Positions 1 through 64,000 of a stretch of 64,000 nucleotides of DNA are shown one piece after another. The translations under genes and the position numbers were made by a program. Numbering within the stretch: the first letter of the stretch is position 1; each line of letters opens with the position of its first letter. This DNA comes from Octopus sinensis (taxonomy: Eukaryota), in assembly GCF_006345805.1 (NCBI RefSeq), contig NC_043006.1, positions 66,092,001 through 66,156,000 on the forward strand, given 5' to 3'. The notes beneath the pieces were generated by a model. That model saw nothing but the letters and a program-made list of their open reading frames with translations, was not told the DNA's origin and made no database searches.

Positions 1-498
1 AATAATGGACTGAACTGAACCGTAACTAATCTGTATATCCTCTGATAACTCAAGGATGGGGATTCAACAAATTTCTCTCACAACTGCACCACATCTGCGA
101 TGTTTTATAAGTTGTGTTGGTTGTGGGTCTCCCAGAACGTTCATCAATATCGACATTTTTTCGGCTATGTTGGAAATGTTCGAACCACTCGTACACTTGT
201 GTGCGGCTCATACACTCCTCTCCATACACTTTCTGCAACTTTGCGTAGGCCCCTGAGCAGGTATCACCATGATAACTTTCTTTGTCATAGCCAATGCGAC
301 GATCACACGCTACACACCTTCCTTCCAAGCACAGCTGTAAAAGCGGAAGTGAGTTAGAATGTTAAAACTGAGTGTGCATGCGCAGCAAAGTTTAAGGTCA
401 ATCCTTGCCAAGCGGCTTCACTCTGTGTGCTTTAGTTTCATGTGCTTTAGTTTCATTACTATGCAAACAGTCCGGATACTTATTGATCAGACTTCGTA
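1..498 (-). mobile_element. Mariner transposon 5' part (TIR plus degenerate N-terminal HTH of the transposase)
   Basis: ORF 50..328 reads KLQKVYGEECMSRTQVYEWFEHFQHSRKNVDIDERSGRP, a mariner HTH with the RSGRP linker. A mariner-type TIR (TACGAAGTCTGATCAATAAGTATCCGGACT on the minus strand) lies at ~469-498 and ends in TA. Confidence 0.85.
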
Positions 499-608
499 TA
501 TATATATATAAAACTTACTTGGAAGAGGATGCGTGGCGTTCAATCATCTAATAATATAAATAATATATATATGCATATATACATACGTATATGTACATAC
601 ATCTATGC

Positions 609-665
<57 letters not shown>

Positions 666-669
<4 letters not shown>

Positions 670-1037
670 TATGTGGGCACAGGACGTCTCGAAACTTGTA
701 CAACAAAAAGAAAATACGAAGTACGAGTACATGGAATATGAACTATTTTTTTCGAACAACGAGAGACACAAACAGAAAACAAGACAAACAACATAAAGAA
801 CGACCCTTCATCAGTTGTTGAGAGCAACTGTTTTATCGAAAGCTTATACTATTGTTAAATGCTAAAAATACGAGAGTAAAAAAAAAACAGCCAACAACTG
901 ATGAAGGGTCGTTCTTTAAGTTGTTTGTCTTGTTTTCCGTTTGTGTCTTTCGTTATTCGAAAAAATAGCTCATATTCCATGTACTCGTACTTCGTATTTT
1001 TTGTTGTATACGTTTCATGAAGTCCTGTGCCCACACA

Positions 1038-1042
<5 letters not shown>
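666..1042. mobile_element. Fold-back element inserted in (TA)n, probably a PLE pseudo-LTR remnant
   Basis: Arms ~666-820 and ~892-1042 are diverged reverse complements, with (TA)n on both sides. A related single arm lies at ~12060-12282. Confidence 0.6.
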
Positions 1043-1104
<62 letters not shown>

Positions 1105-1112
<8 letters not shown>

Positions 1113-1494
1113 AAAGAGTTGTGTGTCTGTCTCCTACGATTTAGATTCCTAACTACTCCCACATTTTGCGGTGCAGTTTAACCAAAACCGGGTATCTTAT
1201 AGTCATGATTCATATCGAGCCCTTCTGGGTATTAGCGCGCGTCTACGATGAGTCTACGATTTAAAAAAAAATTACCATCATTTTTTTCCATTTTAATGCA
1301 TTTTTTCGCTATTATATAAGGGAAGTAACTATCTAAAAATGTCTAAGATGAGTCAACGGTTTTTAAAAAAATTTACCATAATTTTTTTTCCATTTTTAAT
1401 GCATTTTTTTGCTATTTTTTGGCTATAACTCTCTAAAAATGCTTATATAGTTATTTCCCTTACAAACCCAAGCAACGCCGGGCAATACTGCTAG
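1105..1494 (+). mobile_element. Non-autonomous Helitron-like element
   Basis: GC-rich subterminal hairpin-like CCCAAGCAACGCCGGG followed by a terminal CTAG (1491-1494) and then T. Same family as 9547-11905. Confidence 0.7.
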
Positions 1495-1611
1495 TATATA
1501 TATATAATATAAATTAGAGATAAAACCACTATTATGCAATTCAAACAATGATAGACATAAACCAAAACACAAATAACAAATAAAAAATATTTTTATAAAA
1601 TGAATATATAT

Positions 1612-1648
<37 letters not shown>

Positions 1649-1821
1649 TCCAAGAAAGTTAGAGGTTGTGAATCCAACCAAGGGATAATATCTAACCATT
1701 ATATTGCTGGTAGAATACCCAATTATTAATACACCTGTGTTCTTTTTATTGCATTGCAATTACATTACCGAGTGTAATAAATGGGTGAAGGTAAAGAGAT
1801 ATTTTACCATTAATTTATAGG

Positions 1822-2205
1822 GCAATAAGAAAATGGAGAGGATCAATAGGTGGTATTCATCAACTTTTAGACATTATATTATGTCTATTTATTTATTTAT
1901 TTATTTATTTATTTACTGACAATTATTTATTGACAATTAAAACAATATACATACATGTATAACATATTATGCTTTACATATACAATATATAGATACCAGT
2001 AATTATTAAAATATATAACATACAGGAATATGTTATATATTTTAATAATTACTGGTATCTTTATATACTGTACATGTAAAGGATATGTTATACATGTATG
2101 TATATTGTTGTAATTGTCACTTTAGTAAATAAATAAATAAATTGACATAATATTATGTCTAAAAGTTGATGAATACCACCTATTGATCCCCTCCATTTCC
2201 TTATT

Positions 2206-2208
<3 letters not shown>
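1822..2208. repeat. Imperfect inverted repeat of ~190 bp arms, fold-back retroelement remnant
   Basis: GCAATAAG..GATCAATAGGTGGTATTCATCAACTTTTAGAC.. is mirrored at ~2030-2208, centred near 2024. Confidence 0.7.
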
Positions 2209-2282
<74 letters not shown>

Positions 2283-3347
2283 AATTCTATATAATTCTAA
2301 CGGAATGATTTGTAGAAGGTAAAACCATGCCATCATTAATCTTTGTCAAACTGAAATCAACAATGAAACTCCAAAAGCAGTCGCTTGATAAGTTAGAAAA
2401 ATAACATTTTCATCAGATCACACCTTACTATATTAAACTAGTGCTTGATACAAATAAAACTACAGGACGTTCACAGCTGGAATGCCTTTGAACTCTACCT
2501 TGGGTCAAACAATAACAAGAACTAATTATGACCAAACGCTGGACTCTCATACCGTAGTCGATAGATGAAGGATCTGCAGTTTCTTGTCGAACAACCTGCA
2601 AAGACGATTTGCTTATGGCAATGGAATGTGTATGCTGGACATTCGCTCAATCTCGCCATCAAATTGATATTACCTGTACAGGTGTACAGGGGTGCCATAA
2701 ATCAGGTATGCAAAGTGATCGCAGAGCAACGTGAAAGGAATCATTTTGTTCAAGAATACAACGCACCACTCGGTTTGAGAATCGAAACAACGATAAGCTC
2801 TTGGCCACGCGCCTACACTTTCGAATGAATATCATAGTTACAACAGCAATAACAACAACAACAGTTGCTTCTATTTTAGGTACAAGACGTAATTTTAAGG
2901 GGAGGAGTTTAATCGATTACATCAAACACACTACTTGATTAATACGTTATTTTATCGACCCCAAAAGAACGAATGGCCATATTGATCTCGGCAGGACTTG
3001 AACTCAAAACATGAAGAGCCTAAGATTAAAACAGCAATTAAAATCAAGAATTTATTCCGTCTCCACATTTCGCTGTCTTTCGTCGATACCATTTGGAGTC
3101 TTGTCGAAAATATCGGTAACACGAAACTTAGAGCAACAGTGTAACATCTGAACAACGGTGAAGAAACAAGAGTAAGTGAAGAAACACAGTAATCGTACGT
3201 ACCACAGAAAAGGGGGTTTTCTGCCCCGAGAGGCCCCATTATTCATTACGTGAAAAATTTTAATAATCTAAAACCATCTTTGGAACATAAGTAATGTATG
3301 TTCTCAGTTTGGAGAAAATCAGTTGCAAACGTCAGAAGTTATGCGGC

Positions 3348-3395
<48 letters not shown>

Positions 3396-3497
3396 TATAT
3401 ATATATATATATATGTATATATAGACATAAAAATATATTACTTTCGCCTTTCTTTACTTTATTCATTGTTGTTTGTATCTCTGTGTTTGTGTTTTTA

Positions 3498-3536
<39 letters not shown>

Positions 3537-4124
3537 CTGTCTGCATGCATGCATGCATGCATACATACATACATACATACATACATACATACCAATCTAA
3601 ATCATACATTAGCGATTAAAAGCGTTCAGGCTCTGTGTAACTAAAAGAACATATTCATATTAGATCGAAGAACTGCATTGGCTTTCTAAATTCGATATCA
3701 AACATTTTTACAAAATGTTTCCACCAGGACAAGGTCCTGTTATCAAACTGGACTAGACTTAAAGTTTAACTGTGACTCCTTGATCAAGTATCTTCTATTA
3801 TAGCCTTGTGAATGAATTTGGTAGACGGAACCTGGAAGCCTGTCGTGTGTGTGTGTGTGTGTGTGTGTGAACATCACTTGACGTATTGAGGTCCCAACAT
3901 CACGTGTTGGTGTGTTTACGTTCATAGAACTTAGCGGTTCGGCATAAGAAACCGATAAAATAAGTAGCAGGCTCTGAAAAATAAATATAAGCACTGGTTT
4001 CGATTCGATAGACTAAAATTCTTGAAAGCGGTGCCTCAGCATGGTCGCGGTTTGATGACTGAAATAAAGAAAAAATACAAGATACATATATACATGCTTG
4101 ATCGCTCAACCCACAAGTTTTTTT

Positions 4125-4275
4125 AAATTCTGTTTATTTCCTCTTATTCCTTTCTGCCGAAGAGCGTAGGCTCCCAACGTAAAAGACTTTCTCACTTTCC
4201 TGAGCATCAAACTAATACACCTGCTTGTTATTCATACACCTGTCTTCATCTTTTTTTTTCTGTAAATTTCAATTA
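4125..4275 (+). mobile_element. PLE pseudo-LTR fragment with decayed hammerhead; other copies at ~5225-5445 (-), ~57015-57185 (-), ~60975-61180 (+)
   Basis: Shared motif resembling CCTTTCTGYYGAAGAGCGTAGGCTC(GA/CC)AACGT. The 57 kb copy is contiguous with a GIY-YIG remnant. Confidence 0.65.
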
Positions 4276-4292
4276 CACACACACACACACAC

Positions 4293-4329
<37 letters not shown>

Positions 4330-5233
4330 CGTCGTGGTACTCCGTCGGTTACAACGACTAGGGTTCCAGTTGAACCGATCAACGGAACATCCTGTTCGTG
4401 AAATTAACGTTCAAGCGGCTGAGCACTCCACAGACACGTGTACCCTTAACGTAGTTCTCGGGGAGATTCAGCGTGACATAGAGTGTGACAAGGCTGGCTC
4501 CTTGTCAAGAACAAGACATCACCAACGAGTGAAATATACGTAAACACATAATGAGAGACAAGTACGGAACAAAATACCAAAAGAAGTCTAACCCCTCCTC
4601 AGCTGTCGACTTAATTACTCCCTATTTCGAGCTTTTAACGACAAGATAGGAACACTTCATAAAATAGCAGCATCCAAAAAATTTTAAAAGTATAAGATTT
4701 CTGGAGAGTTAGATCTTCGAACGAACAAACAATGACAGGGTGGACGTACAGAGTAAACAATTGACGAAGACAAACATTAAGGGCCGTTAGGCCAAGAGCA
4801 CATTGTAATGGGCAACGCCTGGGAGAAATTTTGAAATTATATAGAATAAATACAAGAGAAGAAAATAGTAGAAGAGAGAAAAAGAGAGAAAAATGTCGGG
4901 AGGCGAGGAAAAATGACGTCCAGCTAAGTACGCGTAGCGTCCAAAAAAAAAAGAGAGAGAGGTGAGACAAAAATGGCCTGTAGTCACATAGGAACAAATA
5001 GGCAGAGGAGAAGGGCGACAGGAGAGAGGATGAGGGAAAGAAACAAAGGGAATGAGGAGACGGGAGAAAGAAGATAAGATAGTAGGGAGTGGAAGAAAGA
5101 TAGACAGGGGACAGCAAAGAAGGAGGGGAGAAACGGAAAATAAAGAGGATTATAGAAGGATACAGAGAAAGAAAGAAAGGGAACAGAGAGTAGAGTCGCA
5201 GAAATTATAAATAAAAGCAAAAACTTACTGTGG

Positions 5234-5274
<41 letters not shown>

Positions 5275-5480
5275 TGTATATATAGTGAGTATTTACAAAA
5301 AAAAAAACTGAAGACGAAGTCAGGTGTGTAAACAACAAACAGATGTATTAGTTTAACGCTCGGGAAGTGAGAAAGTCGTTCACGTTTCGAGCCTACGCTC
5401 TTCGACGGAAAGGAACACAGAAATAAGCAGGGAGAGAAAATAAAATACGCACACAAACATTTCTATACATGCATACATAC

Positions 5481-5543
<63 letters not shown>

Positions 5544-6737
5544 CGTATCTATGAGTATGTGACTGTAATTTTTTGCTATGTATATATGTATGCATACGAT
5601 TTACTTCTTCCTTAGTGCATTTCTTTGTTTCTCTCTCTCTTTGCCTTTCACTATCTAATTTGTGTATCTATTTTCCTCTTGATCTGTTTATTTATGCATC
5701 TTTCCCTTTCAGAGGAGGCCAACGCAGCGAAGGTTCCTTATTAACTTCGTGACTTAACAGCAAACACAGTAATAAACACGCGCGTGCACACACCCAACCC
5801 ACACTCACACACAAGTCTCCATTTACCAAGCGGCTTCCAAGCCACCAGCGACCAGCGCCATTTTCTACAAGCTTCCTCACCACGTCTCTTCTTCGCTTCC
5901 CCTTTCGTTTACATACACAAATTCACACACATATACGCAAACAAAAATGTCTCTTAAAAAAGTTTCATTTCATAAACTCATTTTGTTTTCCACTTTCACT
6001 TTAAATTAGAGAGCGGTCCCTACTTGAAATCTTTTGTAAAAAGTAGAATAAATAAATGCGATAAAAAATCGTCTGCCACTTAAGACTCCATTTTATTTAC
6101 AATCATATATTACTTGTTCTCAGCTGTGTCGCGTTGTATTCTCTTTGTTTTTATATTACCTCATCAAAAAACATCGTTAACAACAGCAATAAAGGGGAAA
6201 CGTAGGATTGTTGTCGACTTCGATGTTGTTACACCAAATTTTCAGCTAAACCAGGCGTGAATCAATCCATTGAACTCTCTACATTGAAATGTCTCCTCTA
6301 ATTTTGTCTCATTTGTCACGTGTCTGCGTGTATGTGTGCGCGTGTGCACACATACATATATTTGCAAATACAATCTCCGTGAATCCACGCACACACAGAC
6401 ATATACATAATACATGTATGTATACAGGTATGTGCACATATACACACAAACACGTTTATACGTTCGCTTGTGTACGACTCTATTTGTATACAAGCAAATA
6501 CATGCGTGTTCATATATATGAAGAACAGTAGTTATATGGCATATATGTGTTTAATTCAGACCAGGCAATTCATTGTATATGTATATAGGTCTCTTGCTCT
6601 CCACACACACGCACACACACACATATATATATAGCATACATACATCTACACATCTGCGTCAATACTCGCATGCCTACAACACAGTCAAACATGATAGCCT
6701 TATCGAACACAGCTTTATTACATTTACTTAATACCTA

Positions 6738-6799
<62 letters not shown>

Positions 6800-6861
6800 G
6801 GGAGTGAGAGAAAGAGGGAGTGAGAGAGGGAGAGAGGGAGAGAGAGGGAGTGAGAGAGAGA

Positions 6862-6927
<66 letters not shown>

Positions 6928-7129
6928 CGTAGTGCTATAGAGGAACAGAAGCGTCTGGTGGAATATTTTCATGTTGCTGTCGGTTCTCCGTAGCCGCCGC
7001 CGCCGCCACCACCACCACCACCACCACCACCACCACCAAACATTCTATAATACCCACGTTTCACAGCCATCTAATAAAAAGTTCTCTCATTCTCGTCTCT
7101 CTCTGTATGAATACAACTAATTTCTGGCA

Positions 7130-7445
7130 GTAAATCTCCTCATTATGCAATCTATGCGATCGGGAATTTTCCGTTCGGTCTGGACTCACAAGGCACATAA
7201 AAGTACACAGCTGCACAGAATGAGCGCGCAATTACAACATATGAATATGAATGCCGCATCTGTAACAGAAATGCAAGCCGTTTGCAAGTTTTAGAAAACC
7301 ATTGTAGGTCTGATGGTCACAAAAAAAAAAAAAAAGAAAAAAAAAAGCGAATAACAAGTCTTCACTCTTCTGAAACAAGATAATTTGTCAGCGATTGTCA
7401 CCTAAACAATTCGAGAACCACCATTTATGTATGTACATATGTATG
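7130..7445 (+). pseudogene. 3' end of an RTE-like LINE encoding two C2H2 zinc fingers
   Basis: From 7146: CNLCDREFSVRSGLTRHIKVH (C-x2-C-x3-F-x5-L-x2-H-x3-H), then a stop, a frameshifted YECRICNR finger, an A-run and a (TATG)n-like tail. Confidence 0.6.
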
Positions 7446-7968
7446 CATCTGCGTAAATAAATCTGCTAGTATACATGACAATGTGTGAATCAATGTTTTT
7501 ATTTATATATGGGTGTTTATATATATATCTCTCTGTCTCATACAAACACACGCACACACACACACATGCACATACGCATATCTATACACGTGTGTGCATG
7601 TATGTTTTAAACGACAAACCTCTAGAATGTCTTACATATATTTACAGATCCGTTAATGGCTTCGGATTGTAATTTCTTAATTAGTCATGTCCCCTGTGGT
7701 TTTGTGCAGGCGCGTGGCTTAGTGGTTGGGGTGTTGGATTCATGATCGTAAGATTGTGATTTCGAGTTGTGTTCTTGAGTGAAACACTTCATTTCATGTT
7801 GCTCCAGTCCACTCAGCTGGCGAAAATGAGTAACCCTGCGACAGGTGGGGAATATATATGGCGACCAGGAAACCGGTCCTTATGACTCGGCATGACTCGA
7901 GGAGGTAACTTTATTTTTACCTTTGGTTTTATGAAGCCAAGCTTCTCAAGATTTATGCCGAGGCAGTT

Positions 7969-8823
7969 CAGCGCTGGATTAACCATTAAGCAAAATAAGA
8001 ACGTACTCAGAGCATCAAAGGAATGGGGGAACCACAGAAATGGTAAATAGTTTACGGCACAAAAGAAAAATCACTTTAAACTTGTTAAAATAATATTCGA
8101 AATGTTTTATATGATAGGAAATATAACTTTGAAGTGTTTGAAGTGAAGATCTGATCAAAGACTTTTCATAGATTGGAATTTAAATCCTAATCTCTATAGT
8201 GGCTGTGTGGTAAGTAGCTTGCTTATGAACTACATGGTTCCAGGTTCAGTCCCACTGCGTGGCACCTTGGGCAAGTGTCTTATACTATAGCCTCGGGCCG
8301 ACCAAAGCCTTGTGAGTGGATTTGGTAGACGGAAACTGAAAGAAGCACGACGTATATATGTATATAAATGTATGTGTATATGTTTGTGTGTCTGTGTTTG
8401 TCGCCCCCCCCCCCCAACATCGCTTGACAACCGATGCTGGTGTGTTTACGTTCCCATAACTTAGCGGTTCGGCAAAAGAGACCGATATAATAAGTTCTTG
8501 GCTTACAAAGAATAAGTCGTGGGGTCGATTTGCTCGACTAAAGGCGGTGCTCCAGCATGGTCACATTCACATGACTGAAACAAGTAAAGGAGTAATTAAA
8601 AAAAAAGTAGGAGAAAAATTTTTCAAATAGAGATAAAGTAGAAATACAGAAAAACAAACAGTAGAGAATTCTCCCTCTCACTGTTGGTTGGTTCTCTTTC
8701 ATTTTGAAAAATAAAAGTTTATTTTGTGGTTTATTATTGTTTGTTTTAGAAGTACATATATATATAGGGGCACGAAATTATTTTAAGTGCTTAGAGTCTT
8801 TAGGGGGTCTTAATTCGGCCCTA
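7969..8823. mobile_element. hAT-family MITE carrying a SINE insertion
   Basis: Perfect 8-bp TSD AGGCAGTT (7961-7968 and 8824-8831). Imperfect TIRs CAGCGCTGGATTAA and TAGGGCCGAATTAA. Confidence 0.85.
8199..8592 (+). mobile_element. tRNA-derived SINE, family A; further copies near 3755, 8845, 17617, 18495, 19762, 20209, 24010, 32555, 35043, 35435, 40165, 46900, 50625, 51454, 58860
   Basis: A-box TGGCTGTGTGG, B-box GGTTCAGTCC, body GCACCTTGGGCAAGTGTCTT..GGAAACTGAAAGAAG, internal microsatellite, tail TGACTGAAACAAGTAAA. Confidence 0.9.
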
Positions 8824-9510
8824 AGGCAGTTATATATATTTTTTATTCTTTTATTTGTTTCAGTCATTTGACTGCGGCCATGCTGGAGCGCCGCCTCTAG
8901 TCGAACAAATCAACCTCAGGATTTATTCTTTGTAAGCCTAGTACGTATTCTATCGGTAACAGAATAACAGCAATCAAATAATGACAACGGAGTGCGCAAC
9001 AAACATAAGCAATCTGACGGTCACCTGTACTCTTGACAAGAGATGCAAGTTAGTCATTCGTATTAGCCCGAGTTGCTGGATAAGTTTTCGTTTCTTTAAA
9101 AATATTGTAGAGTGGAAGCTTTTCATAGATTGGAATTTAAATCCTAATCTCTATAGACATTTATTGTTTCAAGAAAACATTGAATTTGAATTACTTTTGA
9201 TTTTTACGATTATAGATAACAACTCGGGCTGTAACTTCTGAACCCGAGTCAGGCGCGTGTGAACGATGTCGAGAGAACGTCAGCTACAAATGATATTTTC
9301 TGACACAGGGCACCTCTAAGACGATTGCCAGACGCTGAACAAAAATAAATGAACTGCGAGTAGGCTCGATAAAAGGAGATCGAGTTATTGGCTGCAATTA
9401 CATACTTGAAGTTAGTGTTAACAGAAATTAAATCAACTTGCAAATACACGTTCACTTTATTAAAATTATACTCGGGCTAAGCCCGAACAACCCGCGTGTC
9501 GGAGTCGCCA

Positions 9511-9546
<36 letters not shown>

Positions 9547-9547
<1 letters not shown>

Positions 9548-11902
9548 TAGCAGTATCGCCCGGCGTTGCTCGGGTTTGTAAGGGAAATAACTATAAAGCA
9601 TTTTTAGAGAGTTATAGCCAAAACATAGCAAAAAAATGCATTAAAAATGGAAAAAAAATTATAGTAAATATTTTTTAAATCGTTGACTCATCGTAGACAT
9701 TTTTAGAGAGTTACTTCCCTTATATAATAGCAAAAAAATGCATTAAAATGGAAAAAAATGATGGTAAATTATTTTTAAAATCGTAGACGCGCGCTAATAC
9801 CCAGAAGGGCTCGATATGAATCACGACTATAAGATACCCGGTTTTGGTTAAACTGCACCGCAAAATGTGGGAGTAGTTAGGAATCTAAATCGTAGGAGAC
9901 AGACACACAACTTCACTTTTATATATAAAGATTTGTGCAACAACTAAAACATTCGGTTATGCAAATTGTTTGCACAGGAAACCTGCCCTGTGTGGCATTT
10001 TTGCCGTTTTTGTGGATCTGTTTCAGCTTTTTTAGCGATTTCTGTTTTGGCGACTTCAAGCCATGAAGTCGTTGTTCTAAAAGAACGCTGGTCTCCTTGA
10101 CAACGCTTTACGACGTTGATTTCCTTACACTCCCTTCCCCACAGCTTCACGAGGGAGGGAAGAAGGGGGAGAAGCAACACAGGTGCAGGTGTGAGCATGG
10201 ACGCCAACTCCGCCGCCATCGACACACGAAAAAATATGCGTTAAAATGGAAAAAAATGATGTTAAATTATTTTTAAAATCGTAGACTCATCGTAGACGCG
10301 CGCTAATACCCAGACGGGATCGATATGAATCACGACTATAAGAGATCCGAATTTGGTTAAACTGCACCGCAAAATGTGGGAGTAGTTAGGAATCTAAATC
10401 GTAGGAGACAGACACTCACACAACTTTACTTTTATATATAGACTAGCAGTATCACCCGGCGTTGCTCGGATTTGTAAGGGAAATAACTATATAAGCATTT
10501 TTAGAGAGTTACTTCCCTTATAGATGCTAATTCGGGCTTTCTTAGCCATTTCTGTTTTGGTGTCTTCAAGCCATGAAGTCGTTGTTCTAAAAGAACGCTG
10601 GTCTCCTTGACAACGCATTACGACGTTGATTTCTTTACACTCCCTTCCCCACAGCTTCACGAGGGAGGGAAGGGGGAGAAGCAAACAGGTGCAGCTGTGA
10701 GCGTGGACGCCAACTCCGCCGCCATCGACACACGAAAAATTATGCATTAAAATGGAATAAAAAATGATGTTAAATTATTTTTAAAATCGTAGACTCATCG
10801 TTGACGCGCGCTAATAGCCAGACGTGCTTGATATGAATCACGACTATAAGATACCCGAATTTGGTTAAACTGCACCGCAAAATGTGGGAGGTGTTAGGAA
10901 TCTAAATCGAAGGGGACAGACACTCACACGACTAGAGTTTTATATATATAGATATATATATGGTCTTATGCTATATGCGCACATATATGTGCGTGCGGCA
11001 ACGTGTGCGTGCGCCTGCGCAAAAGTGTGACTGCGCATGCGCAAACGTGTGATTGCGCATGCGCGAAAGTGTGACTGCGCATGCGCGAAGGTGCGACTGC
11101 GCATGCGCGAACGTGTGACTGCGCATGCGCGAATGTGTGACTGCGCATGCGCGAAGTTGCGACTGCGCATGCGTGAAAGTGTGACTGCGCATGCGTGAAA
11201 GTGTGACTGCGCATGCGCGAAAGTGTGACTGCGCCTGCGCGAACGTGTGCGTGCGCATGCGCGAACGTGTGTGTGCGCATGCGCGAAAGTGTGACTGCGC
11301 ATGCGTGAAAGTGTGACTGCGCATGCGCGAAAGTGTAACTGCGCCTGCGCGAACGTGTGCGTGCGCATGCGCGAACGTGTGTGTGCGCATGCGCGAACGT
11401 GTGACTGCGCATGCGCGAAAGTGTGACTGCGCATGCGCGAACTTGTGACTGCGCCTGCGCGAACGTGTGACTGCGCATGCGCGAAATTGTGACTGCGCAT
11501 GCGCGAACGTGTGCGTGCGCATGCGCGAACATGTGACTGCGCATACGCGACGTGTGCGTGCGCATGCGCGAACGTGTGACTGCGTACGCGCAAAAGTGTG
11601 ACTGCGCATGCGCAGTCACACTTTGCGAGGGAGGGAAGAAGGGGGAGAAGCAACACAGGTGCAGGTGTGAGCATGGACGCCAACTCCGCCGCCATCGACA
11701 CACGAAAAAATTGGAAGAAATGGAAAAAAATGATGTTAAATTATTTTTAAAATCGTAGACTCATCGTAGACGCGCGCTAATACCCAGACGGGCTCGATAT
11801 GAATCACGACTATAAGATACCCGAATTTGGTTAAACTGCACCGCAAGATGTGGGAGTAGTTAGGAATCTAAATCGTAGGAGACAGACACTCACACAACTT
11901 CA

Positions 11903-11905
<3 letters not shown>
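9547..11905 (-). mobile_element. Head-to-tail array of about four Helitron-like units
   Basis: CTAG plus hairpin 3' ends at 9547 and 10443. The block TCGTAGACGCGCGCTAATA..GGAATCTAAATCGTAGGAGACAGACAC repeats four times in the same orientation. A 5' TC occurs at ~9931. Confidence 0.75.
10999..11624. repeat. GC-rich 22-bp minisatellite (GCGCGAAAGTGTGACTGCGCAT)n, about 28 copies
   Basis: Directly visible tandem units. They explain the repetitive ORFs at 10940-11703. Confidence 0.95.
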
Positions 11906-11945
<40 letters not shown>

Positions 11946-12358
11946 AGCTTTCACCACTTGACCTCGTTATGGCTTAACAGCCCTTACCGTTTGTTTTAAC
12001 TGTCTTGCTTTTGTTACCAGCTTTGACCTCCCTCGCAAATCCCAAATTTTATTTAATTTGCTTTGCAGAAGCAACTGTTTTAACGAAGACGCATCTTGTC
12101 CTAACGCTCGAATTTGCGGAGTAGATAAAACAGTGGACAACTAATGAAGGATTGTTCTTTATGTTGCCTGTTCCATTGTTTCTTTCGTTGTTCAAAAAAA
12201 GTTCATTTTCCATGTTTTTATATTTCATGTTTCCGTTTTTCATGTTGTTTACGTTTTTTGATTTCCTGTACCCATATATGCATGTGTATATACATATATA
12301 TGTACATACATATATATGTATGTACATATATATATATATATGTACATACATATATGTA

Positions 12359-12414
<56 letters not shown>

Positions 12415-12490
12415 CATATATGTATGTACATATATATGTATGTACATATATATGTATGTACATATATATGTATGTACATATATATATATG

Positions 12491-12528
<38 letters not shown>

Positions 12529-12530
12529 AT

Positions 12531-13557
12531 ATATATAAGAAAATAGTAAAGAGTGAAAAAACGACAGAAGGCTTAAATGTTAAAAAATATATATATTTGT
12601 GTCAAAATGTCTGGAGAATATTGGAAAAATTTTTTTCCTTTCCTTAAAATGACATAATTTCATAATTTTTAAAGAAATACCGGTTTCGCGTGTAGCTTTT
12701 CAAATTTCTTGTGACGTTATGTTTATATTGCATGGAGTTATCGTTGTGTTTATTTTCAGGAGATTTCTAAATAAGGGGAGGTAGTGAGTGATTTCTTCCG
12801 GTGTAAGGGAGATAATCGCTTAAAAATTTTTTTCCTTTCCCTTGTTAATTTCTCTTTGTCTGTATGTTCGGATGGTTGAGTCTGGGTTTGTACTTTTCAA
12901 TGAAGAATGTTTCCTTGTTCAGTCTCATTTGTGTTGATGATCCGAAAGCACATTGGTAAAATGGGAAGATTAAAAATTGTGGCAGTAGTTGCTTTGCGCA
13001 TTTCTCAATGTGTTCACTAAAAGGTATCATTCTATCTTTTAGTGAACACATTGAGAAATGCGCAAAGCAACTACTGCCACAATTTTTAATCTTCCCATTT
13101 TACCAATGTGCTTTCGGATCATCAACACAAATGAGACTGAACAAGGAAACATTCTTCATTGAAAAGTACAAACCCAGACTCAACCATCTGAACATACTGA
13201 CACAGAGAAATTAACAAGGGAAAGGAAAAAAAATTTTAAGCGATTATCTCCCTTACACCGGAAGAAATCACTCACTACCTCCCCTTATTTAGAAATCTCC
13301 TGAAAATAAACACAACGATAACTCCATGCAATATAAACATAACGTCACAAGAAATTTGAAAAGCTACACGCGAAACCGGTATTTCTTTAAAAATTATGAA
13401 ATTATGTCATTTTAAGGAAAGGAAAAAAATTTTTCCAATATTCTCCAGACATTTTGACACAAATATATATATTTTTTAACATTTAAGCCTTCTGTCGTTT
13501 TTTCACTCTTTACTATTTTCTTATATATTCACCCACGTGCTTTACCAAACAAACTTT

Positions 13558-13560
<3 letters not shown>
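12531..13560. mobile_element. Young PLE 3' end inserted as a near-perfect palindrome in (TA)n
   Basis: Arms 12531-13023 and 13036-13528 with a 12-nt spacer. Both encode the GIY-YIG C-terminus FSEHIEKCAKQLLPQFLIFPFYQ..RLNKETFFIEKYKPRLN. Confidence 0.9.
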
Positions 13561-13626
<66 letters not shown>

Positions 13627-13628
<2 letters not shown>

Positions 13629-14281
13629 CCGACACAGAAGCCGACAGTAAAAAAATGTGGAAGACCCAATTGCGGGATATGTGACTATCTAATTGAGGGA
13701 TCAGAGTTCTCCTTCAAACAGGGACAACGGTTTACAGTGAAAAGCAACTTCACATGTGCTTCGGAGAACCTAATATACTCACTAACCTGCTCCGGGTGTC
13801 AAGAGCAGTACATAGGCCAAACAAAAAATAGTTTGCGTAAACGAATGGCCCTGCACAGATCCCAGATAAAAATTCCCCAAAACAGAAAAATAGCTTTCAG
13901 CCAACACATAGATACTTGCGCCAACAACAAAACACCAGGCTTCAGGATTTTCCCCCTCTACCAATTTAGGGACGATACAACCTCGAGACAACGAATAAGT
14001 AAAGAAACTCTCTTTATTACAAAATACAGGCCACTTCTTAACGGGTCTACGACAAACGATTAATATACCTCAACTTTAGAATAAAAGAAATATACACACA
14101 CAAATATTACATTCCAAAAAATCCATTACTAATCAGCCCCAATCACAGCTATAATCCATAACATGCCAACTTCAAGTCATACAACACCTCACTACTTTCA
14201 CCCATTCATATTCTCCCTTCTATGTTTTCTTCTTCTTCCTCCTCTTCTTCTTCATCATCATCATTATCATCATCATCATCG

Positions 14282-14362
<81 letters not shown>

Positions 14363-14870
14363 ACATTGTCATCTTCTTCTTCTTCTTCTTCTTCTTCTTC
14401 TCCACCTTCTACCTCTTAACTTTATCACTAATGCTTTTTAGTAAAACACCTACGCAAATTCCATAAACAAACCTCTCAATAGAAATATTCTCCTGAATTG
14501 AACTGCAACTGCTAGCCGTCACTGACCATTCAAAATACAACAATCAAGGCACTCCCAAATTTTTCCACCCCCTCTCCTCATCAGCCTTCTTCTTCTTCTA
14601 CCCTACCAAGAATTCACAACGACTTCGAACACACAAGTGCAAACAAGGGAGTCAGAGAAAGGCAGAATGCCACTTATATCTGAACACTACACAAATATTC
14701 CTTTAAAAAAACTTTTCTTCTAATTTTTCTAAATTTAATTATTTAATCGTTACAGTTGAAAAGGTCTCAAAATGACCGAAACCGGAACTGAAATGTTCTT
14801 TATAAAATTATTTTAGCATTTTCTATTTTGACTTGTTTTTTCATATATATCAACTCGTGTGTTCCTTTTT
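13627..14870 (+). mobile_element. 5'-truncated Neptune-type PLE: GIY-YIG endonuclease plus 3' UTR with (CAT)n
   Basis: KKCGRPNCGIC..FTCASENLIYSLTCSGCQEQYIGQTKNSLRKRMALH..KETLFITKYRPLLN, stop at 14063. Hammerhead-like motif at 14753-14790. Confidence 0.9.
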
Positions 14871-14898
14871 ACCCTTATACACACACACACACACACAT

Positions 14899-14942
<44 letters not shown>

Positions 14943-14966
14943 CTAACTCCTCTAATATACCATGCA

Positions 14967-14999
<33 letters not shown>

Positions 15000-15462
15000 G
15001 CATGGTATATTAGAGGAGTTAGTTATAATTTATTTTTCACTCGTATTGAAATGTTAGAACAAATTTATTAATGGGTTGACTAGTATAACTAGTGTTTGTT
15101 TTACTAAGCACTCCATCGGTTACGACGACGAAGGTTCCAGCCTGCTCGTGAAATTAACGTGCAAGTGGCTGAGCACTCCAGACACGTGTACCCTTAACGT
15201 AGTTCTCGGGGAGATTCAGGTAGAACAGAAACAGAAAGAAAGAGTGAGGGAACGTTGTGGTGGAAGAATGTAGCAGGGTTCGCCACCACACCCTGCTGGA
15301 GCGACGTGGAGCTTTAGGTGTTTTCATTCAATATACACTCACAACGCCCAGTCCGGGAATCGAAACCGCGATCCTACGACCACAAGTTCGCTGCCCCAAC
15401 CACTGGGCCATTGTGCCTCCACTTTACTACGTTATATAGTATACATGTATTTATATAGTGTG

Positions 15463-15786
15463 AGGGCGCGTGGCTTAGTGGTTAGGGCATTCGGCTCATG
15501 ATCGTAAGGTTGTGAGTTCGATTCCCGGCGACGCGTTGTGTCCTTGAGCAAGACACTTTATTTCACGTTGCTCCAGTCCACTCAGCTGGCAAAAATGAGT
15601 TGTACTTGTATTTCAAAGGGTCAGCCTTGTCACTCTCTGTGTCACGCTGATTATCCCCGAGAACTACGTTAAGGGTACACGTGTCTGTGGAATGCTCAGC
15701 CATTTGCACGTTAATTTCACGAGCAAGCTGTTCCGTTGATCGTATCAGCTGGGACCCTCGTCGTCGTAACCGGCGGAGTCAAAGAG
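15463..15786 (+). mobile_element. tRNA-derived SINE, family C, full length; fragments near 4330 (-), 7709 (+), 15105 (-)
   Basis: A-box TGGCTTAGTGG, B-box GTTCGATTC, body TGTCCTTGAGCAAGACACTT. 14-bp TSD ATTTATATAGTGTG (15449-15462 and 15787-15800). Confidence 0.9.
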
Positions 15787-16822
15787 ATTTATATAGTGTG
15801 GGTGAATGTTACAAGTATACTTCAGGAAAATATAAGGAATGAGGATGTGCTTGTGATTGTATGAAAGATAGTTTTGTGTTTAAGATATATGTATATGTAG
15901 GAATCTGTATACATGTATATGTTTACGCGTGTTTGTATATCTGTCTAAATGTATGTAAATGTATATTTGTGCGTAGGTGTACTAATGTACATACTTTTTA
16001 TGTACGTGCATGTATGTTTGTTTTTGTATATGTGTGTAAGAGGAAATAATAACCGGCTCACAACAATAAAAATACCATCAACAATAGCAACAACAACACT
16101 AACGACTTTATCAACAATAACCAATCAATGCAACCATTTAACAAACAATACCTACCTTAAAAATAGAACTAATCAATCAATTAAACAAATGCAAGTAAAA
16201 AAGGAAAAATGAAAAACAACTCTATGAAAAAGTGAAAATAAATCGACAAAATTTTTTTTCCTTCCATTGTTAGCAGACGACGAGTTAGATCTTCGGTAAT
16301 TGTCGATGATTTCCGTCGACGTTCTTTTGATAAACTTCCTCGCAACACGTAGCCGCCATTTTGACTCGGCCTCTTCTCTCTTTCGTTGTGTTTGTAGTTT
16401 TGTTTTGTTGATAGCGTTCCTTTTATGGCCCATTGCTCTTCTTGTTATTGTTGTTGGTGGTGCCGCTGATACTGCCGCTGCCTGTGGCACCAGCATAGTG
16501 GTTGTTCTTAGAGTATTAATGCTCCCATCTTATTTAATGTTCCCCCGTGAAAAAATATAAAGAGTTATATATTTTTTGTTTTACTTCATTATATAATTTT
16601 CGTACTGTTTTTGACTATATGAATGTCTTTCATCTTTCCTAGTATTTTCTTCCTTTTTTCCTACTCTTTCTGTCGTTCCTCCTACCTTTGCTTTTCATTG
16701 ATTTCTTTCCTCCTCATTTATTCTACTTCTTTCAGTTCTCTCCTTCACCTTCTTTCTTCGGTTCTCTCTTTCGCCTTCCTTCTTCTTTTCCCTCTTACAC
16801 ATTCTTTCTTCGCTTCCCCCAA

Positions 16823-16864
<42 letters not shown>

Positions 16865-16896
16865 CACTATTTTATGTTCAATGAGAACTTTTGTAG

Positions 16897-17080
16897 GATT
16901 CGTTCAGCTATCAGTACTCGGAGTATATCAGTAAAATATTCTGCCAAGAAGTGGGTTAAAAACAACAGTCTTAACTCACGCTCCCATTCACCCCTAGGCT
17001 CGCCTTCACTTGACCGAGGAAGCTTAACGAGGAAGCAGACACAAACTAGGTTCAAATACGGCTTCTCCAACAAGGGTTAA
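16897..17080 (+). CDS. Candidate coding exon of an unknown gene
   Basis: Non-repetitive segment after TTTTGTAG with open frame IRSAISTRSISVKYSAKKW..SHSPLGSPSLDRGSLTRKQ..SNKG then TAA. No recognisable family. Confidence 0.25.
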
Positions 17081-19923
17081 CTCTTCAAACCATCCCGCCT
17101 GAGTTCACTTCTGATTCTACGATATAAACTTCTTGTTTCAGATTGAGCAAAGTCAAAACCTTTCATTAAAATTCTATTAAAATTTTCTTCCAAGCATAAA
17201 TCTAATAGCGACTTTATTAAATTATTTCCAAAATGCTTTGAAACAAAGGTCTGTTTATTTCAATGGAAATATGGTAACAAAAGGACGTTTTCTTTTTCTT
17301 AATTCTTTTCCCCTTTCAGATCTCTATCCTCTTTTGTCTCCTTAAATTTGCAAATGTTAAAACTAATGTGCGCATGCGCATATTGACACACATTCCTATC
17401 CTTTGTTTTTATGCGTTGCCATAGCTAATGACATAATTATTTTTTCCCTTTCTGTTTCATTAACTCCCTATTAACTTCTCTACCTCACTGCACTTGCCTC
17501 CCACGCAAGCACTCTTTGTTGTAGTAGTTCGCTAGCAAATTTTGTGCGCATGCGCACTGTAGAAAAATCATCACCCCACTCTCCCTTAGCTGCTTGCTTT
17601 AATGTCTGTGTGAGTATTCTTTTACTTGTTTCAGTCCTTTGGCTGCGGCCATGCTGAAGCACCGCCTTTAGTCGAACAAATCGATCCCAGGACATTCTTT
17701 GTAAGTCTGGTACTTATTCTATCGTTCCCTTTTGCCAAAACGCTAAGTTACAAGGACGTAAACACACCAACATCGGTTGTCAAGCCATGGTAGGAGGACA
17801 AACAGACACACAAACATATACACACACATACATATATACGACGGGCTTCTTTCAGTTTCCGTCTACCAAATCCACTCACAAGGCTTTGGTCGGCCCGAGG
17901 CTATAGTAGAAGACACTTGCCCAAGGTGCCACGCAGTGGGACTGAACCCGGAGCCATGTGGTTGGTAAGCAAGCTACTTACACACAAACATATACACATA
18001 CGTATATATACATATATACGTCGTGCTTCTTTCAGTTTCCGCCTACCAAATCCACTCACAAGGCTTTGGTCGGCCCGAGGCTATAGAAGACGACACTTTC
18101 CCAAGGTGCCACGCAGTGGGATTGAACTCGGAACCAATTGGTTGGGAAGGACAACTTGCTGGGGCTGTCTGCTGGAGCCTAGCAGCAGGTATTTAAAGGA
18201 AAAAAATTAACAAGACAGTCAGTCGCCCGCTGACACTCGTTGACGCTACAGCGAAGAAGTCAGGGAACAGAAGAAAGAAGAAGAAAGAAGACATGCACCC
18301 AACACCAGAGCTGAAGACACCTCCGAAGGGGAGGGGGGCCTGCAACGTCAAAACGGTAGAGGATTAGAGGCCGAAACCGGACGTGGTTCCTCCTGATGAT
18401 GTCTTGAGCTAACTGGATCCTATAAAGGAGCTGTTGTGGTAGCAGACCACGAAACCCGGTTGAAATTCCTCCGACATGATTTTGGATGCATTTCCACCGC
18501 GTGGCACCTTGGGCAAGTATCTTCTACTATAGCCTCGGGCCACCAAACCCATGTAAGTAGATTTGGTTGACAGAAACTGAAAGAAGCCCGTCTCACACAC
18601 ACACACACACACTTGTGTATGTATAGGTGTCATTGTGTCTGTTTGTCCCCACTACTGCTTGGCAACTGCTGTTGATTTGGGCACACACCTGTAACTATGG
18701 CTGCTATGTTTCGCCAGTAAGACCACACACACACACGCGCGCGCGCGCGCTCACGAGCGTGCAGAAAATATCTCATGCTAATGTCACAAATCTATTTAAT
18801 ATGTTCATCAAACGCTACCTCGTGTGCAGTTGAAATTGTTTAAAAGATATTTGCTTTCATACGTACACGTAGACTTGAGTTCTGGCATTTCGGTTTCTTC
18901 TTATTGCTGTTTTGTTATTGTCATTAATAATTGCAATGATGATAATGATGGTGATGAGGATGGAATCCGAGTTCTCCCCCCCCCCCCCCAACCCCCACTT
19001 CACTCCCACACCTGCACTTATTTGAAATGTCATTATCTCAACTCACCCACCACACAGAAACTTTCCCTCAAATTTTTCTCCAAACATTTTCTTTCTCCTT
19101 TTTCCTTTTTGTCCCACTCCAACAAACCCTACACCTGCTCTACCCTAAAAGACCCCATTAATTAATAACAATCCATGAGATCGATTCTTCACCAATCCCC
19201 GCTCCATCTCGCTCAGGCACCTTTTGAAAAATTGTGAGGAAGTAGATTGATTGATTCGAACTGTCAACCACCACCTCTATCCCTAACCACACCTATTCCC
19301 AACCACACCTAGCCACCCCACCACCGCCGCTGTTACCACCAGACCCCTGCATAATCGCCTGTCTTTCCAAATACCTTCTGCAGCTCTTCATATCCACTAC
19401 TATCACCAATTCCAATCATCATTCCCACTCCACTACCTCCTCATCCTTTCCCCCCCCACAGCTAAATTCTCTTCTCCGCCGTCCCCACAACATTAAATCA
19501 CCTCTGACTTTCTTCACTACCACAAACCACCACCAGCGCCACCACCTTTCTCGCCATATTACTGATAATTTTAATCATTATCTATTTCCATCACCCCACT
19601 TCTACACCACTACAATGAAACAACAAAATCACTTCCATCACTGCCAACACCACAAATGCCGAAAAATATAATCATTATTAACGCAAACGTATTAAATATT
19701 AAACCGGAAAGTCAGAGATTACGTTTATATGTAGGTACAAAGGCAAGGCAAACATCTCTAAAGCGCAGGCGTGGCTATGACGAAAGAGGTTAGCTTTCCA
19801 AGCACGTGGTTCTGGGTTCAATCCCACTGCATGACACCTTAGGAAAGTGTCTTCTACAATAGTCTCGGGCCGACCAAAGCCTTGAGAATGGATTTGGTTG
19901 ACAGAAACTGAAAGAAACCCGTC

Positions 19924-19954
<31 letters not shown>

Positions 19955-21396
19955 TGTATGTATGTATGTATGTATGCATGTATGCATGTATGTATGCATG
20001 TATGTATCTATCTATCTTTGTGTGTGTGTGTCTTTGTGGCTGTTGCCCGCTGCCGTTTGACAACCGGTGGTGGTTTGTTTACGTTCCCATAAGTTAGCGG
20101 TTCGGCACAAGCGACCGAAAAATAAGTACTACACTTCAGTCATAAACGCGTTTTAGAACAAACTATTGTTTTATTATCATTTATGCAAACGTTGAATGAG
20201 CTTGCATACTCTTTTACTTGTTTCAGTAATTTGACTGCGGCCATGCTGGAGCACCGCCTTTAGTCGAGCAAGTCGACCCCCCAGGATTTATTCTTTGTAA
20301 GCCTAGTACTTATTCTATCGGTCTCTTTTGCCGAACCACTAAGTTACAGGGACGTAAATACACCAGCATCGGTTGTGAAGCGATGTTGGGGGTGGGGGGG
20401 ACAAACACAGACACACAAACATAAATGCTTGATATGTAATACCAGTCTCATTGAAAAGTTGAACGGCCAATCCCAGAATCACAGCGGACGGAAGTCACAC
20501 CTTTAAATACATATATGTTTCCCAACATGCATACACACACAGAGATATACACCACACGCGTGGACTGATGTACGCTGCGGTTAGAAACGAAGTAAAAAGT
20601 ACAAAATGGAATTTGTGCATTTTATTAGAAGCTGAAGCTTCTTCAATTGTTAGAATTTCAGGTCGCCGACTATTGATATATTTGAAGAGAAGTAGCGTGA
20701 AAATATATAAGAAACAATACTTACAAATATCACAATATCAATTATCGAAATTTGACTTGTTGCGACTCCCGAACCGTTAGAAAATGTATCTCGTATTCAT
20801 GTCTTCAATTGCTAGATGCAGGACACATAATGCGTTCTTCTGTTCTTATGCAAAAAACCACGTAATGTTTTCATACCTTCACAACGTGTAAAACTCATGA
20901 AAACAAGAAATATACCTATTGCAGTTTATGTTGATGAGTAACTAAATGATTTATCTTCAATATGTGGCCACCCTGTCCTACTATATGGAAAATAATCTAC
21001 TTTCGTGAGTTGGTATTTGGAAACTTCTCTCTCTACTAATATTGATGGAAGCGTCTGCAAGACTTTACGAATTTCCATCTCTTATTGAATTATGTTATAT
21101 TTACTCGAGGGATAAGAATCACACTTTCTGGAACCATTAATTCTTGATACTATAATCCTGTAAGTTCCAGATTGATTCGAATAGAGATTGAGGCGATGAA
21201 GCTTCTTTCCAGGTGCCTGCATATATACGTATGTTATGATAATTTACTGTTAAACGAATTTTCAGTATGCCTCCATATTGCTGTTACTTGCGAGAGAAGG
21301 CAAAAAAACCCCAAAAAACGAAACAAACAAAACAAAACAAAACCCAAAACCCAGTACTTTAGAAAAGACATATGGTCTGCGATGACAGATTTTAGA

Positions 21397-21553
21397 TTAT
21401 TTACATTATTTATATTTGACGGATATTTGTCCTCATCTTTGTTGTTAACACAACGTTTCGGCTGATATACACTCCAGCCTTCATCAGGTGTCTTGGGAAA
21501 ATTTCGAATCTGGGTTCTCATTCCTAAGGTATTTTTCGATGTTGATGTTGTTG

Positions 21554-21595
<42 letters not shown>

Positions 21596-22701
21596 TCACT
21601 GTCTGGAATCTTGGGGTTAGTAGCCCGCGCTCTTAACCACTACACCATATGCTCATGAGCAATTATGGAGTGAATTTTAGTGCTTATAAATCTAATATTC
21701 TCCTGTCCTTCCTTAATACCGGTTCCCATATGCTGTTCATATCGGCACTCAGTCTGCTTAGGAGGTTGTTGTGTCCTAGCATATGTGCTGCTTCTTTTAG
21801 TTTTCATATTTTCCAGTGGTGTTCTCTGTCTATTATTTTAACTTCATCCCACAGGGGGAGGTGGTTTCCATTTTTCCACACATGATTATCTATACCCGAT
21901 TTATCAATATCTCCCCGTGTCACAGCTTTGCGATGTTCCTCTACCTTTATTTTGAGGGGACGGCATGTTTCAACTTTGTATAACCTACCACAAATGCATG
22001 GGATGGAGTACACGCAGTTCTTAGTCATATTCTCTTCTATTGGTGGTTTTATTCGAATGAGATATTTGCGAAGTGTTGTATTGCTCTTGAATACTGTCCT
22101 GATGTCATATGGGCCGTATATATTTTGTCTCTTTTCGGAGAGGCCTTTCACATAGGGTAGACAGACTGGACAGTTAATCGGTTTCATCCCCTCTTTTCTT
22201 CATAATTGGAGTGGATAGTATGCTTTTGGGGTAGTTGTTGCTTAAAATAATAGACAGAGAACACCACTAGAAAATATGAAAACTAAAAGAAGCAGCACAT
22301 ATGCTAGGACACAACAACCTCCTAAGCAGACTGAGTGCCGACATGAACAGCATATGGGAACCGGCATTAAGGAAGGACAGGAGAATATTAGATTTATAAG
22401 CCCTAAAAGTCACTCCATAATTGCTCATGAACATATGGTGTAGTGGTTAAGAGCGCGGGCTACTAACCCCAAGATTCCGTCTTCGATTCCAGGTAGTGAC
22501 CTGAACAACAATAACAGCAGCAGCAACAACATCGAAAAATACCTTAGGAATGAGAACCCTGGTTCGAAATTTCCCCAAGACACCTGATGAAGGCTTGGAG
22601 GGTATATCAACTGAAACGTTGTATAACAACAAACAAGATGAGGACAAATATCTGTCAAATGTAAATAATGTACATAATTCCTCATCTCTTAAATATAGAA
22701 C
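21397..22701 (-). mobile_element. 5'-truncated PLE with inverted pseudo-LTR
   Basis: ORF 21804..22187 reads KNCVYSIPCICGRLYKVETCRPLKIKVEEH (GIY-YIG). ~21397-21840 is mirrored at ~22250-22700. 14-bp flanking repeat TGA(C/T)AGATTTTAGA (21383-21396 and 22702-22715). Confidence 0.9.
21447..21492 (-). ncRNA. Minimal type I hammerhead ribozyme
   Basis: GACAC-CTGATGA-A-GGCTG-gagtgtatat-CAGCC-GAAAC-GTT-GTGTT. Confidence 0.8.
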
Positions 22702-22889
22702 TGATAGATTTTAGAGTAATAACAATTACATAGTCTCGTAAGTCTATTTTTTTCATTTGCATTCACATATTTATCCACCTCCCAATAAATAACACCATTT
22801 ATATTTTTCTTACCATTCTGTGTCTTTTTTTTTGTTTTCAAGATACTTTCTGTTACTATCATATTTTATATTGTAACTTCAACCTCCCT

Positions 22890-23270
22890 AATATTTGCCC
22901 ACTGGATGGCATATACCTTTACCAAACACTAGCTTATCGAGTTAAGGTCTTTCTCTTGCAAATAATAGAAAAAACAAATAACTGTATAGGGCTTACTGAA
23001 ACTCCCTTTAAAAGACTTGCACAACATATGCATACATTTAGATACGTAAGATGCCACACCACACCAATCTCTAAATATATCTTGAATTTAAATGATGATA
23101 TTTGCTATATAAAATAGGTCCATTGTTCAAAACATGTCTGCTTACATTAATGACTTCAGAAAATATGATCCTTGTATTTCGGAGATGTATACAATCCTAA
23201 AACATTCCTTACATATTTCTGTTTTCCAAAATATTATACAACGAAACGCCGACAATGTTTCTATCACATC
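22890..23270 (+). pseudogene. Decayed PLE GIY-YIG remnant of a different family
   Basis: CPLDG.. followed by CIGLTETPFKRLAQHMHTFRY, with stops and frameshifts. Confidence 0.55.
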
Positions 23271-23449
23271 ACAATAAAGTATCTTTCATATACATTCTTC
23301 ACAACTTACAATTCCTATAATTTCTCTGCCTGTTTTTTTTTATCACACACACACACACACACACATTTTCTCTTTACTTGTTTAAGTTACTGGATTGCAG
23401 CCATGCTGGAGAATAATCTTGACGGATTTAGTCGAACATATCGAGCTAA

Positions 23450-23972
23450 CATTATTTACATTATTTATATTATTTACATTTGACGGATATTTGCCCTCAT
23501 GTTGTTTGTTATTAATACAACGTTTCGGCTGATACAACCTCCAGCCTTCATCAGGTGCCTTGGGGAAATTTCGAACATGGGGATTATTATTATCATTATT
23601 ATTCAGGTCACTGCCTGGAATCGAACTCAGAATCTTAGGGTTAGTAGTCCGCGCTCTTAACCACTACGCCATATGCCCGTGGGCCATAACCACTATGCCA
23701 TACGCCCACGGGATATGGCCTAGTGGTTAAGAGCGCAGGCTACTAATCCCAAGATTCCGAGTTCGATTCCAGGCAGTGACCTGAATAATAATAACATCGA
23801 AAAATACCTTAGGAATGAGAACCCAGGTTCGAAATTTCCCCAAGACACCTGATGAAGGCTGGAGGGTATATCAGCCGAAACGTTGTGTTAACAACTAACA
23901 AGATGAGGACAAATATCCATCAAATGTAAATAATTTACATAATTCATCATCTCTCAAATATAGAACTGTGAA
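23450..23972. mobile_element. ORF-less palindromic PLE derivative (two tRNA-like plus hammerhead modules, head to head) inserted in a SINE
   Basis: 10-bp TSD ATCGAGCTAA (23440-23449 and 23973-23982). The arms match the pseudo-LTR of the 21397-22701 element. Confidence 0.85.
23844..23889 (+). ncRNA. Minimal type I hammerhead ribozyme
   Basis: GACAC-CTGATGA-A-GGCTG-gagggtatat-CAGCC-GAAAC-GTT-GTGTT. Confidence 0.8.
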
Positions 23973-24160
23973 ATCGAGCTAAGTATCTTTCTGTTTTTTA
24001 AAAAAAATCTGATGTTTATTCAATCAGTTTCTATAGCCGAATCACTAAGTTACGGGGACATAAACAATCTAACACCGGTTGTCTGGCGGCGGTAGGTTGT
24101 AAAAAAACTACTCCCATAAACACACACACAAATACAGACAGAGGGACACGCACACACCCG

Positions 24161-24229
<69 letters not shown>

Positions 24230-24859
24230 TGGGCTTCCAGACAGTTTCTGTCTGCTAAATTCACTCACAAACCTTTGGTCGGCCTAGTACAAGAAACTTG
24301 CTCATGGTGCCACGCAAGTTTTTTTTCTTTTTCAGATGAATCAACATTTACAGGATGCTTATCCCTTTTCGTTACCATTCTTCCGAATCTTGAATTACAA
24401 TGAAGCAAAGATGAAATGGGAATGAAATCGGTTTAAAAATGGTAACCGAATCAAAGTGAAAACAAGCTAACGACAGCAGCAACAACAACAACACATACAC
24501 AGTTACTTGCATCAAGTTAATATCACTTTAAGAGCATAATGTTTCATAAATGATCATTATATTTCGATTCTTTTCCCCTAACGAAACTAAATTTCTCCAT
24601 TCTTGTTTAGGATTATCCCCCGCCTCCACATCTCAAAAGAAATATCATTCATGGGTTTATTGATGCGAGATTATTCATTTTCTTTTTCGTTTTTACCATT
24701 TATCTTAATTTTAAGAACCGATTTTAACGTCGAGAAGTATTTCATTCTAAAAGGTTCCTTCGTGTTATTTCACTTTATCTAATCTAGCCCTATAGCACAT
24801 AAGTATATTTATAACCTTCTATGTCTACTTAATTTTATGATTTCCTCATCTTCGTAATT

Positions 24860-25140
24860 GTATCCCATTAGCTTCCATATTTTCATTATTAAAACTCCAC
24901 CGATTCCATCCCATTAAGTCCTACTCCTGTTTACATTAAAGAGCCTATTTGATGTTTCATTCTTGGTGAACGGTTTCAACTCATCCATAAATAGGAGGTG
25001 ATTTACTTAAATGCTGCCTGCCTTTCATAATATAAAAGGTATCACTGATATACGAGCAAAACAAAAGCAAAAGAGGGCGATACAAGTTATCACCCCTTGC
25101 TGAAATATTCCCATCCTATTGATTTTAATATTCGCCCCTT
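24860..25140 (-). pseudogene. Decayed non-LTR reverse transcriptase remnant (R4/Dong-like)
   Basis: The minus strand gives a GIFQ..GD..SPL-like motif and NHLLFMDELK (cf. HLLFMDDLK). Confidence 0.6.
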
Positions 25141-25268
25141 ACCACCATCTCTTCACCTCTGAAAGCTTAATTTAATCTTTCCATTTACTCTACCCATACT
25201 CTTTATAATCAACTTCCATTCATTCCAATCTCACCACCACCACCATCACTACCACCACCTTCAACAAC

Positions 25269-25302
<34 letters not shown>

Positions 25303-25501
25303 TTCATTATTATCAACCACAAGGGCATTTAATACGAAAATATTGAGGTTTGATAGCATAAAGAATGCCTTGGGCAGCATGCACTTACACACGCACACAG
25401 ACTTACATACGCGTATACACTCACACATACATACATACATACATTATGTTATATATATATATATACACATATTATATGTTATATTTATACATACATATAC
25501 G

Positions 25502-25533
<32 letters not shown>

Positions 25534-25829
25534 ATTATATATATATATATATATATGTATGTATTATATATAAACAAATAACAATAATAATATTCGTTTC
25601 AAATTTTGGCACAAGGCCAGCGATTTCGGGGGCAGGGGTAAATCAATTACTTCGACTCCAGTGCTTGACTGGTACTTATTTTATCGATCCCGAAGGAATG
25701 AAATGCAAAGTTGACTTCGGCAGAATTTGAACTGGGAACGGAAAGACGGGACGAAAAGCCGCTAAGCATTTTGCCCGACGAGCTAACGACTATGCCAGTT
25801 CGCAATAATAATAATAATAATAGCAAGAA

Positions 25830-26415
25830 TAAAACTCGTTGAAAACCACGAGAGACGTAAGAAGCTTCATTCTATCTTGAAGGAGAACAAACAATTTGCT
25901 AATGAGTTCATGCATAATATTCATGTTGAACAGAATGATGGAAGTGCGGAAACTGTTGCTACGAATAAGGTGAAATCAATGGTAGAGCAAAAAATGTTTG
26001 AACAATTGGCTGATAGTTGAGAACAAAAACCTCTGCTTAACAAATACATGGCCGTAGCAAGCAAGCTGATATAGATCAGAAGCACACTCATCAATATCTA
26101 CGGAGTTCAGGGCTAAAGCAGAAAGCGAAGGCTTTATCTTAGTCGCTCAAGATCAGAGCCTATTGACCTGTAACTACCAAGCAAATGTGATAAAAAATGG
26201 AATATACCCTAAGTGCCCCTACAGCGATTATCATTTTCCAGTATTCCTACACACACACACACACACACACACATACATGTTTATCTAATTTCAAATCCTG
26301 CCGAGCTCAGCTTTATTGATACCGATCAAGTACTGGGATCAATTTAATCGAATAACTTCTTCACCAAACCCAAGACTAACCTAGTTTGTGCTGGTTTTAC
26401 GCCTAAAATAGAAAC

Positions 26416-26451
<36 letters not shown>

Positions 26452-27074
26452 CTTTCAGTTTTGTTTCCATTTCTTGCCGAGTGTCTTCCCGACACCTAGG
26501 GCAAAGAAACTCACTGTATACATTGGTAGGCCATTAAAATAAACACACCAGAGAATAAATCAAGACATGACAGAGTTGGCTAATTAATACATTGAATAAT
26601 GTGTCCGCATCATAAAACCAAAACTGCTGTCAAATTGTACAAGCACCATTCTGAGGTTGAAACCGAGGGAGAAAATGTAACGATTCTTTGGGACTTTCCA
26701 ATACATTCAGACTAGGCCATCAAAGCTAATAAACCAGATATTGTTGTAAAAGACCAAAACAAATAAAGTCTGTTTATTGATTGACATGAGCATACCTTGG
26801 GAACATAATATGTCGGCAAAAGAATTTGATAAGCTCAGAAAATATAAAGATTTGCTAATCGCAAAGATGTGGCATCACAAGACGGTTACAGTACCAATTA
26901 TTATAGGATCACTTGGAATGATCAAAAGAGGAACTGAAGATTATTTGAGAATGATCCCTGGCTTACCATCTATGCCAGAAGTGAAAAAGATTGTTTTAAC
27001 TGGTACGTCACACGTACTGAGAAGAACATTGTCACTGTGTATTTTGTTTCCTTTTTCCCCTTTATTTCCTGATT

Positions 27075-27118
<44 letters not shown>

Positions 27119-27268
27119 TCCTTCCTTCCTTTTTTTCCTATCTCATGACTTTGAAAATGAACAATCTGGTGTGTTTATTTTAATGGCCTACCACTGTATA
27201 CAGTGAGTTTCTTTGCCTTAGGTGTTGGGAAGACACTCGACAAGAAATAGAGACAAAACTGAAAGACG

Positions 27269-27300
<32 letters not shown>
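25830..27300 (+). mobile_element. R4/Dong-clade LINE 3' part with REL endonuclease and (TAA)n tail
   Basis: ESEGFILVAQDQSL, RHD, ILWDFPIH..NKPDIVV, LIDMSIP..KEFDKLRKYKDL..PIIIGSLG. Contains stops and frameshifts and is interrupted at ~26230-26550. Confidence 0.85.
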
Positions 27301-27301
<1 letters not shown>

Positions 27302-27437
27302 GTTTCTATTTTAGGCATAAAACCAACGCAAACTAGGTTAATCTTGAGTGTGGTGTAGAGGTTATTCGATTAAATTGATTCCAGTACTTGAACGGCGTCA
27401 ATAAAGCTGAGCTCGGCAGGATTTGAAATCACACACA

Positions 27438-27480
<43 letters not shown>

Positions 27481-27797
27481 ACACACACACACACAGAGGA
27501 ATACTGGAAAAGATAACATTCAAAATACAGAATGAAAGACTTGCTCAGTAAAGGTTATTTCCATAGAGTTAACAGTAAAAAATCTCATTCGGTATGCCAG
27601 AAATATTATACAAGCAATGAGAACTCGAGGACAGTATCAATAATAAAGTGATGAGGAGGAACCAATGCGTGGAGGAAGGGTGAATGAAACGATATCAGCA
27701 AAAAGATAAAGATGCCACTTACAGAGAAGCGTGCCTCCCCACTCAGAAGTGAACCAGTTATCCTGGAAAGGAATAGAACGAAAATGGAGGTAATGGG

Positions 27798-28252
27798 CAG
27801 TGGCGGACTGGGTCTAAAATATTGGTTACCAGGCGACTAAGGGGGCCCACCCGCAACTACAAGAGGGCCCACCCGCAACTACAAGGGGGCCCACCCGCAA
27901 CTACAAGGGGGCCCACCCGCAGCTACAAGAGAGCCCACCCGCAACTACAAGGGAGCCAACAGGCAGCTATAAGGGAGCCCATCCGCAACTACAAGGGGAT
28001 CAACCGCAACTACAAGGGGGGCAGCTACAATGCTATCATTTAATTTTTTTGTTAAAAATATTCTTTTCAACTGTCTACAAACACAGCTAGGCTGGAGTAA
28101 TTTATGCATTCTTCCAAGAGTGAATAAAAAAATTCTCAAACTTGAGGGGATGGGCCCCTTAGATATTAACATGAGTCCCCATATATGGATTCTAATAACG
28201 CAGGGGCCCACTTGCCATCGAGAAAGCTGACAAACTGGTCAGTCCGCTACTG
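27798..28252. mobile_element. hAT MITE with an internal 22-bp tandem repeat
   Basis: TIR CAGT(G/A)GCGGACTG; 8-bp TSD GTAATGGG / GTAAAGGG; (GGGGGCCCACCCGCAACTACAA)n at ~27841-28030. Confidence 0.85.
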
Positions 28253-28635
28253 GTAAAGGGTGTTAGAAATGTTGAAGAATTAGAGAAAACAAATCCGGGA
28301 TTCTTTTTTGGAGAGGAAGAGGATCTTTAGGTGATGGTAAGTGAAGGGTTATAAGTGAAGGGTTATTTAAAAAGTTGTTTAGGGTCCAAAGGAAAAAAAT
28401 AAATCAGCAGGAAAACAAAACAAACAAAAAATAGGAATGTGTGGGGAAAAATGAAGTCAAAAATTGAAGGCAAAAAGTTCGAGTCAAAATTTTTACAAAC
28501 GAGATGAAAGAGAGATAACGACGTTGGTATTGGTTAAAGTAGCGGAATGAGACGATCAGGCGCAGCTGTTTGGACGTTGACGATTTGGTGCGGTTATCTG
28601 AACATTCAGCTTGTTTTGGCTACTGGTAAACACAC

Positions 28636-28718
<83 letters not shown>

Positions 28719-28848
28719 CAGGTTATAATTTATTAATTGAACACGAGTGACACAAACACTTTTCTTCATTTTCACGCCTTTTCATTCCTTCAACATGGGT
28801 TGTTCACATTATCTTTTCACGTTTCTCCCCTTTTTCACAGCACACACA

Positions 28849-28975
28849 GAGGAATAGAGGGAGACCCAAAGCGACATGGTGTGTCACATTCAATGAAGAT
28901 CTGAAGCAACGTAGCATCACCTAAGAAGATGCGGGTGACAATGCTCACAACCAGGATGACTGGAGACATCTACAA
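28849..28975 (+). pseudogene. RTE LINE C-terminal remnant
   Basis: RGRPKATWCVTFNEDLKQ..AHNQDDWRHL. Confidence 0.6.
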
Positions 28976-29468
28976 GAGGAACTTCAAGACTTCGATACAA
29001 AGTTAGGACAGACATAAATATTATGTAAGGACCTTAATCGGGGAGAGCACAAGAATGCTTCTTATCCTAGAACCCAGGTTGTAACACGACAGGAAACGAA
29101 AGTAGACCTGTTGCAGCACCAAAACTGTTGCAGCGTAACGGTATTGATGTTATAATTATTGTTAATATAGACACAAGTAAGTGCTAACAGTAATCGGTTG
29201 TCGCGAACATAGGGGAGATGTATTATTTGATGGCCCATGGTTGTTTGAGGGAGAAGAGGAAGGGGAGGTGGAGGAGGAGGAAGTGAAGTTAAAGACGTAA
29301 AGAGTAAGTGGAGGTTGTGGATATTAAGTGAGTATTGGAAACAGTCATTGTGTATAAAGAGGAGAGAGAGAGAGGGGGGGGAGAAAGAGGATAGCTCTCC
29401 ACCTCCTTCCCTACCAAATATTGTAGCATAAAAGTACGAAAGGATGTACTACATAGACTTTTACTAGT

Positions 29469-29513
<45 letters not shown>

Positions 29514-29744
29514 GCACGCACACATAAAATTAGTTTTAAATATATATTTTTTTACTGGTTATAAATGTATGTATACAAGGAGAAATGGAGAGAGAGAGAG
29601 GAGAGAGAAAAGCTACAATATTTTTAGACTGTGTGACATTTAGTTGGAGATGCTGACCTTTGTCCAGTTATTGATTGTTTATCCTTTAAAACCCCCACCT
29701 CTCTTACTAGACTCACAACCAAACAAAAATAACAATAATAATAA

Positions 29745-29961
29745 TGCTTTCTACTAAAGGCGCAAGGCCTGAAATTTTGCAGGGAGGGGACTAGTCGGTT
29801 ACATTGACCCCAGAGTTTCACTGGTACTTAATTTATCGACCCCGAAAGGATGAAAGGTAAAGTCGACCTCGGCGGAATTTGAACTCAGAACGTAGCAGAA
29901 GACCAAATGCCGCAAAGTATTTTGCCCGGCGTGCTCACAATTCTGCCACCTCACCGCCTTA
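29745..29961 (-). mobile_element. tRNA-derived SINE, family B; further copies near 2865, 25595, 31235, 31589, 39510, 43718, 47927, 50895, 51235, 54930, 55179, 55440
   Basis: B-box GAGTTCAAATTCC and core GCCTTTCATCCTTTCGGGGTCGATAAATTAAGTACC. An 18-bp TSD flanks the 50895 copy (50877-50894 and 51040-51057) and a 16-bp TSD flanks the 43718 copy. Confidence 0.9.
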
Positions 29962-31838
29962 ATAATAATAATAACAACAATAATAATAATAATAATAATA
30001 ATAATGTCACACTGTTGATTTTTGGGATTATGCTTTGGCTAAAGTACTGGACTTTGTGTAACAATGTGCATTGGGCGTAAATGTGGATGGTCAGTATAGA
30101 TGTGTACTGGTGGCAGTTTGGAATGGTCAGTGTAGGAAAGTGTACAGGTGATAGTAGATGACCAGTATAGCAAGATATATTGTTAGCAGTTGGAGATGAT
30201 CAGTGTTGATATAGATCAAGCGTAAGCACAACCTCTATCGAGAAGTGAGCCGCACAATGAATGGCTCATCATCAGGCAGACCGCCGAACTATTACGTCTT
30301 TCTGCACTGGATACGGGAGTGGAGCGTAGTAATCACTATTGAGCCCGATCTTTGTTACATATCATACTTCAAAATGCCTTAAGTGTGTCTATGTCTGTTG
30401 CTTTTAGTGTAGTTCAGAGCTAACGCCTGATAAATGCTACAAGTAACTAGTCGTGATGTTTCTCGTCTACATAACAGTATGTTCACTGGTTGTGCGTACA
30501 GAATAATTAAAGTATTGAGCCATTGTGTGTTTATGGTGAAAATGCGTGTAAGTGTACAACACTTACGTTTAATAAATGTAAACGCAATGTCGCTGTTTGA
30601 TTAGTGTACTGTGTCTGTTTCTTCGGCGAAGTTTAAAACAGTTTGAAAACGAACCTATGTAAACTCTTATTTACTATATAAAGTATTTGCCCGCGCGGGT
30701 TCACATACACACACACACACACACACAATGAAAACGTGTGCTCACACCACATTTGACAGACGTATTTATGAATTCTTTATTTGTGGATTAACAATGTCAG
30801 TAATGGTTTCACGCAGGAAGTTCCACATTTACGCAAGCGTTCCTCTTAAATATGTTATAATCTGCATCCATATTGGACGAAACTACCAGAATTTACACGA
30901 AATTTTAGGCAACTTCAAAACCTGTCCTTGGTTTCTAAATTCACAGATAAGGGGAGGAAACCCATTAAAGGACTTCTCAGTTATTTCCCTTGTAGGTTCA
31001 CACTACTATGAGCTTGACGCTCGGTGATAACGTTTCGGATAATGCTCTTCTTCGGATAGTGGAAAAAAGATGAGGAGAAACTAGGTGAAACTGTTAAAAG
31101 AAAGAGGCAGAATAGAAAAAAATAAAAACAGTAATATCGGTGAGAGAAGTCATATGGTGTTGGCATACATGTCTGGTTGCTTAATTACGACTCTATTCAT
31201 ACACTCACGCGCACGTGCATACATATAGACATATTGTTTTCTACTCTAGGCACAAGGCCCGAAAATTTGGGGGAGAGGGTCAGTCGATTAGATCGACCCC
31301 AGTACGCAACTGGTACTTAATTTATCAACCCCGAAATGATGAGAGGCAATAAACATATCACATCTTATTCTCTTTTATCACTTTCACTCCATCCGTTCCA
31401 CATTTACTGTTTTCTGTATTCCATTCTTTTCCGTCTCTTTCTTATCATTCACTTACAGAATGCCACTACTAGCTCGACTTCAATCCCAATAATAACACTG
31501 AGGATGTGTGTGCGCACGCACACACACACGTGTTTCATATAAATACATGCATATATATAATATATATACACACACCCATATGTATATATTTCTTTACTAC
31601 CCACAAGGGGCTAAACACAAAGAGGACAAACAAGGACAGACAAAGGGATTAAGTCGATTACATCGACCCCAGTGCGCAACTGGTACTTAATTTATCGACC
31701 CCGAAAGGATGAAAGGCAAAGTCGACCTCGGCGGAATTTGAACTCAGAACGTAACGGCAGATGAAAAACGGCCACGCATTTCGCCCGGCGTGCTAACGTT
31801 TCTGCCAGCTCGCCGATAGCAGTATATGTCTGTGCCTG

Positions 31839-31893
<55 letters not shown>

Positions 31894-32029
31894 GCTTGTC
31901 TGTCTGTCTATACATGCATGTATATCTATATAAGAATGCGTATGCAATCATGTGTGCATGTGTATATATGTACTCATCTAATGCAAGCACATATGTCTGT
32001 ATGTTTATATATGTACGTATGTACGTGTA

Positions 32030-32079
<50 letters not shown>

Positions 32080-33044
32080 CACAAGTATATATATAAATAC
32101 ACAAGTGCACACACACACACACACACACACATATCTTAGCTAACACACACACACATATATCGTTTCGCCAATCAATACGACCCGAAATCTTCATTTCCAG
32201 GAATTAATTCCGCAGAGATCAATGTTGTGTGACAGGACATTCCAGCAAGGTTTATAATCGGGACATTACTGCAATACTGATGGTGACGGTGGTAGTAGTG
32301 GTGGCTACGGCGAAGGTGATAGTAGTAGTAGTAGTAGTAGTATCTTTAATGGTGGTGGCAGTGGTGTTTCTAGTGGTAGCGGTTGTGATGGCAGCGTGTG
32401 TTGTATTAGTGAAGGTGGTGGAGGTGTTCGTGTTCGTGATGGCGGCTGTGAAAGGATTGGACGAGGGGCGAGAGTCAGAAGAAAGGAGAAAAGAGGGGAG
32501 AGAAAGAAAGAAAGACATAGAGAGATAAAGGAGAACATGATATATATGTACCTTTTGTCATTAGACTGTGGCCATGCTGGAGCACAGTCTTGAAGAATTT
32601 GTAGTCGAATGAGTCGATCGCTGTACATTTTTAAAGCCTGGTACTTATTCTTTCGGTTACTTTTACGAAACCACTAAGTTATGAGGATGTAAACATACCA
32701 ACACCGGTTTTCAAGCGGCGTTGAGTGACAAATACAGACACACACACGCACAAATATACACACATGCACAAAATGGGCTTCTTTCGGTTTCTTTCTAGCA
32801 AATCCACTCATAAGGCCTTAGATGGTCCAAGGCCATAGTAAAAGACAAATGCCTAAGGTGTCACGTAGTGGAACTGAACCCAGAATCCTGTGATAGGGAA
32901 CCAAACTTCTTACCACACGGCCACGACTATAGTTCCGGATTCAGTGCCACTGCGTGACACATTGGGCAAATGTCTTCTGCTATAGCCTCGGGCCGACAAA
33001 AGCCTTGAGTGGATTTGGTAGAAGGAAACTAAAAAAAGCCCGCC

Positions 33045-33086
<42 letters not shown>

Positions 33087-33484
33087 TTGACAACTCCACT
33101 AGAATGGACGAAAGCGCGAATATATGATATATGATATATGATATATGATGTATAAAAACATGTAATATACAAATAAATATCGTAAATATAAAACCATCCG
33201 AATTTCTGAGTACCTCATTTCTTCTAATATAAAATACCTGTACATCATCTCCAAACCTTCTAATATATATATATATAAGACGGAATCACCACACAGGAGA
33301 GAATTAACAAGGAGAATATCTTTATTGAAAAATTCAAAACGCATCTTAATATGCAAACTCCTCGTTGATCATACTTCTTTTTTCTACCTCATTCTTCATG
33401 GATGGACTAATACAAATATATAAGGATACCATACAGTCATCACTTCAAGCTAAAACTTATATTCTTTATTTATCATTATTATTA

Positions 33485-33530
<46 letters not shown>

Positions 33531-34329
33531 TTTATTTTTATTATATATGACATAACAATCTGAAATGTAATTATAAATTGGTTTATGTAAATTTATATAA
33601 TTAGAAAACAATATAAATAAAGTGTTAAAATCTGAATGTTAAGTTAGCAAACAATTATATAAAAAAATAAAAAAAGATAATGCAAATGAAGCTAAAATGA
33701 TAATGTTATAATTTAAGGTCTATTAACACCCTTTATTACGAAAAATTGATAAACCCAAATTGAAGAGCTTAAAACCCACAGACTGAAACAAGTAAAAGAA
33801 TAAAAGAGTATATATATATATACTTTGTTTGAAATAGGAGCCGAAATTTCCTTGAAATTACACTCTATTATAAGAAGGAAGACACTATTGGAAAATGTAG
33901 ACCTTAACATGATAATAAAATGAATGGTCACAGCTGGAATGCTTTTGATCATAGGCCTGCTTGATCAGAGTTGAGATGGACAAAACAACAACAACAAACT
34001 ACTCTACTACTACTACTACTACTAGTAGTAGTAGTAGTAGCAGCAGCAGTAGTAGTAGTAGAGTAGCAATTGTCACCAAATACCAACAGATGTGTCTGTA
34101 AGATAAGAATCGTTAGATCGCAAAAACAAAAATAGGTGACTGCTCAAATTTTATTTGTTGATGTGTCTGTGTGTGTGTGTGTGTGTGTGTGTAAAATTCT
34201 TTGTATTCCTATTATATATATATATAATGCTTTTTGTTCCTCGAGTTATATATCATCATAAAGCGTAAATGAAAAATCAATGAGAAAATACTAACAAAAG
34301 CCAAACTTTATACAGTAACAACAAAATTA

Positions 34330-34545
34330 ACAGAAAAAATGCGGAAGACCCAACTGTGATATATGTTTTAACTTGACAGAAGAATCAGAGATCCGTTTCA
34401 AACATGAAAAGTTCTTCACATTAAAAAATAGAACTTCAGCTGAGCATATCAAAACTTAATCTATGCAATAACATGCTCAAGATGTGAGGAACGTTACATT
34501 GGACGGACACGAAACGCTTTACGACAACGCATGACTCTGCATAGT
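34330..34545 (+). pseudogene. Decayed PLE GIY-YIG remnant related to the 13627 element; a related 3' remnant lies at ~33185-33350
   Basis: KKCGRPNCDIC motif here, and RINKENIFIEKFKTHLN at 33.3 kb. Confidence 0.6.
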
Positions 34546-34619
34546 GGTTACAATAGATAGAGAAAAGTTCAAAAACCGGCGACAAATGTAAACACACGCA
34601 CACACATACACACACACAC

Positions 34620-34652
<33 letters not shown>

Positions 34653-35820
34653 GAAGTGGTGCACCGTGAACTGTGCGCAGAAGAGGTAAAGAAAAAGTAG
34701 ACTAATGTTCCAAGTGAGATCTTTATCGAAATAGCGTAAGAGAAAAAGAAAAGAAACAATACCTGTTTAAAGCACATGCCTATCGGTCGCATCAAGAGCT
34801 CAGAGCAGAGAAAAAATCATGTGATCTGGCAGATCCGGTCGCCATAGCAGACGGTTGACATCTGTGAACAATATTAACAAGAATGCTTTTATGCCCCACG
34901 AGCCCATATGAGAGGTTCTCTCAATGTCAATAACGCACTATGCTGTGATCTAACACAAAACTCCCAAGTTGGAGAGAAAGATAAACTTCTGGTATTCATA
35001 CTTTTTCTGTCACAATAAATCATACACACACACTCACACATATAGGCATGGCTGTGTGGTAAGAAGCTTACTTCACAACCACATGGTTCTGGGTTAATTC
35101 CCACTACATGGCACCTTGGACAAGTATCTTCTACTATAGCTTCGGGTTTACCAAAGTCTTGTGAGCGGATTTGGTAGACGGAAACTGAAAGAAGCCCGTC
35201 GTATATATATATATGGCTGTGTGTCTTTGTGTTTGTTTGTCCTCCACTACCGCTTGACGACCGCTGTTGGTGTGTTTACGTCTCCATGACTTAGTGGCTC
35301 AGCAAAAGAGACCGATAGAATAAGTACCAAGCTTAAAAATAAGTGCTGGGTTCACCCATTCGACAAAAAAGATCTTCAAGGTGGTGCTCAAGCATGGCTG
35401 TAGTCTATCGACTGAAACAAGTAAAAGTTATATATTCTTTTACTTGTTTCAGTCATTTGACTGCGGCCATGCTGGTGCACTGCCTTTAGTCGAACAAATC
35501 GACCCCAGGACTTATTCTATCGGTCTCTTTTGCCGAACCACTAAGTTACGGAGACGTAAACACGCCAACATCGGTTGTCAAGTGATGGGGGGTGGGAGAC
35601 AAACACAGATACACAAACATATATATATATATATACACATATATACGACGGGCTTCTTTCAGTTTCCGTCTACCAAATCCACTCATAAGGCTTTGGTCGG
35701 CTCGAGGGTACAGTAGAAGACACTTGCCCAAGGTGTCACGCAATGAGACCGTAACCATGTGGTTGGTAAGCAAGCTACTTACCACACAGCCACTCCTGCG
35801 CCTATGCCACTCCATGTATG

Positions 35821-35861
<41 letters not shown>

Positions 35862-36469
35862 CTTTAATAGGCTCACTGTCTTCAAAATCACTCCAGCCAC
35901 GCTCGATTGGGTATATTAAAACATCAATTTAGGCCAAATGTACTTACTGCTCAGGTCACATGGCTTTATATTGCTGTTTTCAGGTAGGCCTATTCTTCAG
36001 ATATATTTACTAAACAGATACAAACTCTGCTGTAGGAATTTAGCCTATTTTTTATATGTAAACTTTTCGGCCCCTCCACTTTTCGTTGCTATATATACGC
36101 GACAATATATATCTTGGTAGGTTAGCGCAATGTCACGCTATCAAAATAAATATGGTAACGAACCTGCTGAAGATTAGTAACGAAATGTTAAAAAATATTA
36201 ATAAGAGAAAGATTAAACTCGAGTATAATCGTGTCTTTGATATACCAGGTTTGCTAAAAAAAAGCTGCGCGCGCGTACACACAACACTCACGCACACATA
36301 CACCTATGTTTTAATCGCAAATAAGAGGAAGAAGATTTAAATAGATATAGCAGAGTTTATATATTTATTCGAAGCGGTGCTATGTATGTGTGTGTGTGTA
36401 TGTGTGTGTAGAAACAGACACACTTATACACACAAACATACATATACACATTATGTATGTATGTATATA

Positions 36470-36508
<39 letters not shown>

Positions 36509-37989
36509 AGCAGTGCAATTAACAGCTCTTTAAGTATTCAATAATAGATAAGTGAATTGATTAGCCCGTTGGCAGCGAAGTACCTACCCCCAGTTGTAGA
36601 AAGGAGAGAAGGAAAAAAAATGGAGGGGGAGAAGAATGGAATGATAAAATGACGGAACGAAAAATGGAAAAAAATAGACAAGAAGGAATGAAAAAAAGTG
36701 TGGAGAAGAGAAAGTGGAAGAAAGGAAGAAAAGTGATCGAAATAATAAAGGAGGAAGAGAGGAAGAATGGAAGGGGAGAGAATAAGAAAGAAAAAAGAAA
36801 GGAAGAAAGCATAAAAAAGAAGTGAGTAGTGGTGAGTGAGGAGAAGGAAAAAACAACAAAGGCAAAGAAGTAGCCATAGAAGAAGAAATCAAGAAAGAAT
36901 TTCTTAAGAACGATGGAACTGTTTAGTGAGGAAAGATGAAAGAAAGAGAGACAGAAAGGGAAGAAGGAAAACAGAAAAAAACTGAAAAAGGAACGAAAAT
37001 AAAAAGATAGAAAAATGAATAAAAAACGAAGAAAAATAAAATACGAAAAGAAATCAAAATGGCGGCTATTGTATTTATTTTTGCGGTAAAAAAATGCGGC
37101 GGTTTGTATATTTGATTGTAAATCGAAGATTATTATTGGAATGACCGCGTATAAAAATAACCTCTCATAATGTATGTGTCTTCATACACGTATACACACA
37201 CATACACATATATTGAAATATACGCAAACACTCACTTATGTACACAGGGGCACACAAATACACATATCCATACAAATATACGGTAACACTCATATAGACA
37301 TAGAACACATACAAATACATACACATATATACACACGCAAGCGCAGATATACAAACGCATTCATACGCATATTTGCAGACACACATACGTACACATGCAC
37401 ATGCACTTGTATACATATACAATCAAACATACATATGTACACACATAAATTCAAACACATACATATACATATGAATACTTATATCTATACATAAATATAC
37501 ATATACAAATTACGCTCATACATGTTAACATACACATACGTACACAGACACTTGCATACGTACGCACACACACACACACGCACGAATACAAGACTTTATA
37601 TTCACACCACAAACACGTCTTATTTTCAACACAAGCACACAATGACATGTACACACATGTATACACACAAATTTGTAATATACACGCATATACTCACATG
37701 TATGCTCGCATACATATACACATGTATGTAATGTAGCCGCATGTGCACAAGTGTATATAAATGTCCAATTATCTATAGGTAACATATCAACCCAGACATA
37801 TATGTTTCATGTACAGGTGTATATGTAATATGTGTATTCGTGTATATTTTTGCGTAAATAAGTAATACACACACACACACACACACATATACATATATAT
37901 GTATATATATACACGCACATATGCATAAATCATGAATATACATTCATATATTCAGATACACACACAAATATGCACAGAGATGCTTACGC

Positions 37990-38001
37990 ACATGTATTGA
38001 A

Positions 38002-38052
<51 letters not shown>

Positions 38053-38212
38053 CATATATACATATATATATATATTTACATATAACATATATATTTACAT
38101 ATATACATATATATATATATATTTACATATATACATATATATATATATATTTACATATATACATATATATATATATATTTACATATATACATATATATAT
38201 ATATTTTACATA

Positions 38213-38262
<50 letters not shown>

Positions 38263-38322
38263 TATATATACATATATATATATATATATTTACATATATA
38301 CATATATATATATATATATTAC

Positions 38323-38353
<31 letters not shown>

Positions 38354-38444
38354 TTACATATATACATATATATATATATATTTAAATATATACATATAAT
38401 ATATATATATATTTACATATATACATATATATATATATATTTAC

Positions 38445-38476
<32 letters not shown>

Positions 38477-38480
38477 TTAC

Positions 38481-38519
<39 letters not shown>

Positions 38520-38634
38520 TACATATATATATATATTTACATATATACATATATATATATATATATAATATTACATATATACATATATATATATATATAT
38601 TTACATATATACATATATATATATATATTTACAT

Positions 38635-38688
<54 letters not shown>

Positions 38689-38796
38689 CATATAACATAT
38701 ATATATAATATATATATATTTACATATATACATAATATATATATAATATATATATATTTACATATATACATATAATATATATATATATATATTTAC

Positions 38797-38835
<39 letters not shown>

Positions 38836-38869
38836 ACATATATACATATATATATATATATATATTTAC

Positions 38870-38919
<50 letters not shown>

Positions 38920-38935
38920 TTACATATATACATAA
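37990..38935. repeat. Compound (TA)n satellite with recurring TTTACATATATACATA punctuation
   Basis: About 950 bp, directly visible. A similar compound tract lies at ~45615-46290. Confidence 0.95.
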
Positions 38936-39002
38936 TCAGTATGCACAAACAAATACGTGTGTTCGTTGTATATGTTTCTCTCTCTCTCTCTCTCTATCTA
39001 TA

Positions 39003-39067
<65 letters not shown>

Positions 39068-39076
39068 TAATAATAT

Positions 39077-39126
<50 letters not shown>

Positions 39127-39509
39127 CCAGTGTGTGTCTTTGCATGTAAGAGAGGGGATAGATAGATAGATAGAGAGTGAGTGAGTGTATCTCGAACCCA
39201 AAACAAACCAATGAAAAGCAGCCACCTTTGTTTTTAAGTTGCCACTTATGCAAATTTGAATTTGACACAGAATCGATTGAGCCGAGAGGAGATATTTGAT
39301 GTTTCAATGGTATTATAGCAGTTGTTGTTGTTATTGCTGCTGTTGTTGTTAGTTTTGGCTCCTGTTGTTCTTGCTATAGTCATAGCTGTGTAGATGTTTC
39401 TGTTGTGATCTGTTGTTGTTATGGTAAAAATAAAGAACAAAAAGAAATACTGCTCAAGATTTTCGCGACGTTCCAACGATTCTACTAATCCCATTGGCTC
39501 AATAATGAA

Positions 39510-40110
39510 TAGGAAGCGAGCTGGCAGAAACGTTAGCACGCCGGGTGAAATGCGTAGCCGTATTTCGTCTGCCGTTACGTCCTGAGTTCAAATTCCGCCG
39601 AGGTCGACTTTGTCTTTCATCCTTTCGGGGTCGATAAATTAAGTACCAGTTACGCACTGGGATCGATGTAATCAACTTAATACCCATGTCTTTCCTTGTT
39701 TGTCCCCTCTATGTTTAGCCCCTTGTGAGTAATAAAGAAATAGGTATAAGAAATAAAAATAGGTATTTCGTCTGCCGCTACGTTCTGAGTTCAAATTCCG
39801 CCGAGGTCGACTTTGCCTTTCATCCTTTCGGGGTCGATAAATTAAGTACCAGTTACGCACTGAGGTCGATATAATCGACTTAATCCGTTTGTCTGTCCTT
39901 GTTTGATGTCCTCTCTGTGTTTAGCTCCTTGTGGGTAGTAAAGAAATAGGTATTTCGTATGTCTTTATGTTCTGAGTTCAAATTCCACCGGGGTCGACTT
40001 TGCCTTTAATCATTTCGGAGTCAATAAATTAAGTACCAGTTACGTACTGGGGTTGATCTAATTGACTGGCCCCTCTCCCAAAATGTCGGGCCTTGTGCCT
40101 AGAGTAGAAA
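39510..40110 (+). mobile_element. Tandem trimer of SINE family B
   Basis: Three head-to-tail copies of GTATTTCGT..GAGTTCAAATTCC..AAGTACCAGTTACG. Confidence 0.85.
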
Positions 40111-41339
40111 TGAATAAATAGGAAACGACGAAGGTACGAGTAAGCTGGTCAAGTATATTGGTGCGAGACGCTGGCGTGGCTGTGTGGTACGTAGCTTGCT
40201 TCCCAACCACATGGTTTTGGGTTCAGTCACACTGCGTGACACCTTTGGCAAGTGTCTTCTGCTATAGCCTCGGGCTAACCGAAGCCCTGTGAGTGGATTT
40301 GGTAGACGAAAAACTGTAAGAAGCCCGTCATGTACACACCACACACACACACACACATATGCGTGTGTGTCTTGTTTCTGCGTTTATCTCCCACTACCAC
40401 TTGACAACCGGTATTGGTGTGTTTACGTCCCCATAACTTAGCGGTTCGGTAAAAACCGATATATGTGTGTGTTTGTGTGTCTGTTTTTGTCCTCATCCAC
40501 CGCTTGACAACCAGTGTTGGTGTTTTCACGCCCCCGTAATTTAGCAGTTCGGCAAAAGAGACTTACAGACTAAGTACTAAGCTTTTTTTTTTTTAAAAAA
40601 ACAAGTACCTCTGTTGTTTTGTTCGACTAAAATTCTTCAAGACGTTGTCATAGCATGACAGCAGTTTAATGACAAAGAAGTAAAATACGAAAGATAAAAG
40701 AATGTTCATATTGAGAAACCCTTTCGCTCCACTGGACTAAACAACAACAACTCGAGCATCCAGATCAAAATAACAAATACAAATACAGCGTGTGGTATTG
40801 TGCGTGTTGTGTTATAGAAAAAATAATTTTATTGTTTCTACAAGTCCTTCGAAATCTAGAATAATTCAAATTGAAACAAGATCCACACACCTGCGCTTGC
40901 AAGACTTGCGTAGACAGAACGCAGAAGAAAGAAGTGAACTGGAAAAGGAGGCAGAAAGAAGATGTAGAAACAGAGTGAAGAGAAGAGAGAATTAAACAGG
41001 AAAAGAAGACAGAATGTAAAAAGACAAAAATAAAAAATGAAGATAGCAGAAACTACTAGCATTATTGTTATTTACTTTTAATCTGCATGTTTGTTACAAT
41101 CACTCGCCGAGTCACACTCAGCTTCCTGAGGCGAGTGAAGGATAAGACATGTTATCATATGACTAAAAGCTTGGGGAGGGGAAGTGGCAGGAGCAGTAGC
41201 GAAATATCTTTATGTAATAAAACACTGACATTTTATATGGATAGGGTTTTTATAAAGATGTGGGCTGTACTTGTCAGCACTATCTTTAGAATATATTTTT
41301 ATCAGTGGGAACAATTACATCTATTAATCTACAAGTACT

Positions 41340-42200
41340 TTATTATTATTATTATATTATTATTATTATTATTATCTTTGCACAGCTTCTAACACTGGAG
41401 ATGTACTACAGTGTCAGTTGTTCACTACCAGTGAACTAAGGTAACACTTCTTATTTTTCGAGCACCATCCGGAGTATTCGAGCGGTTCCACCCTTATTGC
41501 AGCCCCTATTTGTTCCATGTCGTTCTCGAGATTTTTACTCACTGTTCCCAGGACTCTGACAGTTATTGGTACTACTACCACCTTTTTCATCGATCACAAC
41601 TTGCTTAACCTCCCAAGCTAACCTGTCACATCTATCGACTTTTCTTTCCTCCTTGTCGCATATCTTGTCAGCTGGGCATGCTATACGCTATACGTATAAT
41701 CCAGCATCGTTTGCTTTCTTTCTTAAGACTATGTCTGGTTCCCTATTCTCTATCTCATGGTCGCACTGAATCATAAAATCCTATAGGATCTTTGCATTAT
41801 CATTTTCGACGATGCCTTCGGGTTTATGTTCGTACCACTATTTTGTTCTGTCAAGTCCATATTCCTTGCTATGTTGTCATGACGTTTCTTATATTATTTC
41901 TAGGCTAGAGGCGTACATTGACTGTTAATGTACCATTCAGTTTCACCATTTTGTCCACAAATTCTGCACTTACCACTTTCTGATGTGCTGTCTATTCTGT
42001 ATTTGATGTAATTGGATCTTAATGCTTGCTCTTGGGTAGCACAGATTAGAGCCTCCGCTTCCGCTTATAAATCACTTTTAGTCATCCATAGCCATCTTTT
42101 TTCTCTGTCTTATGTTCAACATCCCTATGAAATTGTCCCTGCATTTTTTCCTTTGTTCACATATTTTCAGTTTCATTCATTCTCAAGTGCTTGTACTGGA
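41340..42200 (-). mobile_element. R4/Dong-clade LINE 3' remnant
   Basis: Minus strand AQEQALRSNYIKYRID..KCRICGQNGET..YKKRHDN..DFMIQCDHEIENREPDIV, ending in a (TAA)n tail. Confidence 0.8.
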
Positions 42201-43120
42201 CTTGAACAGCAAAGAAGAGTATACTTCTAAAATCATAGTCATCTACGCCAGGTTGGCCGATTTCTTTACGTGTCTGGGAGTGCTTATTAGGAATTCTTCG
42301 CTTCTCAGTGCTGGTAGATTAGAACGGTATTTTGATGGTTGCTTGGACTAGATAGTCGATTGGAGGGAGAGCGCGTGTGTGTGTGCGCAAAAGCCCCACA
42401 AACCTGCTTAGACGTTTTCAACTGTCAGACAGGTGTCGAGTGAATTTCTTAAATGTGCCAGCATGCACATGAACAAACTGCAACAGGTCATCCATATCAA
42501 GGCAGAGTATTCTGTAGACCAGTAAACAGAGATAACCCAGGCTGTTCCCAATTCAAAATTGCTGGCTATATACACCACAAATTTGTGATCTGAACAGTTG
42601 AACCAGGTAGGTCCCTTAGGTAGAAATCCGGTTACTGGAAGCTGAGCGTATCACTCCAAGCGTGCCAAGCTTATAGAGACTGGCTTAGTGATTTAGTTAA
42701 GCAGGCGTTGACAGGGTCAATCGTCTGCAACAAATGGCGATTCGTTCTGAAAAGGATAATCAAAGTAGAATCGATAAGGTTGCGTAAGGAAGTAGCAACA
42801 GAAAAATAAATTAGATGGAGCCTTAGTTAGAAACTTAGATGAAGCGTTCAGGAAAGGCATCGAGGCCAATGGGCTCATGTTGAGACTATCTCTTGACTAA
42901 TTCTTAAATGTAAAAGCACAAAAGCTGCGTAGTCAAAGCTAAAGCGCATGCTCTAAGATACGAGAGCACGAATGGTACACGCTCAACGTGGCAACAAAGC
43001 AGCCACAATGCGGTCTTTGATGGACCGTGATGGGGGTATATTCCTTGAACCCGATCAGATTTATGCGGCTTTTCAGATTTGTGCCTATTGTCGGCAGAAT
43101 TATTATTATTATTATTATTA

Positions 43121-43612
43121 TTGAGTGAGAGAGTAGTGCATGTAGGGTACACCAGGCACATGCATCACAACCATATGCGCGCGATATGGTGATCTCATAT
43201 CAAGATAAACAGCGCATGGCCTTGCAGGTGGGGCCCAGTTAGAATTTTCTTCTGGTCGAGTAGCCCATCCCACCCAAAAGGTCCCTGAATAAGGATTGTT
43301 TAATGATGTTGAACGAACCACCCATGTTTCCAAAGTTGAATTATCCAAACCTCTAAGAATTCCATTTCAACACATGGCTATGATGCTCCCCCACTACTTC
43401 TGCTCATGACCAGAGATGAACATATCGTCAGCCACTAAGGGACATGGTCAACTGGTTAAGGTCAAACAACTGACAAGCGAATCTGTGGTGTTGAGCAGAA
43501 TATTTGCTGTAGCCCATCTTTTATACCAAGATAAAACAATGTACATGATAACACTTCCAGTTAGTTAAGATCAGAAGCCACGAGAGCCACTGTCTGGTAC
43601 TGCATCAGGGCA

Positions 43613-43613
<1 letters not shown>
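43121..43613 (-). mobile_element. Non-coding element of ~490 bp inserted in (TAA)n
   Basis: Complex sequence with (TAA)n tracts on both sides. Possibly mobilised by R4/Dong LINEs (inference). Confidence 0.5.
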
Positions 43614-43652
<39 letters not shown>

Positions 43653-44074
43653 GTTGTCTCGAGCTGGTTGAATCGTCAATGTGCCAGATAAAATGCATAG
43701 CGATATTCATTCCGGCTAAAGCAGTGAGCTTGGCAGAAACGTTAGCACGCCGGGCGAAATGCTTGGCGGTGTTTCATCTGTATTTACGTTCTGAGTTCAA
43801 ATTCCGCCGAGGTCGACTTTGCCTTTCATCCTTTCAGGGTCGATAAATTAAGTACCAATTGCGTACCGGGGTCAATCTATTCGACTGGCCTCTCCTCCAT
43901 AAACTTCGGGCCTTGTGCCTAGTGTAGAAAAGATATTTATTCCGGCTCTTTCTTTTCCGGCGTCAACTCTGCCTTTTACAGTTGCGGGCCAGATAGGAGA
44001 ATGGATTTCTGTGCATATCTCGACAGCCTACTATATGACTTTCGGTGAGAGGGAGAGAGAGAGGGAGGGAGAGA

Positions 44075-44570
44075 GAGAATTGCGAAAGGATTGTAAAAAC
44101 TGCAGAAATAAGGGAAGCGATGGCTTGTTGCACGGCAGGCAAATCGCCTGGTTTGGATAGTCTGCCCATAACTGTTCAAAACACAGATTTCAAAATTTTG
44201 GCCAATATGTTTGCAAAGGAGTTGGCGCCTGTCATCAATTGTTTTATTGATGAAACGCAAACATACTTCATCTCAAACAGGGCTATTCACAACAACCTTC
44301 ACCTTATACGATACATCAGGAACAAGGCATGAGTAGGGCTCTAATTAATTAAAATTAACGGAAAGTATTTGATGGGTCGACAATCAATACTTGGCGGCTA
44401 TCCTCATGGCAACCGGTTTCAATCTCGTCTTCCGCGGTTGGATCGCTGCAATTATGCTCTCAGTCCGTTAGTACACAAAGAATAGACGAGAGGTTGTCTT
44501 CTCTCTTCTTTCCTGTATGTACAAACAGATGAACCACTACTGCAGAAACTAGAAACGTTGAGGGACGTCA
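44075..44570 (+). pseudogene. Tx1/L1-clade LINE reverse transcriptase remnant
   Basis: EIREAMACCTAGKSPGLDSLP..NTDFKILA..IDETQTYFISNRAIHNNL. Confidence 0.75.
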
Positions 44571-44831
44571 AGATTTTCAAATGATCGGGGTTAAATGGAA
44601 GATAAATTAGTTTCAACCCGATTTAACTTTGTACAAAAGGGCACAGAAAGAGGGATTTGAAGTTAATTTTGGTAATATTGAGATTTTATTACGGAGATGT
44701 ATTTGCATAGAAAGTGACCTGACCTGAGATTGTGTGCTGAAACAAAAACAATTGCAGCGTGGAAGGTGTTTATAAGCTATTTAAGAAACACACAAAAACC
44801 GTTAGATTCACTTCAACATTTAAATTTAATT

Positions 44832-44878
44832 TGCCAGAATATTTTCGTCGCTTTGAGACCGCGACCTGTTCACTGACA
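44832..44878 (-). ncRNA. Type I hammerhead-like motif with G3-C8 core
   Basis: TGTCA-GTGAACA-G-GTCGC-ggtctcaaa-GCGAC-GAAA-ATA-TTC-TGGCA. Confidence 0.65.
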
Positions 44879-45618
44879 GAATTCCGTGCTGAGATTTTAT
44901 GGCATGCGAATAACGCGGTCTTCATGGAGAGAACTTGAATTAACAGAAGCGCAACTGTCTACTTCATACAACGACGTAACTTCTTTGCAACCGGTTTCAA
45001 CAAAAGGAGATCTTGCTTAAAAGCCTTAGTGAAATAACTTAACGATTTGAGCGGCCTTAAAAAGACTTTACTAAATTTTGAACGAAACAAGAAACCATAA
45101 ACCTTAGTAAAGGTTGCTCTGAACTTCTATTTGAAAAATTAGGGGATCATAAGACTGTAAAGTAGTCACCATTTTATGCCTTTTGCTTTTTAAAATATAA
45201 AAGTAAAAATCTAACGGAGCCAGGAGTACCATATTTACATATTACAGTTTCGCATTTTTTACTTGCTGCATAAAGTAAAGAAAGTGTGTATATTATTTGA
45301 ATGAATTACATATAATTGTACACAAAGAATTTCCTCTGTAAGATATAATATATATATATATATATATATTGAATCGTAAGATATTGTTCGAAGGATTTTT
45401 CAACAATCACACTCACACTCACACACACACATTTTGTCAGACTACTGCATTTCAAACAAGTGTAAAAAGTATTTCGATTATTAAAAGAATTTCTCTACAT
45501 AAAAATGTGAACAATTTATATTGAAGAGCTCTTTTCTTACAAACAATTTTTACAATTTTTTCTTTCATTTTTTTTTTGGTTGGGAAGAAATCCTCTTTCT
45601 CTCTCTCGTGTGTCTTAT

Positions 45619-45651
<33 letters not shown>

Positions 45652-45765
45652 TATATTATATATATATATATATGACACACACACACACATATATATACAT
45701 ACGTACCTATAATATATATATATATAATATATATATATCTATCTATATTATATACTACGTACATA

Positions 45766-45808
<43 letters not shown>

Positions 45809-47329
45809 TTATATATATACGTACATATATATATATATATGACACATAAATACACATACATACATATATATGACACAAACATATATTGCATACATACATA
45901 TATGTGTATATACTTATACACATATACATACATATATATATGTGTATATACTTATACACACATACATACATATATATATGTGTATATACTTATACACACA
46001 TACATACATATATATATGTGTATATACATACACACACATACATACATATATATATTTGTACATACATACACATATATATGTATATACATACACATACGTA
46101 CATATATATGTATATGCATACATACACACACATGCATATATATATATATGTATGTATACACATATATACATACATACATGTATGTATATATACACACACA
46201 CACACATACATACATGTATGTATACACAGACACACATATATATATACATATACACGCACACATAGATATATGTATATGCATACATACACATCAATACCTC
46301 GATTAACGAAATGTGTTGCGCTGTTTGTTTTTTATTTCACTTCTAGGAACTTAGTTATCGGCGAATAGTATTATATATATATATATATAAATTTTCTTAA
46401 TTACTGAAAGAAATACTGTATACTCATATTTTATATACAGTAGAGCGACAATATTCACAAATATATACATATATATCCTATACAAAAAAAAGCTTATAAG
46501 AAGAAAAGCATTACATGTGAATTAGCCATAAAAAATCTACACACTTTATGTAAAAAAAAACCTCCTCTGAACACAATTATATGTAATTCAATAAAAATAT
46601 ATATGCACCGTCGTTTTTATGTCAGTAAAAAATGAGAGACTATATACACAGTACTTTTGTTAGATTTTAGAATTTTTGCTAAAAAATGGTGTCTAGCGTT
46701 GTTGACCACGTTGCTTTGTTCTTAAAACGAATTAGGGTCTCAAAAATGATTCAAGTGAGATTTGAATGCCAAACCACATTTCTTGAACAGCATCTAGTAA
46801 GCACCCGAAATCAATGCGCGTCCATGGTGCTTCCCCACCATACAAGATAAATATATTCTGTGTCCCTCACGCAAAGGGAATCGTTACATACAGACTGTGA
46901 GGTAAGGGGCCTGCTTCCCAACCACATGGTTCCGGGTTCTGTCCCACTGCGTGGCACCTTGGGCAAAGCCTCGGGCCGACTAAAGCCGTGTGAGTGGATT
47001 TAGAGACGGAAACTGAAAGAAGAACGTTCTATGTGTGTGTGTGTGTGTATACACACACACACACATACACACACATACACATATATATATATATAGGTAT
47101 GTATGTGACCGCTTGACAACCGTTATTGGTGTGTTTATGTCCCCGTAACTTAGCGGTTCAGCAAAGAGAGCAATAGAATAAGTACTAGGCTTTACAAAAA
47201 GATAATTAGTGCTGGGGTCGATTCTTTCGACTAAAATTCTTCAAGGCGATGCCCCAGCTGGCCACAGTCTAACGACTGAAACAGGTAAAAGATACATATA
47301 TACATATGTATGTATGTATCTAGGGTGGG

Positions 47330-47646
47330 TAAAATTCCGAAGATCCACGGACGAATTCTCTCCCTCATCATCGCTACCATGCCCTGTGTCTCTCAGAGAC
47401 CCGTGTCTTTCCTCACGGCATCAACAAATGTTATCCTCACCTCCATGTAGGGGCTCCAAGAGGAGCACTGAGTGCTGTATCAACTCTAAATGACGGTGAG
47501 CTCATCCAGCTGAGTTTCCTCAGTGATATTTTCGAACTAACTATTGAGAAGCTCTCGTTCAGCTCTGAATTCTTCATCCTCAGTGTATACTGATTAATGA
47601 TCAGAGCTATCCTCAGCATTCTCGTGTAGCATCCATAGACAGTCAG
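47330..47646 (-). pseudogene. RTE-clade LINE C-terminal remnant
   Basis: GCYTRMLRIAL..KNSEL..SSKISLRKL..LLLEPLHG..TFVDAVRKDTG. Confidence 0.7.
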
Positions 47647-47831
47647 AAACGCTTACACACACACACACACACACACACACAACTATCTATACTGTTATAC
47701 AATGAAAGTCTTTGATTTTTTGAAGCTGTGTAGCGTTGCATTGCCTCTATGTTGAAAGACATACAGAAACCTACTGATACACACACATACAAACAACCAA
47801 AAAATAGCTATCTGTATAGTTATATAATGAA

Positions 47832-48447
47832 CTAGCTTAAAAGTCGCACTCCATGCGACTTCTAAACTAGCTCCTGTGGAGGGTTAATTGGGACTCTGGC
47901 CCAAAACTAAAGAGAGCAATAATATTCTTTTCTACTCTAGGTACAAGGCCCGAAAATTTTGGGGAAGGGTCCAGTCGATTAGATCAACCCCAGTACGCAA
48001 CCGGTACTTAATTTATCTCGAAAGGATGAAAGGCAAAGTCGATCTCGGCAGAATTTGAACTCAGAGCGTAAAGACAGACGAAATACCGCCATGAATTTCG
48101 CCAGGCTTACTAACGTTCCTACCTACTCGCCGCCTTAAAGAAAGCAATAATATTAAAACATTTATTGGTACCCTACCAATATGGTACTACTTTCACCAAT
48201 GTTTAAATGAAAATCGTGTAAGTTCACAAAGTTTTGGAGTTTTTTTTAAATTTGAATTTTCAACTGTTAGCATATCGTCATTCAAACCTCATCCCAATAC
48301 TTGATATTCAAGAACCAAATGGAGGGTACATTTTCAATCCCGAGATCATCCTGATTCCAAAATTGTATAATATGTCTCTGTAGAGCAAATGTAGACTGAG
48401 ATACAGGGGTCCCCGACGGATAAACAGAATTTCGCGTTTATTATTAT
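47832..48447 (-). mobile_element. Helitron-like non-autonomous element with a SINE B insertion
   Basis: Minus-strand 3' end AGTCGCA-TGGAG-TGCGACT hairpin followed by CTAG. The SINE is flanked by AAAG(A/G)AGCAATAATATT-like repeats. Confidence 0.6.
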
Positions 48448-49005
48448 TTGAAGCAGTCTTGCGTTGTGTTGACAAACTTGCACTTAAAATTCCTGCATTT
48501 CAAATCAAAACTCATTAGTTACTATGGTGGCAACACTACTTACCTTTCATACAATATACTTTCTTTATTACTCTCTCTCTCTCACAAACTATTTCTCCCT
48601 CAACAACAACTTTTTCTTCTCTCTTCTAAATGCACGTTGTGACGTATATTTTGATTCCTCCTCTTCTGTCCCTCCATATAATAGATATTGTGACGGACAT
48701 ACAGACAGAGGTTTGCTTCTCTTCAACAACTTTTCTCCCCCTTCTTCTAAATACACGTTGTGACGTATATTATGATCACCCGCTTCTTTCTTCCCCGTAA
48801 TAGATTTTGCAATAGACAGACAGACGAAGAGCCGCTTCTCTTTTATGATATAAAATTGTATTTTTATGTTCACAAATGGCCATTCACCAATATTTTATAT
48901 CTTTAATCTGTTTATTGTAAATAAGTTATGTGTAACAATGGGATACGTAATCACTGGATTAATATATAGTAATCTTAGCTCTACAATAAATGTTTATATA
49001 TATAT

Positions 49006-49261
49006 ATCGTTGGTATTATGCAAACGTGTCGTAAGTCCAAAAAGTTGCTTTTTCAGAAAACGAAAAAAATAGTTTCACCATTCCATAGCAAAACTGTTGT
49101 ACTAGATTTTAACAATTTTTGATACCTTGGCATCTGAAGCAACTGGAGATACGATAGTTTAACCAAAAGAACCGGCTATTGTAAGGAAAAATAAATATTG
49201 AAAAAAAAAAACGCATTTGTCCAAATTTGGACATACGACAGTTTATCGTAATAGCAACGAT
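49006..49261. mobile_element. MITE with imperfect ~35-bp TIRs and TA flanks
   Basis: ATCGTTGGTATTATGCAAACGTGTCGTAAGTCCAA versus TTGGACATACGACAGTTTATCGTAATAGCAACGAT. Confidence 0.65.
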
Positions 49262-49450
49262 ATAAAATTAATGTAGACAGCAGTGTGCAATGTTTTACCA
49301 AAAAGGAAAACCATAATTGACACTAAATGTGACTAGAGTGCTAGAAACACCTACATTACAAGAAACAAGAGCTAAAATGCTTTAATGCTGTAGTCAAAGC
49401 ACATAATTGTTTACATATGTACAGACAAGGATTATAATCGACCGAAAACA

Positions 49451-49530
49451 CCGATCGAGAATTCCCTACACTGATCGGTCAGTTTCGGCAATTTCCGTTG
49501 CCTCATCAGTAAGGACTGGCTCGACTACGG
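49451..49530 (-). ncRNA. Full-length type I hammerhead ribozyme motif with a GUG site
   Basis: TCGAG-ccag-TCCTTA-CTGATGA-GGCAA-cggaaa-TTGCC-GAAA-CTGA-ccga-TCAG-T-G-TAGGGA-att-CTCGA. Confidence 0.85.
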
Positions 49531-49636
49531 CAAATTTCGGACTTAATTCTCTGTCGGTATATATGTTTCCGTCGTAAAAATCTATGGATGATTAGCGAAT
49601 CGCTATATACACAGACAGATAGGCACACACACACAC

Positions 49637-49830
49637 ATCTATTATATAAAATCCGTTCTGTCTGTCTGTGTGTATGTCTTCTAGGATCTCGAGCATCCTC
49701 CATCCGATTGCGCTCAAATTCGATATGCAGATACCGACGGTATTAGGGCGTGTATAAGTCTTGAAAAAATTACAAAAATCGATTCCCGGTGAGAATGCGA
49801 TCGAAAAAGCCGTGGGAACATGCCAAGCTT
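49637..49830 (+). mobile_element. Helitron/DINE-like 5' fragment; a similar duplicated fragment lies at ~48640-48855 (-)
   Basis: TCTATTATATAAAA start, (GTCT)n, and a CATCCGATTGCGCTCAAATT core. Confidence 0.5.
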
Positions 49831-50106
49831 ACTGTTTAAACCATGTTTGTGTTCTCCCAGTCAACAGCTTATCATTACTGGTACTTTAAACTCTTCGGTT
49901 GCATATTTGTGTGAATAAAATCGTTTTTCTTTGTAATAGAAAAAAGTCTATCTTTATTTCTGCTTTTGCTGGTGTCTCAAATTTAGGTTAAATCAGTGTT
50001 TCTCAAAGGGGATGCCTGTGGGACGGTCGGACAAGTTGTTTTGAGAAAATTTGGTTTAAATGTTTGACAACTCAGCACCATCCAATGGACGGGGAGCGTT
50101 TTGCTC

Positions 50107-50137
<31 letters not shown>

Positions 50138-51716
50138 CAAATACGTACATTTATCAGCATACGTATATGTTTACATATAATGCGTGCGCATGCACACGCA
50201 CACACACACACACACTTTCTCCCATGCATGCATGTATGTTGTCTGTGTATTTAGTTGCATTATGGCTGAATTATTTAGAAATTCGCTTCGCAACTACGAG
50301 GTCTCAGGTTCAGTCTTAGTGCGTGCGTGGCATCTTGGACCAATGTGTTCTTTTTCCTTATCCTCGGATCTGCAGTTACTCGGTGAGCGAAAGTTAATCG
50401 AAGATAGAAGCTAATCGAAGTTATCGAATGGCTCCATCATAAAGTTTTCTTGGATCAATCTTTAGCCTTTGGCTCGCTTTCACTTGAGATAAATAAGGTC
50501 CGTAAATAGCACTATTGATGTGGAAATCGATTAGCCCTATCTCATTCAGCGTCAAATTAAATAGCCACAAATGCATTCTGAATCACTGATTTATAGCATG
50601 CAAATAGCACACACACACACATTCATACACGACGAGCTTCCATAGTTTCCGACTGCTAAACTCACTGAAAAGGCATTGGACAACCTGAGGATAGAGCAGA
50701 AGATACTGCATAAGGTGCTGCGCAAGGGAACTGAACCCGAAACCATATGGTTACGAAGCCATGCCTGCGGCTTTATTTCTTCCGTTTTTCAAATCTACAT
50801 TGGCATTGTTTATGCTCCTGTTCACTTCTTACATTTCTTCATCACAATTAATCCTTAACTCGATCATTTCCTCTTCATTACAGGTGTAATTTTTCGTCTG
50901 AGTTCAAATACTGCCAAGGTCAACTTTACCTTTCACCCTTTCGGGGTCAATAAATCAAGTACCAGTTGAGTATTGGGGTCGATGTGATCGACTGTCCCTC
51001 ACCCCACATAATCCAGGTCTTGTGCCTATACTAGAACGGATTACAGGTGTAATTTTTAATTACCGCGTGTACACGTGTATAAGTCGCACTATACTTGATT
51101 TAAACTCAAAAGTCTGGGGGCGCGACTTATGCTCGGAGCAAAACTAAAACTAGGAACGGAAAAATTTTGTACCAAGATTCAGCACTATAAGAGTGGTGCG
51201 GTTTATACACGAGTAGATACGATAAAATATGTAAGACGAGCTGGTAGAACTATTTGCACGCCAGACAAAACGCTTAGAATTGTTTCGTCCTCTTTTGCGT
51301 TCTGAGCTCAAATTATGCTGCGGTCTGCCTTTCATTCTTTTGGGGTCGATTAGATAAGTATCAGTCAAGTACTGAAGTGGATACAACCGACTTTTCCCCC
51401 CTCTTAAAAAACCGCTGACCCTATGACAAAATTTGAAACCATCATTTACATATTCTTTTATTTGTTTCAGTCATTTGACTGCGGCCATGCTGGAGCACCA
51501 CCTTTAGTCGAGCAAATCGACCCCAGGACTTATTCTTTGTAAGCCTAGTACTTATTCTACCTATCTGTCTTGCCGAACCGCTAAGTTACGGGAACGTAAA
51601 CACATCAGCATCGGTTGTCTAGCGATGTTGGGAGGACAAACATAGACACACAAACATATACATACGTACGTACATACATACGTTCCCGTTCGTCGGACAG
51701 TTTTTGTTAGCAAAAA

Positions 51717-51754
51717 CTGTCCGACGAACGGGAACGTGAAACTCAGAGTAACAG
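51717..51754 (+). ncRNA. Minimal type I hammerhead-like motif (U4C)
   Basis: CTGT-CCGACGA-ACG-GGAA-CGT-GAAACTC-A-GAGTA-ACAG. Confidence 0.65.
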
Positions 51755-51786
51755 GTTTTGTTGAATTTTCTGCTGCTTTAAATAAA

Positions 51787-51832
<46 letters not shown>

Positions 51833-52164
51833 TATATATAATATATATATATATACGACGGCAGCCACTCCTAAGTACAAATAAAGGTTACAAACCTGAA
51901 TAAGGGATAATAAAATCCAATGAAAATCCTGGTTAGTTTCCTATTTAAAAAGTGTTGAATATTATAATTAATATTTAGCTGCAAGGTAACAGGATAAACC
52001 GTAGTTTATATATATTTCAAGAAGATAAAATAGAGAGATAATTAATAATTATTTTAATTATCGTAATTAATTTCTAAAGGTCTGGAATCGAAACAGCTGT
52101 CATAGATGATGTCTAATTTTTAATTAATAAATAATTATTAATTATCTCTCTATTTTCTTATCTT

Positions 52165-52226
<62 letters not shown>

Positions 52227-52281
52227 TGATAGAAATGGTAAGACAACAAAAGAATGAGAGAGACCTCGTTATTATGTGAAA

Positions 52282-52443
52282 AGAGAAGTTTATCTGTAAA
52301 TATATGTGACAATTATTCGGTAGCAATGATAAAACTCCGAGTTTCGGATGTCGGGTCGGAAACCCACGCCCCGACATCAGAAACTCGGAGTTTTATCATG
52401 GCTACCGAATAATTGTCACATATATTTACAGATAAACTTCTCT
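52282..52443. repeat. Hairpin with 74-bp arms and a 14-nt loop
   Basis: 52282-52355 versus 52370-52443 with two mismatches. Confidence 0.9.
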
Positions 52444-52963
52444 GGTATCCAGATGGTTAAATAGCTGTTTATTCTTCAGATCGCACTTATTGAAGAAACC
52501 TTTTGTTCAAGATTATTGCGACGTTTGTTTCAAGCCTGAATTCGCCATACAGGGAAATCCTAGAAATAATTTAGTTGAACAAGACGATGATGGCGGCGGT
52601 GGCGGCGACAACGACGACGACGACAACGACAACGACGACGACAACAACAACACAACAACAGCGGAGATGAACCAAAGAAAAACAACACCGGAAAAGATGA
52701 ACAGAATCTTGTTATTAGTTGAAGTTACAGAAGAAATTGAAATTATAAAGAATAATTTCTTGGAGTTAAGAATTCAATAATGACTTATATAATTACGAGA
52801 AAAATGGCGTATAGAGAGTCATCCGCAAACATATATAGAAAACACAACGAACTGAACTTCACCCACAGCTAAATTCTTTTACGACAAAACAATTACGCAA
52901 ATAAGTCGCATTTGCTGAACGCAAGTGGAGGGTTGTTGATCGAGATTTTATTCCCAAAGGTGG

Positions 52964-53006
<43 letters not shown>

Positions 53007-53648
53007 GTGTGTGTGTGTGTCTATCTATCTATCTATGCAAAAGTATATGAAAATTATGTTACATGTGTTAATATGCAGTCTGGGGATCGTGGATAAGGTA
53101 GGGGGTTAGGTGAATTATTTCAAGTGATATACGTTCATGAAATATGCGTGTGTGCGTGTGTGTGCATATATATGTATGCGTATATATATATGTATATATA
53201 ACGTATATATGTATATGTATGCAAACGTATGTATATTTGTATATATTTATATATATGTATATATGTGTATGTATTTGTATATATATATGTTTATATATGT
53301 GTATATGTATGTGCGCATATGTGTATATATGTGTATCTATCTATCTATCTATCTATATATGTGTGCGTGTACATGCATAATTGCATATATATGTGTGTGT
53401 GTGTACATTTATATGTATATATATGTGTGTATGTGTATACCTATCTATTTGTCTATAAATCTCTCTCTCTCTCTCTCTCTCTCGATCTTTCATTTTACGC
53501 ATACACAAAACGAGTTGTACATAGCGATAAAGAAAAAGGAAAAGTAAGCAAAAGAAAAAGATAAAATATATGTAGTGAATGGATTAAACAAAAAACGCAC
53601 CCACACACATGAGCAGGAGAAGCAACGCAGACATACACACACATTATG

Positions 53649-53710
<62 letters not shown>

Positions 53711-54788
53711 GAAGAAGGGAAAAAATGAACAGTTGAAGGAGCAGCGAAAAACTGGAGGAGAGTGGAAGTTATCGTTCTTTAATTACGCTCTTCACACTAT
53801 GAACAATGTGAAACCATAGAAAGCAGCACTTGTTATATGTTTATTTTCCATCAGCAGAATACAGATCCATTGTTCAGTTTTGAATTAAAAAAAAACTTGA
53901 ATAAATAACTACAAGACCAACAGCGATACCTAATTCAAACAACAAACACACACACTCTCTCCCTTTCACTCACACACACGCTAATATACATATATACTCG
54001 CACACACGCACAAATACAAATATATATATAATTATATATGCACACATACATAAATATATACACATATACTTATATACATAGAAGTATATTTACATGTATA
54101 CACACAAATATATGTACACACAAACATATATATACATATATATACATAAACATATATACATATTTACGCGCACACACACATATATATGCACATGATTACG
54201 TGTGTGTGTGTTGGTGTATATGTATATATCTATATACACATATTAGCTATTTATGTATATATACATTTATAGAAATGTATGTAAATATATATATCAACCT
54301 ATATATTAATATTTATATATTAATGCATATACATGACACGACAATTTGTAAAAAAAAATTAATTTTTTTAAAAACATTTCCACCGTAAGGAAATCTTAGA
54401 AAAACATTTGAAGAGAAAATGGTGGAAATTCTGAAGGAGTCTTTTTGTCTGAAAGAAAAATGGATTCAAGTGAGGTTAGCCATATTACAATAGGATAAAA
54501 CTTTGGCATAGCAAGTTTCTCATTCAAAACGAAACTAAAACTTACACATGCACACACATGGTAGAATAAATATAAAAGAATTAAAACAAAACCCAAATGA
54601 ATATGAAATTGCAAGAAGACGCAAGCAATCATAGGAGAAAAACATTCCCCAGCAAAAAACGAAAAAAAAAAAAAATCGAAGGAAAAAAGAAGAAGCGACA
54701 GCAACAAAACAAATGCTTATAACTAAAAGCGCGAGATGCAAAAGGTTGTTTAAAAATGTGATCTGATGATGAGATAATAATAATAATA

Positions 54789-54824
<36 letters not shown>

Positions 54825-55875
54825 TGATGATAATAGTAACAATAACGATAATGATAATAGTAATAATGATGATGATGATTATATTTACAGAAAGGTTGAT
54901 AAAAATCAGTAAATAATAATAATAATAATGGTTTCGAATTTTGCCACAAGGGCAGTCAATTTTTTTTTTGGGGGGGGGACGAGTCGATTATATCGACTCC
55001 AGCGATTCGCTGTTACTTAATTTATCGACCCCGAAAGGATGAAAAGCACAATCGACCGCGGTGGAATTTGAATTCAGAACGTAAAGACGGACGAAATGCC
55101 GCTAAGCATTTCTCCCGGCGCGCTAACGATCCTGACAGCTCGCCGTCTTAATAATAAAAATAATAAAAATAACAATAATCTTTTCTGCTATAGGCACAAG
55201 GCCTGAAATTTTAGGGTAGGTGGCTAGTCGATGACATCCACCCCAGTGATCAACTGGTACTTATTTTATCGACCCCAAATGGATGAAAGGCAAAGTCGAC
55301 GTCGGCGGCATTTGAACTCAGAACGAAATATCGCTAAGCATTTCGCGCGGCGTGCTAAGGTTTTTGCCAGCTCGCAGCTTTAATAATAATAATTACAGTA
55401 AATACAAATGATGCTGCTAACAGCAACAACAACAATAATGGTTTCAAAATTTTGGCATAAGGCCAGCAATTTTGGGGAAGCGGGTGAGTCCCCAGTGTTC
55501 AGCTGGTACTTACTTTATCGACCCCAAATGAGATGAAAGGTAAATAACAACAAAATGATGATGATAATGATTTCATTCAGGAAATATGGTTTGTGATGCT
55601 TACTTTGCTTCGTTTGTTGTTGTAGGGGAAAAGAAAAATCTCAAGAAACTGTATAAATACAATTGTTTCGTTTCGTTTCGTTTCCTTTTTTTCTATCCTT
55701 CATCATTTCTTTCTTTCAGTCTGAACTACCAATCAAAAGATGTAAGGTCTCCCCACCACTTTCTCTTTCAAGCACACACATACACACACACATCACTGCT
55801 TTCTTTCCACGGGAAGAAGATAAAACACGCTCTGTTATTATTTACTCCGATAGCTTATAGTCATTATTTACCGTT

Positions 55876-55915
<40 letters not shown>

Positions 55916-57014
55916 TAATAATAATAAATAACGGTGTTGAAAAGGATGATGATGATGATGATGACTGCGGTTATTGCTTGTTTTTTGGCTTCCTATTTAA
56001 TTTTTTTCTTTTCATTTAAACGAAAGGATTTAGAATTTTCTTATTTTATTTCATACAAAAAAAAATACAAAAAAATAAAATTATATTCTAAAATAAAATA
56101 TCTGCCTCAGTTTCCTTTTACAATCTTTTTTTTCCCTTTTTCGAAATGTTTTCACTTTACTGTTTTCAATTTCGTTTTGTCATTGAAGTCTTCAAAATTT
56201 TTTGACTTTCAGTCACGGCTACGGATACATCCGTTCCATCTCCACCATCCCACATATTCCAAGTATTTATTTATTTATTTATTTAACTCAATTATTACTT
56301 CACTTAACTATTTAGTTTAAGCAATTTTCTATTATTTTTACCACAGCTGGTGTTTTCCGCTTTCGTTTCTGTTTTAATTTTTATTAAATTTTGATATTGC
56401 GTTTTTCCTTTTGAATTTTAATCTCATATATTATTTTCGTATTTTAGCTCTTATTTTCGTATTTTATCATATATATTATTACTTTCGTGTTTTACATTTT
56501 TTATTTATGTACTTTATATATTTCATTTTCGTATTTTATGTTATATCCTATTATTTTTATATTTGTTTCACTATTTTTACGTTTTTGTTTAGCACAAATA
56601 TATTTTAATTACTCATCTGTTGAACGTGATTTCAGGAACAGAGTGGACAATGAAAAATGCAAGTTCAACGTGCCACCACAGTCACACTGTGACATCTCGC
56701 TACTCTATGGTTGATCTACTTCCTTGTAATAACAGCCAAATCTCCCTCAAATCATTCTTTACAATCTTCAAAGAAAGGAAGGATATTTTGGAGACTGTAG
56801 TCTGTTATAAACTATCAGGAGTGTGTGACTGGTCATGGTTTCACTGTCTGAATATAAATCTGTTCGACGAAGGCTGATGGATGGCAAAGCGAGATTCTTA
56901 ACTACACATCTATGTCTGGACCTATAAATTCGACTGCTATTTCTAGCAGATTGTTTGATTATTAATTCTTTACCATTGTTGTTTGATGTTTATATATACA
57001 CACACAGATATATA

Positions 57015-58400
57015 TATTGAAATTTACAGAAAAAACAAAGGACGAAGACAGGTGTATGAATAACAAGCAAGTGTATTTAAGTTTGACACTCGGGAAAGTG
57101 AGAAAGTCTTACGTTGGGAGCCTACGCTGTACAACAGAAAGGAATAAAAGAAAATAAACAGAGAGAGAATAAAAAAAAACTTGTGGATTTTACGGTCAAG
57201 CATGATGACTGGTTAAGGAAAAAAGTTTCACAGTAGAGGTAGAAAGAAGGGGAAATAATAAAGTATTGGTGATTCCCAAACGGAGGTGCGCGTGCGTGTG
57301 TGTGTGCATGTGAGAATGTGTGTTTGTGTGGATAGTGACTTTGACGTCTGTGGATTTGTGCGTCTGTAATGTGTGGGTGTGCAGATAATGGCGTGTGGAG
57401 TAGGTGCTGGGAAGTGGTCAGTGCTGGTGTGGTGGTGTGGGTGCATGGGGGATGTTGGGGTAGGAGTATGGGTAGGGACGTGGGTGTGGTGTGGGTGGAG
57501 GGTATCAATGGAGAGAAGGTGGGTGGGAGTGAAGAGAGGAAATAGGTGTCAGAGGAAGAAAGGTGGGTGGAGTGGAGAGGAAGTAGGTGTCAGCTGAAGA
57601 GGGGAGGGGAGTTGAGCCCATGTGACGCAAAGGAGTGAAGAGAGAAGATTAATTCCTGTTTACGGCGAATGTAGGGGTCTCGGATGCCTCCTGTGCAAAG
57701 ACAATCCGAACGCAGACAGGTGTTGTAGTGAATGACCGATAGAACGGAAATGGCACGAGACCAGAGTGTCATTGCCGAGTGTGATGTCTCGGAGGTGCTC
57801 CGCGAACCGGTCAGCCAAGTGGCGTCCCGTTTGACCGATGTACAGATAAGGACAGAAAGAGTAAGAGATGCAGTAAATGACGTTGCTAGAAGTGCAGGCA
57901 AAGGAGTCTGTGTTATGATAGGGACGATGATGGGTGCCTGTGAGGATGGTGTTGGAGAGGTAGGGTCAAGTGCGGAGCGTTGCGGGAGCAGGGGAATGAG
58001 CCAGGTTGGGAGAATGGGTTAGGGAAGAAACTGTGGACCAGGAGGTCACACAGGTTGTGGGCTCGTTTGAAGGGAGAAGGGACAGGTTGGGGAAGATGTG
58101 CGAGGTGGAGGGGTCGGACTGGAGTCGCCGGAAGGCTCGGAGAATGGTGCACTATAGGGGCAGATTGGAAAGTGATAGGTGAGGGGGAAACGGGAGACGG
58201 GAAATGGCGGGGCGGGGGCGGGAAGAGAGAGAAGAGTCACGGTTCATGGAACGTTTTCTGGCAAGGGCTGTGAGGTTAGTGGTGAGGGGATATCCATAAG
58301 GGATGAAGTGGCGAGCCATGAGTTGAGACTGAGTTTCAAAGTCATGGTTGTCGCTACAGAGCCTGCATAGACGGAGAAATTGGAAGCAGGGGATGGAGAG
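57015..58400 (-). mobile_element. Neptune-type PLE 3' remnant
   Basis: Minus strand PGSFPCSR.. then SFACTSSNVIYCISYSFCPYLYIGQTGRHLADRFAEH and RRKQELIFSLHSFASHGLN, followed by a C-rich UTR and the pseudo-LTR. Confidence 0.85.
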
Positions 58401-58677
58401 TTTAGTGTGGTATTGTTTGAAATTTATGTGTGCACACGTTGAGATAGGGAGCGTTGGTCATTAGTTTAACCTTAGGCACAGTAGGCGCTTCCTTAATGAA
58501 TTCAGATGTTGCAGGGCAAGGAAGCAAATTTTATATACATGTTGTCGGCTAGCTACAAATCAGACCGGTAAATGGGTTGCCAATAATTCCAGGAGTGCGG
58601 TCTATGGTCACAAAAACATGCGGTTTGTGGAAACGCGCGTAGCGATACATTAAAATATTCATAAATTCCATCCATAG

Positions 58678-58715
<38 letters not shown>

Positions 58716-58806
58716 CCTACATTATATCGGCACAGCTCGGTACGATCCCATAAAACTGTTGTTGCATGTTGGAATCACGAGGCCATAGCCGACATAATAA
58801 CATAGG

Positions 58807-58861
<55 letters not shown>

Positions 58862-60684
58862 GGTAAAAAGCTTGTTTCTCAACTACATGGTTCCAGGTTC
58901 AGTCCCACTGCATGGCACCTTGGGCAAGATTATTCTGCTATAGGCTCGGACCGACTAAATCATTGTGAGTGGATATGATAGACGGAAACAGAAAGAAGCC
59001 CGTTGTATATATATATATCTTCAGGTTATCGTTCAGGTAAGTCTTTCGTTAGATCACCTCGCCATTTCATCCCCATAGTTATGTGTCATTTCTAGCAGTT
59101 TAGAGACATAACTAAACCCATAGATATAGAGGCAGACAAAATATAATTACAATCAAAGTACAAAATACATGAAAAAATAAAGAAAGACTTGGGGAAAGCA
59201 GAGCGAAGGTCCCGGATGTATTTTGTATTTGTAACAGTATTGGTTTCGTCTGTAAATTATTGGGAATGTCGCATTATTTTGTGCATGCAATATCGTACTG
59301 AGGGAAATGGCTAGAGAATCTAACAAAGAATTTATTTAAACAATCAGCTTAGAAAGCAAACTTTTCATCTTGGATGTAAGATAATGATTGTCAACGTAGG
59401 TGTAAAAATGTGTCGAAACAATGGTAGTGAACTAAGTACATTCTTTATAAAGAGTGTTAATTCTCTTTTCTTTCATTTGTCTATTTATATAAAATCTACC
59501 GATATTACAGAATTTCTGTTGTCTCTCCAGTGGCAGAAACATTTCCTCTGTTCCATTGTATGATGACATCAGATAGCCAACGACTGTGGATGGGCTTTGC
59601 GTAGCATTCTACAAGGTCATTTACTCAAATTTTACTTAACTCTGTTTGTCTGTAGATACGCACATACACACACATGTATACATATATTTATATATTGTTG
59701 TATGCCTGTATGTATACAAATACATACGAATATATAGACATATCGTATGCGTGCATATAAACAAATACATACGAATATAAACACAGATACACACACATAT
59801 TGTATAGTGCATATATATATATATATATACACACACACGCACGCACACATGGAAACATTCACACATTCCTATGTGTGTGATGCAGTTATACATCTGTATT
59901 TACCATACAACGAAGAAATTTGACATTCCTTTTGAAATAATGTTGTCGGTTCAATCCATATTGACTTCATCTTTCAATGAATGATTGAATGATTCAGTCA
60001 GAGAATGAAAGAAGGGAAGCATCAAAGAGAAAAGGAAGACGAAAGACAAATAAATAAATAAATATATAGGTAAAAAAAAATGAAAAACAAAAAAGGAGTA
60101 AATATAAACGGCAAAAAAAAAAAGCGAGCGATGAAACAAGAGGAAATGAAGGAATATTTGGAAGAATGAGACAAAGAGAGAATGTGCAACATCAAGTGGC
60201 ACCATATTTTACGTAGAGAACCAATGAAAACAGGCATCAAGTCGCAGCATCGTTAAACAAAAGAGAGGTATGTAGTGGTGGTGGTGGTGGTGGTGAGAAG
60301 AAGGACAAATGTGGGGGTGGAAACGCAGAGTTTTGTTCAAGTATGTGTATGCATCTATATATGCAGGGATAGACAAAAGTAGATATACAGAAGGCTTAAT
60401 CAGAGTGGAATGATCTTTCCATTTGTCTGTTTCTTTCTTCAGATAAGAATGAAGAGAATAATCCCATTAATAAGCAACTGTTTACCCCCTGTACTTTTGT
60501 CCACCCCCTCTACATATATACGTACGTATGTAGATAGCTCTGTCTATATCTGTGTGTATTGATGTGCATATCTATGTTCATATATGTAAGTACATATACA
60601 TAGATATACATAAACACACACATATAATCATACATATTAATTCATATATACACACATATATACATGCACACACACACACACACA

Positions 60685-60717
<33 letters not shown>

Positions 60718-60922
60718 CATACACATATATATATTCTTTTATTCGATTCAGCCCAAAGACTGCTGCCACCCTGGGGTAGCGCTGATATAATCACGTTTTT
60801 CAATGGCCGTTCTCTTGAGATTGGCTTTTGGTGAAGGGGGAAGTGTGATATTGCTGTTGTCTTTTGAGCTTCTTGCCATGATGTACATTCATCTGGAATC
60901 TTGGAGACCAGGATGTCAAGTC

Positions 60923-60973
<51 letters not shown>

Positions 60974-61231
60974 TCATGTTGAACCGTTAATCCCTACACA
61001 TTATTTTCTCTCCCCGTTTTTTTCGTTCTCTCCCCATTTTCCCCTCCCAATCCCTTTCTGTCGAAGAGCGAAGGCTCGAAACGTCAAAAACTTTTCCATT
61101 CTTCCTGAGCGTTAAACTAACACCACCTTCTTGTTGTTCCTTTACCTGTCTTCGTCTTCAGCTTTCTGCAAATTTGACTATATATATATATATATATATG
61201 CACATAGATAAATAAATACATACACACATAT

Positions 61232-61680
61232 CTAAGGTACGTTCAAAAAGTATGCGACTTCAGGTTTCCTCGCCAAAATTAATGCCGCGCGGGAAGAATC
61301 CTTTGGATGCGAGGTGAGACCATCCTTCATGCGCATGAAGGAAAATTTTCACATCGGTAAGCCGCGTCAGTTCCCGGCTGTTACGCCTAGAGTACAAACG
61401 TGTAGTGCACGCTCGTCGGATTTTCGTTTGCACACAAGATAGCCAAATGCATCGAGTAGAGACCACAAACCCTTGTTTCATCACAGGTGATGATGGTCTT
61501 CATGAATGTTGGGTCGTGGTTTGCTCAGTCCAACATGTCCTGAGTGATTTCCATGCGAAGTTGCTTTCTCTGCTCTGCTAGTACCCGAGGACGAATTTCG
61601 CCGACACTCTCCGCATGTACAAATCCTCCGTTAAAATTAGATGCACTGATCTTGTGCTTATTCCCACTTCATGAAGAATT
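61232..61680 (-). mobile_element. Internally deleted mariner remnant
   Basis: MRRVSAKF..KQLRMEITQDMLD..FMKTIITCDET, plus TIR-like TACGTTCAAAAAGTATGCGACT at ~61238. Confidence 0.7.
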
Positions 61681-61901
61681 TCCCGGATTGTTATACGACG
61701 GTCTTCCATGGCTATTCGCTAAACCTTCTCAATCTGCTCCTAGGGTTAAACATATACGACAGAAGACAAACACCGCTACTTGTTTCGTGTTTATACGAAC
61801 TAACTTTTCAAATTTTTCTGCGCAATCGCAGTCCTATCGTTGGCTACAATAAAAACCGCCAACTTTAACCGAAAATTATATATGTTTATGTTTAATCCTA
61901 G

Positions 61902-61992
61902 GTTGGACCTCGCCGAAGAAGATCAGACCTTGCGAGTTTCCCCGACTTGCTAAAAGAAGATCAGAAACCAATTTGGTCCGGGGTACTAGATG
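61902..61992 (+). CDS. Candidate internal coding exon (91 nt)
   Basis: Acceptor TTTAATCCTAG, donor ATG|GTAAAT, open frame VGPRRRRSDLASFPDLLKEDQKPIWSGVLD, GC-richer than its flanks. Confidence 0.45.
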
Positions 61993-62259
61993 GTAAATGT
62001 TCTTCATTTCCAAATTTATTCCTGTCGAATTTTATCCGTTATTTTTGTGGTTTATAGAACCTAGCTGTTCTCTCTAATGTGTTGAATCTCACACTAAATG
62101 GATTCCTTATGTGTATAACTATGCACTATATCGTATAACTAATATATAATCTTCTTGACTAATTTTTTTGCACGTTAGACCACTGGAAATGTAAATTTTG
62201 ATTGAATATTTTAAATTTAATTAAATTCCATTTCCCTTTGATATGATTAAACATTATAT

Positions 62260-62291
<32 letters not shown>

Positions 62292-62563
62292 GATATATAT
62301 ATATATACAGACACACACACACATACATATGGATATTCTTACGCTTTAAATGGGCATATACACACATGCATACATTTACATACACGTCTGTAAAGATGCA
62401 GATGCAAACCTATTATACACCTACAAATGTACTTACTTCCATATGTACGTTTAAAATCTCCCATATACACGTATATACACAATCATAGACATGCATAATA
62501 CACACACACAGAGGCATATTTTAGCTGCGCGCGCTCGCACACACACACACACACACAATATAC

Positions 62564-62608
<45 letters not shown>

Positions 62609-62714
62609 AGATGTGGCGAACATATTCTCGCCTAAATTACACAAAAATGAAAATAACACTGCTATCTCTTTTTAACAGATATATTTACCAAAATTGCATT
62701 AAAATATCTTGAAA

Positions 62715-63457
62715 TACTAAAGACTAAATTTATTCAATAAAATCGCCATTGGCTTCAACCACGGCCTCCAGACGATTTCGGAATCTCCTGCAACTCTTCT
62801 AGAAGGGCTCCTTGATTAAGTTGGTGAATGATGTCATAATCCTTACCTTCAGTTCATCTTTGGTGTTACAGGGAGTTTTGTTGGTCTCTCGCTCAACTGC
62901 GTCCCACACATAATAAGGGATTGCAGTCTGAGGAGTTAGGTGGCCAGATGCTGGAGGTGATGTGGTCGCAGACATTGTCTGTCAGCCTTAACTGGGTTCA
63001 CTTGCTTGTGTGGCATGGCGCAGAGTCCTGTTGGCAGACATAGGGTCTTCAAGCAGCCACCTTCTTCACCCAAGGCAGCACTACCTCCTCCAGGCACTTG
63101 ATGTAGGTCTCCATGTTGAGTGTGGGGCCGTGTGGGAAAATGGAGGCAAAACGTCGCCATCTCTAGTGTTCACTCCAAACACCATGATGTTGACTGAATG
63201 TTTGATTTTTATCACTTTCGGTACTGTCCCAAACACTCTGAAATGTTTGTATTGGAGCTTCCGGGGCGAATACCAAGCAGTACATCATGTCGTTTCCAAA
63301 TTTCTGGCAGAGTGAATTGCGTCATGGTGCTGCTTTTCTCACAGACGGTGTCTAACTGACCCTACTATACTGTGTAGTTGATAAAATGAAATCCAAACAA
63401 TGCGCATGCATAAAATTAAGAATATAAATTGGCGACAATTTACCCATCGCACCCTTT
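62715..63457 (-). mobile_element. Tc1/mariner (maT/DD37D-like) remnant
   Basis: IWPPNSSDCNP..WDAVERETNKTPCNTKDELK..RRFRNRLEAVVEANGDFIE, with a terminus AGGGTGCGATGGGTAAATTGTCGCC next to TA. Confidence 0.75.
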
Positions 63458-64000
63458 ATAATATATATATGTACAATTCCATCACTATCGTCATATGGAA
63501 TATAAGCATTATCTTCAACATCTCCCTCCTCCTCCTCCTCAGCCTCCTTTCCTTCCCCTTCTCCTCAACACCGTAGTGTATCTCCGTCATCCTCTTCCTC
63601 ATCAGTATCAACGTAGCCATCATCACTATCAACATTATCATTACCACTACCATCAACGTTACTAGTTATCATCGCCATCACGATCACGATCAACACCGAT
63701 CATCATAATCACTATAATCATCATAGTGAACATCACTATTATCAGTCATCGCCACCATCATCTCCATCATCATCATCATCATCATCACGATATCTATCGT
63801 TACAGTCATTATCATCATCACGAACATTATTATCATCAACCTTCGCCATCAAAATCACTACAATCATCATCATCATCACCATCACTAAGATCAACATCAC
63901 TAGCAACATCCCCCACCCGCCTCCACCACCACTAGACCCGTCGTAAACCATCGTTTAAACAGACAACAGAAGCAAGCACAGGACATGTGCAAATGACGAT

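What the first reader, a model, noticed from the sequence alone, without database searches (positions are those of the whole stretch)
49451..49530. Full-length canonical hammerhead in an otherwise anonymous region
Seen on the minus strand: perfect CUGAUGA/GAAA core, 6-bp stem I (UCCUUA/UAGGGA) extended past a CCAG/AUU internal loop by UCGAG/CUCGA, 5-bp stem II and a stable 5-bp stem III. It could fold as a monomer, unlike minimal PLE motifs. The cleavage triplet is GUG, which breaks the NUH rule. No ORF or second copy is evident in the surrounding ~49270-49600 segment. Inference: a retrozyme-like or pLTR unit, either inactivated at N17 or an atypical site.
Basis: partly seen in the sequence, partly recalled or inferred. 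Interest (0 to 1): 0.78.

Follow-up and report, generated by a model that had tools for sequence, protein, structure and literature searches.

The report
Decayed hammerhead in old retrozyme repeat
This is a real hammerhead-ribozyme fold inside one old copy of a ~350-base repeat scattered through this animal genome; most sister copies have the cleavable GUA site, so the odd GUG here is likely an ordinary mutation that silenced a fossil copy of a retrozyme-type mobile element.

Summary
The hammerhead is real: one strict type I hit in the window, 0 of 300 shuffles. The region is not anonymous. Window 49263-49620 (minus) is one ~350-nt unit of a dispersed non-coding family (659-1947 first-look candidates) with three subfamilies whose stems change in compensating pairs around a constant core. 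N17 is A in 138 of 162 copies and G in 12, spread over the tree, so GUG is a private decay, not a new cleavage rule. No copy pair is above 91% identical, so the family looks extinct. Insertions look like those of Penelope-like elements: a preferred 3' end on (TA)n, variable 5' ends, inverted 5' pieces (31 of 110) and partial tandems under two units that read through the cleavage site. I read it as a fossil monomer of a non-LTR retrozyme / non-autonomous Penelope-like family, likely copied from a circular or multimeric RNA. The autonomous partner was not found; cleavage and circular RNA were not testable. New member of a known kind; low interest.

The parts
49263..49620 (-). One ~350-nt unit of the dispersed retrozyme-type repeat (subfamily A), a solo monomer; ends approximate to about 5 nt
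   Evidence: BLAST of paralogues stops at 49605-49619 and 49259-49264; head-to-tail joint 49593 to 49264 in other copies; 25 of 330 columns differ from the subfamily majority
49455..49524 (-). Full-length type I hammerhead fold, with distal helix and internal loop in stem I
   Evidence: covariation
49503..49509 (-). Core CUGAUGA (C3-A9), intact
49483..49486 (-). Core GAAA (G12-A15.1), intact
49469..49471 (-). Cleavage triplet GUG; N17 at 49469 is G here, A in the family
49003..49264 (.). Separate high-copy element with 39-nt terminal inverted repeats (MITE-like; label from recall) sitting between the unit's 3' end and a (TA)n run at about 48995-49004; likely inserted into the unit's (TA)n target
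49621..49637 (.). (CA/TG)n run at the 5' side of the unit

Best explanation
The motif is the type I hammerhead of one old, protein-less ~350-nt repeat copy whose family site is GUA, and its GUG is likely a neutral post-insertion mutation that would stop cleavage. Shown: hundreds to thousands of dispersed relatives, three subfamilies with compensating stem changes, star-like decay, a preferred (TA)n-joined 3' end about 200 nt past the cleavage site, inverted 5' pieces, and copies that run through the cleavage site for up to 1.8 units. Inferred mechanism for the family: source copies were transcribed as more than one unit, self-cleaved at GUA to unit length and were likely circularised; the RT and GIY-YIG endonuclease of an autonomous Penelope-like element nicked a (TA)n target, primed on the AU-rich stretch of the unit and copied round the circle (or along an uncut multimer) until it dropped off or switched strand. 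The integrated monomers then decayed. This copy is predicted to do nothing now.
For: Family and copy number: (659, 1200, 898, 1947 first-look candidates; 40 scored each; best non-self hits 78-84%). N17: A 138, G 12, U 10, C 2 of 162; 30 A, 5 G, 4 U, 2 C of 41 with N17 left free, G on both stem-I haplotypes (my tally). G17 copies: 7 of 94 in five places of the tree; the window copy shares only 2 derived states with its G17 neighbour, against up to 5 with others. Covariation: 36 of 125 rows, 89.6% of cells paired, 82 two-sided changes against 32.7 +/- 5.3, slid controls 23-45% paired. Decay: nearest-neighbour identity median 0.85, maximum 0.91; strand-symmetric spectrum, A>G 4.4% against T>C 4.0%, p = 0.15; 39 of 95 rows keep full core plus NUH. 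Insertion anatomy: 14 of 30 loci found with a central query end at unit positions 228-254; over 110 loci 31 have an inverted 5' piece, 58 exceed one unit, longest 642 nt. Penelope-like elements of this genome end on (TA)n too and carry inversions, as described in PMC8557442 (passages). GUG sites did not cleave in PMC4191386 and PMC3138052 (passages); C3-G17 pairing probability 0.48 here.
Against: No autonomous element sharing sequence with the unit was found: three to four Penelope-like families inspected have unrelated 3' ends and only minimal hammerhead-like motifs. No array of two full units or more was found, whereas published retrozymes are dimers to multimers. N17 is changed more often than other A columns (24 of 162 against 8.3%, p = 0.006; against 9.9% in TAT context, p = 0.047), mainly in subfamily A (14 of 68), which pure neutral decay does not fully explain. 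The window copy is sister to another G17 copy at support 0.878. Only two of four natural units fold better than shuffles as circles (z -3.1, -2.8, -1.0, -0.9). The B and C queries ended at the preferred 3' end, which inflates that peak in the 110-locus count.
Confidence: 0.8

Rival explanations
1. The unit is a solo pseudo-LTR of an old autonomous Penelope-like element: ordinary 5'-truncated copies of a protein-coding element, with no independent circular-RNA life.
For: Same (TA)n 3' end, 5' truncation, inversion and partial tandem as Penelope-like elements. Xenopus retrozymes share sequence with pLTRs (10.64898/2026.07.22.740005). Searches scored only the best 40 candidates each.
Against: In 110 loci the sequence 5' of the unit is either more of the same unit or unrelated flank, never a shared ORF; five loci with Penelope-type protein matches have them on the other strand, behind (TA)n or behind other repeats. 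The hammerhead is full length, unlike the minimal motifs in the pLTRs seen here and described in PMC6155905.
Confidence: 0.1
2. G17 arose in the RNA template before insertion (A-to-I editing opposite C3, or an error at the ligation junction), giving cleavage-resistant circles that were copied preferentially.
For: N17 is changed about 1.5-1.8 times more often than other A columns (p 0.006 to 0.047); A>G is 9 of 68 in subfamily A, among the top 6 of 83 A columns.
Against: No A>G over T>C asymmetry in the unit (p = 0.15); G at N17 alone is not significant in context (p = 0.21); U is almost as common as G; subfamilies B and C show no excess; the window copy itself was the query.
Confidence: 0.06
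3. The copy is an active hammerhead with an atypical GUG site, kept or co-opted at this locus.
For: Core and all stems are intact in this copy, and it is the closest to the subfamily majority of 42 copies (7.6% against a mean of 11.7%, biased because it was the query).
Against: No compensating core change; family site is GUA; 39 of 95 decayed rows keep an intact core by chance of age, so intactness needs no selection; GUG did not cleave in the papers read.
Confidence: 0.04

Closest known systems
Metazoan non-LTR retrozymes (Cervera and de la Pena 2020, PMC7229834; e.g. the 350-390 bp mussel repeats)
   Same: Full-length type I hammerhead in a 340-355-nt, low-GC (34-40%), protein-less unit; head-to-tail organisation; thousands of copies; coexistence with Penelope-like elements bearing minimal hammerheads.
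   Different: Here only monomers and partial tandems below two units were found, all old; no circular RNA shown; this copy has G17. I did not compare sequences with the published families.
Retrozyme monomers / non-autonomous derivatives of Penelope-like elements (Li, Clavereau and Pollet, bioRxiv 10.64898/2026.07.22.740005)
   Same: Dispersed solo monomers beside tandem forms; inferred mobilisation by Penelope-like machinery; most genomic copies inactive (8 of 9 Xenopus dimers did not cleave in that paper).
   Different: That work shows sequence kinship with pLTRs in frogs; here kinship is seen only in insertion anatomy, and no partner with shared sequence was found.
Endonuclease-bearing Penelope-like elements, Neptune type (PMC8557442)
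   Same: (TA)n target, 5' truncation, inverted 5' piece, partial tandem, hammerhead upstream of the 3' end.
   Different: No RT or GIY-YIG frame; full-length instead of minimal hammerhead.
Type I hammerheads of Schistosoma Sm-alpha and newt satellite DNA (PMC6155905)
   Same: Type I topology, internal loop in stem I able to meet loop II, location in short repetitive DNA.
   Different: Longer, stable stem III; GUA family site; tertiary contacts not tested here.

Membership tests
Type I hammerhead ribozyme | Conserved core C3-A9, G12-A15.1, U16.1 | tested here: met
Type I hammerhead ribozyme | Three helices, stem I open, supported by covariation | tested here: met
   two-sided changes in all four helices between subfamilies
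Type I hammerhead ribozyme | N17 = A, C or U | tested here: not met
   This copy has G; the family meets it, 150 of 162. The copy is therefore filed as a decayed fold, not an active ribozyme
Type I hammerhead ribozyme | Score above an Rfam hammerhead gathering cut-off | tested here: not met
   Hammerhead_3, 28.1 bits against 48.5; only the best clan match is shown
Type I hammerhead ribozyme | Self-cleavage; loop I-loop II tertiary contact | not testable with these tools
   needs an in vitro assay
Non-LTR retrozyme | Type I hammerhead within a 150-450-bp, low-GC, non-coding unit | tested here: met
   units of 353, 348 and 339 nt, GC 0.34-0.40; no ORF of 100 aa
Non-LTR retrozyme | Tandem dimers or multimers with a hammerhead in each unit | tested here: inconclusive
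   Loci with two hammerheads one unit apart exist (L005, L007, L023, L055, L101, L118, L120, L135) but none reaches two full units; arrays may be collapsed in the assembly or missed among unscored candidates
Non-LTR retrozyme | Expression as linear and circular RNA | not testable with these tools
   only assembled contigs were on offer
Non-LTR retrozyme | No LTR, primer-binding site or polypurine tract | not tested
   no LTR-like flanks seen; PBS and PPT were not searched
pLTR of an autonomous Penelope-like element | Joined to an RT plus GIY-YIG reading frame | tested here: not met
   0 of 110 loci, searched with two Penelope-type proteins from this genome
pLTR of an autonomous Penelope-like element | Microsatellite target, 5' truncation, inverted 5' piece, partial tandem | tested here: met

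The most novel reading that the evidence does not exclude
The family is a fossil record of circular-RNA retrotransposition: copies primed at a fixed AU-rich point on (TA)n, ran round a ribozyme-made circle through the ligation site, and carry an excess of changes exactly at N17, left by editing or by copying across the junction; G17 copies such as this one would be cleavage-resistant circles caught in the act.
Probability: 0.08. Interest if true: 0.65.

Novelty: new member of a known kind. Interest (0 to 1): 0.24.

Why it matters
The GUG site does not point to new ribozyme chemistry. The modest value lies in the family: an invertebrate retrozyme-type repeat whose insertions carry Penelope-like marks ((TA)n end, 5' inversion, read-through of the cleavage site). 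That bears on the open question of which enzyme mobilises animal retrozymes, which the 2026 preprint addressed mainly in vertebrates. Three subfamilies also give a natural covariation set for a full-length type I hammerhead.

Tried and rejected
Rfam at gathering level: no match in the window. Expression: no RNA holder listed; runs guessed to be RNA gave only low-depth contigs of family relatives, so nothing is concluded on transcription or circles; the head-to-tail joint was seen in runs X4, X5, X6 of unknown kind and also stands in genomic loci, so it is no sign of circular RNA. State of N17 in orthologous copies of other individuals: not resolved, contigs were short and ended near the site. 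Long tandem arrays: none among 40 scored of 1947 candidates. Autonomous partner: a young 784-aa RT + GIY-YIG family, the families next to L040 and L055 and the older family at window 57300-58100 share no meaningful sequence with the unit; the RT piece near L154 is separated by other repeats. G17 sublineage: rejected. Editing signature across the unit: not found. Earlier scan notes: none. One search ended in a script error and was repeated.

Full report
Observation. In that fold stem I is extended by a C3-G17 pair. A strict type I descriptor hits once in the 64-kb window, at 49509 with N17 = G at 49469, and in 0 of 300 dinucleotide shuffles. Rfam has no gathering-level match; the best weak match is Hammerhead_3, 28.1 bits, E 7.5e-4. 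No ORF of 100 aa overlaps the segment.

The region is a repeat. The window lies in a 2.72-Gb genome (G000), rich in microsatellites; that the host is a cephalopod is my guess from recall and comes from no call. A 201-base query gave 659 first-look candidates, 40 scored, best non-self identity 84%. Similarity covers window 49260-49619 and stops there. In many paralogues the sequence matching 49264 is joined directly to that matching 49605, so the unit is circularly permuted and 339-353 nt long. Two further subfamilies were found. Relatives also stand in runs labelled as organisms A to D.

Structure is conserved at family level. In 125 hammerhead rows the majority core is the same in all three subfamilies except the free position 7, while the commonest pair type switches between subfamilies at 2.2-1.2, 2.3-1.3, 2.4-1.4, 10.4-11.4, 10.5-11.5, 15.5-16.5, one distal pair and partly 15.3-16.3 (subfamilies assigned by motif and source search, and recovered as groups in the tree). 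On 36 of these 125 rows (12 a subfamily, my pick) 89.6% of cells pair, 82 cells change on both sides against 32.7 +/- 5.3 in shuffles (0 of 500), and slid controls pair at 23-45%. Cells count sequences, not events: the independent events are about eight. The source elements were therefore under selection for the fold.

The GUG triplet. Among copies with intact core and stems II-III, the genome holds 29 GUA, 3 GUG (this one included), 2 GUU and 0 GUC. With N17 free and the 3' side fixed: 30 A, 5 G, 4 U, 2 C of 41, G falling on both stem-I haplotypes (my tally). Pooled over 163 non-redundant copies, 162 with a letter: A 138, G 12, U 10, C 2. In a tree of 94 units the 7 G17 copies fall in five places; the window copy pairs with L063 at 0.878, but shares with it only G17 and one common polymorphism, fewer derived states than with 15 other copies. 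No compensating change accompanies G17. GUG mutants of ten designed hammerheads did not cleave, and pairing of G17 with C3 was suggested as the cause (PMC4191386, passages; also PMC3138052, passages); that pair has probability 0.48 here. Against a purely neutral reading, N17 is changed in 24 of 162 copies, above the 8.3% of other A columns (p = 0.006) and the 9.9% of TAT-context columns (p = 0.047); the excess sits in subfamily A, G alone is not significant (p = 0.21), and there is no A>G strand asymmetry (p = 0.15). Background columns excluded the pattern region, CpG columns and polymorphic columns. I keep this as a weak, unexplained signal.

Age. Nearest-neighbour identity has median 0.85 and maximum 0.91 in 94 units; subfamily A copies lie 11.7% from their majority on average, this one 7.6%. 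39 of 95 rows from DNA searches keep the full core and an NUH site, so an intact core needs no present selection. No young copy was seen in four DNA searches, each scoring 40 candidates.

Insertion anatomy. Of 124 loci, 14 duplicates were dropped and 110 mapped on the unit. 14 of the 30 loci found with a central query end at unit positions 228-254, about 200 nt past the cleavage site, where about 2 would be expected from random ends; over all 110, 76 end at 210-259, a figure inflated by queries that ended there and blurred by a deletion in the C reference. 39 of 53 ends at 225-262 run into a TA-type microsatellite, against 17 of the other 57. 5' ends are spread with no pile-up at the cleavage site; 31 loci have an inverted 5' piece; 58 exceed one unit; the longest is 642 nt. 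The window copy fits: its 3' end abuts an element with 39-nt inverted repeats (49003-49264) beyond which lies (TA)n. These are the marks described for endonuclease-bearing Penelope-like elements (PMC8557442, passages), and such elements here end on (TA)n as well. Because copies span the cleavage site and more than one unit, the template was a circle or an uncut multimer (inference).

Partner. A young family encodes a 784-aa RT + GIY-YIG protein with a Cys motif before the nuclease, which suggests the Neptune type (from; no tree was built). It and three other Penelope-like families seen share no meaningful sequence with the unit and carry, by eye, only minimal hammerhead-like motifs. Five of 110 loci have Penelope-type protein matches nearby, none continuous with the unit. 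The mobilising element is thus inferred, not identified.

Comparison with print. Non-LTR retrozymes are 150-450-bp low-GC repeats with type I hammerheads, expressed as circles in coral, mussel and axolotl (PMC7229834: passages and one results section). A 2026 preprint derives them from Penelope-like elements and describes dispersed monomers (10.64898/2026.07.22.740005: parts 1-3 of 5, abstract to discussion). PMC6155905 was read in passages. Searches for hammerhead or retrozyme with the guessed host names and a general one listed no description of this family; I saw listings only for the other papers, opened no supplement, and had no Repbase or Dfam, where the repeat may already be catalogued.

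Verdict. A real hammerhead fold in a fossil monomer of a retrozyme-type, non-autonomous Penelope-like family; G17 is most likely decay (0.8). New member of a known kind; interest 0.24.

Noticed in passing
window 21446-21487 (-), 22584-22625 (+), 23510-23554 (-), 23849-23897 (+): Four copies of another short repeat with a CUGAUGA...GAAA core, a 5-bp stem II and a very short stem III, each preceded by an (AAC)/(AAT)n run; looks like a minimal hammerhead family of a different Penelope-like element.
   Followed up: partly
window 12550-13560: Inverted pair of 3' fragments of a young Penelope-like family (93-97% aa to L040) ending on (TA)n; by eye a minimal hammerhead-like motif with U3/A8 in place of C3/G8 and a GUA site at about 13351-13385.
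   Followed up: partly
window 13647-14060 (+) and downstream: 5'-truncated copy of a very young, very abundant RT + GIY-YIG family (19546 first-look candidates, 150 scored at 94-100% aa; intact 784-aa frames in L127-L130); its 3' end carries a U3/A8 minimal hammerhead-like motif.
   Followed up: partly
window about 56900-58400 (-): Decayed copy of an older Penelope-like family (GIY-YIG fragment 57660-57962; paralogues 76-85% identical) ending on (TA)n with a U3 minimal hammerhead-like motif; same age as the retrozyme family but no shared sequence.
   Followed up: partly
window about 49638-50109 (+): Very high-copy repeat (depth far above the retrozyme unit, also in run X1) starting TC after an A, with (CTGT)n near the start and a hairpin near the end; resembles a non-autonomous Helitron (label from recall).
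   Followed up: no
window 49003-49264; L108 3' flank: The same inverted-repeat element follows the unit's 3' end in the window and in L108, presumably because both use TA targets.
   Followed up: no
L040, L055, L067/L132: Retrozyme-type copies and Penelope-like copies sit on either side of one (TA)n run, in different orders and strands: nested use of the same target.
   Followed up: partly
window 11000-11613, 27839-28020, 48604-48842: Minisatellites: 28 copies of a 22-mer, 8 copies of another 22-mer, and a 119-nt duplication.
   Followed up: no
window 49450-49463 and 49545-49558: A 14-nt inverted repeat flanks the hammerhead and could extend or compete with the distal stem I.
   Followed up: no
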